This document shows positions 1 to 57,922 of a DNA stretch of 57,922 nucleotides, one piece after another. The DNA comes from Candidatus Hermodarchaeota archaeon. GTDB lineage: Archaea > Asgardarchaeota > Hermodarchaeia > Hermodarchaeales > Hermodarchaeaceae. The number at the start of each line of letters is the position of its first letter. Position 1 is the stretch's first letter. The stretch spans positions 1 to 57,922 of the forward strand of contig JAEOUH010000008.1 of the NCBI GenBank assembly GCA_016839365.1, in the 5' to 3' direction. The notes under the pieces are model-generated. The model was not told the origin of the DNA and did not search any database. It was given only the letters and a program-made list of their open reading frames with translations. The translations under genes and the position numbers were made by a program.

Positions 1-10180: not shown

Positions 10181-10357
10181 CTAAAAGTCGTAGGCCATCA
10201 AGGTCTTACGCTTGTTGGCTTTGGCTCGGTGTGTAGCCTTGGTGATGATTGCTTCGACAGCATCATCGATTGCTTTGTAAGCGTCTGCAGAAACATTGAA
10301 GCCCATTTTGTGGGCTTTCGCAGCAATCGCTTTCTTAACGATTTTATCAACAGCCAA
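10181..10357 (-). CDS. Short histone-fold protein (truncated-alpha3 / DUF1931-type histone)
   Basis: VSADAYKAIDDAVEAIITKATHRAKANKRKTLMAYDF carries the RKT..D histone signature; TTG start with GGAGG 8 nt upstream. Confidence 0.8.
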   Translation of the reverse strand: MAVDKIVKKAIAAKAHKMGFNVSADAYKAIDDAVEAIITKATHRAKANKRKTLMAYDF

Positions 10358-10522
10358 TTTTGTATCCTCCAACTTGAAGACACGGCTTCTCCTCCCATTT
10401 GAATACGAGAAGAAACGCCGCTAAATTGAGGTTAGGCGACTTTTGCTTTAAAAAGATTTCTGTCGCCTTCTTTGCCCTTATAAAGTATATAAATCGGCTT
10501 TTTTTCCGAAAAAAAGGTTTAC

Positions 10523-11062
10523 TTAGATGTGAAAATCCAAACCTTGTTCAGCTAAAGCTTTTTCCAAAACCCGCTGCCTCTCTTCGTAATTTCGTATCGC
10601 TTCACCGAGCATTGGCAGAAGGTCTTGATCTTCGCCTTTAAAGCTTCGATTCAGCGTTTCAAAGGCCGGAATCATATCTGCACCAACCCGTTGAGCACCC
10701 AAAGCTGCCATCAGTAGGGCTTCTCGCTCCTTTTTCGTCTGAACAGTCTCACTCTGTGCAAGAAAATAATAGAAAACGCTCTTGATGAGCTTAAAAGCCC
10801 AAAGAATACCAAAGAATTGCCACATCTGTGCTTTGGGCTCTTTAGGCATCTCCAGGAGTTGTTGCAGAATCTTACCTACCTCTACTCGGGCTTCGGAAAA
10901 TGTCTCTGCAGCTTTCTTAAATTCCCCTTGTTTGGCTAGCGCGCTTCCATTATTCATCAGTTCAAAATACCGTTTAGGGAGAGCATGAATCATTTTGTAG
11001 GTATGAGCTTCTCTCTCAATGCGGCTCTTTTCGGTCTCTTCATTTTCGGGCACGTCGCACAT
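10523..11062 (-). CDS. Alpha-helical/TPR-like hypothetical protein
   Basis: GSALAKQGEFKKAAETFSEA TPR-like helix pair; overlaps the end of the upstream gene. Confidence 0.55.
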   Translation of the reverse strand: MCDVPENEETEKSRIEREAHTYKMIHALPKRYFELMNNGSALAKQGEFKKAAETFSEARVEVGKILQQLLEMPKEPKAQMWQFFGILWAFKLIKSVFYYFLAQSETVQTKKEREALLMAALGAQRVGADMIPAFETLNRSFKGEDQDLLPMLGEAIRNYEERQRVLEKALAEQGLDFHI

Positions 11063-12065
11063 AACCTCCTTCTAACGCCAGTTCTTTGAAGATTCGATAA
11101 TCATCTTTTGCCAATCGAAGGAGCTTAGCAGCCTCATCATCTGGGATTTTATCCGTCTGTGCAAGAAGCTTAGCTACTCCTCTAATCCTTTCCCGGACGG
11201 TAAGAAACGCCGTTTCACTAATATTCCGCAGTTCCACACCACTTTCTCCTAGCACCTTCTCGGCGTGTGCGACGGTATCAGCTATTCCTAATGATTTGGC
11301 TTCAAAGCCCACTGGCAAAACGATGTGTTCTTCAACTAATAGACAGGTGTATGTGAGTCCCATATTGGATGAATCTGCAAAGGTTTCCTCATAAGCGCGA
11401 TTGGGGAGACTAAGAATGAACGACATGTTCTGTGGCCTATCGCTTAGCACTTGCAGCGCTGCACCTGCATCATCGAAATACATTACAGGAATTCGTCGAC
11501 CACGCATCGTCTGAAGTGCTCGAATCACCGACTGGTTTCTTGATTTCCGTCCAACAGCGAGAATTGGCGTGCCCCGCAGGAGCCCATACAAAAGAATGTC
11601 TAATCCTGGACCAAAACGACGCCAAAGCCTAATAATTGCCGGACGGAGAGCTTCAGTTTCCAGAGGTTTTTCGAAAGTTGGTAGATAATCTTGCACAACC
11701 TCTCTAGCTACGGGATTGAAATCTCGAAAGGGTGCAATTTCTCCGGTCCAGCGACGTAGCTGCTTTTGATAGCGGTCCAAGAATAAGGCGTTGAGGGTCT
11801 TGAGTACTGCCATAATTGAGACGTCATCGTCTTCTCGGTCGGCGAGGGCCACGCTCAAGACGGGATCTGCGAAATCCCAGACGAACTGATAATTACCCGT
11901 TTCGATGGTTGTGACATCATCTGCAAGGAGGTCTTGCCCAAACATACGAAGAGCTGAGAGAAATCCTGAGACGAGTTCAGGACTTACGTTCACTGTCATC
12001 GGGCCAAACCCAATAGAAGTCAGCACCAGTCCGCTTTTATGAAAATGGTACAGTTGGTGTATCAT
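11040..12065 (-). CDS. Longin domain + DENN-like domain protein
   Basis: Asgard-type longin MIHQLYHFHKSGLVL..LVSGFLSALRMFG..FLDRY..WTGEIAPFRDF; C-terminal LLYGLLRGTPILAVG resembles the cDENN core. Confidence 0.7.
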   Translation of the reverse strand: MIHQLYHFHKSGLVLTSIGFGPMTVNVSPELVSGFLSALRMFGQDLLADDVTTIETGNYQFVWDFADPVLSVALADREDDDVSIMAVLKTLNALFLDRYQKQLRRWTGEIAPFRDFNPVAREVVQDYLPTFEKPLETEALRPAIIRLWRRFGPGLDILLYGLLRGTPILAVGRKSRNQSVIRALQTMRGRRIPVMYFDDAGAALQVLSDRPQNMSFILSLPNRAYEETFADSSNMGLTYTCLLVEEHIVLPVGFEAKSLGIADTVAHAEKVLGESGVELRNISETAFLTVRERIRGVAKLLAQTDKIPDDEAAKLLRLAKDDYRIFKELALEGGYVRRARK

Positions 12066-12181
12066 GGCAAGCCCGTGGTCATGTTCGTAAGTTCGTATAA
12101 ATGGGTTTCCACTGAATTTCAAAACCTAAGAAGAAATTTCCAAAGTACGCAAAACAGAAGAGGTCGATTCTGAAGCCGTTG

Positions 12182-13054
12182 TTAATCGGCGCGAAGTCTG
12201 CGGCGAAACCACAATGCACGAACGAGTAAGATCACGATGATAACTAGCACAATGGTCGCAATTGCAGCTGCAATGTAAATTGGTAAGGGGTTTGGCGGAG
12301 GGCTTAACGGGATGTTTGTGGAAAGTATGTGGTAATAATAGGATAGATAAATGAATGAGGAGTCAACGGAAGTAATCCGGGTTTCATTTGCTTGGTAGTA
12401 GATGCCAACATCTTGGTCAATGACGTATGTGGTCTCGGTATCTTGATCTTGGCTAGAGCTTTGGTTGAAGAATCGATAACACATTTGTTCGCTATCTCCC
12501 AGCGTGAATGCTGAGTAAGTGATGGATTGCCAAAGGCTTCCCCCAACAATTACATTTAATCCAGGAGTAATGGTGCTCAGAGTAGTGTCATCAAGGAAGA
12601 ATCCAGGAAGCCCCTGGTTTATGGGGTAGTCAACGAGACCAGAGCTCACCCCCGTTGGAGCCGGAGCAGGAACAGATCCGTTTAAGGTGATCGTGGTTTG
12701 CCAGGAACTGCTATTCGACACTGTGACGACGTTGCTGAAGACTATCACTGAGAAATTGTAATAGGCCTGGAAAATAGCACCATTCGGAATAAGTTGGATC
12801 ACCAGGATAGACAAATTCACATGTTGATGCCAATGCATGGTATAGTTTCCGGGAACAAGAACGAGCTCCGTCCATTGATTGATCTGGACCGAGGATTGGT
12901 TGTAGAGTATGTTAATGTAGCCATAATTATAGGTCGTCAAATGACCTTCACTTGGAACATAGGCTGTCACATGAAAGGCCTGCAATGCATAGGAATTCCA
13001 TCCAGTGGCCAGGATGAAGAGAATGAGGGCTATGCTCAGTGTTTGTCGAGACAT
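12182..13054 (-). CDS. Secreted, C-terminally anchored surface (glyco)protein
   Basis: Signal peptide, many N-x-S/T sequons, Pro linker + TM helix + RRR tail. Confidence 0.7.
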   Translation of the reverse strand: MSRQTLSIALILFILATGWNSYALQAFHVTAYVPSEGHLTTYNYGYINILYNQSSVQINQWTELVLVPGNYTMHWHQHVNLSILVIQLIPNGAIFQAYYNFSVIVFSNVVTVSNSSSWQTTITLNGSVPAPAPTGVSSGLVDYPINQGLPGFFLDDTTLSTITPGLNVIVGGSLWQSITYSAFTLGDSEQMCYRFFNQSSSQDQDTETTYVIDQDVGIYYQANETRITSVDSSFIYLSYYYHILSTNIPLSPPPNPLPIYIAAAIATIVLVIIVILLVRALWFRRRLRAD

Positions 13055-13243
13055 CTTGACACAAAATCCTCATACATCGATTTAGTAGGGGCTTTTTAAA
13101 TTCCTTTAGTGACTTTACAGACTTCCTCTTTTTTCCCTTTATGTTCTATTATACAGGGCTCCATGATTCTTTTATTTGATGTTTCTGCCTATCAGCATAC
13201 TATTTGTAGAGCATATGTCTAACCTCCGTTACAAAAGGGGATT

Positions 13244-13816
13244 ATGATGAGCGACGAAGAACAACTCCGTCGGGCAATTGAAGAACACCTTGAGAATGCT
13301 GAAGATTTCATCCGTGAGGGTAAACGATCACGCGCCTTTTTAGAATTCAAGGAAGCGGCAGGAAAACTAGAGGCAGTTGGGGGAACCAGTCAGCTCGAAC
13401 AATTATGGGCACATGCGGCAACAGGCTTTACGGCTGCAGAAGCACCTTTCGAGGCAGGTCAAAGCTTTCTACGAGTTGCGGACCTTGAAATCCAAGCCGG
13501 ACGAAAAAGCGAAGCCCGTGACTCCTATCTTGCGGCAGCCAACTCCTTCTTTGCAGTTCGTAACAAGAATCAAGACCTTTGGGTGTCAATCACACAAGCT
13601 GTTGAAAAAGCCATTGATCTGTCAATCGCCCTCCACGAAAATTCGCTTGCCATTGAACTGCTTTACAAAAATGCCACTATTCATCATCGCGAAACTGGCT
13701 TCACCTTCGACGCGATCAATACCCTCGAACGCGCTAAAAAGCTGTTAGAGAAAGAGCCCAATCACCCTCTCTCCCAAGAGATTGACGATTTATTCCAAGA
13801 ACTCGTCGATCATTAA
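13244..13816 (+). CDS. TPR-like protein resembling NSF attachment protein (alpha-SNAP)
   Basis: AGQSFLRVADLEIQAGRKSEARDSYLAAANSF..AVEKAIDL..DAINTLERA helical-hairpin pattern. Confidence 0.6.
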   Translation: MMSDEEQLRRAIEEHLENAEDFIREGKRSRAFLEFKEAAGKLEAVGGTSQLEQLWAHAATGFTAAEAPFEAGQSFLRVADLEIQAGRKSEARDSYLAAANSFFAVRNKNQDLWVSITQAVEKAIDLSIALHENSLAIELLYKNATIHHRETGFTFDAINTLERAKKLLEKEPNHPLSQEIDDLFQELVDH

Positions 13817-13878
13817 TATCGCTAGTCTTGTACCAAATCCTCGCGCAACCGGACTATCTGCGCCTGGCAATTTACAGT

Positions 13879-15066
13879 CTAGCCCAGCTGCGCGAGGGCT
13901 TGGCGGCTCTGCTGCACGATCCATTCTTGCTCTTCCTCGGTGAGGGCGGGATGTACAGGAAGGGATAATACCTCCTTAGCTGCTTGCTCGGAAACAGGCA
14001 TGAATCCTTCTTTGTACTGAAAGAGTTTACGATAAATTGGAGTAAGATGAAGAGGGACTTCATAATACACTGCTGCACCAATCTTTGCTTCGTGTAGGGC
14101 TTTCTGAACAACATCTCGTTTTCGGGGAGAAAGAATCCGAATCGTATACAAGTACCAGTTATGAGTTGCCCATGAAGCCTCATTGGGTAATGCTATCCCC
14201 TCAATATCACGAAGGTTTTTCGTTAAATATTTGGCATTCACCTTCCGGGCATTTAGAAACTCGGGGAGACGGTTTACCTGGGCTAGACCAATAGCTGCTT
14301 GAATCTCAGGCATCCGATAATTATGCCCTAGCTGCACGTATTCATAAGGTTTGATTTCACCATGGGTACGGATTTGGCGTAATCGTTCAGCTAAATCCTC
14401 ATCGTTGGTGGTGAGTAATCCGCCTTCACCAGTTGTGATGACTTTACTGGGATAGAGGCTATAACATCCCACATCTCCGATGGTGCCCACATCCTGTCCA
14501 CGATATTTGGACCCGTGGGCTTGACATGCGTCTTCGATAATTCGGATATCATGCTTACTGGCCATCTCGATAAGGGGATCCATATTGGCGGGGTGTCCAT
14601 ACAAATGAACAGGGATGATGGCCTTTGTGCGGGGTGTAATTGCAGCTTTTACTTTTTCAGGATCCAAGTTGAAGGTGTCCATTGAGATGTCAGCAAACAC
14701 CACCTTTGCTCCTGTCAACAGCACCATGTTGGTCGTTGCAATGAAGCTGAATGAGGGAGCGATGACCTCGTCGCCTGGCTTCACATCAAAAGCTAATAAT
14801 GCTGCATGGAGTGCAGCGGTTCCAGAGTTTACTGCGATTGCGTGTTTGGCACCAACAAACTTGGCAAAGGCTTCTTCAAATCGAAGGGTGTAAGTCCCAG
14901 CTCCTGACTTATGCGTCAGCATGCCTGATTGTAGTACCTCTGTCACCGCTGCTATCTCTTCTGCACCTAAAATAGGACGGTTGGAAGGAATGAAACGGTT
15001 TGGTGACCAGCTCGACGGTGGTGGCAAAGTCGATGTCTCCACTCCATTACTATGTGCTTCCCCCAT
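13879..15066 (-). CDS. DegT/DnrJ/EryC1/StrS family PLP aminotransferase
   Basis: AVNSGTAALH, IIPVHLYG, IIEDACQAHG, SLYPSKVITTGEGG, GHNYRM. Confidence 0.93.
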   Translation of the reverse strand: MGEAHSNGVETSTLPPPSSWSPNRFIPSNRPILGAEEIAAVTEVLQSGMLTHKSGAGTYTLRFEEAFAKFVGAKHAIAVNSGTAALHAALLAFDVKPGDEVIAPSFSFIATTNMVLLTGAKVVFADISMDTFNLDPEKVKAAITPRTKAIIPVHLYGHPANMDPLIEMASKHDIRIIEDACQAHGSKYRGQDVGTIGDVGCYSLYPSKVITTGEGGLLTTNDEDLAERLRQIRTHGEIKPYEYVQLGHNYRMPEIQAAIGLAQVNRLPEFLNARKVNAKYLTKNLRDIEGIALPNEASWATHNWYLYTIRILSPRKRDVVQKALHEAKIGAAVYYEVPLHLTPIYRKLFQYKEGFMPVSEQAAKEVLSLPVHPALTEEEQEWIVQQSRQALAQLG

Positions 15067-15138
15067 TTAAAATTAACTGTTTTTACGTAAATTCGAGTTT
15101 AAACGGAGGATGAGTGAAATTTTTCGTAAATCACAAAC

Positions 15139-16089
15139 CTATAAGTTGAGGACAAATATCGCTAGACGATGTACTGGTGTAAACCCTAGTTCAGAATAGA
15201 GTTGAAATGCAGGTTCATTTGTAATATCAAATTCAAGCTGCATCTTGGATAATCCGTATCGCAAGGCACCTTGAAGGCTGAAGGCTATGAGAGATCGACC
15301 CAAGCCCTGTCGGCGATAACGAGGACTAACCGCGATAGGTCCCAACATCCCCACGTCCTGAATCGGGCGAACAACCGTAAGTCCCACAATCTCCTTGTTT
15401 TTGACGAGGACGGTCGTCGCTTCTTCAACAAAGGGACGTACCCGGTCCAACCAATATTGAAAGCATTCCCTTCGCTGTTTTACTGTTAGATCAAGCCAAA
15501 ACCGGTCTCTACTATCATCAAACATCTCAAAGAAAGGCCCTTCAAGGTCTTCGTTGGAAAAATCTGCCAAGGGACGAAGTTGAAATCGCGGAGGAAAATC
15601 GAGTTCAGTTATGGATAGCTGTGTCAGGTCAAGTTCCAAACGAAGTTCCTCTGTTGACAGGTGCATTCCTTGTGCTTCATACCACTTCTTGTATACTTCA
15701 TACAATGCTTCGTTTTGTGTGGTGATTCCAGTGATTTCAGCTTCAAAACGCTCAAAGCCCTGATCTTTTGCATGAGCAATTGCTGTTTTGAGAAGTTGTC
15801 CACCAATCTCACTTTGTCTTGGTCCAGGCTCAGTGATTGGATGCCACCGACCGATAGTAGCTGTTGTTGGAATAAAGGAAAAGAACACTAACCAACCCAC
15901 TATCTCGTCGTCTGAATATGCAATAATCGGAACGTTAAACCTGCGGTTCTTCCACCATTCGATAGTATTACGAAACGAGTCGATCGTAGGGGGTTCGGTA
16001 ATGAGGCTATCTCGTTGTCTAGCCTGATATGAAAACTCGGCAATCTTGTCTGAATTGACCTCGTCCCAGGATTGAATAGTAATTTTCAT
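15139..16089 (-). CDS. Tandem GNAT N-acetyltransferase
   Basis: AVSPRYRRQGLGRSL..NEPAFQLYSELGF in the C-terminal domain; degenerate N-terminal GNAT domain. Confidence 0.85.
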   Translation of the reverse strand: MKITIQSWDEVNSDKIAEFSYQARQRDSLITEPPTIDSFRNTIEWWKNRRFNVPIIAYSDDEIVGWLVFFSFIPTTATIGRWHPITEPGPRQSEIGGQLLKTAIAHAKDQGFERFEAEITGITTQNEALYEVYKKWYEAQGMHLSTEELRLELDLTQLSITELDFPPRFQLRPLADFSNEDLEGPFFEMFDDSRDRFWLDLTVKQRRECFQYWLDRVRPFVEEATTVLVKNKEIVGLTVVRPIQDVGMLGPIAVSPRYRRQGLGRSLIAFSLQGALRYGLSKMQLEFDITNEPAFQLYSELGFTPVHRLAIFVLNL

Positions 16090-16181
16090 TAGACCAGCCG
16101 TCAGCGTGGTCTCCTACATAAATGAATTGTAAAATAAATCCAATGTGGGTCTATATCCCTGCAGATTAGTTGCCGGTTGTA

Positions 16182-16604
16182 TTAGAGCCCTTTAATCACT
16201 TGCATGAGATAACTGTGGTGACGTTTTTCGTCTTCAAGAATGTGTTCTAAGATTGCCTTGATTGTTGGTTGCTTGACAATTTTGATTTGTTCTTGGACAA
16301 GCTCAATCATGTGTTCCTCGATTTTGATGTGTTTCTCCAGGTCACGTTTTGCTACCAACTTGTCAGTCCATTTTTCTTCGTGGAAGTCTTTGAATGAGTA
16401 AGGCTGTTTCTTCAACACCCGTTCGATAGTTTCATACATCTTCGCGTGTTTACTCGAGTCCATACCTAACTCATCAACGATGAGTTTAACCGCTGCGTTA
16501 TCAATCGTGGCTGCTGTATTCTTATAGAGCTTCACGGCCTGTTTTTCGATATTGATAGCTTTTTGAATGAAATCGAGTAATTCTTTATGGGGACCTTCAG
16601 ACAT
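16182..16604 (-). CDS. Ferritin-like / rubrerythrin-type di-iron protein
   Basis: IEKQA..DSSKH..IEEHM..EDEKRHH; start reassigned to MSEGPH. Confidence 0.8.
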   Translation of the reverse strand: MSEGPHKELLDFIQKAINIEKQAVKLYKNTAATIDNAAVKLIVDELGMDSSKHAKMYETIERVLKKQPYSFKDFHEEKWTDKLVAKRDLEKHIKIEEHMIELVQEQIKIVKQPTIKAILEHILEDEKRHHSYLMQVIKGL

Positions 16605-16685
16605 GATGTTCACACCAGCAGATACGTTAACACCGAACTGAGATTTCCCAGTAAAAAAGACTTCTCCTCTTCGCATTGTAGCCCT

Positions 16686-17111
16686 TTAGAATTTCCAAAT
16701 CTCTTCTTTGAGTATCCTGTGGTGACGTTTTTCGTCCTCAATGATATGTTTGAGGATAGTTTTTTGTGTCTTATCGTCAGTTGCGACGATCTCATCTTTA
16801 ATGAGTTCGATCATCTTATTTTCACGTTCGATGTGGTGCTTGATGGCTTCTAGTCCCTGGTTTCGTTGCTTCCAGGTGCTCAAATAGGTTTTTTCCTCCG
16901 CTTGCTCGCGTGAGGGTTTCTCCTTCTTTAAGGTATCAAGTAGCATCTGAACCATGCTTGCATGTTTCGTCGAATCTGCAGCGCAGATTTCAAACAAGAT
17001 TTTGATGCCCGGATGATCAATGTCTTTCATTTCTTTCCGGAGTGCGCGTGCCGATTCCTTTTCCAAAGTGAGTTGGGTTTCAAGTAATTCGATTAGTCTT
17101 TCATTTGTCAC
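16686..17111 (-). CDS. Ferritin-like / rubrerythrin-type di-iron protein (paralogue)
   Basis: LEKES..DSTKH..RENKM..EDEKRHH. Confidence 0.8.
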   Translation of the reverse strand: MTNERLIELLETQLTLEKESARALRKEMKDIDHPGIKILFEICAADSTKHASMVQMLLDTLKKEKPSREQAEEKTYLSTWKQRNQGLEAIKHHIERENKMIELIKDEIVATDDKTQKTILKHIIEDEKRHHRILKEEIWKF

Positions 17112-17118
17112 GTTTCTT

Positions 17119-17679
17119 TCACTTCTCCTTGAGCTTATCTAGAAGAGAACTGTAATATGATTGAACTTGTGTTCCCGTTCGTGTGTCTATTGCCTTAAAC
17201 TCTTTGGCTAATTCATCCATTTCTGCCTTCGACAATAATTGGCTGGCTGCTGGGAACAATTCGGTGTCTTCTAGCTTGATATGGGGCTCAATGAGGTCAG
17301 TATATTTATCTAGACAGCTGATGACTCTTTCGCGGGCGGATGGATCACCGGTAAACATTGGACGTGCAAAGCGACGAAGCTCTGCGATATAGGCAAGCAG
17401 GTACATATGCTCTTCAACGAGTTTGTCAATGGTTTCCTCAAATTCCGTTGTGCCTCCATGTTCAACAATGACTGGGAATAAGAATTGCTCTTCCTTTGAA
17501 TGATGCACTATATCGGCGTATGTGCTCCAAAAGTCGATAAGCCACCAATATCGGCGGGGGCGGATTGGACCTCCTGCTTCAATTTCATCTCGGAATGACT
17601 TTGTGATCGGTACTGCTTTCGCAATCAGCCGATGTTCCTGGGCAAGATGTTCTAGCGGTTGCATATTCACGAACTCCAT
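17119..17679 (-). CDS. Hemerythrin (HHE) domain protein
   Basis: EHRLI..HHSKEEQFLFP..EEH..HIKLEDTELFP. Confidence 0.9.
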   Translation of the reverse strand: MEFVNMQPLEHLAQEHRLIAKAVPITKSFRDEIEAGGPIRPRRYWWLIDFWSTYADIVHHSKEEQFLFPVIVEHGGTTEFEETIDKLVEEHMYLLAYIAELRRFARPMFTGDPSARERVISCLDKYTDLIEPHIKLEDTELFPAASQLLSKAEMDELAKEFKAIDTRTGTQVQSYYSSLLDKLKEK

Positions 17680-17868
17680 AGATCTTCAGGATAGTGTTAA
17701 GACAGTGAACCCTGATATAAAAACCTCTGATTTTCGTGTTTTCGTCTTAGTCTGCTTCAGACCATATGAATGAGAAGAAGGATGAAGATCTATTTCTAAG
17801 GTAAATTTTGTCTCTACACAAATAATAAGAGACTAACCCGAACAATACCTGGTTTAGGTTAAATTTAG

Positions 17869-19626
17869 GTGTATATAATGGCACGTTTACGCCCCCGCTA
17901 CCTTGTATTCCTTATCAGCATCCTGATGATGGTGAGTGGTATCAGCATGGCTTGGGCTGCTCAAAACAACTTCGGAACCGTGCAAGCCACTGAAATCACT
18001 CTTGTGACTTCGGACGGTGTCCCCATTTCTGGCATTCTTCAACGTCCCCTTGCCGCCACAACTGCAACGCCACTCCCCGGTGTAATCGTTATTCACGGGG
18101 TCATTCAATCCAAAGAATGGGTCATGGCCTTTGGCATTGAACTAGCCCGCCGCGGATTCGTTGTTCTCACCATCGATGCCATGGGACATGGTAATTCCGG
18201 AACTAGTACAGTTCCAAATACGGATCGCGGAGGCCTGGCTGCCCTAGAATACTTGGACAGCCTCACCTACGTAAGCACTCTGGGTATGATTGGTCACTCA
18301 ATGGGGGCTGGAATTGCCATCCAAACCATCAATGCATCATCCATACAAGTGGATAGTTTAGTTATTGTGGGTGGAGGTAGTAGTAGCATGGCGACGTGGG
18401 CAAACGCTACCTATCCTCAGAACCTATTCTTTGTGGTGGGGCTCTATGATGAGCTCTTTGACGTTCCAGAGCTTCTGAACACTCTTGCAGGTCCGTTTAA
18501 CACCACGGCACCCGTGGTTCCGGGACAGCTCTATGGTGATTTTGCCACAGGAACTGCGCGTGGTATTATCCTCCCCCCAACCAATCATCTGTTTGAAACC
18601 ATTGATGCCACCTGTATTAGCTCAACCACTGAGTGGCTCATGGCAAGCCTCAAAGGAACTCCGGATACTTATTGGATTCCAAGCCAAAATCTGCTCTATC
18701 CCCTCTGGGTTGCTGGTGGGTTTTTGGCCTGTCTTGGAGCAATCCTTTCGGTCTTTGCCCTGTTCTCAATTCTCATTGGGTTCACTGTGTTTCGAAAAAT
18801 CCAACAGTCACCAAACTCATTATATCATGCGAAAAACTCGCGCTATCTAGTGATGGGTCTTCTCTATGGTCTCCTTGGCCTTGGGGCTTTGTTTACTATG
18901 CTTCTTGTTAATCTCCCCTTTACATATCCACAGAGTCTGGGTTTTCCTGTGATCTTGGGTTTGTTCTTCGGAAGTCTTGTTGCAGTATTACTGCTTATCG
19001 GAATCAAATATATGATGAATCGAAAAAGTGCTACTCCCACCTGGAATGATTTTGGAGGTTTTAACGGAGGTGAACAGAAAGACTATAGGAAGATCGGACA
19101 AACCATCAGTATCGGATTTCTTCTTGGTTTCATTGGGATTGCTTGGCTTAACCTTTGGGTTCTGCCAGTAGATCTGCTCCTCGCCTTGGACTTTCGTGTT
19201 TTTCTCCCATTCATGAAAGCCCTTTCACCACAGCGAGCGCTCTTTCTTCCTCTCTATTTCATACTTTTCCTACCCATCACCTTAATTGATGGACTCTGGA
19301 TAATGGGCTACCTTCGTACGAAGCCCATGGAGAATTGGTGGAAAACTCAGACTTCATGGACAACGAAAGCTATCTTCATCAAAGTCCTCGTCATGGCATT
19401 CATTCTTCTCATCCAAACCATCGCTAGTCTCGCCATTGGTGGTCCTTTCCTCTCAGGATTCATGGGTTTCTATCTACTGTTCCTCTGGATATTCATCCCA
19501 ATGTACGCGGTTTCCACGTCTTATTTAGCCTGGTCCTACCGTTTGAGCAATCGATTCTATATCTCTGTCCTGTTCAACGCATTCCTCTTCGCATGGCTCA
19601 TGGCTGCCATCCTTCCCATCATGTGA
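17869..19626 (+). CDS. Alpha/beta hydrolase with multi-pass membrane C-terminal domain
   Basis: VIHG, DAMGHGNS, GHSMG nucleophile elbow; about 8 TM helices at the C-terminus. Confidence 0.85.
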   Translation: MYIMARLRPRYLVFLISILMMVSGISMAWAAQNNFGTVQATEITLVTSDGVPISGILQRPLAATTATPLPGVIVIHGVIQSKEWVMAFGIELARRGFVVLTIDAMGHGNSGTSTVPNTDRGGLAALEYLDSLTYVSTLGMIGHSMGAGIAIQTINASSIQVDSLVIVGGGSSSMATWANATYPQNLFFVVGLYDELFDVPELLNTLAGPFNTTAPVVPGQLYGDFATGTARGIILPPTNHLFETIDATCISSTTEWLMASLKGTPDTYWIPSQNLLYPLWVAGGFLACLGAILSVFALFSILIGFTVFRKIQQSPNSLYHAKNSRYLVMGLLYGLLGLGALFTMLLVNLPFTYPQSLGFPVILGLFFGSLVAVLLLIGIKYMMNRKSATPTWNDFGGFNGGEQKDYRKIGQTISIGFLLGFIGIAWLNLWVLPVDLLLALDFRVFLPFMKALSPQRALFLPLYFILFLPITLIDGLWIMGYLRTKPMENWWKTQTSWTTKAIFIKVLVMAFILLIQTIASLAIGGPFLSGFMGFYLLFLWIFIPMYAVSTSYLAWSYRLSNRFYISVLFNAFLFAWLMAAILPIM

Positions 19627-19718
19627 ATCCACCTACAGGCAGTCGCGCAACAGAGATTACGAGCGTAAGGTTAAAGCCAAAGGAGTTCCCCTAACAAATT
19701 GGACTGGGTGCACATACT

Positions 19719-21674
19719 GTGTCGGCGGATCGTTACTGGCTATTGGATGCGATCTATTCCGACGCCGACCAAGGAGTCTTACTCACCTTCCTCCAGACTC
19801 CCTCGCAAACTCTCAAAACAGTAAAAGTAGATTTCAAACCCTATTATTATGTACAGCCTGCAAGTCTGGGCGAAGCAGTTAAACGAAAAGACCTTATGAA
19901 AGACGAGTTCATCAACGTGGCACGTATACAGTTAGAGACTAGCGTTCAAGTGGATCGAGAATGGGAGAAAGACATCAAACCGGGACTTAGTTATATCTAC
20001 GACCAAGACCAACGGTTTGGGTGCCCCCACGTAAAGTCTGGATCAGGATTCAAACTCGATTTACAACTGCCTCAAAAACAACTGAAGGAATTTGAATCGC
20101 TTTTTATTGAGACAGCTGAACAAGACCCACTGAAATACGAATTTCTGAAGGAATATTTTCGATATGTGGTCCAGCCAGTTCCCAATATTCCCCAAGAGCT
20201 CTTGAACCTGGACTCGACCTATAATCAATCCCAGATGCTATGGGCCTGGATGCTTGCACGGATCGCGAATATCCCCTTCAAGCGAGCACTCACGAGCCGA
20301 AGCGTCTCCGAGTGGATTCGATCCATGCTAAACACCACGTACCGCAAACTAGGACTCCTAATCCCTGATCCTAACGAATTAACCAAAGGTCATACCCCTC
20401 ATCGTGTGGAAGGGGCGTTGACCATTGCGCCTACACCTGGGGCCTATTACAATATGACTGTGTTGGACTTTGAGTCCCTTTATCCGAGCCTCATTGACAC
20501 ATACAATCTATCTTACGAAACGATGGATTGCGACCATAACGACTGTCGCACATTCAAAGTTCCTAACGAAGCCCACTATGTGTGTAACCATCGACGGGGG
20601 ATTTTCAGTGCCCTGATTGGAGCTCTTAAGGATTTACGGATTCATTGGTTCAAACCACGAAGTCGTCAAAAGAACATCAAGCCAGACCAACGAACTAAGG
20701 CCAAAACCATTTCGGATCTACTCAAATTTCTGTTAGTAAGCAGCGGTGGCGTTACCATCCGAATTCATGGACTCGCAAGCCCTCCATTAGCAGAATCAAT
20801 GATGGCCTACGGTCGGTGGGCGCTTCAGACAACGTGGGATTTAGCCATTGAACATGGCATGCACCCAATATATGGCGACACCGATTCGATCTTTCTAGAC
20901 AAACCCAGCCCCCAACAAATCAACTGGCTAATCAAAATTGTACGAGACGAACTGAAACTGAAACTCGCCGTGGATGTAGTCTATTCCCTTTGTGTCTTCA
21001 GCTCTGCCAAAAAAGCTTACTTTGGCATCCTTCCCGATGGAACCCCAGATATTAAAGGGATTACGCTTGGCAAATCCAGTACACCTCCGCGATTCCGAGA
21101 AATCTTTATGGAGGCGGTCAAACCTCTTGCAGGTGTCGACACTCCTAAAAAACTCAGGGAAGCCTCTCCGAAGATTATTGGGTTTTTGCAGCGGGAAGTA
21201 ACTCGGCTAAAGCGCCGCGTTTTCAAAGTTGAAGAGTTAGAATATCGAGTCAAGGTTTGGAAAGCTGATAAAGATCGGGACAAGGACGCGGCATTAGCGC
21301 AACCCTATCAGGCACTTCAACAACTCACTGATAAGGGGTTTAAAGTGAAAAAACGCGCAGAAATAGGATTTGTCAAAGTGAATCCTTTTCGGTATGGCCC
21401 CAAGACATTCACAGTGAAACCCACACAGATGGCAACGAAGGACGAAATTGACATCAATGATTATGTCAGAAAACTAGCAATGGCATTTGAACAGGTTTTA
21501 GTTCCCCTAGATATTAAGTTTCCGAGTCAGAAATCCCATCATCTTGATGACTATCTTTCCGATGAAGTTCGTAAACCATTCAGTGAAGAATTTTCGGAAC
21601 TCGAAGCCCGAAGACAGGTTGATCGACAAAAAAGATTATTCGACTTCACAAACGATGAAGAAGTAGACGATTAA
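19719..21674 (+). CDS. polB: Family B DNA polymerase, PolB1-like, lacking the 3'-5' exonuclease domain
   Basis: Motif A VLDFESLYPS, motif C YGDTDS, KKAY, KG; FKPYYY N-terminal domain; only 651 aa. Confidence 0.9.
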   Translation: MSADRYWLLDAIYSDADQGVLLTFLQTPSQTLKTVKVDFKPYYYVQPASLGEAVKRKDLMKDEFINVARIQLETSVQVDREWEKDIKPGLSYIYDQDQRFGCPHVKSGSGFKLDLQLPQKQLKEFESLFIETAEQDPLKYEFLKEYFRYVVQPVPNIPQELLNLDSTYNQSQMLWAWMLARIANIPFKRALTSRSVSEWIRSMLNTTYRKLGLLIPDPNELTKGHTPHRVEGALTIAPTPGAYYNMTVLDFESLYPSLIDTYNLSYETMDCDHNDCRTFKVPNEAHYVCNHRRGIFSALIGALKDLRIHWFKPRSRQKNIKPDQRTKAKTISDLLKFLLVSSGGVTIRIHGLASPPLAESMMAYGRWALQTTWDLAIEHGMHPIYGDTDSIFLDKPSPQQINWLIKIVRDELKLKLAVDVVYSLCVFSSAKKAYFGILPDGTPDIKGITLGKSSTPPRFREIFMEAVKPLAGVDTPKKLREASPKIIGFLQREVTRLKRRVFKVEELEYRVKVWKADKDRDKDAALAQPYQALQQLTDKGFKVKKRAEIGFVKVNPFRYGPKTFTVKPTQMATKDEIDINDYVRKLAMAFEQVLVPLDIKFPSQKSHHLDDYLSDEVRKPFSEEFSELEARRQVDRQKRLFDFTNDEEVDD

Positions 21675-21675
21675 T

Positions 21676-22557
21676 TTACTTCTCGAGCTGTCCGGTTTCT
21701 CCATCTTTAGTAACCGGATTGCGAAGAATCCCAATGCCTTCTATCTCTGCTTCGACTACATCACCTGGCTGTAAGAAAACTGGTTTCGGTTTAGCGACAA
21801 AACCCACGCCTGCTGGAGTACCGGTCGCAATTACATCTCCTGGCTCCAAGGTTAATACCTTCGAAATATCGGTTATCAGTTCAGCTACTGAAAACACCAT
21901 ATTGGCTGTGGAACTATCCTGCCGCTTTTTCCCGTTTAGGCGTAACTCCAGGTGAAGGTTTTGGGGATCATTGATTTGGTCAGGTAAGGTGAGTACTGGA
22001 CCCATTGGGGCAAAAGTGTCAAAGCTTTTTCCGCGGAACCATTGGCCATCGCGGTATTGGAAATCGCGGGCGGAAATATCATTGAACACTGTATAACCAC
22101 CCACGTGATCCAAGGCCGTCTCCTTCGGAATATTACGACCGCCTACTCCGATGACGACGCCTAATTCAACCTCATAATCTATCTTGGACGATTCATTCGG
22201 GATGACAATGGAGGCTTCGGGTCCAATCGTTGCCGTAGGGGGTTTTGAAAAAAGCACTGGAGCCTTCGGCATCTCTCTTCCGGTCTCTTCCACATGGTCC
22301 TTATAATTCAGCCCAATTGCGATGATCTTTGTTGGACGAGGAAGAGGAGCTAGCAAGTTCACCTCATTGATCGGTTTCGCACCAATACGCCCTATCAAAG
22401 CGGCTTCGATGGTGGATTTGAGTGAGGAATCACTCAAGTAATCGAGCATAGATGGAATCCCTGGAGTCGGTATCACCTCTCCGTTATCCAAACAACCTAC
22501 ACGCGGTCCGGCATCCGTTGCGTAGCTGACCAGCTTCACCTGTTGGCTTCTCTCCAA
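21676..22557 (-). CDS. Fumarylacetoacetate hydrolase family protein
   Basis: KIIAIGLNYKDH, DYEVELGVVIG, NDISARD, GKSFDTF, GDVIATGTPAGVG. Confidence 0.95.
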   Translation of the reverse strand: MERSQQVKLVSYATDAGPRVGCLDNGEVIPTPGIPSMLDYLSDSSLKSTIEAALIGRIGAKPINEVNLLAPLPRPTKIIAIGLNYKDHVEETGREMPKAPVLFSKPPTATIGPEASIVIPNESSKIDYEVELGVVIGVGGRNIPKETALDHVGGYTVFNDISARDFQYRDGQWFRGKSFDTFAPMGPVLTLPDQINDPQNLHLELRLNGKKRQDSSTANMVFSVAELITDISKVLTLEPGDVIATGTPAGVGFVAKPKPVFLQPGDVVEAEIEGIGILRNPVTKDGETGQLEK

Positions 22558-22642
22558 TCAAGAACTACCTACGACTACTCATCAATTCTGGGTAGTTCAG
22601 CCCTAAAAAATTGCCCCTATCACGACTATCTGTCGACAAAAA

Positions 22643-23098
22643 TCACTCGCCACACCGGAAGAATAGCCAACCATTTTCGACCTTTTTAAAACGAATCAGG
22701 CAATATCTTCCCTGTAATCGCTTACCCTTTATTATAACGATGATTTCGTCTTTTTCCCATTTTTCCGTCTCATATTTTCCTGTATCCCAAAGCTCAACGA
22801 TCCCGGCTCAGTATTCACCTTCAGCAATCTCTCCCTGAAATGATCCGTACTCAATCGGATGATCTTCTGTTTGGATTGCCAACCGTCGAATGCCTTTCTC
22901 CGTTGGTGGTTCCTTGGGTACTGCCCAACTGATGAGTACACCATCTCGCTCTAACCGTAAATCCCAATGTAGGTTGCGGGCTTGGTGACGTTGGATTACA
23001 TAAATCTGATTTGAGCCCAGCTTTACTTCTGGTTTAGGTTCAGTGGTTTTTGTAAAGTCTCGTTTTTTCTCATATTCTTCCAAACTCATCTTGAACAC
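22643..23098 (-). pseudogene. LigD-type DNA 3'-phosphoesterase (stand-alone PE domain) interrupted by one in-frame TGA
   Basis: YEKKRDFTKTTEP, YVIQRHQARNLHWDLRLE, SWAVPK, RLAIQTEDHP, FQGEIAEGEY-[TGA at 22810-22808][12 protein letters not shown]..[22 protein letters not shown]-stop, all in one frame. Confidence 0.85.
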
Positions 23099-23137
23099 TT
23101 CTTGTTACTTGTCTTTCTGAGTTCGAATTGATGAGAG

Positions 23138-24031
23138 TTAGTGTTGGTGGGTAAATAACCATTCGGCGAGTCCTGTTCCTGTTTGTTGGAGTTCTTCGCA
23201 TTCATGGGTTACCAATATTTCAAATAATTCGGTCTCTCCGCTAGCGAACGTCCGGGCGTATCTAGCAAATGCGTTGGGATGGATGCATTCGGAAAATAAT
23301 GTGAAGGTCCGATTATCTGCGCCGGTGATGTATGTTTTCGCCCTGATGGGTTTACGTATGGTTTCTTCCACAAATTCGGTTTCCACGATGATGTTTTTAA
23401 TCGGCACATTACCTTCTTGTGAGCTAATAATCCCCGCTGGATGGCTTTTGCCTTTGACTGTATCATACCGCAACCCGATCATGAATTCATCAAATTGGGC
23501 ATGGAGGGCAAACCATTCTTCGATATGCCAATCGCGGACACCCCAGCTTTTATCGCGTTGACCGTATCCAGTGAAGTGGTGTGCCCGACCATTGGGATAC
23601 TCTATATGTCCGGTTATACGACCGGATTGTTCGAGATGGCGGCTCCAACTGGTGCCACTCCCTTTCCCGAAGTCGCCGGGGGGAAACCGCGCTTCCCAAT
23701 GAATTTCTGCGGAAACTCGGGGGCTGGAATAATGAATCCGCCAATCGGTATGGGGTTTGACCAATTCGTAAGCGAGAGTTGCATCCCTCATAGCTGCATA
23801 GAAATCCTTGGATATTGGTTCTGTGGGTTCGCTGAAGTAGAACTCTGGTGTGCCTTTAACGAAGAGGGCGAAGATAAACTCTCGTCGTGGTATATTGGGG
23901 ACAAGCCCGATAGTGGTGAATCCGCTGACCTGTGCCTTGAGGTCAACCCAGTTGAAATAGAAGCTTTCTCGCCAGTCTTTATGTTTGGTGGGTTTGTGAA
24001 GAAAGTCGTCTTGATCGGTGAACTCTTTCAA
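23138..24031 (-). CDS. Hypothetical protein, probable AttH/CrtC-like beta-barrel fold
   Basis: WRESFYFNW..HLEQSGRITG..GQRDKSWGVRDW motifs. Confidence 0.6.
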   Translation of the reverse strand: MKEFTDQDDFLHKPTKHKDWRESFYFNWVDLKAQVSGFTTIGLVPNIPRREFIFALFVKGTPEFYFSEPTEPISKDFYAAMRDATLAYELVKPHTDWRIHYSSPRVSAEIHWEARFPPGDFGKGSGTSWSRHLEQSGRITGHIEYPNGRAHHFTGYGQRDKSWGVRDWHIEEWFALHAQFDEFMIGLRYDTVKGKSHPAGIISSQEGNVPIKNIIVETEFVEETIRKPIRAKTYITGADNRTFTLFSECIHPNAFARYARTFASGETELFEILVTHECEELQQTGTGLAEWLFTHQH

Positions 24032-24058
24032 TACCTTTTAGCTCCATATTGTGTAATG

Positions 24059-25216
24059 CTATTCGGGGAGTTTGTAGAAGGTAGGGTCTTGTGCCCGTTC
24101 TTCTGGCGGTCTAAACATTCGGGCAAAGGCGTTATCACCGTCATGGGTCATGAAATAGGGAACATATTCTTTCATAGCGTGGGGGGTGAGGCCCCAGTCG
24201 ATTTGATCGGTGATTCCGACTTGATTGGTGTATCGGGCAAAGCCTCGCATGTAGGCTTTGGCTCCAGCGATGAGTCGTTGCTGCTTATCCCATTCCGCAA
24301 ATCGCATGAACAGTTCCTGTTGTGATGCATCAGCTGCTTCTGCATAGGAGGCTAGTTCATCTAATCCCAAGGATGTGATTTTGTTTCCACGTTTTGAATA
24401 GGCGAGCATTTGATGGACATAATCTCCATATTCTGCGGGAGTAAGGGTCATGGTCCCTGTATCGCTGAATTTGGCTGTTACATCGCTGAGTGTCATTGCG
24501 ATTCCTAATGAAGCGGATGGGAGTGGGGTCTCGGTTTCTGACCAGGGTAGCCAGAGTTTTTCCTTGCCATCATAGAGGTTGGTGTATTCTGTTATGACAA
24601 GGATTTGGTTGTCATCGTGGGGGTAAGGTCCATGTTCAATGATTTTAGCTCGGGCTTCGCACTCATCCATGAAGGCGTAGAGGTCAACAGTTCCGATGGA
24701 TTTGCGGTGGTCAGCCACTTGGGCAGGGTTGACTGGTTCAAGCCGATCCTTAAGCCACGTTAGAACTTTTTCATCAAAGGCGAGGTTCCTGTTACCGGAA
24801 GCCTCGATTGTGGCTTGTTTTGTGTTGAAGTAGTTTGTGCTTAACTGGTACCACTTTTCGAGTAGATATCGCCACTCTTGTTGTTTCGTCTCGGACTCTT
24901 TGGCTGGATCATTGTCGCATTGGTTGAAGATAACACCCATCCTTCCAAGGCCATAATATAGCCACTGGTACATGATGGCAAGACCTTGCACTTCTGAAAG
25001 CAGAACCTTACTTTGTTGAGCTAATACTTCTGGAGAGATGCGATTCCAGACTTGCCTCATTATATCATACTGGGCTTCATAGGTGTTGTAGCAGGCTAGG
25101 GAAATGTAGGCGTTTACTGGGAATAATTGGGATTCTAGCAATCCACGATCCAATAAGATATTGGTAAAGACATCTGAGAGATGAGCAATTTGATGGTTAA
25201 CAGAATGTATATCCAA
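24059..25216 (-). CDS. Hypothetical protein
   Basis: 385-aa ORF with protein-like composition, co-oriented with neighbours. Confidence 0.7.
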   Translation of the reverse strand: MDIHSVNHQIAHLSDVFTNILLDRGLLESQLFPVNAYISLACYNTYEAQYDIMRQVWNRISPEVLAQQSKVLLSEVQGLAIMYQWLYYGLGRMGVIFNQCDNDPAKESETKQQEWRYLLEKWYQLSTNYFNTKQATIEASGNRNLAFDEKVLTWLKDRLEPVNPAQVADHRKSIGTVDLYAFMDECEARAKIIEHGPYPHDDNQILVITEYTNLYDGKEKLWLPWSETETPLPSASLGIAMTLSDVTAKFSDTGTMTLTPAEYGDYVHQMLAYSKRGNKITSLGLDELASYAEAADASQQELFMRFAEWDKQQRLIAGAKAYMRGFARYTNQVGITDQIDWGLTPHAMKEYVPYFMTHDGDNAFARMFRPPEERAQDPTFYKLPE

Positions 25217-25297
25217 GATCCAATCACAACCTGAAATTGATCAGTAGGATACATGAAGGTTATTCAAAAGAACAGGTGCCCGTTCAAATTCTCTACG

Positions 25298-25783
25298 TTA
25301 CCGCTTCCTTTTTTGTCTTTCAACAATGTCCTTTTCACGGCGCGTTCTCGGTTTGGGAGGCCCTTTCACTCCAGGAATAATGCTTAGCACGCCTCCAACT
25401 ATTGCGAGAATGGCTCCTGCGAAATGGGCAATCCCTGGGTAAAAGAGTGCCCCGTACATCATCCAAATCCCGCCAACGATGACAGCAATGCCAAAAAACA
25501 TGGCCAGGAACCCACCGATGGCTCCACTTTTGAAAAAGGCAATCACACCCGCGATGATGACAATACTCCCAGAAAGAATCATTACAGTAATCATGATTAG
25601 CAACATTTGAGCAACAAGTTCCAAGATTCCTCGAATTTCTATGGGATATAAAGGAATTTCTGCAATGAAGGGGAGGATGGCAAAGTAGATGGTTATTTGT
25701 GCCCCTATTACAAGCACTCCACCGAAAACCTGGACTAGCCCTCCTAAATCAGAGAGACAGGGTTTCTCTTTTGGTTTTGACAT
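25298..25783 (-). CDS. Four-TM membrane protein
   Basis: Gly-rich hydrophobic helices and a basic C-terminal tail. Confidence 0.7.
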   Translation of the reverse strand: MSKPKEKPCLSDLGGLVQVFGGVLVIGAQITIYFAILPFIAEIPLYPIEIRGILELVAQMLLIMITVMILSGSIVIIAGVIAFFKSGAIGGFLAMFFGIAVIVGGIWMMYGALFYPGIAHFAGAILAIVGGVLSIIPGVKGPPKPRTRREKDIVERQKRKR

Positions 25784-26007
25784 TGATTTTAGTCCATCCT
25801 GGCTTACTATTCTGTCTTTCGATGTGCATCTCCTTAAAAGTTCAGGTATTGGTACACGCTTGAAAGTTCAACGTCGCTAGGAATAGAAAATCTGAACCAC
25901 TCGAATCCTAATTTTCCATTCACCTTCACTCTCTTGGGTCTTTTCCGAACCCTGCGGTTGCCATGAATAAATAACGTACTACAGTGGGGTTAATTTAGGA
26001 ATGAACA

Positions 26008-26430
26008 ATGAATGCCGAAGAATTGATGAAAAAATACCATCAACTCTCCACCAAGCCCTTGGCTGCTCCTTCTTTAGAAAACGAATCAGGAGAATCAGTG
26101 CAAATCCTTTACCAAAGTTCTTCGCTGCGAATCCTGTTGCTTCGGGCTACAACAGACCCTGAAATGGTGACGGTTGAAGTTGAGGTGTGGTTACCGGGTT
26201 CTAAAACCAATGATAACCTGGCTTCCCCTTCAAATATGGAAGGGAAAGAACAAGACGAGAACCTTAGTGAAATGTTAGCGCAAATGATTGCCCATCTTCA
26301 ATATCTTTATTCATTGCACCAATACGGATTTTCATTGGATGTAATTAAACACGATTGTTTATGGACAGCCTCTTGCACTTTTTCCAAGCTTCCTGATCGT
26401 GAACTTTTCAATATACTCCTTCCACCCTAA
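26008..26430 (+). CDS. Hypothetical protein
   Basis: 140-aa ORF; AGGA upstream of the ATG. Confidence 0.6.
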   Translation: MNAEELMKKYHQLSTKPLAAPSLENESGESVQILYQSSSLRILLLRATTDPEMVTVEVEVWLPGSKTNDNLASPSNMEGKEQDENLSEMLAQMIAHLQYLYSLHQYGFSLDVIKHDCLWTASCTFSKLPDRELFNILLPP

Positions 26431-26558
26431 GCATAATTTGCACGTTTATGCAGCTATGATTTACTTTAAATGTAAGATGTTTTGAACACATGCTGCTTAC
26501 GAGTAGAGCCTTCGCTGAGAAACTGGAACTCAGCGTATAAGCTAATTCCCCTACTCGA

Positions 26559-27560
26559 ATGGGTGCTCTCCCCTGCTGCGTGGTGTCTGCATTGGACTTA
26601 ATTGACAAAGGCATCTTCTATGCCTTGGATGGCAATTGTCGCACATCCTATGAAACGCTAGCGCGACAATTCAACATCAGTGCCAACGCCATCAAAAAAC
26701 GAGTGACAAAACTTAGAGACTCTGGAGTACTCAAAGCATTCTCTGTCTGGCTAAGCTTGAGCATGATTGATGCAGAGATGATTGTCGCCTTCATTAACAC
26801 AGACGGCAGTCAAGACGATGAACTACTCATCAACACCATTGGAAACAACCCAATGATTCATCGAACAGCATCACTATCCAATGGTGGGATAATGGCCTTC
26901 GGAGAATACATATCGGCTCAAGGTCTGGGAGAACTAAGCCGATTTCTTCGAAAACAAGAGGGTGTTACTGATGTTGAAATTCACACCCTTCTAACGGATA
27001 AAGGTGGCAAAATTAATTTTACAGATCTTCAGATGAAGGTATTAAATGAACTTCGAAAAGACGCTCGTATGTCCATTGTAGAATTAGCAAAACGCACGGG
27101 ATTAACAGCACGGACTATTCGTCGTGTATTGGACCAGTTAGGAGGGAATTCCGCAACAGCCAGGGCTTTTGTTGTTCGAGATAATCTACTACCCAACGAA
27201 CGCGCTTCGTCGGAACCTGTTCATTTCCGAAGCATATGGAACCTAAACGCGGGGGGGTGTATCTCCTATGCTGTCCGCCTCACTTACGATGAAGACCAGG
27301 GCAACTCCATCGATGTTGATTCTTGGCTACGCAAAGAATATCCCGTGGCACATTGGTACTCTTATGCCTCAGCAACTGAACCGCTGGTATTCAGCACCTT
27401 TAATGTTGAGAGTGTTGCTGCCTTTGAAAAAATCCATCACTCCCTCAAAAAAGGACAAATGATTGAATCCAGTGAAACCCTTGTATTATATCCCCAACGC
27501 CATTTCAAAGGATTGCGTGAAATTTGCCTGGATGAACTACTTGAAAAAGCTGGATACTAA
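26559..27560 (+). CDS. Tandem Lrp/AsnC-type winged-HTH regulator
   Basis: LDLIDKGIFYALDGNCRTSYETLARQFNISANAIKKRV; second HTH LRKDARMSIVELAKRTGLTARTIRR. Confidence 0.88.
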   Translation: MGALPCCVVSALDLIDKGIFYALDGNCRTSYETLARQFNISANAIKKRVTKLRDSGVLKAFSVWLSLSMIDAEMIVAFINTDGSQDDELLINTIGNNPMIHRTASLSNGGIMAFGEYISAQGLGELSRFLRKQEGVTDVEIHTLLTDKGGKINFTDLQMKVLNELRKDARMSIVELAKRTGLTARTIRRVLDQLGGNSATARAFVVRDNLLPNERASSEPVHFRSIWNLNAGGCISYAVRLTYDEDQGNSIDVDSWLRKEYPVAHWYSYASATEPLVFSTFNVESVAAFEKIHHSLKKGQMIESSETLVLYPQRHFKGLREICLDELLEKAGY

Positions 27561-27747
27561 CCAATTCCTAGCTCATCCCAAATAATAGATCAATCTTCGA
27601 TTCGAGGATTATTGAACCACCAAGTTCGGTTTCTTGTTAAACTCCAGGAATTGAAGTGCACTTTTCGAACTTGCCGGTTTCCACGAGTATTAATCCCTGA
27701 ATTAAGCAGATGCTGTCAACCTACTCTGGTAAGGAAGACTTTCAATT

Positions 27748-28965
27748 ATGCTAAAATGCTCTAGCATACTCCTCTGCATTCCCCTTGTACTGCTTTTCAT
27801 AGTTATTATACCGACTAGTGGAGTGCACCCTCAGACGGCTTGGGCTCCCGATTATTGGCCCACCTCTGGATGGCAAACTTCTACACCAGAAGCTCAAGGT
27901 ATGGATTCAACTTACCTGACGGCAATGGATGATTACATTGAATTAGTTGATTGGGGGTTTGCGGTGGTGTCCACAGTCGTCGTCAAAAATGGCTATATTG
28001 TCCACGAATCCTACTATGGTTCATCCGATGAAACAACTCGGCGAAATATCTTCTCATGTACCAAAAGTTTCACCTCAACTCTTCTGGGGATCGCCCTCTC
28101 TGAAGGCTATATCAGTAGCCTTGATGAACTGGTCCTTGATTACTTCACTGACCGCACCATAGCAAATATGGATGCCCGAAAAGAGGCAATAACCATTGAA
28201 CATCTCCTTACAATGACTGCAGGATTTGATTGGCCAGAGAATGATTATGGTGTCGAAGACCCCTACACTCTCATGACGAGTAGCACAGATTGGGTGCAAT
28301 ATGTCCTTGACGCACCCATGGCCCACGAACCTGGTGAAGTATGGAATTACAATTCAGGCGCTTCTCACCTCCTCTCAACCATCGTTAATATCTCTACAGG
28401 GCAATATACCCACGAGTATGCAGAAGCCAAACTCTTTACTCCCCTAGGAATCACCCATTATGACTGGGGTAAAGATCCCGATGACAATGCGTTTGGTGGT
28501 GCCAGCCTCCGGCTAACACCCCGAGATATGGCAAAATTCGGCTTCCTTTTCCTGAATAACGGCACCTGGGATGGTGCACAACTTGTGCCTGAGAGTTGGG
28601 TTACCACAGCCACCGCTAGCCATATGACGCTGAATGCTCACACAGGTTATGGCTATCAATGGTGGACCTCACCTCTCATTGAATCATACTCTGCCCGTGG
28701 TTATCTAGGGCAACTCATCTACGTGTTCCCTGTGGTGAATATGGTCGTGGTCTTTACTGCACAGACTAACTACCTTCAAGATGATGTCCTTCTTGAAGAA
28801 TACATCTTACCCGCTGCAGGATATACCGTCAGTGGCCACCCACCCCCTGATGGAAATCTAATCGCTGCGGCAATCATTGGTGCAATAGCCATCATCATCC
28901 CGGTTACTGCAATCAGTGTGTATCTCCTGTATCGGCAGAGACACACACCATCAACTTCAACATGA
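27748..28965 (+). CDS. Membrane-anchored serine hydrolase (beta-lactamase class C-like)
   Basis: SCTK (SxxK), LLTMTAG, WNYNS, YGYQWW; signal peptide and C-terminal TM helix. Confidence 0.9.
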   Translation: MLKCSSILLCIPLVLLFIVIIPTSGVHPQTAWAPDYWPTSGWQTSTPEAQGMDSTYLTAMDDYIELVDWGFAVVSTVVVKNGYIVHESYYGSSDETTRRNIFSCTKSFTSTLLGIALSEGYISSLDELVLDYFTDRTIANMDARKEAITIEHLLTMTAGFDWPENDYGVEDPYTLMTSSTDWVQYVLDAPMAHEPGEVWNYNSGASHLLSTIVNISTGQYTHEYAEAKLFTPLGITHYDWGKDPDDNAFGGASLRLTPRDMAKFGFLFLNNGTWDGAQLVPESWVTTATASHMTLNAHTGYGYQWWTSPLIESYSARGYLGQLIYVFPVVNMVVVFTAQTNYLQDDVLLEEYILPAAGYTVSGHPPPDGNLIAAAIIGAIAIIIPVTAISVYLLYRQRHTPSTST

Positions 28966-29470
28966 CTCCTCCAACGGCTCCCATCGGACATCTGAATTTC
29001 CGGCTTTCCGAAAATCCGTTGTCCACCAGCAGTAGGCCCCAAGCATTGGAAAACCTTGGATCTTTGGACCGAAAAGCTCCAATCCCCTAACCTCTTGGTC
29101 CAACTCGGGTGTCCTGGGAGCCGTACCATTTCCATTTCTACTTACCTATGTTGATACGTAGTCATAAATCGAAGGTTAAGGAAAGAAGGGTCGAAACCAG
29201 GGTGTGTAGCCGACTAACAGCGCAATGATGAAAATGATAATTATTAGAATCGCACAGCAGCCAATTGCTTTTCTACGCCTTGAGGGTTCTTCCTCATACA
29301 TTTCGTACTCGTCGGGCTCACCTTCCTCAAACGTCATCTACTATTCCTCCTCCGCTTTCAGCCTTAATGAAGGGGATTAAGTCTTTTCAATTGAACTCAT
29401 TTTCCATAATACAATTTACCTCAACCAAAACCCCAAATAGAAGGCAAGAACCTTTAGTATCTGAAATTCG

Positions 29471-30211
29471 ATGGTCAACTACGACGAGCTTGCCCAAGAT
29501 TATCAGCGACATCGTCAGGTTCATCCTGAAGTCTTGAAACAACTCATTGCTACTAGTGAGGTTCGTCGTGACTCAACCGTCCTTGAAGTTGGATGTGGAA
29601 CAGGAAATTACATTCATGCCTTCCACTCTGCAACGGATGCAAAGTCGTGGGGAGTCGATGCGTCCGAACAAATGCTTACTCAAGCCAAGCACCAGTCCCC
29701 TGATATTGTCTTTAGCCAGGGGCTAGCTTCTTCCCTTCAATTCGGAGAAGCATTCTTCGATTTTGTATTTTCTGTCGATCTAGTTCAACACCTGGAAGAT
29801 ATCATCCCCTATTTTTCCGAAGTTTTTAGAATCCTGAAACCAGGAGGGCGTATTTGTACGGTCACTGATTCAGAAGAAATTATTCGAACCCGTCGACCAC
29901 TTGCCTTCTACTTTCCCGACACTATCACAGTTGACATCGAACGATACCCATCACTCCTCGTTCTCCGGAAACGCATGGGAGACGCCGGTTTTCAGAACAT
30001 CAAACAAATACAGGCAGAATTTTCATACGAGCTGAGAGACATCGAAGCGTATCGAACGAAGGCGTTTTCCTGCTTACATCTTATCTCTCCAGAAGCCTTC
30101 CAGGCTGGCCTTACTCGATTGGAAGGGGATCTCGCTCAAGGACCAATCCCTGCAAATAGCCGATACGTGCTCCTTTTTGGTCATAAACCAACGCAAATCG
30201 TCTATCTCTAG
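29471..30211 (+). CDS. Class I SAM-dependent methyltransferase
   Basis: VLEVGCGTG, GVDASEQML, FDFVFS, RILKPGG. Confidence 0.92.
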   Translation: MVNYDELAQDYQRHRQVHPEVLKQLIATSEVRRDSTVLEVGCGTGNYIHAFHSATDAKSWGVDASEQMLTQAKHQSPDIVFSQGLASSLQFGEAFFDFVFSVDLVQHLEDIIPYFSEVFRILKPGGRICTVTDSEEIIRTRRPLAFYFPDTITVDIERYPSLLVLRKRMGDAGFQNIKQIQAEFSYELRDIEAYRTKAFSCLHLISPEAFQAGLTRLEGDLAQGPIPANSRYVLLFGHKPTQIVYL

Positions 30212-30350
30212 CTTGGAAGCCCCATTCGGGTTTCCGAACCAATGATTGCGGAAATGGGCATCACCACATGGGTTTCCCGGTGTTTTCCCAACCTGTTACT
30301 ATCTCTAACTTTATCACTGAGGATTGACCTCAAAATTGTGGATGATAGCA

Positions 30351-31544
30351 ATGAAGCTAAAACGACTCGTGATGGCATCACTTCTCCCGCTTCTTCTTGT
30401 GTCACCCTTCATCATTCCTGGAACGGTACCTGTGAAGGTCCAATCAACCGTCCCTGACTATTGGCCCACTGAGGACTGGTTAACGGCGACTCCAGAGTCC
30501 CAAGGGGTGAATTCCATTATGCTACGGCAAATGGAACAATATCTGGATGGTCAAGTCTGGAGCTTCACCTTAAGGTCCATCCTCATTATCCGCCACGGCT
30601 ATCTTATTTACGAAAACTACATGGGACTTCCAGACCGTGTAAACATAACCAGTAATATCTATTCCTGCACCAAGAGTGTCAGCTCAGCTCTCATCGGCAT
30701 CGCAATCGATCAAGGCTATGTAAGTCTTGATGATAGACTTGTAGACATCTTTTCTCATCTCACCATTGAGAACTTGGACAGTCGGAAAGAAGCGATTACC
30801 ATAGAACACCTGTTAACAATGACCTCCGGGCTTCCTTGGGATGAATGGACCTACCCGTATGGGAATCCAAACAACGACTGGGATCGCATGACAACCAGTC
30901 CCAACTGGGTGGAATTCGTAATTAATCGACCCATGGCCTATGCCCCCGGGTCTCAGTGGGTCTATAACACTGGTGGCTCACATCTCCTTTCATCCATCGT
31001 TCACGAAACAACTGGTATAGCCACACAGGACTTTGCTGAGGAAAACCTGTTTGCACCCCTCGGTATCACAGAATATTATTGGTCCCGAGATCCTCAAGGC
31101 AATGTTAATGGTGGTTCATCCCTCCAACTTCGAGCCCGAGATATGGCCAAGTTCGGTTTCCTTTATCTGCATAATGGCACCTGGGATGGCGAACAGATCG
31201 TATCCGCTTCCTGGGTGGCGGCTTCCTCCGCGAGCCATGCAACTGTGGACAGCGTAACCGAATATGGCTACCAATGGTGGATTCATCCTAATATCGGCGC
31301 CTTTGCTGCACACGGGCATATGAACCAACACATCTACATTATCCCGGACCAGGATATGGTTGTTGTTTTCACGGCCCGAAGTTCGGAGTTTAATCCAATG
31401 CATCTAATTGAAGACTATATTCTCCCAGCAGCACAATATCCGTCCAACTTACTGCCCTTGATACTTGGTGTCACCGCCATATCTGCTGCCGTGGTTTTGG
31501 GTGTAGTAGCGGTTGTCCTGATTCGACGACGACATACTAAATAG
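30351..31544 (+). CDS. Membrane-anchored serine hydrolase (beta-lactamase class C-like), paralogue
   Basis: SCTK, LLTMTSG, WVYNT, YGYQWW; signal peptide and C-terminal TM helix. Confidence 0.9.
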   Translation: MKLKRLVMASLLPLLLVSPFIIPGTVPVKVQSTVPDYWPTEDWLTATPESQGVNSIMLRQMEQYLDGQVWSFTLRSILIIRHGYLIYENYMGLPDRVNITSNIYSCTKSVSSALIGIAIDQGYVSLDDRLVDIFSHLTIENLDSRKEAITIEHLLTMTSGLPWDEWTYPYGNPNNDWDRMTTSPNWVEFVINRPMAYAPGSQWVYNTGGSHLLSSIVHETTGIATQDFAEENLFAPLGITEYYWSRDPQGNVNGGSSLQLRARDMAKFGFLYLHNGTWDGEQIVSASWVAASSASHATVDSVTEYGYQWWIHPNIGAFAAHGHMNQHIYIIPDQDMVVVFTARSSEFNPMHLIEDYILPAAQYPSNLLPLILGVTAISAAVVLGVVAVVLIRRRHTK

Positions 31545-31615
31545 GTTCAGTCGGCATCACACCCACGGCTTTTTTATTCTGAACCACTCAATAGAGGTAT
31601 TCAGGGTACTTTACC

Positions 31616-32278
31616 ATGTCCATAGAAACCATCGTGAAGGAAATTGCTTGTCCGAAGGGCGGAAACCCACGTGCCATCAAGGCGGTGATTCGAAAAACCC
31701 AACTTAGCTTCATGGAACGAACCGCCAGTGAGGCCCTTGAAAAGGAACACCATAAACTCTCACAGACAGATCCTGATGAGTTCCAACGAGAAATCCATAA
31801 ACAGCTTGCTGAAGCCCAGGCGAAGATGCGTAAGGAAGGGTTAGTGAAACTCGAGCTCGTCTGCCCCGATCACCCTGGTGAGGGCGAATATTCTTTCTTT
31901 TTTGAAAACCTCCCCGTTTACGCACCCGTTATTAAAAAGAACGTAATGCGGTGCCTCAAGTGTGGCACTCCTGTTACTCTTGAAAATACCAAAACCTCAG
32001 GAAGCTTCAAGCTGCTAAATATCCGATGTCCAGAACATGGTACTGGGCAACGCAAAATCTCCGCAGTAATCCATGATATCATCATGCAAGCTGAAGCGCA
32101 GCAACCCACCCTCTCTCCCCCTCCTGCTGAGACAGATTTTACACCACAACCAGCTATTCCCCCTCCAAGTGCTGTCGATGATGTCACGATTAGTTTCTGC
32201 TGGAACTGTGGAGCCAAAACTATTGGAGCCACATCTCAATACTGTCACAAATGCGGCGTTTCCCTCAAGCCTCCCTAA
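31616..32278 (+). CDS. Multi-Zn-ribbon protein
   Basis: CPKG, CPDH, CLKC, CPEH, then a Pro linker and CWNC..CHKC. Confidence 0.7.
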   Translation: MSIETIVKEIACPKGGNPRAIKAVIRKTQLSFMERTASEALEKEHHKLSQTDPDEFQREIHKQLAEAQAKMRKEGLVKLELVCPDHPGEGEYSFFFENLPVYAPVIKKNVMRCLKCGTPVTLENTKTSGSFKLLNIRCPEHGTGQRKISAVIHDIIMQAEAQQPTLSPPPAETDFTPQPAIPPPSAVDDVTISFCWNCGAKTIGATSQYCHKCGVSLKPP

Positions 32279-32368
32279 GATTTCCACAGGTATCATAAAA
32301 CCGGAGTCTCTTTAAGATTTAACTTCATACAAAGTCAACTGCTAAGTGATTTAAGTGGAGGAAACACT

Positions 32369-33577
32369 ATGACCAAAAATCGACGTAAAGAGGCTCTTAA
32401 AGGAATTATCAAGGCTTTGCATGATGGGGCTACTGTTGAACAGATGAAATCTCAGTTTGGTGATCTACTCGCAAGTTGCAGCCCTCTGGAAATAGCTCAA
32501 ATCGAAGAAGAACTCATCAAGGAAGGAATGCCCGCAGAAGAAATTCGTGCATTATGTGATGTTCATCTCGCTGCATTCCAAGACGCTTTAAAATCAACCC
32601 ACCTCGATCTAGACGCCTCTCATCCGATATGGATTCTCATGGAAGAACATAATCTTTTGTTAAAGAATGCTATCGCGGTACAAGAACTTACGAAACAACT
32701 TTTCGGATTTGACACTCTTGATGAGGCGAAACCACAATGGGATTCCCTGAAGAAAAAAGTATCACGATTCCGTGAATCCGAAAATCACTATCTCAGAGAG
32801 GAGAATGTTCTCTTTCCCTACCTTGAGAAACATGGAATCACCCAGCCTCCGAAAATCATGTGGGCTGAGCACGACGAAATTCGCGCTATCGAAAAACAAC
32901 TCTATACTCTTATCGAGTCCCCTAACCAAGCTGATCACCGTAAATTCGTTTCTCAACTCGATAATATTTCCTTAGCACTAGCTGAGAAGCTTGCCAGTCA
33001 TTTTCAAAAGGAAAACAACATCCTGTTTCCATCTGGTCTCCGGGTTATTGCTGCCGAGGAATGGTCTCAGATTCGTCAAGAATTTAATGAAATTGGTTAT
33101 AGTTTTTTCACTCCCAAACCTTTCATCGCAGAAACACCCCAACCAAAAGAACCTGAGGTTAGTAAAATTATGGAGAAACTCGTTCAATTTGAAACCGGAA
33201 CCTTGTCACATGAGGTTCTTCAAGGCATTTTTAATACTCTACCTGTCGACATCACCTTCGTTGATAAGGATGACAAAGTTCAATTCTATAGCGAATCTGG
33301 AGGACGAATTTTCGTTCGAACCAAAGCAGTCATCGGACGTACCGTCCAAGCCTGCCACCCCCAAAAAAGTATCCACAAAGTCCAACAGATCCTTGACGAC
33401 TTCCGCGCAGGCAAGCGGAAGACTGCCGCCTTCTGGATTAACCTAAAAGATCGTTTCATCTACATTCGGTACCTTGCAGTTCATGACAGCAAGAATAATT
33501 ATCTCGGATGTCTAGAAGTCACACAAGACATTACTGACATCCGCGCGCTTGAAGGCGAAAAACGCCTCCTCGACTAG
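32369..33577 (+). CDS. DUF438 + hemerythrin + PAS domain protein
   Basis: EIAQIEEELIKEG..LCDVH; HYLREENVLFP; MWAEHDEIR; LPVDITFVD..CHPQKS. Confidence 0.92.
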   Translation: MTKNRRKEALKGIIKALHDGATVEQMKSQFGDLLASCSPLEIAQIEEELIKEGMPAEEIRALCDVHLAAFQDALKSTHLDLDASHPIWILMEEHNLLLKNAIAVQELTKQLFGFDTLDEAKPQWDSLKKKVSRFRESENHYLREENVLFPYLEKHGITQPPKIMWAEHDEIRAIEKQLYTLIESPNQADHRKFVSQLDNISLALAEKLASHFQKENNILFPSGLRVIAAEEWSQIRQEFNEIGYSFFTPKPFIAETPQPKEPEVSKIMEKLVQFETGTLSHEVLQGIFNTLPVDITFVDKDDKVQFYSESGGRIFVRTKAVIGRTVQACHPQKSIHKVQQILDDFRAGKRKTAAFWINLKDRFIYIRYLAVHDSKNNYLGCLEVTQDITDIRALEGEKRLLD

Positions 33578-33657
33578 CCTTGGAACCCTCTCTGACGCTG
33601 GTTTCGTGGAGTATTTCAACCCCACTGGGAATATCCTTCCGCTAGAGAGGTGGAACC

Positions 33658-34065
33658 ATGTTCCTCGAACTCACCATCGGAATTCTTATCCTAATCATCG
33701 TTGGGCTCATTCTCTACATTTACTATCAAAGACGACTAATCGAACTCCGCGTCAGTAAACGCATCCAAGAAGAAACGGATCGAATCAGAAAAGATGCTCT
33801 CAGCAAGAGCCGGGCTGTATTGAAAGGCAAAATCGGCGAACAAATGGCTCCCCTACTCGCTGCATTTCCCTTCGAGCCTGCTGACGCTCGATTCATTGGT
33901 GCTCCCGTTGATTACATTGTTTTCGATGGCTACAGCAGAAACAATCCCACCGAAGTAGTCCTTCTTGACATCAAAACAGGTAATGCACAACTCAGTACAA
34001 TCGAGCGCCGTATTTCCGAGTTGGTTAAGGTGAAACGAGTCCGATGGATGACCATCCGAATTTAG
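33658..34065 (+). CDS. Membrane-anchored Holliday-junction-resolvase-like endonuclease (Endonuc_Holl type)
   Basis: N-terminal TM helix; DALSKSRAVLKGKIGEQMAP..DARFIGAPVDYIVFDG..DIKTG. Confidence 0.88.
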   Translation: MFLELTIGILILIIVGLILYIYYQRRLIELRVSKRIQEETDRIRKDALSKSRAVLKGKIGEQMAPLLAAFPFEPADARFIGAPVDYIVFDGYSRNNPTEVVLLDIKTGNAQLSTIERRISELVKVKRVRWMTIRI

Positions 34066-34178
34066 CGATCCTGTGTTTACAAATGTCCCAATTCGTGTAA
34101 GTTATGAATCCTTTCCTCTGATTCTCATTCAATTTACCGGTATAGCAGCAATCTTAAGAAAAGATAACTCCATCCATT

Positions 34179-34439
34179 ATGGGAAGGGAAAATATGTCTA
34201 AGAAATCCCAACGTTGTTACAAGTTTTTCTTGGGATATGCTCTGCTCTTCATCCTTGGTTGCTTCCTGATTGTCTTCGGTTATTTCTCAATCCTTCAGGC
34301 ATTGAGCCTAATGCAACAATATCCTGGTCTAATGATCAATTATAGTGGTGCTTATAGTATAGTTGGAATTGGAATTGCGTTGTTATTTTTCGGTCCAATC
34401 CACTTGCTCTACGAACGGCGGATGAAAGTGCCTGAGTAG
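34179..34439 (+). CDS. Small two-TM membrane protein
   Basis: Two hydrophobic helices. Confidence 0.55.
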   Translation: MGRENMSKKSQRCYKFFLGYALLFILGCFLIVFGYFSILQALSLMQQYPGLMINYSGAYSIVGIGIALLFFGPIHLLYERRMKVPE

Positions 34440-34473
34440 ATCTTCTTGTAATCTAACAACTCAGCTCCTTTTA

Positions 34474-35412
34474 TCATGCATCTGAGATGCCTTGAGGAAT
34501 TATAGTAAACAGGGCTTCGCCTTCCGGGAGGTAGGGCGAGTCGATGAGTGTGGCAATCCTGCGCTCAGCCTTACTCTTCCGCAAATAAATACGCGTCTGT
34601 GCTGCATGCGCCACAATATGCCCACCAGTCGGACGGTCGGGCGCACCGAAGAAGACGTCGGGCTGGGCGTGGACTTGGTTGGTTGTGATGACAGCGATGT
34701 TGCTGATTTCAGCGACACGGAGTAGGTCGTGGAGGTGTTTGTTGAGTTTTTGTTGGCGTTCGGCGAGCATGCCGCGGCCAAGGTATTCGGCGCGGAAGTG
34801 GCCGATGAGGGAGTCGACAACGAGCAGTCGAACTTTTTCGAATTGGGGGTTGTCTTGGATCTGTTGGACGAGGAGCATTTGGTGGTCACTGTTGTAGGCG
34901 CGACCGACGATGATGTTTTTAAGGGCTTGATTGGGGGGGATGTTTTTAGCTTGGGCCATGTTGATGATGCGTTCGGGGCGGAAGGTGCCTTCAGTGTCGA
35001 TATAGGCCGCTGTGGCGTCGCAGCCTCCTTGGTCTGGGGGGAGTTGGACGTTGACGGCGAGTTGGTGGCACAACTGGGTTTTCCCGGATCGGAATGCGCC
35101 AGCAAATTCGGTCATGCTGCCGGTTTCGACACCTCCACCGAGGAGAGCGTCGAGTTCACGGCTATTGGTGGTGATGCGTTCGATGGTTTGGCGTTTCTTC
35201 CAGAGCTTGTCTGCGGTTTCAAGGCCGATGCTAGCGAGCCGCTGGGCGGATTCAATGATTTTCTGAGCAGTGCTAGCCCCGATACCAGCCAGGCTGGTGA
35301 GTTCTTTGACGGAGGCGGCGGCGATTCCTTCAATGGTACGGAAGCCGCATTCTTCGAGTTTTTGGGCGACGGTGGGTCCGACGCCCTCGATTTTTTCAAG
35401 TTCTGAGGGCAT
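34474..35412 (-). CDS. radA: DNA repair and recombination protein RadA
   Basis: HhH N-terminus LEKIEGVGP; Walker [10 protein letters not shown]; [12 protein letters not shown]; LLVVDS; RGMLAERQQ; GGHIVAHA; start reassigned to MPSELE. Confidence 0.96.
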
Positions 35413-35662
35413 TGTGCTTCCTTCCGAAAGGTTATGCAAGCGTGTGTGATAGACACGTTGGGTGGGGAGACCTCGCCGAAAGTATTCGGAGGTGTAGCCA
35501 AAGGGGAGGTCCCAGGTGAAGTTGTGTGTGGTGTCCCCTATTATAGCTAATGGTTTTCCAGCTGGAATGCCCAACCCAGTGTTTTCTCTTCCCCTGTTCC
35601 GAACTGCACCCTTATAATCCTTAGACACCCCTAAGTGAAAGTGAAAACCACCAGCATTGCTC

Positions 35663-37516
35663 TTATGGATTACTGAGTGCTGTTAAATTCAGGTTCCGGA
35701 GGGCTTGTTCTGTTGGCCACCCGTCTGCATCACATCCCCGTCGTTGGTAAAGCTCTGTCAGGGAGTCTTCAAAGTCCTGCGGGCTCGTGAAAGACGTATA
35801 ACCCTTGGTGGGCCCATCAGGAACAGGATCGTGCATGAACCGGTAAGGCAATAGATCATACTTGCGGGGTGTGTCTTTGTATTCGCGGATATTGAACATC
35901 CGAGCAAGCATCCAGATGCGATTCGCAATCTGTTCAATTGCTTCCAAGCTGGTGTCCTCTCCTGTAGCTGCCGAATAGAGCGTCACACAGTCTTTGATAC
36001 TCAGTCGTGGTGAAATGGAATGGGTGAAATGACAAATCACAAGGGAGTCTTTCAAAATTTTCAGGTTCTGTTGTTCAATCAAAGAATCCAAGATAGTAAC
36101 TGCACTTACCTCAGGAGGTTTTGTAGTTGAGGGCCAACCGCGCAGATGACTCGCACCTGCAGCCGCTGTTGCATAGCTTAATCCTAACCCTAATTTTCCC
36201 CTAGGATCCCATGCAGGATATTCTAAACCTTTGGTGTGCAAGGCTAGTCGTGTGACTTTCGGCCCAAGTTCACTGGCAAACTCACGAACACCTTTGGCAA
36301 GTTGCTCACCAATGCCCACACGTGCTGCAATTTGTGGTATTAGTTTGATGACGCTCTCAGCATCACCGAATTCGATGCCATTAGTTTGGAGTCCCTTTGG
36401 TAAAAGTCTCCGTTGGGTGAGTTCCATCAGGAAGCCGATGACATTTCCTGTGCTAATTGTGTCTAATCCCAAACGGTTGCAAAGGTAATTTGCACGGGTA
36501 ATCGCTACAGGGTCATCAATACCAAGGTTACCACCTATTAGACCAAGCGTTTCGTACTCGGGGAGTGCCACAATCCCTGGCACATTCTTATCGACCCATC
36601 GATGATCTGGCTCCTTCACAGTCCAAGCACAGCTTATAACGCATCCCTCACAAGGCATCCGTCGTTTATTTTTGTGGTATACCTTTTCCAAGCTCTCATC
36701 ACTAATCTTCTTGTGTCCTTCGAAGTGAGTGGCTTGAAAATTTCGGGTGGGAAACATCCCAATACTATTCGAATAGTCAACCAGCCAAGGTGTGCCGGTG
36801 TAGTGGAGAGAGTGTCCTTTCTCTTTGGCCGCTCGGGCGCGTTGGGCCAGCTGCTTTACTAACTCGCGTTCAATATCCGGATCCGGTGTAGAAATCCTGT
36901 GTCTTGAACCCCGTATTGCAATGGCTTTCAGATTCTTAGCACCAAACACCGCTCCCAACCCGCCACGACCAAAGTTTCGGAAATAATTGTGAGTCAAACA
37001 TGCAAAACGGACTAAACGTTCTCCTGCTGGTCCAGTAGAAATCACCTGGGATTTTGGATCCTCTTTCCGAAGACCTGCTTCAGTCTCGTGGGTAGTTTTC
37101 CCCCAGAAATGGGAGGCGTCTTCGATAGTTGACCCGTCTTCGTTTATGTTAATCCAAACTGGTTTTTCAGCGTGCCCTTGGATAATTAGGAGATCATACC
37201 CTGCTCGCTTTAGTTCAGGACCAAGATAGCCACCCATGCCACTATCGATGTACAGCTGGGTCAGTGGGCTTTTCGAAATAGCTGAACAACGCCCTGTGAT
37301 GGGAATACGCGTTCCTTGCAAGGGTCCTGCAGCGAGATAAAACCGGTTTTCGGGGCTAAGGGCGTCGATGCCAGCTGGCACCTCATGGTAAAGAAAATAT
37401 GTTCCTAGCCCCTTTCCTCCGATATAATGTGATAGGACGCTTTCAGGTATTCTCTCTTCCTTGATTTGCTGAGTTGACAAATCTATACGAAGGAGCTTTC
37501 CCATCCATCCGAACAT
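35663..37516 (-). CDS. aor: Aldehyde:ferredoxin oxidoreductase (tungsten AOR family)
   Basis: [50 protein letters not shown]-terminal Cys in LVICHF. Confidence 0.93.
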
Positions 37517-37809
37517 AGTTCTTCACTCCGATAGGTTGCGGAATAGAAGCGCTCAAACATAAAATCTTACTGATTCTTCTATCAACGACTGTAAGGATAA
37601 CCGTCAAATCAATCAACAAAGTAGTTTATCATAATACTGGTTTTGTCGAAAATCACCATTTTTAATTGACATTTCTGAGTAATTGCTTTGATTTTTTAGT
37701 TATTTTTCATATTCATTGAGACAATCTTCTTTCCTCTTGAGGGTGAAAAACGCCTTGAATCTTCCCTAACGGTAAGTGATTTAAGGAACAAGGGTCCTTT
37801 TTTGACGGT

Positions 37810-37829
37810 ATCGTAGCATTAGCTACGAT
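37810..37829. promoter_or_regulatory. Perfect inverted repeat ATCGTAGC-N4-GCTACGAT upstream of the solute-binding protein gene (possible operator)
   Basis: Seen directly, between a TTTAAG TATA-like element and the start codon. Confidence 0.45.
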
Positions 37830-37859
37830 TCAGAAAAACGCCAAGAGGTTTAAACCAAA

Positions 37860-39728
37860 TTGGAGCGAAAAAACACTTACAAAATTTTTGCTCTTCTGAT
37901 CCTCGTTTCTTTAATACCGATGTTTCTGGCGTATACAGGGAATGAACCTATTCCCTATATTGCCGCCGCTCCTGCGCAAGACGGCGAATGGAACCCAGTC
38001 GGTCCCTATATCGATAAGGTTATCTTTCGCGTGATCGTAGGAGAAGACATTCAAACTGCTGCTTTGGTCTCTGGTCAAGTTGATCATCTCACTGATGATG
38101 TTCAACTCGACTACCTTGAGGATCTAGAAGCAAACCCTGATATCTTCTTGTCACAAACCGATCGTCTCGCGTTCGGTCACCTGACAATCAACTGTCTCAA
38201 CTACCCATTCAGCATCACCGCCCTCCGTCGAGCCTATGCCCATTGTTTCGATAAATTCGAGATGGCGCAAATCATGAAGGAAGGTGTGGGCTATGCCGTT
38301 GACTCTCCACTGCCACCCTCTGCTGGTATCTGGTATAACAACCAGACTGAAAGCTTCAAGGAACCCAACGTGGCTGCTGCTATTGCAGAGCTTGATGCCG
38401 CAGGGTTCGTTGACCTGGATGGTGACGGTATCAGAGAAGCACCCGACGGAAGCAGGTTCGCCCTTGATGTCTGGTACGGAGCATCCGCTCCTCAATGGGG
38501 TGCTGCATTCACTGCTCAAGAACCACGATGTATTCAAGCAGGTCTTGCCATAAGGACAACAGCGATTGACTGGACCTACCTTTCAGGAGAACTATTAGAT
38601 GCTATTCCACGTCCATACGATGCGGTCTCGTACGCCTGGCTCACCGGCACCAATCCATTACTCCTTGAGATGTTCACAACCGAGAACATCCCTGTGCCCA
38701 ACGGTAACCGTTGCAACTGGAGTAATTCCAGCTACGACGATGCAATCGAGATTATGATGACGGCTGCCGACTATGATACTGTGCTTGATGCTGCTCATCT
38801 CGCTCAAGACATCATCGTCGAAAACTGTCCAATCATTCCCTTCTACAGTAACTTCATCATCAACGGTCAACGCATCGATAAATGGGACCAAGATTCCTAT
38901 CTAGTTGCCACTGGTTGGGGTACAGGCCCCATGAACCGCTGGACTGCGCGCCTTGTACAACTCAAAGAAGGTCAACCTGGGCGCAATCCAACCACTGGTA
39001 CTGGTGGAACGTGGGTCAGTCAAGTTGGCTCCGCGATTACTGGACAGAATCCTTTGACCTCCCAAGATGCTGTAACCAACTATGTCATGGCTAATATCTA
39101 TCCTGAAGGTCTCTCTGGTTATGATCCCATTACCCACACTCCGAGTCCCAACGGTGGACTCGCCTGGGACTGGACGGTCACAGAACTCGCTGATGGTCTG
39201 CAGTATGACTTCACACTTCGTGGAAGTGATGATGATCATCCACCTGCCTACTGGCATGACATGGGTGGCGAATATGGCGGTATGGTTACTGCACACGACG
39301 TAGAATTCTCCTATAACTACATTAAAGACAACATGATACCGCTATACGTCACAGAGATCAGCTATCTTAATTCGTGTGTTGCCCTTGATGATTGGCACGT
39401 GCGGATTATCAGTAACGGCAAGAGCTATTGGACCTTCGATTATCTCGGTGGCTGGGATGTTCTTCCGCAACACATCTGGGAAGGCGTTATTAGCCCAATC
39501 ACCTTCACCAATCCGCGACCTGTCGGATATGGTCCTTTTGTATGGGACCAACGACTTGAAGGTGAATTTATCCAGATGGTCTTCTGGGAGAATTACCACG
39601 CAGGTGTACCTGGACATACCGCAGCCGAAGAAGTACAACAAAGCTATCTAGCCCTCTACATTGGGGTTGGAGTACTAGTTATTGTTGTGGTGCTTCTTGG
39701 CAGTGTCTGGTATCTCCGGAAGAAGTAA
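37860..39728 (+). CDS. ABC transporter family-5 (peptide/nickel) solute-binding protein, circularly permuted, C-terminally anchored
   Basis: GPYIDKVIF, ALVSGQVD, ALRRAYAH early in the chain; NPL..LAWDW..VTAHDVEFSY..PVGYGPF late; C-terminal TM helix. Confidence 0.88.
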   Translation: MERKNTYKIFALLILVSLIPMFLAYTGNEPIPYIAAAPAQDGEWNPVGPYIDKVIFRVIVGEDIQTAALVSGQVDHLTDDVQLDYLEDLEANPDIFLSQTDRLAFGHLTINCLNYPFSITALRRAYAHCFDKFEMAQIMKEGVGYAVDSPLPPSAGIWYNNQTESFKEPNVAAAIAELDAAGFVDLDGDGIREAPDGSRFALDVWYGASAPQWGAAFTAQEPRCIQAGLAIRTTAIDWTYLSGELLDAIPRPYDAVSYAWLTGTNPLLLEMFTTENIPVPNGNRCNWSNSSYDDAIEIMMTAADYDTVLDAAHLAQDIIVENCPIIPFYSNFIINGQRIDKWDQDSYLVATGWGTGPMNRWTARLVQLKEGQPGRNPTTGTGGTWVSQVGSAITGQNPLTSQDAVTNYVMANIYPEGLSGYDPITHTPSPNGGLAWDWTVTELADGLQYDFTLRGSDDDHPPAYWHDMGGEYGGMVTAHDVEFSYNYIKDNMIPLYVTEISYLNSCVALDDWHVRIISNGKSYWTFDYLGGWDVLPQHIWEGVISPITFTNPRPVGYGPFVWDQRLEGEFIQMVFWENYHAGVPGHTAAEEVQQSYLALYIGVGVLVIVVVLLGSVWYLRKK

Positions 39729-39753
39729 TCGAACAAATTCCCCAATACCCATT

Positions 39754-39788
39754 AGGTGCCATAATGGCACCTTCCCTCCTCTTTTTTC
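39754..39788 (+). terminator. Hairpin + T-tract after the solute-binding protein gene
   Basis: AGGTGCCA-TAA-TGGCACCT followed by a pyrimidine run containing TTTTTT. Confidence 0.55.
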
Positions 39789-39882
39789 ATCTAATGAATT
39801 TCATTCACCTCAACTTATAATTGGTTTAAGACCGACTGCCACTAGCGGTAACATTATAACTCATCTCGTTGCTGAGGGCTCT

Positions 39883-40830
39883 ATGAATGCCGAGGTAGCT
39901 ATAGAAGCGAGCCAAAAAGAAATGGAACTAACTGAAACTAGTGTACGGTTAAGTTGGCGTGAACGTCTTTATTACATCACACTTCCCATTCTCTCAATGG
40001 TTTTTTCCATTTTCATCACTTATCTAGTTATACTGGCAAATCCTCTTCTGGAACCCGGCATCTTCCCCCCCATAACGAATGTGTTTGAAACCCTGCTAAT
40101 TCTGTTCGTCATTGGCTTCGCGGGTGGTTTAGCGACTTTTATTACATTCATTATATTTCAACGGGGGAGCGAACGGATTCATCGAATCCTTATTGCTGCC
40201 TTTGTTTCTCCCCTCTTTTTCATCCTCACGGTCTTTTTCGGCCAGGCGATTTTTCTATTACTCCTCTTTCAGGGACTAAATTTCCTGCATTTATCGTTGC
40301 TTGCTCTTGCATCAATCATGTTTTCAGCTTTCTCAATCGTTTTCATCTTTACAGACGCTATCGGAGGAGTGGCACGAAATATTTTGTTTGCAGGATATGG
40401 AATCATTCTTGGAGTATTTTTAGCTGTAAATTTTACATGGATAATCTCTCTAGCAATCCTTCTGATTCTTGCTGTGCAGGATACGTTTTTTGCCATTCGC
40501 CTTGGACCCACAATGATTGAGGCCGATCGAAAACAACATGCTCGAACAGCCTTTACCTTCGTAATCGGTCCTTTAGTGATGGGTGTGGGGGATCTCATTG
40601 TTTATGCAGCACTTGTCGCCTATGCTTTTCGATATCTGGGCTGGTTCTTTTCAGGTTGGACTTTTCTTGCTATCGCCATTGGATGTCTCATAAACACTCA
40701 AATCGTTGCGCACTTTCCCAATAAAGCAATCCCTGGATTACCAATTCCAATGATTTGTGCACTTGTTCCCATCGGAGTTGGATTATTGATGGTGGTCTTC
40801 TTAGGAATTCCTATTCCATTCATGTTCTAA
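39883..40830 (+). CDS. Presenilin/signal-peptide-peptidase-like GxGD intramembrane aspartyl protease
   Basis: About 9 TM helices; LAVQD (YD-equivalent), MGVGDL (GxGD), IPGLP (PAL-equivalent). Confidence 0.8.
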   Translation: MNAEVAIEASQKEMELTETSVRLSWRERLYYITLPILSMVFSIFITYLVILANPLLEPGIFPPITNVFETLLILFVIGFAGGLATFITFIIFQRGSERIHRILIAAFVSPLFFILTVFFGQAIFLLLLFQGLNFLHLSLLALASIMFSAFSIVFIFTDAIGGVARNILFAGYGIILGVFLAVNFTWIISLAILLILAVQDTFFAIRLGPTMIEADRKQHARTAFTFVIGPLVMGVGDLIVYAALVAYAFRYLGWFFSGWTFLAIAIGCLINTQIVAHFPNKAIPGLPIPMICALVPIGVGLLMVVFLGIPIPFMF

Positions 40831-40934
40831 GAATGCACTCATTTTCCAACAATTTAGTAAAACATCTAAATTCTGAAACGAAACCTTTATGCATCTTTTT
40901 AGTAAGTACAGCTTAGGGAACAACCTGGGAAAGG

Positions 40935-41540
40935 GTGACCGTGTCAGAGAAGCTGGCTCCCACTGATATCCATGAACGATTCAAAGATAGGCCCACAGAT
41001 TTCGGCATAAAGGTAGTCATGATGGGCGACGGAGCCGTAGGTAAAACTTCGTTGGTTCTCCGCTACACTCAAAACACATTCTCACCTGAATACAAACAAT
41101 CCCTTGGCGCCAGTTTCGCTGTTCAAGATCTGGAAATAAAGCAACAAAAAGTAAAGCTCGTGATTTGGGATGTCGCTGGACAACCTTCTTTTCGGCAAGT
41201 CCGCCGACATTATTACAGCGGCGCCCATGGGGCGCTACTTGTTTTCGATGTGTCAGAACCTAGTTCCTTTATGACCTTATGGAATTGGTATAATGATTTT
41301 CGGCGCATTGTTCCCCAAGGAGCGGTTATTCTTATCGGAAATAAAGTGGATCTCACGGAAAAACGAATGGTCCCCTCTGAAGCAGCGCATATGTTGCAAC
41401 GATGGTGGAACATCCCTTATATAGAAACTTCAGCAGCAACCGCCATCGGAGTTACTAATGCTTTTCTCAGACTGGCTAACCAAGCCTTAGATCGCGCCTT
41501 CGCCCAAAGGCAAATGCGGAACAATTCAGAAGCCCCTTAA
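40935..41540 (+). CDS. Rab-like small GTPase
   Basis: GDGAVGKT, WDVAGQ, YYSGA, GNKVD, ETSA. Confidence 0.93.
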   Translation: MTVSEKLAPTDIHERFKDRPTDFGIKVVMMGDGAVGKTSLVLRYTQNTFSPEYKQSLGASFAVQDLEIKQQKVKLVIWDVAGQPSFRQVRRHYYSGAHGALLVFDVSEPSSFMTLWNWYNDFRRIVPQGAVILIGNKVDLTEKRMVPSEAAHMLQRWWNIPYIETSAATAIGVTNAFLRLANQALDRAFAQRQMRNNSEAP

Positions 41541-42022
41541 GAATGGCTCTTGGTTTTTTCCGGGTCGAGTGGTGTTGTGTTGACCAGAAGTGTCAATCCG
41601 TTGATTCCATGAACCCAAATTCGGGTGTTTTTAGTAATTACTTCTGAAGATTGGGCTTTCCAGGTCTCACCTCGGACAATGACTTTTCCTATCCAGCGTT
41701 CATTTGTTCCAGTCTGAAACTCTGTGATCGCTGTTCCCTGCTGACCAATCAAAGGATCATAAACTGGAATACTCGAAGATGACCAATATGAATAGATCTT
41801 CACTAAGGTGAACAAGACCAGACCAATTCCTACAATAATCATCCCTGGGATTAGAAAAGAAGGGAGAAAGACCAGAAGTAGCACAAAAGCAATGAGTGCA
41901 ATAATTGCCTCTTCGAGGATGTTGAAAAGAATAAATCCGAATAGCCGTCTCCGCGAAGTTTGCTTATTACTCATTGTTGGTATTCTCACAATCTTTTTTA
42001 TAACAACCTTAGCATTTCGCAA
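41537..42022 (-). CDS. NfeD family protein (short form)
   Basis: TM helices followed by the OB domain LIGQQGTA..GKVIVRGETWKA..GLTLLV. Confidence 0.85.
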   Translation of the reverse strand: MRNAKVVIKKIVRIPTMSNKQTSRRRLFGFILFNILEEAIIALIAFVLLLVFLPSFLIPGMIIVGIGLVLFTLVKIYSYWSSSSIPVYDPLIGQQGTAITEFQTGTNERWIGKVIVRGETWKAQSSEVITKNTRIWVHGINGLTLLVNTTPLDPEKTKSHS

Positions 42023-42109
42023 AAATAATACTACCGATGGAAAATGCTGAGTTATCGGTAGGCTTTTACCGAATCCGTTACTGCAGATACATCTGGAGGT
42101 CAGCAGGTC

Positions 42110-43327
42110 ATGGAAGAAGAACTTGCATATGAACTCAATCTATTACGTAAATTAGTCGAAATCAATACCACAGTGACTAATGAAAGTCGCATGGGATATG
42201 CGGAATGCTCCGAGATGATCCGTCTTACAGCCCAACTATTAGGATTAGGGACTGAAGTATTAGACGGACGTAATATGACGGTTGATGGTGAATCACGACC
42301 TAATGTTGTGGTTTCTCTTGATGGAACCTCGGATGTTGATTTGCTCCTTGTCACCCATCTGGATGTAGTGCCAGCTGATGAGTCAGAATGGATGACGCCT
42401 CCCTTCCGCCTGCGAGTTACAAGTGACCGTGCTTTCGGACGAGGAGCTGCAGATAATAAATCCAACATCGTTGCAGCCTTAAGTGCCATGGGAGAACTGG
42501 CCAAGGGGGAGCCTGAAGTTAATATCAAATTACTTGTTACCGTTGATGAGGAAATTGGAGGTCGGGCAGGTATTGGTTACCTATTTGATGATATTGGTAT
42601 TAATGGTCATGCAGGGGTTGTAATAGACAGTGCTCCCAACTATATTAGTATTGGAGCCAGCGGGGCTTTATGGGGTCGTTTCATCGTTAAAGGCGCTGGA
42701 GGTCACAGTGGGTACCCCGAACAAGCAGATAACGCTATTTACCGGGCAACATCATTCGTTGAAAAACTCAAACGCTATCACGCTAAAGTCTCTAAGATTC
42801 GGAGTAAATTCAATGCACCCCCGGAAGCACCTTATCCTAAAGTACATGGACGGTTCACAATCACCATGATGCATGCAGGTGAAAAGGAAAACGTTATTCC
42901 GGGTGAATGCGAAATTCGATTTGACCGTCGCTTGACTCCGGAAGAGAATGCTAAACAGGCAGAACAGGATTTGCACGCCTATATTACTGGCCTTGCGGCT
43001 AAGGAGAAAACCATTATTGACGATTTTAAGATTCACAATAAGGTGGATGGATATTTCACGGATACAGGTCATCCCTTCGTCAAACACTTCTCGTCCATTG
43101 CCAACAAAGTCGTGGGTGAATCGTTACCGATTGCAGCAGATCTGGGAGGAAACGATGGAGCCCACCTTGCCCAGGCAGGCGTCCCTGTCGTATCTTTCGG
43201 GACCATTCGCCACGACACAAATTACCACGCACACAATGAATTTGTCTACTTGAAAGACATGCAAGTCGTTCGGGACGTACTTATTGCTCTGGGTAAGAGT
43301 TCCGCAAATATATTCAATTCTCACTAA
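42110..43327 (+). CDS. M20 family metallopeptidase (ArgE/DapE-like)
   Basis: HLDVVP, GRGAADNK, DEEIGG, GHSG, NVIPG, HAHNE. Confidence 0.93.
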   Translation: MEEELAYELNLLRKLVEINTTVTNESRMGYAECSEMIRLTAQLLGLGTEVLDGRNMTVDGESRPNVVVSLDGTSDVDLLLVTHLDVVPADESEWMTPPFRLRVTSDRAFGRGAADNKSNIVAALSAMGELAKGEPEVNIKLLVTVDEEIGGRAGIGYLFDDIGINGHAGVVIDSAPNYISIGASGALWGRFIVKGAGGHSGYPEQADNAIYRATSFVEKLKRYHAKVSKIRSKFNAPPEAPYPKVHGRFTITMMHAGEKENVIPGECEIRFDRRLTPEENAKQAEQDLHAYITGLAAKEKTIIDDFKIHNKVDGYFTDTGHPFVKHFSSIANKVVGESLPIAADLGGNDGAHLAQAGVPVVSFGTIRHDTNYHAHNEFVYLKDMQVVRDVLIALGKSSANIFNSH

Positions 43328-43562
43328 GACTCCCCCTCATGTTTAAAAGGCGGATTACTTCCTCCCATCATCATACATACAAACATCCACGCTTCATAAT
43401 ATGGCGCCAGCACTTCTAAGTGTGGCAAGTGAAGGGCTCTAGCGGCTTTAGACAGTTCGGAGAAGCATTCTAGCCTTAACACAAAGATTTAAGGTCACTT
43501 CTCCCTTGTCATCACGTTTAACGGTTTTAGTCGGCGCTAAACACCAAGCGGGGTAATAACTG

Positions 43563-45446
43563 ATGGGAAAATCTACACCTCAAGCCAAACCAACTAAAAC
43601 GCTAGAAAAGAATAGTGTAATTCGTCGTGGCGAAGTTGCCGAATTCTTTCGCAAACGCACACAACTTGTCGGCTTCTCCATGGAAATGCATAAGTTCACC
43701 CAATATTGTGCAGAGTTCAGCGACAATGCCCTCGATGCCATCGAAACCCATTACTGGAAACGAACTCCAAAGTCCAAAAGACAATATGCAGTACCAGTCG
43801 TTCTTCCAGAACCACCTGAAGCCGTGACTTATTCAGAAGTGCCACAATCATTGAAGACTACCCAACGACACAACTCAACCAATTTAATTTCCGATCGCAT
43901 CAGACTGCTAGTTAATCCAATTCGAAGTATCATCAACATTGAACCTGTCTTGTTAATGATTATGCAAGAACTTGAGAAACCGGAGATCCTACCCTCAGAT
44001 GTGGCCGGTCGAAATCTACACATGTTTAGTTTTGAAGCAATCGACACAGGTATTGGGATGACAATACGTGACCTCCAGGAGTACGGTCTCTACCTAGCGA
44101 GCAGCAAGAGCATCAAATTACGTCAAACACGTGGCAGCCAGGGATTTGGAGCATCTAGTGCTTTTAGCGATGCGCAGAACACAACTGGTCGACCGATTGT
44201 TGTGGCTTCCCGCCACTCCGCTGAACGCCAAGGCTATGCCTCTATATTCTTTACAACTAGTAAAAACAAGAAAGACTATCTCCTAAAAGAAACTGAGACG
44301 CCCATTTCCTTTAGTCATGGGACCTACATTCAGCTGTCCTTTCTCAATCTTCCCTACCGCCGCGGATACGCTGACGAATATGTTCGTCAAACTTCCTATC
44401 TTAACGCCCACGTCAATATTATTTTCATTGATCCCTATGGTGATGTGTACATTTATCCACGGCGTGTACACGAATTTGTACGAGAACCTGGCTATGCTAT
44501 GCCCCATCCTTCATCCACAAGTATTGGAGATTTTCAAGATCTCATTCGGAATAGCACTCATACTTCGCTTACGGACTTTCTCTCGCGGAGTTACTGCCGA
44601 TTGAGCCGTCGTAAAGCCCAACAAATCCTTACCAAAGCGGCAAAACGGATTCAAAGTGATCCGATTACATCTCGATTATCACCCAAACAGCTCTCTCAGG
44701 CCCAGATTAAAGCATTATACGCGAGTTTCATATCCGAGAAATATTATGCCCCACCGACAGAAACGGTGGTTCCAGTGGGAGAAGAAGTCATCCAAAGAAC
44801 CTTGCAAGAAATCTTCGATGCTGAGTTTGTAGAAGCAGTCAGTCGTCCACCCACAAGTAGCAAAGGATTAGCTTTTGCTGTTGAAGTTGCCGCCGTCTAT
44901 GATTCCAACCTTTCCAATCAGTCCGGTGTTGGAGTTTTGTATCGGTTTGTCAACCGCACGCCCAAACTCCGTGATAACTCCGATTGCGCCATTTGGAAGG
45001 CTGCATCTTCAGTGAATTGGCGTAATTATAGAATGGATGTAGCAAGTAATGGTCTGCCCACAGGATCCGTAAGGCTTTTCGCCAATGTGGTTGGTCCCTT
45101 CGTCCATCTAATTTTCAAGGCTCAATCCAAGCAAGCCCTCGCTGAGGATGATATTTTATTGCGAGAACTGAAGCTTGGATTTGAAGAGGTGGGGCGGAAG
45201 CTTCGTCGACATATTGTTCGTGTCATCGCACGACGGGAACAAGAACGACGTGCTGACGTTTTGCTCCGCTATTCCCGCATGGTTGCTCAGTCCATTGTAA
45301 ATATCCAGCGCACGGATTCGAAGATGCCCAGGAAGCAACTTGAAGCTCTTCCAGACCAACTGGAACAAGTGATATCCCGGGTTGTTGGAATTGAATCGCC
45401 TTTACCAACAAAAATGCAAGAATCAGAAGAGGTGGTGGTTGAATGA
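43563..45446 (+). CDS. top6B: DNA topoisomerase VI subunit B
   Basis: AEFFRK, EFSDNALDA (GHKL), DTGIGM, QTRGSQGFG, PHP, RFVNRTP. Confidence 0.9.
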   Translation: MGKSTPQAKPTKTLEKNSVIRRGEVAEFFRKRTQLVGFSMEMHKFTQYCAEFSDNALDAIETHYWKRTPKSKRQYAVPVVLPEPPEAVTYSEVPQSLKTTQRHNSTNLISDRIRLLVNPIRSIINIEPVLLMIMQELEKPEILPSDVAGRNLHMFSFEAIDTGIGMTIRDLQEYGLYLASSKSIKLRQTRGSQGFGASSAFSDAQNTTGRPIVVASRHSAERQGYASIFFTTSKNKKDYLLKETETPISFSHGTYIQLSFLNLPYRRGYADEYVRQTSYLNAHVNIIFIDPYGDVYIYPRRVHEFVREPGYAMPHPSSTSIGDFQDLIRNSTHTSLTDFLSRSYCRLSRRKAQQILTKAAKRIQSDPITSRLSPKQLSQAQIKALYASFISEKYYAPPTETVVPVGEEVIQRTLQEIFDAEFVEAVSRPPTSSKGLAFAVEVAAVYDSNLSNQSGVGVLYRFVNRTPKLRDNSDCAIWKAASSVNWRNYRMDVASNGLPTGSVRLFANVVGPFVHLIFKAQSKQALAEDDILLRELKLGFEEVGRKLRRHIVRVIARREQERRADVLLRYSRMVAQSIVNIQRTDSKMPRKQLEALPDQLEQVISRVVGIESPLPTKMQESEEVVVE

Positions 45447-46678
45447 GTGCACGGAGTCGTCGACGCAATTCGAGTGCTAACACGACCCTTGAGGACCATG
45501 TGACAGGTTCAGATAGTTCTTCCACTGATCAATTTGCTGCAGTGCAAAAGCTCCGTAGCAGTCTGCAGAGTAATCAAGTTAGTTCCAAGTTACCTCGTGG
45601 TGTTAAGCTGGTTACCGAAAAAGACACTGAAAACCTACACACAGAAATCCACTCTCTGATCCGATCGCTAGTGAAAGAAATCGGAAAGGGGAACCCTCCA
45701 TCGCTAGAATTGCCCCTACGTGGAAGTGGAAACATCATTTGGGATGAGGAAAACGATCTCTTGTTACTAGGAGAAAAAACGACGGTCCGGTCGCTTGGTA
45801 GCCTTCGCACTGCGAAAGATGTAACACGTCTCATTAGAGTATTAGAAATCGTACATGAACTCTTAGAGAAGGATATTCACGCAACTAAGCGAGAAATCTT
45901 CTATAACGATGTCAACCTCTTTGAGGAGCAACGGCAAAGTGATACCGCCATTGATGACATTGGTCCCCTCCTTGGAACGAACCGCGAATCCACACACATA
46001 GTCGCTAGTGCGAAGGGAACTGTGTTGGGACGGCTGGTTCTTGAGGATAGTGGTGATCGCATCGATTGTACTCGACTGGGTACTGGTGGTTGGTCAATTA
46101 CCCCATTTCTGGATAGGGTAGAAATCGTTGAATCGGATGCTGAGTTTCTATTGATTGTGGAAAAAGATGCTGCAATGCTTAGGCTAAGTGAAGTCAAATG
46201 GTGGAATAAATATCCCTGCATTCTCTTGACGGCGAAAGGGTCTCCTGATATCGCGAGCCGAATCTTTGCACGTCGCCTATCAAAAGAACTCAAACTCCCT
46301 GCTTTCACTCTGGTAGATGCCGATCCCTTTGGACATTATATTCATAGTGTCTATCTTCGCGGCAGTAAGCGTTTAAGCTATGAGAGTCCTTTCCTTGCAA
46401 CGCCCGACCTGCGATTATTGGGGGTTCTTGGCCGGGATTTGGATCAATATCACATTCCCAAGGAATGCCGACTTCGTATGTCTTCTGAAGATATCAAACG
46501 CGCGAAAGCTATGATGAATGAGCCCTTCGTGGCTCAGAATTCCAAGTGGGTCGCTGATATCCGGCTCATGGTGAAACGGAAAGAGAAAGCTGAAATCCAG
46601 GCGTTAAGCAGTCATGGTTTCGAGTTCCTTGCAGATACCTATCTTCCAACGAAACTAGAAACTGGAGATTGGATATAG
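45443..46678 (+). CDS. top6A: DNA topoisomerase VI subunit A (Spo11 family)
   Basis: TKREIFY catalytic Tyr, IVEKDA, KGSPD, DADPFG, KAEIQAL; ATGA overlap with top6B. Confidence 0.95.
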   Translation: MSARSRRRNSSANTTLEDHVTGSDSSSTDQFAAVQKLRSSLQSNQVSSKLPRGVKLVTEKDTENLHTEIHSLIRSLVKEIGKGNPPSLELPLRGSGNIIWDEENDLLLLGEKTTVRSLGSLRTAKDVTRLIRVLEIVHELLEKDIHATKREIFYNDVNLFEEQRQSDTAIDDIGPLLGTNRESTHIVASAKGTVLGRLVLEDSGDRIDCTRLGTGGWSITPFLDRVEIVESDAEFLLIVEKDAAMLRLSEVKWWNKYPCILLTAKGSPDIASRIFARRLSKELKLPAFTLVDADPFGHYIHSVYLRGSKRLSYESPFLATPDLRLLGVLGRDLDQYHIPKECRLRMSSEDIKRAKAMMNEPFVAQNSKWVADIRLMVKRKEKAEIQALSSHGFEFLADTYLPTKLETGDWI

Positions 46679-46714
46679 AGCCGTGTAGTTTTGAATATCA
46701 CTTCAAGTCTGATT

Positions 46715-48751
46715 CTAGTGAGAGGTGCGAAAAAGTGATTCAAGCAATATTGATGAACACAGCCACTCTTGGCCTACGGTTTTAAATAGCGCTAGTGGCA
46801 ATTCATGAATCTGGGGTAGTTGGTTAGCAGTCAGGAGAGGGATGAATTCGATGGCGTCATAAAAGCTTGTTACGGCTTGCAACGCATTAGTGAAGGGAAC
46901 CAATGCTCCTTGAGGAAGATTAAGGGTTACAAGTAGGGCAGATAGGTTCGGGTTTTTCAAGGGTGTGAGATGCCATGCTTGAAACATTGGTAACAAACGA
47001 ATTCCAGCAATCAATTGAGTACAGGAGTCCTTTGAGGGGCAATGGATCAACGTCATGAGTCCTTCAGGTAGTGGTGGGTTTCCAAAATACAAATACGGTG
47101 TAATTACTTCTGGTATTAGTCGACTGTGATGACTTGTCGCTGTCGTTACAGAAGTTTGGGCTAGTTTTGCAAGCTGCCGTCGGCTGATTCGCATATCGTT
47201 TTCGAGGATTAGGAGAGTACGTAAGGCTTCCCTTGTCAACTTTATTGATGGCGGATTATAGTGGATGGAGGAAACAATGTTGAATTGTGAACCTTCAGGA
47301 CGAAGGCTACTGCTTGCCAGAATTTTCCATTCTTCAGATTGGAATTCTTTCCAATAGGTAAAATTCCATCCTCGATCAAACATGTTAATTTTGAAGAGTT
47401 GAGGTGATAATTCGGCTATTTCCTGCCATTGGCCTAGAAGTCGTTGAAAGTCATAAATCGCTGAATCAGGGAGCGCTAGAATCGCATATAGGATGGGTTT
47501 GTTTAGTGTGTATGGAGTTTCTAACCGCAAACAATAAGGGAATTTTATAAGTTGCTGACCCAAATTGCTTATCTCCGAGATTCCAGTTTGGGTTCCAGTG
47601 GTAGACTGCACGATGAGTAAGAACGATGTGAGCCCGAGTTTTTGGTAGTTAATTTCACCAGGAACTCTAAGATCGAATTGTTCTTGCAGAGTGCTAAGAT
47701 TACGGTTGATGGTTCCTCTGGCAAGTTGAGTTGATTTCGCTAGCATGCGTTCACTTGCCATTGGATTCCTGGCTAGGGCAAGGAGTATCTGATGTTGGGG
47801 GTGGCTAATTACTGATCTTGGGGCTAATTCGTTAAAAAGCTGCTTGGCGATAATTGTTAATGATCCTGTGGGTACTTGAGCTGCAAGGGTATTTATGCGA
47901 TTCAATCGTGTGTAAAGTGATGGGAGTTGCTTATTCTCGATGAGTTTTGGAACGATTGACGCAATTGCTGTCACCCATTGAAACTGCTCGTGGGTTGGGG
48001 TCGTACCGTTCCATTTAATTTGCGACCAAAGCTGCTGTTCTTGTGGGTTGAGTAGCTCTGAAACAAGGGTATTCGCTAGCTCTTGGACATCAAAGGCGTT
48101 TTGAAAGCTGGGTGGCAAAAAAATGCGGACTGCCTCTCGAAGGACTAGGCTTTTCCCGACATCTTGGAGGAAGAGGAATGGGGGATGTATATTGACGATG
48201 TTAGATTCCTGGTGATAACTGGTCCCCCACCAATCACACTCAGAGACAAAAAAAGAATTGAGTTTTGGTGTGGCTGTTGAGATTCGGCGAACCTTGAATA
48301 GGGTACGAAGAACATGCAGCCCCTCCTGGAAGTATTGGGTTAAGGTTCGTAATTGCGCTGGCCAAAATACGGTTGGGTCAAATGCTTCACGAATTAGTCT
48401 CTTTGTTTGGTTTTGTAGCGCATCAGGGAATGGTTTTCTAATGAGGAGATCGGGGTTCTGAAAGAAGTCGAACTCATGTAATAATGAAACGAGTTGAGGA
48501 GTATCTGGATTCATATTTTGAATTGCTCGTGCAATCAGACAGGCACTGAAACGGGCCGTCGCTCTTTGCTGACCCATTGCATCAGGGATTTCAAGGGGTC
48601 TTTTCAGTAACTCTTCGAGGAATCGGGCATCACCTTGAAACGTATCGGGTGCAACTGCTGAAACCCACAGCATTGTGTTACTTGGTTGAATTGATTCCTT
48701 AAACCATGTTAGGAACATCATCTCTGAACTCATAGGGCGCCCACTTGTCAA
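46715..48751 (-). CDS. Large two-HTH regulator, distant paralogue of 6026..7786
   Basis: ILLALARNPMASERMLAKSTQLARGTINRNL, INYQKLGL; second HTH ENDMRISRRQLAKLAQTSVTTA. Confidence 0.65.
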   Translation of the reverse strand: MTSGRPMSSEMMFLTWFKESIQPSNTMLWVSAVAPDTFQGDARFLEELLKRPLEIPDAMGQQRATARFSACLIARAIQNMNPDTPQLVSLLHEFDFFQNPDLLIRKPFPDALQNQTKRLIREAFDPTVFWPAQLRTLTQYFQEGLHVLRTLFKVRRISTATPKLNSFFVSECDWWGTSYHQESNIVNIHPPFLFLQDVGKSLVLREAVRIFLPPSFQNAFDVQELANTLVSELLNPQEQQLWSQIKWNGTTPTHEQFQWVTAIASIVPKLIENKQLPSLYTRLNRINTLAAQVPTGSLTIIAKQLFNELAPRSVISHPQHQILLALARNPMASERMLAKSTQLARGTINRNLSTLQEQFDLRVPGEINYQKLGLTSFLLIVQSTTGTQTGISEISNLGQQLIKFPYCLRLETPYTLNKPILYAILALPDSAIYDFQRLLGQWQEIAELSPQLFKINMFDRGWNFTYWKEFQSEEWKILASSSLRPEGSQFNIVSSIHYNPPSIKLTREALRTLLILENDMRISRRQLAKLAQTSVTTATSHHSRLIPEVITPYLYFGNPPLPEGLMTLIHCPSKDSCTQLIAGIRLLPMFQAWHLTPLKNPNLSALLVTLNLPQGALVPFTNALQAVTSFYDAIEFIPLLTANQLPQIHELPLALFKTVGQEWLCSSILLESLFRTSH

Positions 48752-48791
48752 CTAATCATGCTCATCAATAAGGTAAAAAGGAAAGGGGTAA

Positions 48792-48836
48792 GGGCGACGA
48801 GCTTCCTTGAAGGCTCATCAAGGACGTTCTTCGCCC
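48792..48836. terminator. Long GC-rich hairpin followed on the minus strand by a pyrimidine/U tract
   Basis: GGGCGA..TCCTTGA-N7-TCAAGGA..TCGCCC. Confidence 0.5.
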
Positions 48837-48851
48837 AGGTTGCGTTATATC

Positions 48852-49610
48852 CTAGTCAATATCTACCTCTATTCGTCGAAGTAGATACAGAATCTTGATC
48901 TCTATGGTATTGATGCGAGGGACATTGTCGAGTGTAATGGGCGCCTTGCGTCCAGGAACGGTGAAACTCAACCGGCCTGATCGAAGAAGAAGAAACTCGA
49001 ATACATCTGGAATCTCCTTGTGAACCATCACATTGGAGGTTCCATAACGTTCTACGTCACCCATGATTCCCTTCTTGTAAATGATCTCATTCGGTGTTAT
49101 TTTGAAGTAGTAAATGCGAGTCTTAATCCAGGAGAGGAAGAGGAGGAAGGCAAAGATAAGGAAGAACGTCAAATAGGCCTCAACGCTGATAAAGAGTCGA
49201 AGGGCGGCTGGATTAATACCAGTTAGTGGACCAATACCGTACTGGGTCAATACCAGGACTACTACTAAGACAATAATGACAAGTATTAGTGCAAGTGCAA
49301 CAATTACCGATTTTCCAAATTCAAACGTAACGATTAGTAAGTTGAAAAAGAACAAGACAAACCAAATAAAGCCGATTGTAAAAAGCCAGGTCGTTTGCAG
49401 TATTGGATCTAAAATAAAAAGTGACACTAGCATGGCTGCTATAGCGAGAATCAGTGATATGATAATCATGGGATAAAGGAGAACGGTCTTCGGATATTCG
49501 CGAACAATCACATCTTGGAGTTCTGCTTCAGGTTCTTTTTCTGGTTTTTCTGAAGTCAATGTTGTTTCGGAGCTTTCCAAATATTCTTCAGACATTTTAT
49601 TTCTCACCAC
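48852..49610 (-). CDS. Membrane protein with C-terminal bacterial PH-like domain
   Basis: 4 TM helices followed by YFKITPNEIIYKKGI..GRLSF..LDNVP. Confidence 0.65.
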   Translation of the reverse strand: MVRNKMSEEYLESSETTLTSEKPEKEPEAELQDVIVREYPKTVLLYPMIIISLILAIAAMLVSLFILDPILQTTWLFTIGFIWFVLFFFNLLIVTFEFGKSVIVALALILVIIVLVVVLVLTQYGIGPLTGINPAALRLFISVEAYLTFFLIFAFLLFLSWIKTRIYYFKITPNEIIYKKGIMGDVERYGTSNVMVHKEIPDVFEFLLLRSGRLSFTVPGRKAPITLDNVPRINTIEIKILYLLRRIEVDID

Positions 49611-49668
49611 GAATTGGGCAGAGCAGAGGGGGTTCTTAGCCGCTAATTTGCTGGAACCTACTTAATCT

Positions 49669-50244
49669 TTACTCCGGAATTGAATTTGGCTTCGAATATT
49701 TACTTAGAATTGGCTCAATAATGCCTTGGGTGAGAATGATTGCTATTGCAATCCAGATTCCTGCTTGAACAGCATCAATACTTGCTGCGAAAGCAGCAAT
49801 AATTGGGAGAACTCCAAAGACCAAAACTTCGATTGTGAAGGTGGGCAGGAATCCACCGATAATGATGGCGGAGATTATACATGCTACAATCCATGGTGTT
49901 TGATGAAGTTTATGACGATAAAAGGTAGGGATTCCGGTGCTTATTCCAAGAGCGACGTTTCCTAGAAGGGGAATCAGGATAGGTTCCCACAATGCCCCGC
50001 TTATCCCAACAAAGAGACCACACAAAAGCCCTCCGATTGGTCCTAGCACAATACCGGTAAGAAGGGGGATGAGAAACCCTGGGGTTAGTGTGACGTACGG
50101 TGAGAAAGTAGGAATTGTTAATTGTCGAAGCACTATACCTATGGCAGAGAAAATCGCTAATATGGCAATCCAGAGAGTGGTTGGTAAAGTGCCTTGGTGG
50201 GTGGGTTGGAGTAGTGGGTTAGGGGACGGCAATGGTTTCTTCAC
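49669..50244 (-). CDS. ECF transporter S-component-like membrane protein
   Basis: IAILAIFSAIGIVL..GIVLGPIGGLLCG. Confidence 0.7.
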   Translation of the reverse strand: MKKPLPSPNPLLQPTHQGTLPTTLWIAILAIFSAIGIVLRQLTIPTFSPYVTLTPGFLIPLLTGIVLGPIGGLLCGLFVGISGALWEPILIPLLGNVALGISTGIPTFYRHKLHQTPWIVACIISAIIIGGFLPTFTIEVLVFGVLPIIAAFAASIDAVQAGIWIAIAIILTQGIIEPILSKYSKPNSIPE

Positions 50245-50255
50245 TTTGCCATTGT

Positions 50256-50972
50256 TTAGGTCTCTTTCAGCACAATTTCTTGGTCAGATTCGAAGAACTC
50301 CTTAGCTGTCTTTACAACCTTATCAAATTGCTCAACTGGGAAGGTTTCCTCTTCTTCATCACAGATTTGGATCTCAAGGCTTTCCTCTCCCAGATAGAGA
50401 AATGCGCTGTAATACCCCCAAGCCGATACAAGAACGAAACTTAGGGAGGGTTCTTGAAGGTGAAGGTTACCATCTCTGTATATTACGAAGAATTCGTTTC
50501 CCTCGATCCCTCGTCCGCCATGCTCACGTATAGCTGCATCAAGGGCAGTTAGTAACCGTGTGACCGATTGCAGCGAGTATCGAAGTCCGTAGTCCATTGT
50601 CCAATTATAGACTTCTGCTGTTGTGGTTTCAGTTTCTATTGATTCACCTTCGAACTTGAATTTCACTCGACGTTTCGAAGGTCCAATCGCTGCTTCGGTT
50701 TTCGTCTTCAACTGGTTGCTAATATCGTTAAGCAGTTCCATCTGTGTCGCGGTTACGGGAAGATCGATATAACCCCACAAAGCCTTACCAGAAACGACAA
50801 ATAGGTTCAGGGTAAGCGGATCCATGTCTTGGCTAGCACTGATTCTCATTTCGACCATATCCCCCATATGATGCATCCGCACTTCCCATTTATCACTCAG
50901 TGCTTGGTGGACATTCGCTAGTAATTTTCCAGTTTTCCAGACAAAAAGCGGACATTGGTATTTTATCGCCAT
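50256..50972 (-). CDS. Hypothetical protein
   Basis: 238-aa ORF preceded by GAGG; no motif recognised. Confidence 0.65.
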   Translation of the reverse strand: MAIKYQCPLFVWKTGKLLANVHQALSDKWEVRMHHMGDMVEMRISASQDMDPLTLNLFVVSGKALWGYIDLPVTATQMELLNDISNQLKTKTEAAIGPSKRRVKFKFEGESIETETTTAEVYNWTMDYGLRYSLQSVTRLLTALDAAIREHGGRGIEGNEFFVIYRDGNLHLQEPSLSFVLVSAWGYYSAFLYLGEESLEIQICDEEEETFPVEQFDKVVKTAKEFFESDQEIVLKET

Positions 50973-51084
50973 TTGTACTCGCCTCGAGTTGATGTTGCCT
51001 GTTCAATGGCTCATATAGTTTTCGAAATCACAGTCTCATTGAAGATCTGCCAATCGGTTAGATCATATTACATTGAAGGCATTA

Positions 51085-51705
51085 TTAGGTGCTCTGCGAA
51101 TGAGCTGCAAGGAGGTCTTCATTACTCTTATTAAACCGTTTTACTAACTCGGCAATGATGCCATCTAAAAAGACAGCAGCTGCAATTTCAAATTGCGTAC
51201 CCTCGGGGGTTAAGCTTGCATCTTCGCCTTTTTCTTTTCGGGCTATATCGATTTTTGTGCGGCCTTGAAGCTTCACGACCAGATCACTCATCCGCCCAAT
51301 CCAACTCTCGGGATAACTGGTTATCGATAAAATATTCGGGTTTTGATCAAGATAACTCTCAATAATAGCCTTTACGATTGCTGTCCTCCCACTACCTGAG
51401 ATTACGATCAACACATCACCCTTATCAAGGTGCGGAACAGATCGACTATTTGTAATAAAATATACTGGCACGTTCAGGTGTTCTAAACGGGTCTGGAACA
51501 TTTGGCCTACCATGGCCGAACGACCGCTCCCAACCACGAATATGCATTTATCTTCCCGCGCTGCTTTTTCAATGACATCAACGAATTTGATTACATTGCT
51601 CTTGTTTTCACGGAGGAAATCGATATTCTTCTGAATGTTATCTGTGATAAGCTGCATGGCCCGAAGATAGGTATCATCTTTATTTGATCCCACTTTTGCT
51701 GGCAA
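51085..51705 (-). CDS. hxlB: SIS-domain 6-phospho-3-hexuloisomerase-like protein
   Basis: IFVVGSGRS, DVLIVISGSGRT, PEGTQFE, DGIIAEL, C-terminal His. Confidence 0.82.
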   Translation of the reverse strand: MPAKVGSNKDDTYLRAMQLITDNIQKNIDFLRENKSNVIKFVDVIEKAAREDKCIFVVGSGRSAMVGQMFQTRLEHLNVPVYFITNSRSVPHLDKGDVLIVISGSGRTAIVKAIIESYLDQNPNILSITSYPESWIGRMSDLVVKLQGRTKIDIARKEKGEDASLTPEGTQFEIAAAVFLDGIIAELVKRFNKSNEDLLAAHSQST

Positions 51706-51816
51706 AAAGCCTTGTCACCGCTGCCAAAAAAGATGTTCTTGTATAAAAGCACTTGTTTTTTATGCTAACTTGAACTTGGACTCTTTCTAATCGAGAGAAA
51801 AGAACTGGTCATAAAC

Positions 51817-52620
51817 TTATTTATTAAGAAGGGGCTGAAAATAACGTCGAGCGATTTCCACCAGCTTATCTTCGGATAATGAAATACAAATTGGACTTAT
51901 TACAATCTTTTTTTCTTTCAAGGAAAAGTAGACATCAGTTGCTTTTATTGGCTGCGAGTTCTCTTTTCCATGTATCCAATGATATTCCATTCCATGGGGA
52001 TCTATACGAGATTTTAGTCGATTGGTGAATCTTACTCTTTGCGGTTTGGCAACTTCAATGGGTGTATTTTCATCTACATCAGCTGGAAAGCTTATGTTTA
52101 GAAAATCACTTCCTGCTGGCAACCCCTTGTCTAGTACAAGATCAATAATCTCACGAGTGCGTTTAGCTGCCTCCTTATAGTTCGCGTCTGAATCCTGTGG
52201 AATGAACCAAGTATTGCTCGGAGTTTCAATTGAAAAAGCAATGGCTGGAATTTTCCAGAGTGCGGCTTCTATGGCCGCTCCTACTGTTCCACTAGTTAGA
52301 ATGCTGTGTAAACTAACGTTCAAACCTAAATTAGGTCCTGATATCACCAAATCAACATCTGGGCAATAGGTAAGACACCAGGTAATGGCATCTCCAGGAG
52401 TTCCTGAGGACTCGATGATGATTTGTTCTGCGAGACGGGGTCCTTTTGTGAATCGAATTGGTTCATTGAAGGAAATTGCTTTTGATATTCCACTCCGGGG
52501 GCGATCTGGCACAATGACTGTAAGTTTGTAATGGGGTAAAAGCTCTTCAATGAAAGAGGGCAATGCAGGTGAACGAGCACTATCATCATTAGTAAAGAAG
52601 ATGTGAGGTTGAGTTGTCAA
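51817..52620 (-). CDS. surE: 5'/3'-nucleotidase SurE
   Basis: TNDD, SG.S, GTPGD, DLVISGPNLGLN, SGTVGAA. Confidence 0.92.
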   Translation of the reverse strand: MTTQPHIFFTNDDSARSPALPSFIEELLPHYKLTVIVPDRPRSGISKAISFNEPIRFTKGPRLAEQIIIESSGTPGDAITWCLTYCPDVDLVISGPNLGLNVSLHSILTSGTVGAAIEAALWKIPAIAFSIETPSNTWFIPQDSDANYKEAAKRTREIIDLVLDKGLPAGSDFLNISFPADVDENTPIEVAKPQRVRFTNRLKSRIDPHGMEYHWIHGKENSQPIKATDVYFSLKEKKIVISPICISLSEDKLVEIARRYFQPLLNK

Positions 52621-52696
52621 TTCAAATACAATTCCTATATGTTATTAGCCTCTTCTGTAATGTAAGAGCCGGAACATGTAAAAAAAGTATTAATAC

Positions 52697-53356
52697 GTGA
52701 AAATATCGAACTGGATAGGAAAAAAGGATTCTATGTCATATTATTCGGGTATCGTTGAAGGCCCTGAAACAAGTCAGAAGCTATTGATCTGTCTGGCAAC
52801 CCATATTCAAGCACAAATGTTTCAGGGGAGTTTTATGACCATAATTCATTCAGGTAATAATGACTACATTCGTTTACTCCATATCCTGATTTCTAAGCTT
52901 CTGCTAAACAAACATCGAGTGTATGTTTTTGATTATCATAGACGGATTAAGCTAGTCTATCTTCAACAATTGCTTTTCAAAAACCCTGAAGAGATGAGAA
53001 CGGCTCTCCAAAAGCTAATGATTCGCGTGATTCTTGATGAGAATCATGCACTAGATGAGCTTGTGCAATTACAACGGCGGACGCCTTCTCGACATCGACC
53101 CCCTGCTCTCTTTTTCATCGACCCATCAGGTCTCTTTAACCGTCTGAGAGGTGGCGTCAAACAGTCATCAGAGGGACTCCAATTCCAATATGAGGCTGCA
53201 ATGGCATTCGCACAAAAAGGATACTCTGTCGTCGTTTCGGATTTTGGTGGCCGACATTTTCATCGTATGGAGTCAGTGGTTCCAGCCCAACTAGCTAAGC
53301 CATCGACACTGATCATTCAATTTCTCCCTCGACAAATACTGCTGTCTTCGAGTTAG
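52697..53356 (+). CDS. Possible degenerate RecA/RadB-fold protein
   Basis: Strand pattern RVYVFD..LMIRV..LFFID..SVVVSD; no Walker A. Confidence 0.4.
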   Translation: MKISNWIGKKDSMSYYSGIVEGPETSQKLLICLATHIQAQMFQGSFMTIIHSGNNDYIRLLHILISKLLLNKHRVYVFDYHRRIKLVYLQQLLFKNPEEMRTALQKLMIRVILDENHALDELVQLQRRTPSRHRPPALFFIDPSGLFNRLRGGVKQSSEGLQFQYEAAMAFAQKGYSVVVSDFGGRHFHRMESVVPAQLAKPSTLIIQFLPRQILLSSS

Positions 53357-54402
53357 GATGAATTTAGATCCTTCACAATTGATTGTCCGCAACGAGTGCA
53401 GAAAGCTATTCCCGGTCTCCCTTGATGTCCACAATGTTGGCATATATTCCCGACATCAGGAATTGCTTCCTCGAATGAGATATATCGAGGTTGTTGCGGT
53501 TTTACTTGTCTTTGTTGGCGCATGTATTTTTTGTGTTGTTTTTCACGGTATGCTCCACGTGCCCCTGCAAAGAACGCAACCGAAAAAAGAGGGGTCAATG
53601 GTGCGACCATCGCTACTGGTATCTGGGTTAGGAGAATGAGGAGAACGGGGGCTGCTAATCCAAGGGAAATTCCATAGAGGTTGAGAACAGTCTCTAAATT
53701 AAGATAAAACGTCACACCCAGAGTGCCAGCGAAAAGATTTAGGGTGAAACCAAAAATCAAGGCTCCAAGAATACGCAGCCAATGGTGAACCCGAAAACTA
53801 AGACTTATGGTAAACGACTTGGTCAACGAAAATCCTCCAAGAACTAATAACATTGGAATGAAAAAGAAAAGGACTTGTAGGAAGGGAACGATGACCACTA
53901 AGATGCTGCCAGCGGTAAGAACGGTTGCTGTGAGAAAAGCCGCAAGCACAGTGGAGAGAATAGGAAACCGCAGAGCATTTGGGTTAGAAACTAACACGAG
54001 CAAGGATGGAACAGTTCTCAGCACATGATACACAGTGAAGGTTCCCAAAAGAAATGTTCCAAAAAATATCACAAAATTCTGCACCAGCCCCAGAGTAAAA
54101 CTAGCCATGAGCAAATCAAAAAGTAAGAGAAAATCTGGAATAGGCGCAAAAATCTCATTGGTGATCAAAATATCAAGAATCGCAATGGTGGAGTTCACCG
54201 GAATCAGGATAAGGGATAATATGAATCCGCCGATGAAAAATAAGAGGACTAGCCAACGGAACTGATGCCGGAGGAGGTAGATACTCCGTCTAAAAGCGTC
54301 TCCAAATGAGGTGTTTGCTAGCCAATCCTTTCCCTGAAAAGAAGACATCTCATCCGGTGAAGGGGAGATATGGGTTACCTGCGCGAGGTTGGGCTCCGAC
54401 AT
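53353..54402 (-). CDS. Multi-pass membrane protein with C-terminal Zn ribbon
   Basis: About 6 TM helices; CQHCG..FCTRCG. Confidence 0.75.
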   Translation of the reverse strand: MSEPNLAQVTHISPSPDEMSSFQGKDWLANTSFGDAFRRSIYLLRHQFRWLVLLFFIGGFILSLILIPVNSTIAILDILITNEIFAPIPDFLLLFDLLMASFTLGLVQNFVIFFGTFLLGTFTVYHVLRTVPSLLVLVSNPNALRFPILSTVLAAFLTATVLTAGSILVVIVPFLQVLFFFIPMLLVLGGFSLTKSFTISLSFRVHHWLRILGALIFGFTLNLFAGTLGVTFYLNLETVLNLYGISLGLAAPVLLILLTQIPVAMVAPLTPLFSVAFFAGARGAYREKQHKKYMRQQRQVKPQQPRYISFEEAIPDVGNICQHCGHQGRPGIAFCTRCGQSIVKDLNSS

Positions 54403-54573
54403 TCATGCCCCTCATCATGGGTTTGTGGAGTACCTGCGTGGGAGACATCTTAAACTTGATGGTAATTATCAACATACTATTGGTTTGATTCCTAGAAGTA
54501 GGAAAAAGATAATCTAGTTATCACGATATGATTTAGTCATCAAGAAACATCAAAGTCAATTGAGTGTATTTCT

Positions 54574-56127
54574 ATGCCGAAACGACTGACCATCAATGAT
54601 ACCTGGGTCCTCGAACGGGAAGGATCGTTTAGTTCAAGCTTTTCTGGATTTCTCCATAATATTACCGGTGGACTCAATCTAAGAGATACAATAAAAGCAG
54701 GATTAGATGTTGCCCGAACTATGACGGATTTTGGGGATACGGGTTTTGTTAAACCATTACTTGATAAAATATGGGGCACCTTGGGAGTTGATTTGAAACC
54801 CGAAATGAGAGAGAAAATCCAGAAAAAGCTCGATCAGAGGCAAAAGGAAGCCCACAGAAAAATCGATGAGGCTGAGAAGCAAGCTCAACAAACGATCGAA
54901 GAGACTGTAGTAAAAAAGGAAGCCAAGTTTGAGGCACTCGAACAACGAATAGCACAACATGAAACCGATTTAGAAACAATGGAAACAACCGTGGGACAAC
55001 AGGTCGCCAGCCAATTATTTGGTACCAAAATGGACTCATTGGTCGAAGCTTTGTACTCGGTGGCCAAGGAACGGGGAATCACCAACGAAGAGATCTTAAA
55101 AATCATCAAAGCCCTCCCTGAGTTTGAAGCCCTCATGTATTTCATGAATGTCCGGAAATTCTATCGAGATCACACAGCCCATTCCCTGCGTGTTGCAGCA
55201 CTCGGGGATTTTATCCTTGATAAAGAGGGATTCGCTGGAGGGTTGGAAAAGTTACTCATGGAGCAGTTCCACTTTTCGAAGGAAGAAGTGAGGACAACCT
55301 GGTGGTTCACAGGGTTGCTTCATGATATTGGAACGCCTTTAGCGAAGCTTTTCACTTCCCTAAACTGGTCAATGATCAATGAAATGACTCGCTGCTATTC
55401 ATCTTTGGGTATGGAATTTTTCCCCCTAGGAATCAATGTGAATCATCCAGATTTGGGGAATACAGATTATTTGAAAATCCTCTGTGAAGGCTATCCCAAA
55501 TCTTGGCAAAAAATAATCACGAACGGCCTTGGAGTTACTCCAGACACTCATGATGGTTTTCAGTATTTAGCACAGAGCAAAGAACATGTTGAATACAAAC
55601 CAACTTCTACCCAAATCGATCATGGCGTTGTTGCTGCTGTTGCTTTACTTCGAACCCTAGGATCACCAGAAGAAATTTCAAATGAGCAGCCAGAAAACCG
55701 ACCCCTCATTGAAGCCGCTCGAGCGATTGCCCTGCATGATAACATCGAGAAATTATGTCCACTACCCTTCGAGGAATATCCCCTCCTCTTTCTCCTTGCA
55801 ATAACTGATGAATTACAGGAATGGGGTCGTCCAATTCCCGTCTCTTCCGAAGAGGGATATTTCACCACATCACTTCAGAAGGTCACCCTCACTGATGCTA
55901 TTTTCCACGATACATCCATTGAACTATGGGATGTTCCCTTTACGAACGCCCAAGCTAAGACCCTGATGGGGTTTGATTTCAATCGGATCCACCACGACAA
56001 AGAAGCCAAACTCAAAGGACTCGACTGCACTGAACAGTTCCCTGAAACAGACTTGCTTTTAATCGACTACGACAAAGATGCTTCAAAGGTTGCAGAAAAA
56101 TACGAAATTAGAATCAAATCTCTATGA
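54574..56127 (+). CDS. Coiled-coil + HD-superfamily phosphohydrolase
   Basis: RDHTAHSLRV, LLHDIG, DHG, IALH, DELQEWGR; heptad-rich region at aa ~75-140. Confidence 0.8.
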   Translation: MPKRLTINDTWVLEREGSFSSSFSGFLHNITGGLNLRDTIKAGLDVARTMTDFGDTGFVKPLLDKIWGTLGVDLKPEMREKIQKKLDQRQKEAHRKIDEAEKQAQQTIEETVVKKEAKFEALEQRIAQHETDLETMETTVGQQVASQLFGTKMDSLVEALYSVAKERGITNEEILKIIKALPEFEALMYFMNVRKFYRDHTAHSLRVAALGDFILDKEGFAGGLEKLLMEQFHFSKEEVRTTWWFTGLLHDIGTPLAKLFTSLNWSMINEMTRCYSSLGMEFFPLGINVNHPDLGNTDYLKILCEGYPKSWQKIITNGLGVTPDTHDGFQYLAQSKEHVEYKPTSTQIDHGVVAAVALLRTLGSPEEISNEQPENRPLIEAARAIALHDNIEKLCPLPFEEYPLLFLLAITDELQEWGRPIPVSSEEGYFTTSLQKVTLTDAIFHDTSIELWDVPFTNAQAKTLMGFDFNRIHHDKEAKLKGLDCTEQFPETDLLLIDYDKDASKVAEKYEIRIKSL

Positions 56128-56697
56128 AGCAAAAGAAGAATAAATGAATGGATGCAGTTTCTCCCGTAACTCCGCTAGCCGATTGTAAATTAGCAACCGC
56201 GTCACCTGATCGAAGAGCTCTCCTACATTCTCACCTGATCGGGCTGAAGTTTCAAAGTAGTTATCAAATTCAAGATTAATGTGGCGTTGGTAGGCTTCAG
56301 CCATTGAAATCACTCGCTTCGATGCCAAGTCGACTTTATTTCCCACGAGCACACTCGGCGTTTCATCAGGCACAGCTTGACGGAAGGCTTGTAACCATCC
56401 TTCAACATTATCAAAGGTTTCTGCTCGGGTTAAATCAAAAGTGACGATGACAGCATCACTGCCCAAGAAATAGAGTTTTCGCACACTCTCAAACCGCGGT
56501 TGACCCGCAAGGTCCCAGATTATCAGGCGAATAAGCACGTCACCAACGACGATCTCTGAGCAGTTGAGTTGAGTACCAATGGACATCTTATAATCATGGT
56601 CGAATGTCTTGTCAATGAATCGAGTAATGATGCTGGTCTTACCGACCATTGGGTCCCCAATGATTACTAATTTGAACGTATGCTCATTCATTGACAT
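56122..56697 (-). CDS. Rab-like small GTPase
   Basis: GDPMVGKT, WDLAGQ, GNKVD, ETSA. Confidence 0.93.
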   Translation of the reverse strand: MSMNEHTFKLVIIGDPMVGKTSIITRFIDKTFDHDYKMSIGTQLNCSEIVVGDVLIRLIIWDLAGQPRFESVRKLYFLGSDAVIVTFDLTRAETFDNVEGWLQAFRQAVPDETPSVLVGNKVDLASKRVISMAEAYQRHINLEFDNYFETSARSGENVGELFDQVTRLLIYNRLAELREKLHPFIYSSFAS

Positions 56698-56969
56698 GGG
56701 GAGTCGCTCGCTTTTCTCGCCTTGCTTTTCTATTCGTCTAGATTAGAAATTTAAAGGGTGTTAATACGAAATATCAAAATCTTGAAGTTGCCTAAATGGC
56801 TTTTCCTCGCTTAATGTCGGTATTTTACGCGGTTCTAATCCGGAAGATATAAAAAAAAATCAGAGTCAACCTCAATTATTCGCGCAAAAACACACGTGGT
56901 TATTCCCGGATTTATGGTTGCGATATATTTAAGCTGAAAAGCTCGTAGTGCCATGCAGGAGCGTCAACA

Positions 56970-57922
56970 GTGACTATACAGATCGATGATGCTGGATGGG
57001 GTGACCCCATTGGTGGTGTAATTATTGGTATCTACCGGGTAGAAACTAGCGAATATATAGCAAAGGAGATTGAGGTCATTAACTTTCAAGAACAGAATTT
57101 TTCACAAAAAACGTTTTTGACCCGAGGTTTAGAACTAGTCCTAGAAGCCCTTGAATGTCTACAAGTTCCAAAGGAAGAACCAATTGAAGTCTGTCGAGGA
57201 GCAGTTCTTGATGGGGTTCGTGATGGACTTCAGAGTCGAGGTTATGAGGTGATTCCCAAAAAAATCGAAGGTCAACTGCAGGAATTGGTTGAAGCGAATT
57301 TTGTGTCTACACTGGAGCGACTTGGACTCAATGATATTCCAAGGGTTAGTGGGAAAGAACGATTCTTTCGACAACTTGAATGGGTTCAAGAGGATCATAA
57401 ACAACGTGAGAGGCACGTGAAAACTGGTTGGAAGAATTGGGAGAAAAGGCTACGGAACTGGCGGCCCAAATGGCGTCAATCTCAACGTCAGAACTTCAAC
57501 CCACCGGTTATCATCAAATTGGGTGGCAGTATTATTTCTGATAAATCCAAACGATCGACTCCTCGCCTTGACACGATTAGGTTGCTAGCTAAAGAGATTT
57601 CAGCAGTGAAATCACATCCAGTGGTCGTCGTGCATGGTGGTGGCTCTTATGGTCATTTTCCCGCAAAAGAGTATGAGATTCATCGAGGAGGACGATCTCG
57701 TAAAAAGAAAATAGGTGTGACCGAAACCGCTCTTGAAATGACAAATCTGGGGCATCTTATTCATAGTGCCTTTCTCGAAATTGAACAACCAGTAATTCCT
57801 ATTCGCTCCTCTTCCATCATTGTCACACTTGAAGGACGCATTTCTCATATGGATCTTCAGTCCATGCAAGAATTCTTACGGCAGGGGTTCATTCCGATCC
57901 TCGCGGGGGATGTTGCTGCCGA
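56970..57922 (+). CDS. Fusion of an RNase H-like uncharacterised domain and isopentenyl phosphate kinase (3'-truncated by window edge)
   Basis: Manual translation from GTG at 56970 (AGGAG upstream): TIQIDDAGWGDPIGGVIIG..EVCRG..KTGW, continuing in frame into VIIKLGGSIISDK..VVVHGGGSYGHFPAKEY..GFIPILAGDV. Confidence 0.8.
   Translation, partial: MTIQIDDAGWGDPIGGVIIGIYRVETSEYIAKEIEVINFQEQNFSQKTFLTRGLELVLEALECLQVPKEEPIEVCRGAVLDGVRDGLQSRGYEVIPKKIEGQLQELVEANFVSTLERLGLNDIPRVSGKERFFRQLEWVQEDHKQRERHVKTGWKNWEKRLRNWRPKWRQSQRQNFNPPVIIKLGGSIISDKSKRSTPRLDTIRLLAKEISAVKSHPVVVVHGGGSYGHFPAKEYEIHRGGRSRKKKIGVTETALEMTNLGHLIHSAFLEIEQPVIPIRSSSIIVTLEGRISHMDLQSMQEFLRQGFIPILAGDVAA

What the first reader, a model, noticed from the sequence alone, without database searches (positions are those of the whole stretch)
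11040..12065. Longin + DENN-like (folliculin/C9orf72-type) protein
A clear Asgard-type longin domain is followed by a linker and then FGPGLDILLYGLLRGTPILAVGRKSRNQSVIRALQTM. As I recall it, this parallels the helix-strand-helix start of the folliculin cDENN core. An alpha/beta region and terminal helices follow, possibly dDENN. Established: uDENN(longin)-cDENN-dDENN proteins are GEFs or GAPs for Rab/Rag/Arf GTPases. Inference: a compact full DENN module that may regulate Rab-like GTPases such as the two in this window.
Basis: partly seen in the sequence, partly recalled or inferred. Interest (0 to 1): 0.75.

Follow-up and report, generated by a model that had tools for sequence, protein, structure and literature searches.

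The report
Compact Asgard longin-DENN protein
This unannotated 341-residue gene of a Hermodarchaeial (Asgard) archaeon is predicted with high confidence to fold like the complete eukaryotic DENN module that regulates small GTPases; such proteins are already known in Asgard archaea, so it is a new, very diverged member of a known kind.

Summary
Window 11040-12065 (- strand) is a real, conserved 341-aa gene. Residues 1-128 are a longin domain. Residues 142-341 fold as cDENN plus dDENN.

An exhaustive comparison of the C-terminal model with 48,161 solved chains puts six chains from four DENN proteins on top: DENND10, folliculin, DENND1A and SMCR8 (Z 9.4-13.6, 173-181 of 202 residues aligned). The next fold scores Z 7.3 over 55 residues. 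No sequence profile reaches significance, so membership rests on predicted structure plus weak, convergent sequence hints.

Its proposed link to the two Rab-like GTPases in the window is not: the genome has 27 Ras-family loci, and none lies within 8 kb of this gene in 17 related loci.

New here:
- Nearly every Hermodarchaeial genome searched also carries a second, paralogous longin-DENN family.
- Both families lack the GP motif and the arginine finger of folliculin-type GAP longins. An Arg-finger GAP is therefore unlikely, and a GEF or non-catalytic platform is more likely.
- The gene overlaps a conserved TPR-like helical partner gene by 23 nt.

DENN and folliculin-like proteins in Asgard archaea were published in 2020/21. 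This scan already reported the same family from another genome (e1-5395798), with the same verdict.

The parts
11040..12065 (-). Whole CDS, 341 aa plus stop (P0001): the longin-DENN protein, family A
   Evidence: ORF list, translation, homologue alignment fixing the start, AF2 model with pLDDT 85.6 and pTM 0.77
11682..12065 (-). Longin (uDENN) domain, residues 1-128
   Evidence: VIA-align: Sec22b 1ifq_A Z 14.8, 122 aligned, rmsd 2.6; also VAMP7 and TRAPP longins. About 100 HMMER hits cover only residues 1-~128; one of them (P0048) passes the Pfam Fuz_longin_1 cut-off. The target's own hit is sub-threshold at E 0.009.
11643..11681 (-). Linker, residues 129-141; poorly conserved and of lower confidence
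   Evidence: pLDDT block 131-140 = 64; variable columns in the alignment
11250..11642 (-). cDENN-like alpha/beta core, residues ~142-272. Five strands: 168-171, 194-196, 217-220, 239-243, 248-252. The boundary with dDENN is approximate.
   Evidence: DSSP of the models. VIA-align: DENND10 Z 13.6, FLCN Z 11.9, DENND1A Z 11.0, SMCR8 Z 10.0.
11505..11615 (-). It is the most widely conserved sequence motif of the C-terminal half.
   Evidence: sequence; secondary structure. The same profile positions 4-50 are matched in 327-366-aa ORFs of another Asgard family. Sub-threshold Folliculin_C matches to profile positions 15-53 and 15-71 fall on the equivalent stretch of the paralogue and of a relative.
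11043..11249 (-). dDENN-like all-helical tail, residues ~273-341, ending in a basic tail
   Evidence: Helices 277-303, 309-315, 320-332, 335-340. DENN alignments run to the ends of both model and target: FLCN to residue 558, DENND10 to 355 of 357.
10523..11062 (-). 179-aa all-helical, TPR-like partner gene that overlaps the 3' end of the longin-DENN gene by 23 nt
   Evidence: ORF coordinates. The overlap or abutment and the protein are conserved in both genera of the class. Residues 29-58 match designed consensus TPR proteins at E 3e-5. No Pfam hit.
12182..13054 (-). Upstream same-strand gene, 116 nt away: 290-aa predicted single-pass membrane protein (N-terminal signal-like segment, C-terminal hydrophobic anchor, short basic tail). 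Membership of the unit is uncertain.
   Evidence: Sequence read directly; conserved position in 15 of 17 related loci; no Pfam hit

Best explanation
The gene encodes a minimal, complete DENN module: uDENN/longin, cDENN and dDENN in 341 residues. It is one of two paralogous longin-DENN families found in nearly every Hermodarchaeial genome searched. Shown here: the gene is real and conserved, and the predicted fold of each part matches. Inferred: like eukaryotic DENN modules, it binds one of the organism's many Ras-superfamily small GTPases. It would act either as a nucleotide-exchange factor or as a non-catalytic platform or adaptor subunit, comparable to DENND10, C9orf72 or FNIP. It is probably not an arginine-finger GAP of the folliculin/SMCR8/NPRL2 kind, because the two longin motifs that define those are absent. 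It is probably made together with, and bound to, the TPR-like helical protein whose gene overlaps its 3' end. The client GTPase cannot be named from gene context.
For: Fold:
- The full model has pLDDT 85.6. The C-half model has pLDDT 92.4 and pTM 0.89.
- Foldseek top hits for the whole protein are C9orf72, FLCN, DENND1B and DENND10.
- For the C-half alone, Foldseek gives FLCN-C 3v42_B at E 5.8e-4 and TM 0.54/0.55, then SMCR8, DENND1B and C9orf72. Unrelated hits below them have TM <=0.32.
- Exhaustive VIA-align places only DENN proteins in its top six, with Z 9.4-13.6 and 173-181 of 202 residues aligned. There is then a gap to Z 7.3 over 55 residues.
- The longin domain scores Z 14.8 to Sec22b.

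Independent of structure:
- Language-model features of residues 140-341 are nearest to DENND10/FAM45A-like, Folliculin_C/SMCR8_C and C9orf72 clusters (0.84-0.86, leads only).

Topology:
- It fits the published definition: a five-stranded alpha/beta sandwich without NTP-binding residues, followed by an all-alpha dDENN (PMC3521125).

Not a GAP type:
- The loop before beta2 is K/R-S-G-[LMI], with no Pro. The beta4-beta5 turn is [FEVY..]-A-[DE]-P, with Arg in 1 of 24 sequences.
- The literature places the Arg finger in that loop and the GP motif before beta2.

Partner:
- The conserved overlapping TPR-like gene.
Against: - No sequence profile reaches significance. Pfam, NCBIfam and PDB sequence searches give only a sub-threshold longin hit. 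Pfam DENN-clan models (DENN, Folliculin_C, SPA, Avl9, C9orf72-like) find nothing significant in the genome.
- TM-scores to solved DENN domains are moderate (about 0.5-0.55), with rmsd 3.6-3.8 A.
- The models are predictions from a shallow alignment of 25-27 sequences.
- No GTPase gene is linked to the locus.
- No binding or activity has been tested. DENND10, the best match, has no firmly established GEF activity (my knowledge).
Confidence: 0.8

Rival explanations
1. Folliculin/SMCR8-type GAP. The protein, alone or as a heterodimer with its paralogue, stimulates GTP hydrolysis by a Rag/Arf/Rab-like GTPase through a catalytic arginine in its longin domain.
For: The architecture matches FLCN, SMCR8 and C9orf72, and FLCN and C9orf72 are among the top fold hits. 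A paralogous longin-DENN partner exists in the same genome, as in FLCN-FNIP and C9orf72-SMCR8. Sub-threshold Folliculin_C hits fall on the cDENN start of the paralogue and of a relative.
Against: Both defining motifs are missing in family A and family B. There is no Pro after the conserved Gly before beta2. There is no conserved Arg in the beta4-beta5 loop, which is a tight two-residue turn in A (motif definitions). Some B members have a variable low-complexity insert in that loop, with no conserved Arg.
Confidence: 0.1
2. The C-terminal half is a degenerate P-loop/secretion-ATPase-like domain followed by a winged-helix DNA-binding tail. The protein would then be a nucleotide- or DNA-binding regulator, not a DENN protein.
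For: Lower fold matches include GspE/FlaI/PilT-type ATPase domains (Z 6.3-7.1, 108-151 aligned). wHTH domains such as DeoR match the last ~55 residues (Z 7.3). The C-terminus is basic.
Against: These matches cover only parts and score well below the DENN matches, which cover 173-181 of 202 residues including the tail. There is no Walker A: the strand-loop-helix reads V-G-R-K-S-R-N and varies within the family. The cDENN fold is known to resemble a minimal P-loop topology without nucleotide-binding residues (PMC3521125).
Confidence: 0.05
3. Structural convergence or an over-confident prediction. The longin domain is real, but the C-terminal half only mimics a DENN fold and has an unrelated, lineage-specific function.
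For: No significant sequence link to any named DENN family. The alignment is shallow and comes from one narrow class.
Against: Three consecutive domains occur in the canonical order and at the canonical sizes. Two independently run models agree. Language-model neighbours are all DENN-clan. Sub-threshold Folliculin_C and C9orf72-like hits appear in the paralogue and in relatives at the expected positions.
Confidence: 0.05

Closest known systems
DENND10 (FAM45A), 357-aa subunit of the human Commander complex (PDB 8p0v chain M)
   Same: Best structural match for the C-terminal half: Z 13.6, 180 residues aligned, rmsd 3.6. Same compact size and same architecture (longin, cDENN, dDENN and nothing else). 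In the solved complex it is bound to helical coiled-coil partners (entry title). Here a helical partner gene is translationally coupled.
   Different: 11% sequence identity and no detectable sequence-profile relationship. The partner here is TPR-like, not a CCDC22/93 coiled coil. No Commander components were looked for or implied.
Folliculin (FLCN; PDB 3v42, 6nzd) and SMCR8/C9orf72 (PDB 6lt0, 7mge): longin-DENN GAP complexes
   Same: Longin plus DENN architecture. FLCN C-terminal domain: Z 11.9, 175 of 199 residues aligned, Foldseek E 5.8e-4. C9orf72 aligns over 285 residues of the full model. A paralogous second longin-DENN protein exists in the genome, as for the eukaryotic heterodimers.
   Different: Lacks the GP motif and the beta4-beta5 arginine finger. 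No long inserts. Not next to Rag-type GTPases. Heterodimerisation untested.
DENND1A/DENND1B Rab35 GEF modules (PDB 6ekk, 3tw8)
   Same: Complete tripartite DENN module. Z 11.0-11.5 with 180-181 residues aligned.
   Different: 9-13% identity. The Pfam DENN model does not detect it. No Rab35-like client is identified.
Asgard DENN-domain and FLCN-like proteins (Liu et al., bioRxiv 10.1101/2020.10.19.343400) and Asgard GAP-type longins (PMC12290439)
   Same: An Asgard archaeal protein with a eukaryote-like longin-DENN organisation. The paper states that some Heimdallarchaea have the exact FLCN domain organisation, and that DENN families are expanded in the Loki, Hel and Heimdall lineages.
   Different: This family and its paralogue are confined to Hermodarchaeia-type genomes in the searches made. 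The gene does not sit in the published roadblock + Rab-like GTPase + DENN operon. It lacks the GP/Arg motifs that the 2025 paper reports for the Asgard FLCN/SMCR8-type longins.

Membership tests
DENN module (uDENN-cDENN-dDENN; definition of Zhang et al. 2012, PMC3521125) | N-terminal longin (uDENN) domain | tested here: met
   Residues 1-128: Z 14.8 to Sec22b longin, 122 aligned, rmsd 2.6. HMMER relatives include a protein that passes the Pfam Fuz_longin_1 cut-off.
DENN module (uDENN-cDENN-dDENN; definition of Zhang et al. 2012, PMC3521125) | Central alpha/beta three-layered sandwich with a five-stranded sheet, in a minimal P-loop-like topology but without nucleotide-binding residues | tested here: met
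   Five strands alternate with helices in both models. The top six of 48,161 chains are all DENN proteins, Z 9.4-13.6. No Walker A in the family alignment. This rests on a predicted, not solved, structure.
DENN module (uDENN-cDENN-dDENN; definition of Zhang et al. 2012, PMC3521125) | C-terminal all-alpha dDENN domain directly after the core | tested here: met
   Helices 277-340. Alignments to FLCN and DENND10 extend to the C-termini of both.
DENN module (uDENN-cDENN-dDENN; definition of Zhang et al. 2012, PMC3521125) | Significant match to a DENN-clan sequence profile (Pfam DENN, Folliculin_C, SPA, Avl9, C9orf72-like) | tested here: not met
   No hit for the protein at E<=10. Six-frame genome searches give nothing for DENN, SPA, Avl9 or C9orf72-like. 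Folliculin_C gives only E 0.29, on the paralogue. Relatives in another Asgard family reach E 0.01. No profile-profile search against Pfam was available.
DENN module (uDENN-cDENN-dDENN; definition of Zhang et al. 2012, PMC3521125) | Binds a small GTPase and changes its nucleotide state | not testable with these tools
   Needs biochemistry.
Longin-type GAP subunits (FLCN, SMCR8, NPRL2) | GP motif at the end of the loop before longin strand beta2 (PMC12290439) | tested here: not met
   Family A has K/R-S-G followed by L, M or I in 21 of 21 sequences that cover the site. Family B has S-G-E. The Gly is kept and the Pro is absent.
Longin-type GAP subunits (FLCN, SMCR8, NPRL2) | Catalytic arginine finger in the longin beta4-beta5 loop (bioRxiv 10.1101/2020.04.16.045708) | tested here: not met
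   The loop between strands 59-66 and 69-76 is a two-residue turn (consensus F-A-D-P). Arg occurs in 1 of 24 sequences. Placement relies on the predicted secondary structure, not on a residue-level superposition.
Longin-type GAP subunits (FLCN, SMCR8, NPRL2) | Obligate heterodimer with a paralogous longin(-DENN) partner | tested here: inconclusive
   A paralogue with a homologous C-half exists in nearly every genome of the class. It is unlinked, and no interaction could be modelled or measured.
Published Asgard operon: LAMTOR1-like roadblock + Rab-like GTPase + DENN protein (Liu et al.) | DENN gene adjacent to a small GTPase gene and a roadblock gene | tested here: not met
   No GTPase lies within 8 kb in 17 related loci. 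A roadblock gene (8910-9323) lies 1.7 kb away but behind an opposite-strand gene.
P-loop NTPases | Walker A motif GxxxxGK[ST] after the first core strand | tested here: not met
   The sequence at that position is V-G-R-K-S-R-N, and it varies among homologues (Q-K-A-R, P-K-R-S; paralogue A-K-K-K-K).

The most novel reading that the evidence does not exclude
The two unlinked paralogous longin-DENN families (A, this gene; B, on contig C61) form a heterodimer through their longin domains, joined by the co-translated TPR-like protein. This would be an archaeal counterpart of the FLCN-FNIP and C9orf72-SMCR8 pairs that lacks the arginine finger. It would show that paired longin-DENN platforms for small GTPases predate eukaryotes, and that GAP catalysis was a later addition to a GEF or scaffold ancestor.
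Probability: 0.15. Interest if true: 0.7.

Novelty: new member of a known kind. Interest (0 to 1): 0.42.

Why it matters
DENN modules are central regulators of Rab, Rag and Arf GTPases in eukaryotic membrane traffic, and their presence in Asgard archaea bears on how that machinery arose.

This family adds a very small, domain-pure DENN module (341 aa, confidently modelled) from a lineage where none had been singled out. It comes with a paralogue and a co-translated helical partner. That makes it a convenient object for asking what an archaeal DENN module does: exchange factor, GAP or scaffold.

It also shows that ordinary profile annotation misses such proteins entirely, since all database copies are labelled hypothetical and carry no Pfam domain. 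It does not change the current picture, because Asgard DENN and folliculin-like proteins are already published.

Tried and rejected
Searches that gave nothing useful:
- Pfam, NCBIfam and PDB sequence searches of the protein, and a profile of 27 homologues against PDB, gave only noise plus a weak longin hit.
- Pfam DENN, SPA, Avl9 and C9orf72-like models searched six-frame in the genome found nothing.
- Two large-database profile searches with a C-half-only alignment (A4) aimed to bridge to named DENN families. They returned only families A and B.

Tools and papers not available:
Synteny was done instead with the search for related loci and the genome search.
- The supplement of Liu et al. is not held, so I could not check whether their asCOGs already label this family as DENN.
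- PMC10050129 is not held.

Ideas rejected:
- The two Rab-like GTPases in the window as partners. They lie 29 and 44 kb away, are 2 of 27 such loci, and are not syntenic with the gene.
- The TTG start at 12122.
- A coupled helical partner for paralogue B. None was found downstream.
- A GTPase operon around a distant relative. Only an unlinked Arf-longin fusion lies 2.6 kb away on the other strand.

Limits:
No residue-level superposition on FLCN Arg164 or surface-conservation mapping was possible.

Full report
**The gene**

- The ORF at 11040-12122 on the minus strand is best started at the ATG at 12065. This gives 341 aa (P0001).
- In an alignment of 24 homologues, conservation begins exactly at that Met (MIHQLY...). 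Longer annotated N-termini are unconserved.
- A TTTATA element lies at 12096-12101, about 33 nt upstream of this ATG (read by eye, not tested). That would fit an archaeal promoter for this start.
- The gene is conserved. 42 database proteins match at 51-96% identity, mostly full length. All are 'hypothetical' with no precomputed Pfam domain.
- Record titles of related contigs name Hermodarchaeota, including Ca. Hermodarchaeum yapensis.
- A clear ortholog is present in 17 of the 19 genomes of the class. The two without one are 72-75% complete.

**What sequence methods see**

- Pfam gives only a sub-threshold Fuz_longin_1 hit (E 0.009). NCBIfam and PDB sequence searches give noise.
- A full HMMER scan of 1.84 billion representatives finds 107 proteins. 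About 100 of them match only residues 1-~128.
- One such relative passes the Pfam longin cut-off. The N-terminal domain therefore belongs to the large Asgard longin radiation.
- The C-terminal half matches only its own family and a few partial relatives.

**Structure**

- AlphaFold2 on a 27-sequence alignment gives pLDDT 85.6 and pTM 0.77.
- Foldseek against the PDB ranks C9orf72, FLCN, DENND1B and DENND10 at the top with near-full-length alignments.
- VIA-align separates the two halves:
  - Residues 1-128 are a longin: Sec22b Z 14.8, 122 aligned, rmsd 2.6.
  - Residues 142-340 match DENND10 (Z 13.7, 178 aligned), the FLCN C-terminal domain (Z 11.7, 175 of 196) and DENND1B (Z 11.5, 180 aligned).
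- To remove the influence of the longin, I modelled residues 140-341 alone: pLDDT 92.4, pTM 0.89.
- Foldseek on that model puts the FLCN C-terminal crystal structure first (E 5.8e-4, TM 0.54/0.55). SMCR8, DENND1B, C9orf72, DENND1A and DENND10 follow. Unrelated hits have TM <=0.32.
- An exhaustive alignment to 48,161 PDB representatives, independent of Foldseek, gives six DENN chains on top: DENND10 13.6, FLCN 11.9 and 11.7, DENND1A 11.0, SMCR8 10.0 and 9.4. Each aligns 173-181 of 202 residues.
- After those six there is a drop to Z 7.3 for a 55-residue wHTH match, and Z 6-7 for partial secretion-ATPase matches.
- The topology fits the published definition of the module (PMC3521125). It has five strands alternating with helices, no nucleotide-binding motif, and an all-helical tail.
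- Protein-language-model features of residues 140-341 are nearest to FAM45A/DENND10-like, Folliculin_C/SMCR8_C and C9orf72 clusters. Scores are 0.84-0.86, below the level that counts as more than a lead.

**Weak sequence bridges**

- A profile of C-terminal halves only (A4) was searched across 301 genomes of the phylum. It finds families A and B in the class.
- It also finds, in 21 of 29 genomes of one other family, matches (E 1e-5 to 9e-4 per genome) to profile positions ~4-50. These lie inside ORFs of 327-366 aa.
- Those ORFs have a longin-like N-terminus and the same helix-strand-helix motif at the same relative position.
- One of them hits Pfam Folliculin_C positions 15-71 at E 0.01. Another hits C9orf72-like at E 0.0099.
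- The best Folliculin_C match in the window's own genome (E 0.29) falls on the equivalent stretch of the paralogue.
- None of these is significant alone. They agree with each other and with the structure.

**A second family**

- Most genomes of the class also carry a paralogue of about 350-400 aa. In this genome it is on contig C61 (L013:3633-4682).
- It is 29% identical to the target over residues 1-195.
- HHalign of the two families' C-terminal halves gives 94.8% probability, E 5e-8, over 183 columns. The paralogue is therefore also a longin-DENN protein.
- It is unlinked to the target and has no coupled helical partner.

**GAP or not**

- The literature defines the longin-type GAPs (FLCN, SMCR8, NPRL2) by two features.
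  - A GP motif just before strand beta2 (PMC12290439).
  - An arginine finger in the beta4-beta5 loop (bioRxiv 10.1101/2020.04.16.045708).
- In family A the corresponding positions are K/R-S-G-[L/M/I] and a two-residue turn (consensus F-A-D-P), with Arg in 1 of 24 sequences.
- Family B has S-G-E and no conserved Arg. Some members carry a variable low-complexity insert there.
- Both features are thus absent.
- This places the proteins with the non-GAP longins: DENND-type GEFs, or non-catalytic partners such as FNIP, C9orf72 and DENND10.
- The placement of these loops relies on the predicted secondary structure. I could not superpose coordinates.

**Context**

- The next gene downstream (10523-11062, same strand) overlaps the target by 23 nt.
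- Both the overlap or abutment and the protein are conserved in both genera, at 41-88% identity. This suggests co-translation and a complex.
- The downstream protein is all-helical. Residues 29-58 match designed consensus TPR proteins (E 3e-5). Pfam and the atlas give no family.
- Upstream, 116 nt away on the same strand, is a conserved 290-aa predicted single-pass membrane protein.
- A roadblock gene (8910-9323), a histone-fold gene (10181-10372) and a SNAP/TPR-like gene (13244-13816) are nearby.
- The whole 12-kb region is syntenic across this narrow class, including unrelated metabolic genes. Proximity therefore carries little weight.
They lie 29 and 44 kb away, and they are 2 of 27 such loci in a 2.2-Mb genome.
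- No GTPase lies within 8 kb of the gene in 17 related loci. The client cannot be inferred from gene order.
- Others have noted the same difficulty for Asgard GTPase regulators in general (PMC10933270).

**Comparison with what is known**

- Liu et al. (bioRxiv 10.1101/2020.10.19.343400) made three relevant reports:
  - DENN-domain proteins in Asgard archaea;
  - a roadblock/Rab-like GTPase/DENN operon;
  - Heimdallarchaeial proteins with the exact FLCN organisation.
- The 2025 Traffic paper reported Asgard FLCN/SMCR8-type longins with GP and Arg motifs.
- The present protein is therefore a new member of a known kind. It is a lineage-restricted, sequence-isolated, minimal DENN module without the GAP motifs and outside the published operon.
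- This scan had already followed up the same family from another genome (e1-5395798). It reached the same verdict, including DENND10 as closest structure and the overlapping helical partner. I reached mine independently before reading it.

**Verdict**

- Observation: confirmed.
- Interpretation: supported for the fold and architecture. It is not supported for the proposed GTPase partners, and it is refined from 'GEF or GAP' towards GEF or platform rather than Arg-finger GAP.
- Interest: moderate.

Noticed in passing
window 10523-11062 (-): 179-aa all-helical protein with a TPR-like stretch (residues 29-58 match designed consensus TPRs, E 3e-5). Its start overlaps the longin-DENN stop by 23 nt. 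Overlap or abutment is conserved in both genera of the class. No family assignment.
   Followed up: partly
L013:3633-4682 (+) = own genome, contig C61:16632-17681: Paralogous 349-aa longin-DENN protein (family B), present in most genomes of the class. Some species carry a 17-21-residue low-complexity insert in the longin beta4-beta5 loop, the loop that holds the Arg finger in FLCN/SMCR8.
   Followed up: partly
window 12182-13054 (-): Conserved 290-aa predicted type I membrane protein directly upstream on the same strand. It has a signal-like N-terminus, many N-x-S/T sites, a C-terminal anchor and a ~12-residue basic tail. It could be co-transcribed with the longin-DENN gene, but a TATA-like TTTATA at 12096-12101 suggests a separate promoter.
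   Followed up: no
L051:743-1717 (+), L052:815-1819 (-), L057:744-1838 (-), L056:809-2209 (-): Other Asgard genomes (a different family of the phylum, 21 of 29 sampled) encode 325-467-aa proteins with a longin-like N-terminus and the same cDENN-start motif. They give sub-threshold Folliculin_C and C9orf72-like Pfam hits (E ~0.01). They are probably a wider superfamily of compact Asgard longin-DENN proteins. Their lineage could not be named.
   Followed up: partly
L059:9874-10836 (-): A 320-aa Arf-family GTPase fused to a C-terminal longin domain (Arf E 1e-35; Fuz_longin_1 E 1.9e-5). It lies 2.6 kb from one of those distant longin-DENN-like genes, on the opposite strand.
   Followed up: no
window 8910-9323 (-), 10181-10372 (-), 13244-13816 (+), 8135-8869 (-): Neighbouring genes: a Roadblock/LC7 protein (E 5e-9), a 63-aa histone-fold protein (E 9e-5, sub-threshold), a 190-aa SNAP/TPR-like protein (E 4e-8) and an Mrr_cat/NERD-like nuclease-fold protein. 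All are syntenic across the class, as are unrelated metabolic genes.
   Followed up: no
own genome (G000), 27 places listed: 27 Ras-family (PF00071) loci in a 2.2-Mb, 84%-complete genome. Several lie in ORFs of 270-370 aa, so they are probably fused to other domains.
   Followed up: no

What the first reader, a model, noticed from the sequence alone, without database searches (positions are those of the whole stretch)
19719..21674. Proofreading-less PolB1-type polymerase with a rewritten motif B
Seen in sequence: motifs A (DFESLYPS, steric-gate Tyr kept) and C (YGDTDS) are intact. The N-terminal domain (FKPYYY..EKDIK..YIYD..QPVPNIP) joins the pre-palm helices (LARIANIP..VSEWIRSM..LLIP) after only about 20 aa, and no ExoI/II/III acidic motifs are visible. 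Motif B, normally KxxxNxxYG, reads KFLLVSSGG. Established: NLSYET..C..H.VC..R.G..G.L.D.R is typical of crenarchaeal-type PolB1, and the motif B Asn/Tyr residues shape the nascent base-pair pocket. Inference: an active but low-fidelity repair or translesion polymerase derived from PolB1 by excision of the exonuclease, different from PolB2, which usually has degraded catalytic motifs.
Basis: partly seen in the sequence, partly recalled or inferred. Interest (0 to 1): 0.85.

Follow-up and report, generated by a model that had tools for sequence, protein, structure and literature searches.

The report
PolB1-derived polymerase lacking its proofreading domain
This gene encodes a family-B DNA polymerase that descends from the archaeal replicative enzyme PolB1, has cleanly lost its whole proofreading domain but kept every catalytic residue, and belongs to a conserved family, undescribed in the papers I could search, that probably does specialised repair-type DNA synthesis.

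Summary
ORF 19719-21674 (+) encodes a 651-aa family-B polymerase. Its N-terminal domain, palm, fingers and thumb align with PolB1: Sulfolobus Dpo1 (1s5j) gives Z 35.9, rmsd 3.0 A over 502 residues. The roughly 190 residues that carry ExoI-III in PolB1 are missing as one block.

This is not an artefact. The same architecture occurs in at least 134 species genomes. It is in 18 of 18 genomes of the window's Asgard family, in none of 132 other Asgard genomes sampled, and in 17 of 151 sampled Bathyarchaeia, including closed chromosomes. It always sits beside a full-length PolB1. dN/dS is 0.10.

Motif A, motif C, the finger Arg/Lys and the KKxY motif are conserved. Motif B's Asn is Val in 195 of 196 members, as in PolB2. 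Motif B's Tyr is Gly only in the Asgard branch.

In trees the family is monophyletic and groups with PolB1, not PolB2. A PolB1-type C-terminal PCNA-binding motif is kept (complex model 0.72, best control 0.04).

Activity, low fidelity and a repair role remain inferences. I found no description of this family in the searched literature. First readers of this scan flagged the same family on at least seven other genomes.

The parts
19719..21674 (+). Whole gene: 651-aa PolB1-derived family-B DNA polymerase without an exonuclease domain (P0001)
   Evidence: ORF and translation. PF00136 is the only Pfam hit. Best solved relative is 1s5j. AF2 model has pLDDT 89.3.
19719..20192 (+). PolB N-terminal domain, residues 1-158, ending in QPVPNIP, the segment that in PolB1 leads into ExoI
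   Evidence: The model aligns to 1s5j from residue 2. The N-terminal domain of a Bathyarchaeia member aligns to Dpo1 chain residues 16-193, E 6e-9. P41, Y42, W82, E83, Y94 and D95 are conserved.
20193..20234 (+). Junction linker, residues 159-172, that stands in place of the roughly 190-aa exonuclease domain
   Evidence: Single large gap after residue 166 in alignment A2. PolB1s carry ExoI, ExoII and ExoIII there.
20466..20489 (+). Motif A, DFESLYPS: catalytic Asp250 and steric-gate Tyr255. Glu252 is specific to this family (PolB1 has Ala).
   Evidence: DFESLYPS in 185 of 205 members, the rest near-identical.
20529..20585 (+). Cys271-His273-Cys276-Cys289 cluster between motif A and the fingers; possible metal site shared with most PolB1s
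   Evidence: At least 90% conserved in A2. Compared with PolB2 and PolB3.
20634..20657 (+). Finger helix with conserved Arg307 and Lys312 (triphosphate contacts in family-B polymerases)
   Evidence: R307 is invariant and K312 at least 90% conserved across the short family and PolB1.
20724..20750 (+). Motif B, KFLLVSSGG: Lys336 kept, Asn replaced by Val340, Tyr replaced by Gly343
20871..20888 (+). Motif C, YGDTDS, with both catalytic Asp residues
   Evidence: YGDTDS in 204 of 205 members.
21009..21020 (+). KKAY, the KKxY primer-terminus motif
   Evidence: K432 and Y434 are invariant.
21534..21557 (+). PolB1-type C-terminal PCNA-binding (PIP-like) motif, SHHLDDYL
   Evidence: The same position and pattern (xxLxxF/Y/W-hydrophobic) ends full-length PolB1s and the Bathyarchaeia members. 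In the complex model residues 605-614 sit in the PIP pocket of PCNA.
21627..21647 (+). Second, canonical PIP-like box, QKRLFDF, in an acidic disordered tail found only in the Asgard branch
   Evidence: Conserved QKRLxD[FY] in all Asgard members. The tail has pLDDT below 50. Not placed in the PCNA pocket in the 1:1 model.

Best explanation
The gene encodes a chromosomal family-B DNA polymerase of a distinct, conserved lineage that split from archaeal PolB1 and lost the entire 3'-5' exonuclease domain by an in-frame excision.

What is kept:
- the N-terminal domain, palm, fingers and thumb
- the two metal-binding Asp positions (motifs A and C)
- the steric-gate Tyr
- the triphosphate-binding Arg and Lys of the fingers and the motif-B Lys
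- the KKxY motif
- the PolB1-type C-terminal PCNA-binding motif

What is changed is the wall of the nascent-base-pair pocket in motif B. Asn is Val across the family, as in PolB2. In the Asgard branch the minor-groove-sensing Tyr is also replaced by Gly.

Most likely it is an active, DNA-templated, dNTP-selective polymerase that is tethered by PCNA and cannot proofread. It would be used for specialised, non-bulk synthesis, such as extension from mismatched or damaged primer ends and gap filling. It sits beside the cell's full PolB1, PolB2, PolD and a Y-family polymerase.

Shown: the architecture, the conservation, the phylogenetic position and the distribution. Inferred: catalytic activity, PCNA binding in the cell, and the repair or extender role.
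For: Architecture:
- Only PF00136 is found.
- The match to Dpo1 starts at query residue 166, chain residue 387.
- One gap with a median of 190 aa covers ExoI-III.
- The AF2 model has pLDDT 89.3 and pTM 0.83.
- The best structural match is 1s5j, Z 35.9, rmsd 3.0 A over 502 residues, spanning model residues 2-604.

Real and selected:
- At least 134 species genomes hold it.
- It is in 18 of 18 genomes of the window's Asgard family and in 0 of 132 other Asgard genomes sampled.
- It is in 17 of 151 sampled Bathyarchaeia, including closed chromosomes.
- dN/dS is 0.10 against the closest orthologue.

Catalytic residues are invariant or nearly so.

Paralogy:
- The window's genome has a full PolB1 with an exonuclease domain (NF004417, 999 bits, cut-off 780) and a PolB2, plus PolD DP2.
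- Five closed Bathyarchaeia chromosomes each have a full PolB1 plus the short form, with or without PolB2, and a Y-family polymerase.
- A Y-family polymerase is present in 16 of 18 genomes of the Asgard family.

Phylogeny: the short family is monophyletic (100), joins PolB1 (99) and is separated from PolB2 (100).

Parallel with PolB2: PolB2 also has Val at the motif-B Asn position. The PolB2 enzyme Dpo2 is an active extender polymerase without exonuclease activity (PMC8764526).

RB69 precedent: Tyr567 makes water-mediated minor-groove contacts. The RB69 triple mutant L561A/S565G/Y567A was what allowed 8 of the 12 mismatches to be captured in ternary-complex crystals (PMC3799440). The Asgard branch carries Gly at the Tyr567 position.

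PCNA: the C-terminal motif has the same form and position as in PolB1s. The complex model with the genome's own PCNA scores 0.72 against a best control of 0.04. That mark was reached by 51 of 78 solved complexes and 2 of 108 mismatched pairs. The runs agree in at least 74% of contacts and the partner's pLDDT is at least 65. PIP-PCNA complexes are solved many times, so this pass shows likeness to them rather than an independent prediction.
Against: Gene neighbourhoods give no consistent functional link:
- Asgard loci share an upstream alpha/beta-hydrolase gene, an FAA hydrolase and a LigD-type 3'-phosphoesterase.
- Bathyarchaeia loci have radical-SAM and lipoate-ligase genes instead.
- Synteny within the single Asgard family extends well beyond these genes, so it may be inherited rather than functional.

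The organisms already have PolB2 and a Y-family polymerase, so a further translesion enzyme is not obviously needed.

Dpo2 shows that a Val in motif B is compatible with high insertion fidelity (PMC8764526), so 'low fidelity' does not follow from the sequence.

The family is patchy in Bathyarchaeia (about 11% of sampled genomes), so its role is accessory.
Confidence: 0.6

Rival explanations
1. It is a replication-fork polymerase without proofreading, working like eukaryotic Pol alpha.
For: The catalytic core is intact and a PCNA motif is kept. It co-occurs with PolD and PolB1. Pol alpha is a family-B polymerase that lost exonuclease activity (PMC7544198, PMC12680538).
Against: The family is absent from 132 of 150 other sampled Asgard genomes and from about 89% of sampled Bathyarchaeia, so it cannot be a core fork component. 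It is not next to primase or any replication gene.
Confidence: 0.12
2. It is a catalytically weak or inactive paralogue that serves as a DNA- or PCNA-binding scaffold or regulator.
For: The motif-B Asn and, in Asgard, the motif-B Tyr are normally conserved pocket residues and both are replaced. PolB2 was long thought inactive on similar grounds (PMC4104785).
Against: Both motif-C Asp residues, the motif-A Asp, the steric-gate Tyr, the finger Arg and Lys, the motif-B Lys and KKxY are invariant across lineages only 40% identical, which is not expected of an inactive protein. PolB2 itself turned out to be active (PMC8764526).
Confidence: 0.08
3. The proofreading function is supplied in trans by a separately encoded exonuclease, so the enzyme is an accurate two-subunit polymerase.
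For: Other replicases separate polymerase and exonuclease, for example PolD with DP1 and DP2 (PMC7544198).
Against: The genome has only one PolB-type exonuclease domain and it lies inside the full PolB1. No exonuclease gene is a conserved neighbour in either lineage. The genome is only 84% complete, and DnaQ-like genes elsewhere were not surveyed.
Confidence: 0.05
4. It is simply a PolB2, or a truncated, misassembled or pseudogenised PolB1, or a virus- or mobile-element-borne polymerase.
For: Its length is close to that of PolB2. PolB2 also has a degenerate or absent exonuclease region and a Val in motif B (PMC7544198).
Against: Against PolB2:
- PolB2 models score only 68 and 59 bits.
- Motif C is intact, unlike PolB2's HGIVD.
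- It forms a separate clade.

Against a truncation, misassembly or pseudogene:
- The same uninterrupted architecture is present in closed chromosomes and in at least 134 species genomes, with dN/dS 0.10.

Against a viral or mobile origin:
- No member was found on IMG/VR viral contigs. The best hits there are 29-36% identical and start at about residue 160.
- GC content is like that of its surroundings.
Confidence: 0.03

Closest known systems
Archaeal PolB1 (Sulfolobus/Saccharolobus Dpo1, PDB 1s5j; NCBIfam NF004417)
   Same: It is the closest relative by sequence (E 8e-62), by structure (Z 35.9) and by tree position. Shared features are the N-terminal domain, the NLSYET..C.H..C...VC segment, the finger helix, motifs A and C, KKxY and the C-terminal PIP-like motif.
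   Different: - The entire exonuclease domain (about 190 aa, ExoI-III) is missing.
- It scores 336 bits against a cut-off of 780 for NF004417.
- Motif A has Glu instead of Ala.
- Motif B has Val instead of Asn, and Gly instead of Tyr in the Asgard branch.
- The segment after motif B is GVT-IRIHGLA instead of GVFGAE.F.LY.
- The family sits on a long stem branch (1.19).
- It is an extra paralogue beside a complete PolB1.
Archaeal PolB2 (Dpo2), the exonuclease-inactive translesion extender
   Same: Both are family-B polymerases of the B1-B3 clade without proofreading. Both have Val at the motif-B Asn position. Both occur as an additional paralogue beside other polymerases (PMC7544198). This is the best experimentally studied functional analogue (PMC8764526).
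   Different: - PolB2 keeps a degenerate exonuclease-region scaffold (735-770 aa here).
- PolB2 has only one Asp in motif C (HGIVD) plus a compensating D(K/R) motif (PMC7544198).
- It forms a separate clade.
- The window's genome encodes its own PolB2 as well.
Eukaryotic Pol zeta and Pol alpha catalytic subunits
   Same: They are family-B polymerases that work without proofreading. Pol zeta is a mismatch and lesion extender (PMC7544198, PMC8764526).
   Different: The eukaryotic enzymes keep an inactivated exonuclease fold and have C-terminal metal-binding domains with B-subunits. [quoted passage not shown] The resemblance is functional analogy only.
RB69 polymerase pocket mutants (L561A/S565G/Y567A)
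   Same: The Asgard branch naturally carries a small residue (Gly) at the position of RB69 Tyr567, the residue making water-mediated minor-groove contacts. The engineered mutants were needed to capture mismatches in the active site (PMC3799440).
   Different: Those are laboratory mutants of a phage replicase with its exonuclease domain. In the family described here the change is natural, fixed in one lineage, and combined with Asn to Val and with loss of the exonuclease domain.

Membership tests
Family B DNA polymerase (PF00136) | Polymerase-domain profile match above the curated cut-off | tested here: met
   80.8 bits against a cut-off of 23, covering residues 185-594.
Family B DNA polymerase (PF00136) | Motif A DxxSLYPS, motif C DTD, motif B Lys, and KKxY | tested here: met
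   DFESLYPS, YGDTDS, K336 and KKAY are conserved across the family.
Family B DNA polymerase (PF00136) | Canonical motif B KxxxN[SA]xYG | tested here: not met
   The window's protein reads KFLLVSSGG. The Asn site is Val in 195 of 196 members. The Tyr site is Gly in 57, Tyr in 137 and Phe in 2.
Family B DNA polymerase (PF00136) | Right-hand fold with a PolB N-terminal domain | tested here: met
   Predicted model against 1s5j: Z 35.9, rmsd 3.0 A, 502 residues. Thermococcales PolBs give Z about 30.
PolB1 (NF004417/NF004415/NF004419 equivalogs) | Full-length profile score above the curated cut-off | tested here: not met
   336.5 bits against a cut-off of 780. Only profile positions 416-850 are matched.
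PolB1 (NF004417/NF004415/NF004419 equivalogs) | 3'-5' exonuclease domain with ExoI, ExoII and ExoIII | tested here: not met
   No PF03104 hit. The domain is absent as one block in the alignment.
PolB1 (NF004417/NF004415/NF004419 equivalogs) | Phylogenetic grouping with PolB1 rather than PolB2 or PolB3 | tested here: met
   PolB1 plus the short family form a clade with support 99, and PolB2 is apart with support 100. Whether the short family is sister to PolB1 or nested within it is unresolved.
PolB2 (NF004416/NF004418) | Profile score, and motif C with a single Asp (HG[IV]VD) | tested here: not met
   68 and 59 bits against cut-offs of 516 and 692. Motif C is YGDTDS, whereas PolB2s have HGIVDC or HGIVDS. 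Separate clade.
PCNA-binding polymerases (PIP-box clients) | C-terminal PIP-like motif that docks in the PCNA hydrophobic pocket | tested here: inconclusive
   The motif is present and conserved. The complex model scores 0.72 against a best control of 0.04, with L609 and Y612 in the pocket. Likeness to solved PIP-PCNA complexes can produce this result on its own. There is no binding experiment.
Translesion or extender polymerases (functional class) | Lesion bypass or mismatch extension activity, and damage-inducible expression | not testable with these tools
   This needs biochemistry and expression data.

The most novel reading that the evidence does not exclude
This is an independently evolved archaeal counterpart of Pol zeta and PolB2. 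In this reading a replicative PolB1 was turned into a PCNA-tethered mismatch and lesion extender by deleting the proofreading domain outright and widening the nascent-base-pair pocket (Asn to Val, then Tyr to Gly). The gene then passed horizontally from Bathyarchaeia into the ancestor of one Asgard family, where it became fixed.
Probability: 0.35. Interest if true: 0.7.

Novelty: new variant of a known kind. Interest (0 to 1): 0.6.

Why it matters
Family-B polymerases that work without proofreading normally keep a dead exonuclease fold (Pol alpha, Pol zeta, PolB2). This family instead removes the domain cleanly and keeps a fully conserved catalytic centre. That shows the N-terminal domain and the polymerase core can stay stable without the exonuclease domain.

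It adds a fifth polymerase type (beside PolB1, PolB2, PolD and a Y-family enzyme) to the repertoire of one Asgard family and of some Bathyarchaeia. That raises the question of how work is divided among damage-tolerance polymerases in archaea.

It also offers natural variants of the motif-B fidelity residues (Val/Tyr versus Val/Gly) for testing how the base-pair pocket sets fidelity and mismatch extension.

Natural compact exonuclease-free PolB enzymes may also be of interest as scaffolds for enzyme engineering.

Tried and rejected
- PolB2 membership is rejected.
- Assembly artefact, or a deletion unique to this genome, is rejected.
- Viral or mobile-element origin: no family member on IMG/VR contigs, only ordinary PolB1-like hits from about residue 160.
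- Split gene with a stand-alone PolB exonuclease: the genome has only one PF03104 match, inside the full PolB1.
- Fused or longer forms: in the exhaustive representative search all family members are 614-656 aa or fragments. Scores then fall from 402 to 270 bits, where full-length PolB1s begin.
- Functional inference from gene neighbours gave no link shared between the Asgard and Bathyarchaeia loci. The LigD-type phosphoesterase two genes downstream is conserved in 12 of the 18 Asgard loci compared (the window included). Synteny there extends far beyond it, and in this window the gene carries an in-frame TGA.
- Replacement of a missing Y-family polymerase: none was found in this 84%-complete genome, but 16 of 18 relatives and all five closed Bathyarchaeia genomes have one.
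- Literature: six full-text searches and four papers read for this question gave no description of a PolB1 lineage without the exonuclease domain. Subscription-only papers were not searchable.
Full report
**The gene.** The window carries an uninterrupted ORF at 19719-21674 on the + strand, 651 codons with a GTG start. Orthologues start at the same position with Met. Pfam recognises only the family-B polymerase domain, PF00136, at residues 185-594 with 80.8 bits, and no exonuclease domain. NCBIfam's PolB1 models match only with their C-terminal halves. NF004417 gives 336.5 bits against a cut-off of 780, over profile positions 416-850. The PolB2 models score 68 and 59 bits. Against solved structures the best sequence match is Saccharolobus solfataricus Dpo1 (1s5j, E 8e-62). 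Query residues 166-600 align to chain residues 387-825.

**The exonuclease domain is absent as one block.** I aligned 33 members of the short family with 27 full-length PolB1 representatives (A2). There is a single large gap after query residue 166. PolB1s have a median of 190 residues there (range 180-212) and the short family has none. The PolB1 consensus inside that gap shows ExoI (A.DIEV), ExoII (TFNGD.FDL.YL..RA) and ExoIII (YC..D..LT). In the short family, QPVPNIP is followed by about 14 linker residues and then the post-exonuclease helix MLARIANIP. In PolB1, QPVPNIP is the segment that leads into ExoI.

**Structure prediction.** The AlphaFold2 model is confident (mean pLDDT 89.3, pTM 0.83). 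Only the last 45 or so residues are disordered. Its best structural match is Dpo1, with Z 35.9 and rmsd 3.0 A over 502 aligned residues, spanning model residues 2-604 and chain residues 47-863. Thermococcales PolBs follow at Z about 30. The N-terminal domain is therefore retained. For a Bathyarchaeia member it also aligns to the Dpo1 N-terminal domain by sequence (E 6e-9), and that alignment ends exactly at the P.IK segment before ExoI.

**It is a conserved family, not an accident.**
- A word-indexed search found 1481 relatives. The best 120 are all 560-680 aa proteins or fragments from Asgard MAGs (labelled Promethearchaeota, Hermodarchaeota, Thorarchaeota, Hodarchaeota; 55-87% identity) and from Bathyarchaeota (about 43% identity).
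- The exhaustive search of 50%-identity representatives found about eight clusters of this architecture. Scores then drop from 402 to 270 bits, where full-length PolB1s begin, and those match only from query residue about 160 onward.
- In species-representative genomes, 134 stretches encode a relative, six of them on closed Bathyarchaeota chromosomes.
- Within the window's phylum the protein was found in 18 of 18 other genomes of the window's own family (two genera) and in none of 132 genomes from 26 other families.
- In an even sample of the class Bathyarchaeia it was found in 17 of 151 genomes.
- Against the closest orthologue (87% identity) dN is 0.064 and dS is 0.638, so dN/dS is 0.10.
- No member was found on IMG/VR viral contigs.

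**It is an extra paralogue.** The window's genome (2.2 Mb, 84% complete) has three PolB genes.
- One is a full PolB1 with an exonuclease domain. It scores 999 bits on NF004417, has PF03104, and is interrupted by a LAGLIDADG intein.
- One is a 735-aa PolB2-type protein.
- The third is the gene under study.

The genome also encodes PolD DP2. Five closed Bathyarchaeia chromosomes each encode a full PolB1 (863-903 aa, above the NF004417 cut-off where tested) and the short form (629-636 aa). Three of them also have a PolB2-like gene, and all five have a Y-family polymerase. No Y-family gene was found in the window's own incomplete genome, but 16 of 18 genomes of its family have one.

**Phylogeny.** A 62-row maximum-likelihood tree (LG+C20 PMSF, quick search) has three main features. 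The short family is monophyletic (SH-aLRT 100, stem length 1.19). It joins PolB1 in a clade with support 99. PolB2 is a separate clade with support 100. The base of PolB1 is unresolved, so I cannot say whether the short family is sister to PolB1 or nested in it. It is not a recent duplicate of the Bathyarchaeia PolB1, which sits elsewhere with full support.

A careful 31-row tree rooted on PolB1 places the Asgard clade (100/100) inside the diversity of Bathyarchaeia sequences, with moderate support of 84/96 and 88/81. The intermediate branches are also Bathyarchaeia. Together with the restriction to one Asgard family, this favours transfer from Bathyarchaeia into that family. I did not test this with an AU test.

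**Active-site inventory.**
- Motif A is DFESLYPS in 185 of 205 members, with near-identical variants in the rest. The catalytic Asp and the steric-gate Tyr are kept. The Glu replaces the Ala of PolB1 and is specific to this family.
- Motif C is YGDTDS in 204 of 205 members.
- Finger Arg307 and Lys312, motif-B Lys336, and KKAY 431-434 are conserved.
- At motif B, the Asn position is Val in 195 of 196 scorable members. The Tyr position is Tyr in 137 (Bathyarchaeia), Gly in 57 (Asgard) and Phe in 2.
- PolB2 sequences in the same alignment also have Val at the Asn position (KW.LV..FG). They have HGIVD[CS] at motif C, which the short family does not.
- In RB69 polymerase, Tyr567 of motif B makes water-mediated minor-groove contacts. 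The triple mutant L561A/S565G/Y567A was what allowed 8 of the 12 mismatches to be captured in ternary-complex crystals (PMC3799440).
- From memory only, not tested here: the motif-B Asn contacts the incoming nucleotide.
- Relative to Bathyarchaeia members, the Asgard branch lacks two short segments of the N-terminal domain, 14 and 7 residues. The second segment aligns with the Dpo1 stretch PLAVRRL. From memory, that stretch corresponds to the uracil-sensing Val93 loop of Thermococcales PolBs, so read-ahead uracil recognition may be lost in the Asgard branch. This is an untested idea.

**PCNA.** Full-length PolB1s end in a motif of the form xxLxxF followed by a hydrophobic residue. The short family keeps it at the same place (SHHLDDYL here, ISDWF or LSDWF in Bathyarchaeia). 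The Asgard branch adds an acidic tail with a second box, QKRLxD[FY]. The lead to look for PIP boxes came from earlier first-reader notes of this scan.

A complex model of residues 590-651 with the genome's own PCNA scored 0.72 against a best control of 0.04. That mark was reached by 51 of 78 solved complexes and 2 of 108 mismatched pairs. The runs agree in at least 74% of contacts and the partner's pLDDT is at least 65. Residues 605-614 lie in the canonical pocket. PIP-PCNA complexes are well represented among solved structures, so this shows likeness to them and does not prove binding.

**Genomic context.** Context gives no shared functional clue. In the Asgard loci the upstream same-strand gene is a 585-aa protein with an alpha/beta-hydrolase domain (16 loci). 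Downstream on the other strand lie an FAA-family hydrolase and a LigD-type 3'-phosphoesterase (12 loci). These genomes are syntenic over a much longer stretch, so the arrangement may simply be inherited. In Bathyarchaeia the neighbours are radical-SAM proteins, a lipoate-protein ligase and others. In this window the phosphoesterase gene carries an in-frame TGA where orthologues have the Gly of GEYGAG.

**Interpretation.** Shown:
- a conserved, selected, chromosomal PolB1-derived polymerase lineage with the proofreading domain deleted;
- intact catalytic residues, an altered base-pair pocket and a retained PolB1-type PCNA motif;
- the gene always sits beside a complete PolB1.

Inferred:
- it is catalytically active (the invariance of every catalytic residue across lineages 40% identical argues strongly for this);
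- it binds PCNA;
- it serves specialised synthesis such as extension from mismatched or damaged termini, or gap filling.

The nearest experimentally studied analogue is PolB2 (Dpo2). That enzyme has robust polymerase activity, no exonuclease activity, high insertion fidelity on undamaged DNA, and efficient extension of mismatches and of termini placed opposite lesions (PMC8764526). This precedent supports a damage-tolerance role. It also warns that 'low fidelity' cannot be read from the motif-B Val alone. The additional Tyr to Gly change in the Asgard branch is the more likely candidate for relaxed checking of the terminal base pair.

**Novelty.** NCBI and JGI label these proteins only as 'DNA polymerase domain-containing protein', 'hypothetical protein' or 'DNA polymerase elongation subunit (family B)'. 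No curated family model reaches its cut-off. The main surveys of archaeal PolB diversity define B1-B10 and discuss exonuclease decay only for B2/G2 (PMC7544198; PMC4104785). A 2025 study of Asgard replication machinery does not mention this form (PMC12680538). Full-text searches found no description. Subscription-only papers were not searchable.

First readers of this scan independently flagged the same family on at least seven other genomes, and once more on this same stretch. Those are unchecked notes and do not count as support.

Noticed in passing
window 22646-23092 (-), stop codon at 22808-22810: A LigD-type 3'-phosphoesterase gene (PF13298 in the orthologue, 88% identical) has an in-frame TGA where four orthologues have the Gly of the conserved GEYGAG. 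It is either a pseudogene or a sequencing or assembly error in this MAG.
   Followed up: partly
G000:C71:23517-27248 (L006:118-3849, outside the window): The genome's full-length PolB1 (1243 aa) carries an insertion of about 350 aa with a LAGLIDADG homing-endonuclease match, lying between the fingers/motif-B region and motif C. It looks like an intein.
   Followed up: partly
window 20529-20585 (residues 271-289): A Cys-His-Cys-Cys cluster between motif A and the fingers is at least 90% conserved in both the short family and PolB1 representatives. PolB2s have CxCC...C at the same place, and Sulfolobus Dpo1 lacks the first two ligands. It may be a structural metal site of the B1/B2 clade.
   Followed up: no
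window 17869-19626 (+): A 585-aa protein with an N-terminal alpha/beta-hydrolase domain lies 92 bases upstream on the same strand as the polymerase gene. It holds this position in the Asgard loci compared but in no Bathyarchaeia locus. Its function, and any link to the polymerase, are unknown.
   Followed up: partly
window 16182-17679 (-): Two rubrerythrin-like genes and a hemerythrin-domain gene lie in a row, an oxidative-stress-type cluster just upstream of the hydrolase and polymerase pair.
   Followed up: no
L058 and L069 (genome contigs): Two contigs carrying typical Bathyarchaeia-type short polymerases (42-43% identity to the query) sit in MAGs labelled as bacteria (Krumholzibacteriaceae, Acidiferrales). 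These are probably binning errors.
   Followed up: no
P0124 (metagenomic representative, 617 aa): This is the only family member found with a canonical motif B (KLLLNASYG). Its closest genome-borne relatives (about 60% identity, Bathyarchaeia) have Val at that position. It is either a reversion or a retained ancestral state.
   Followed up: no
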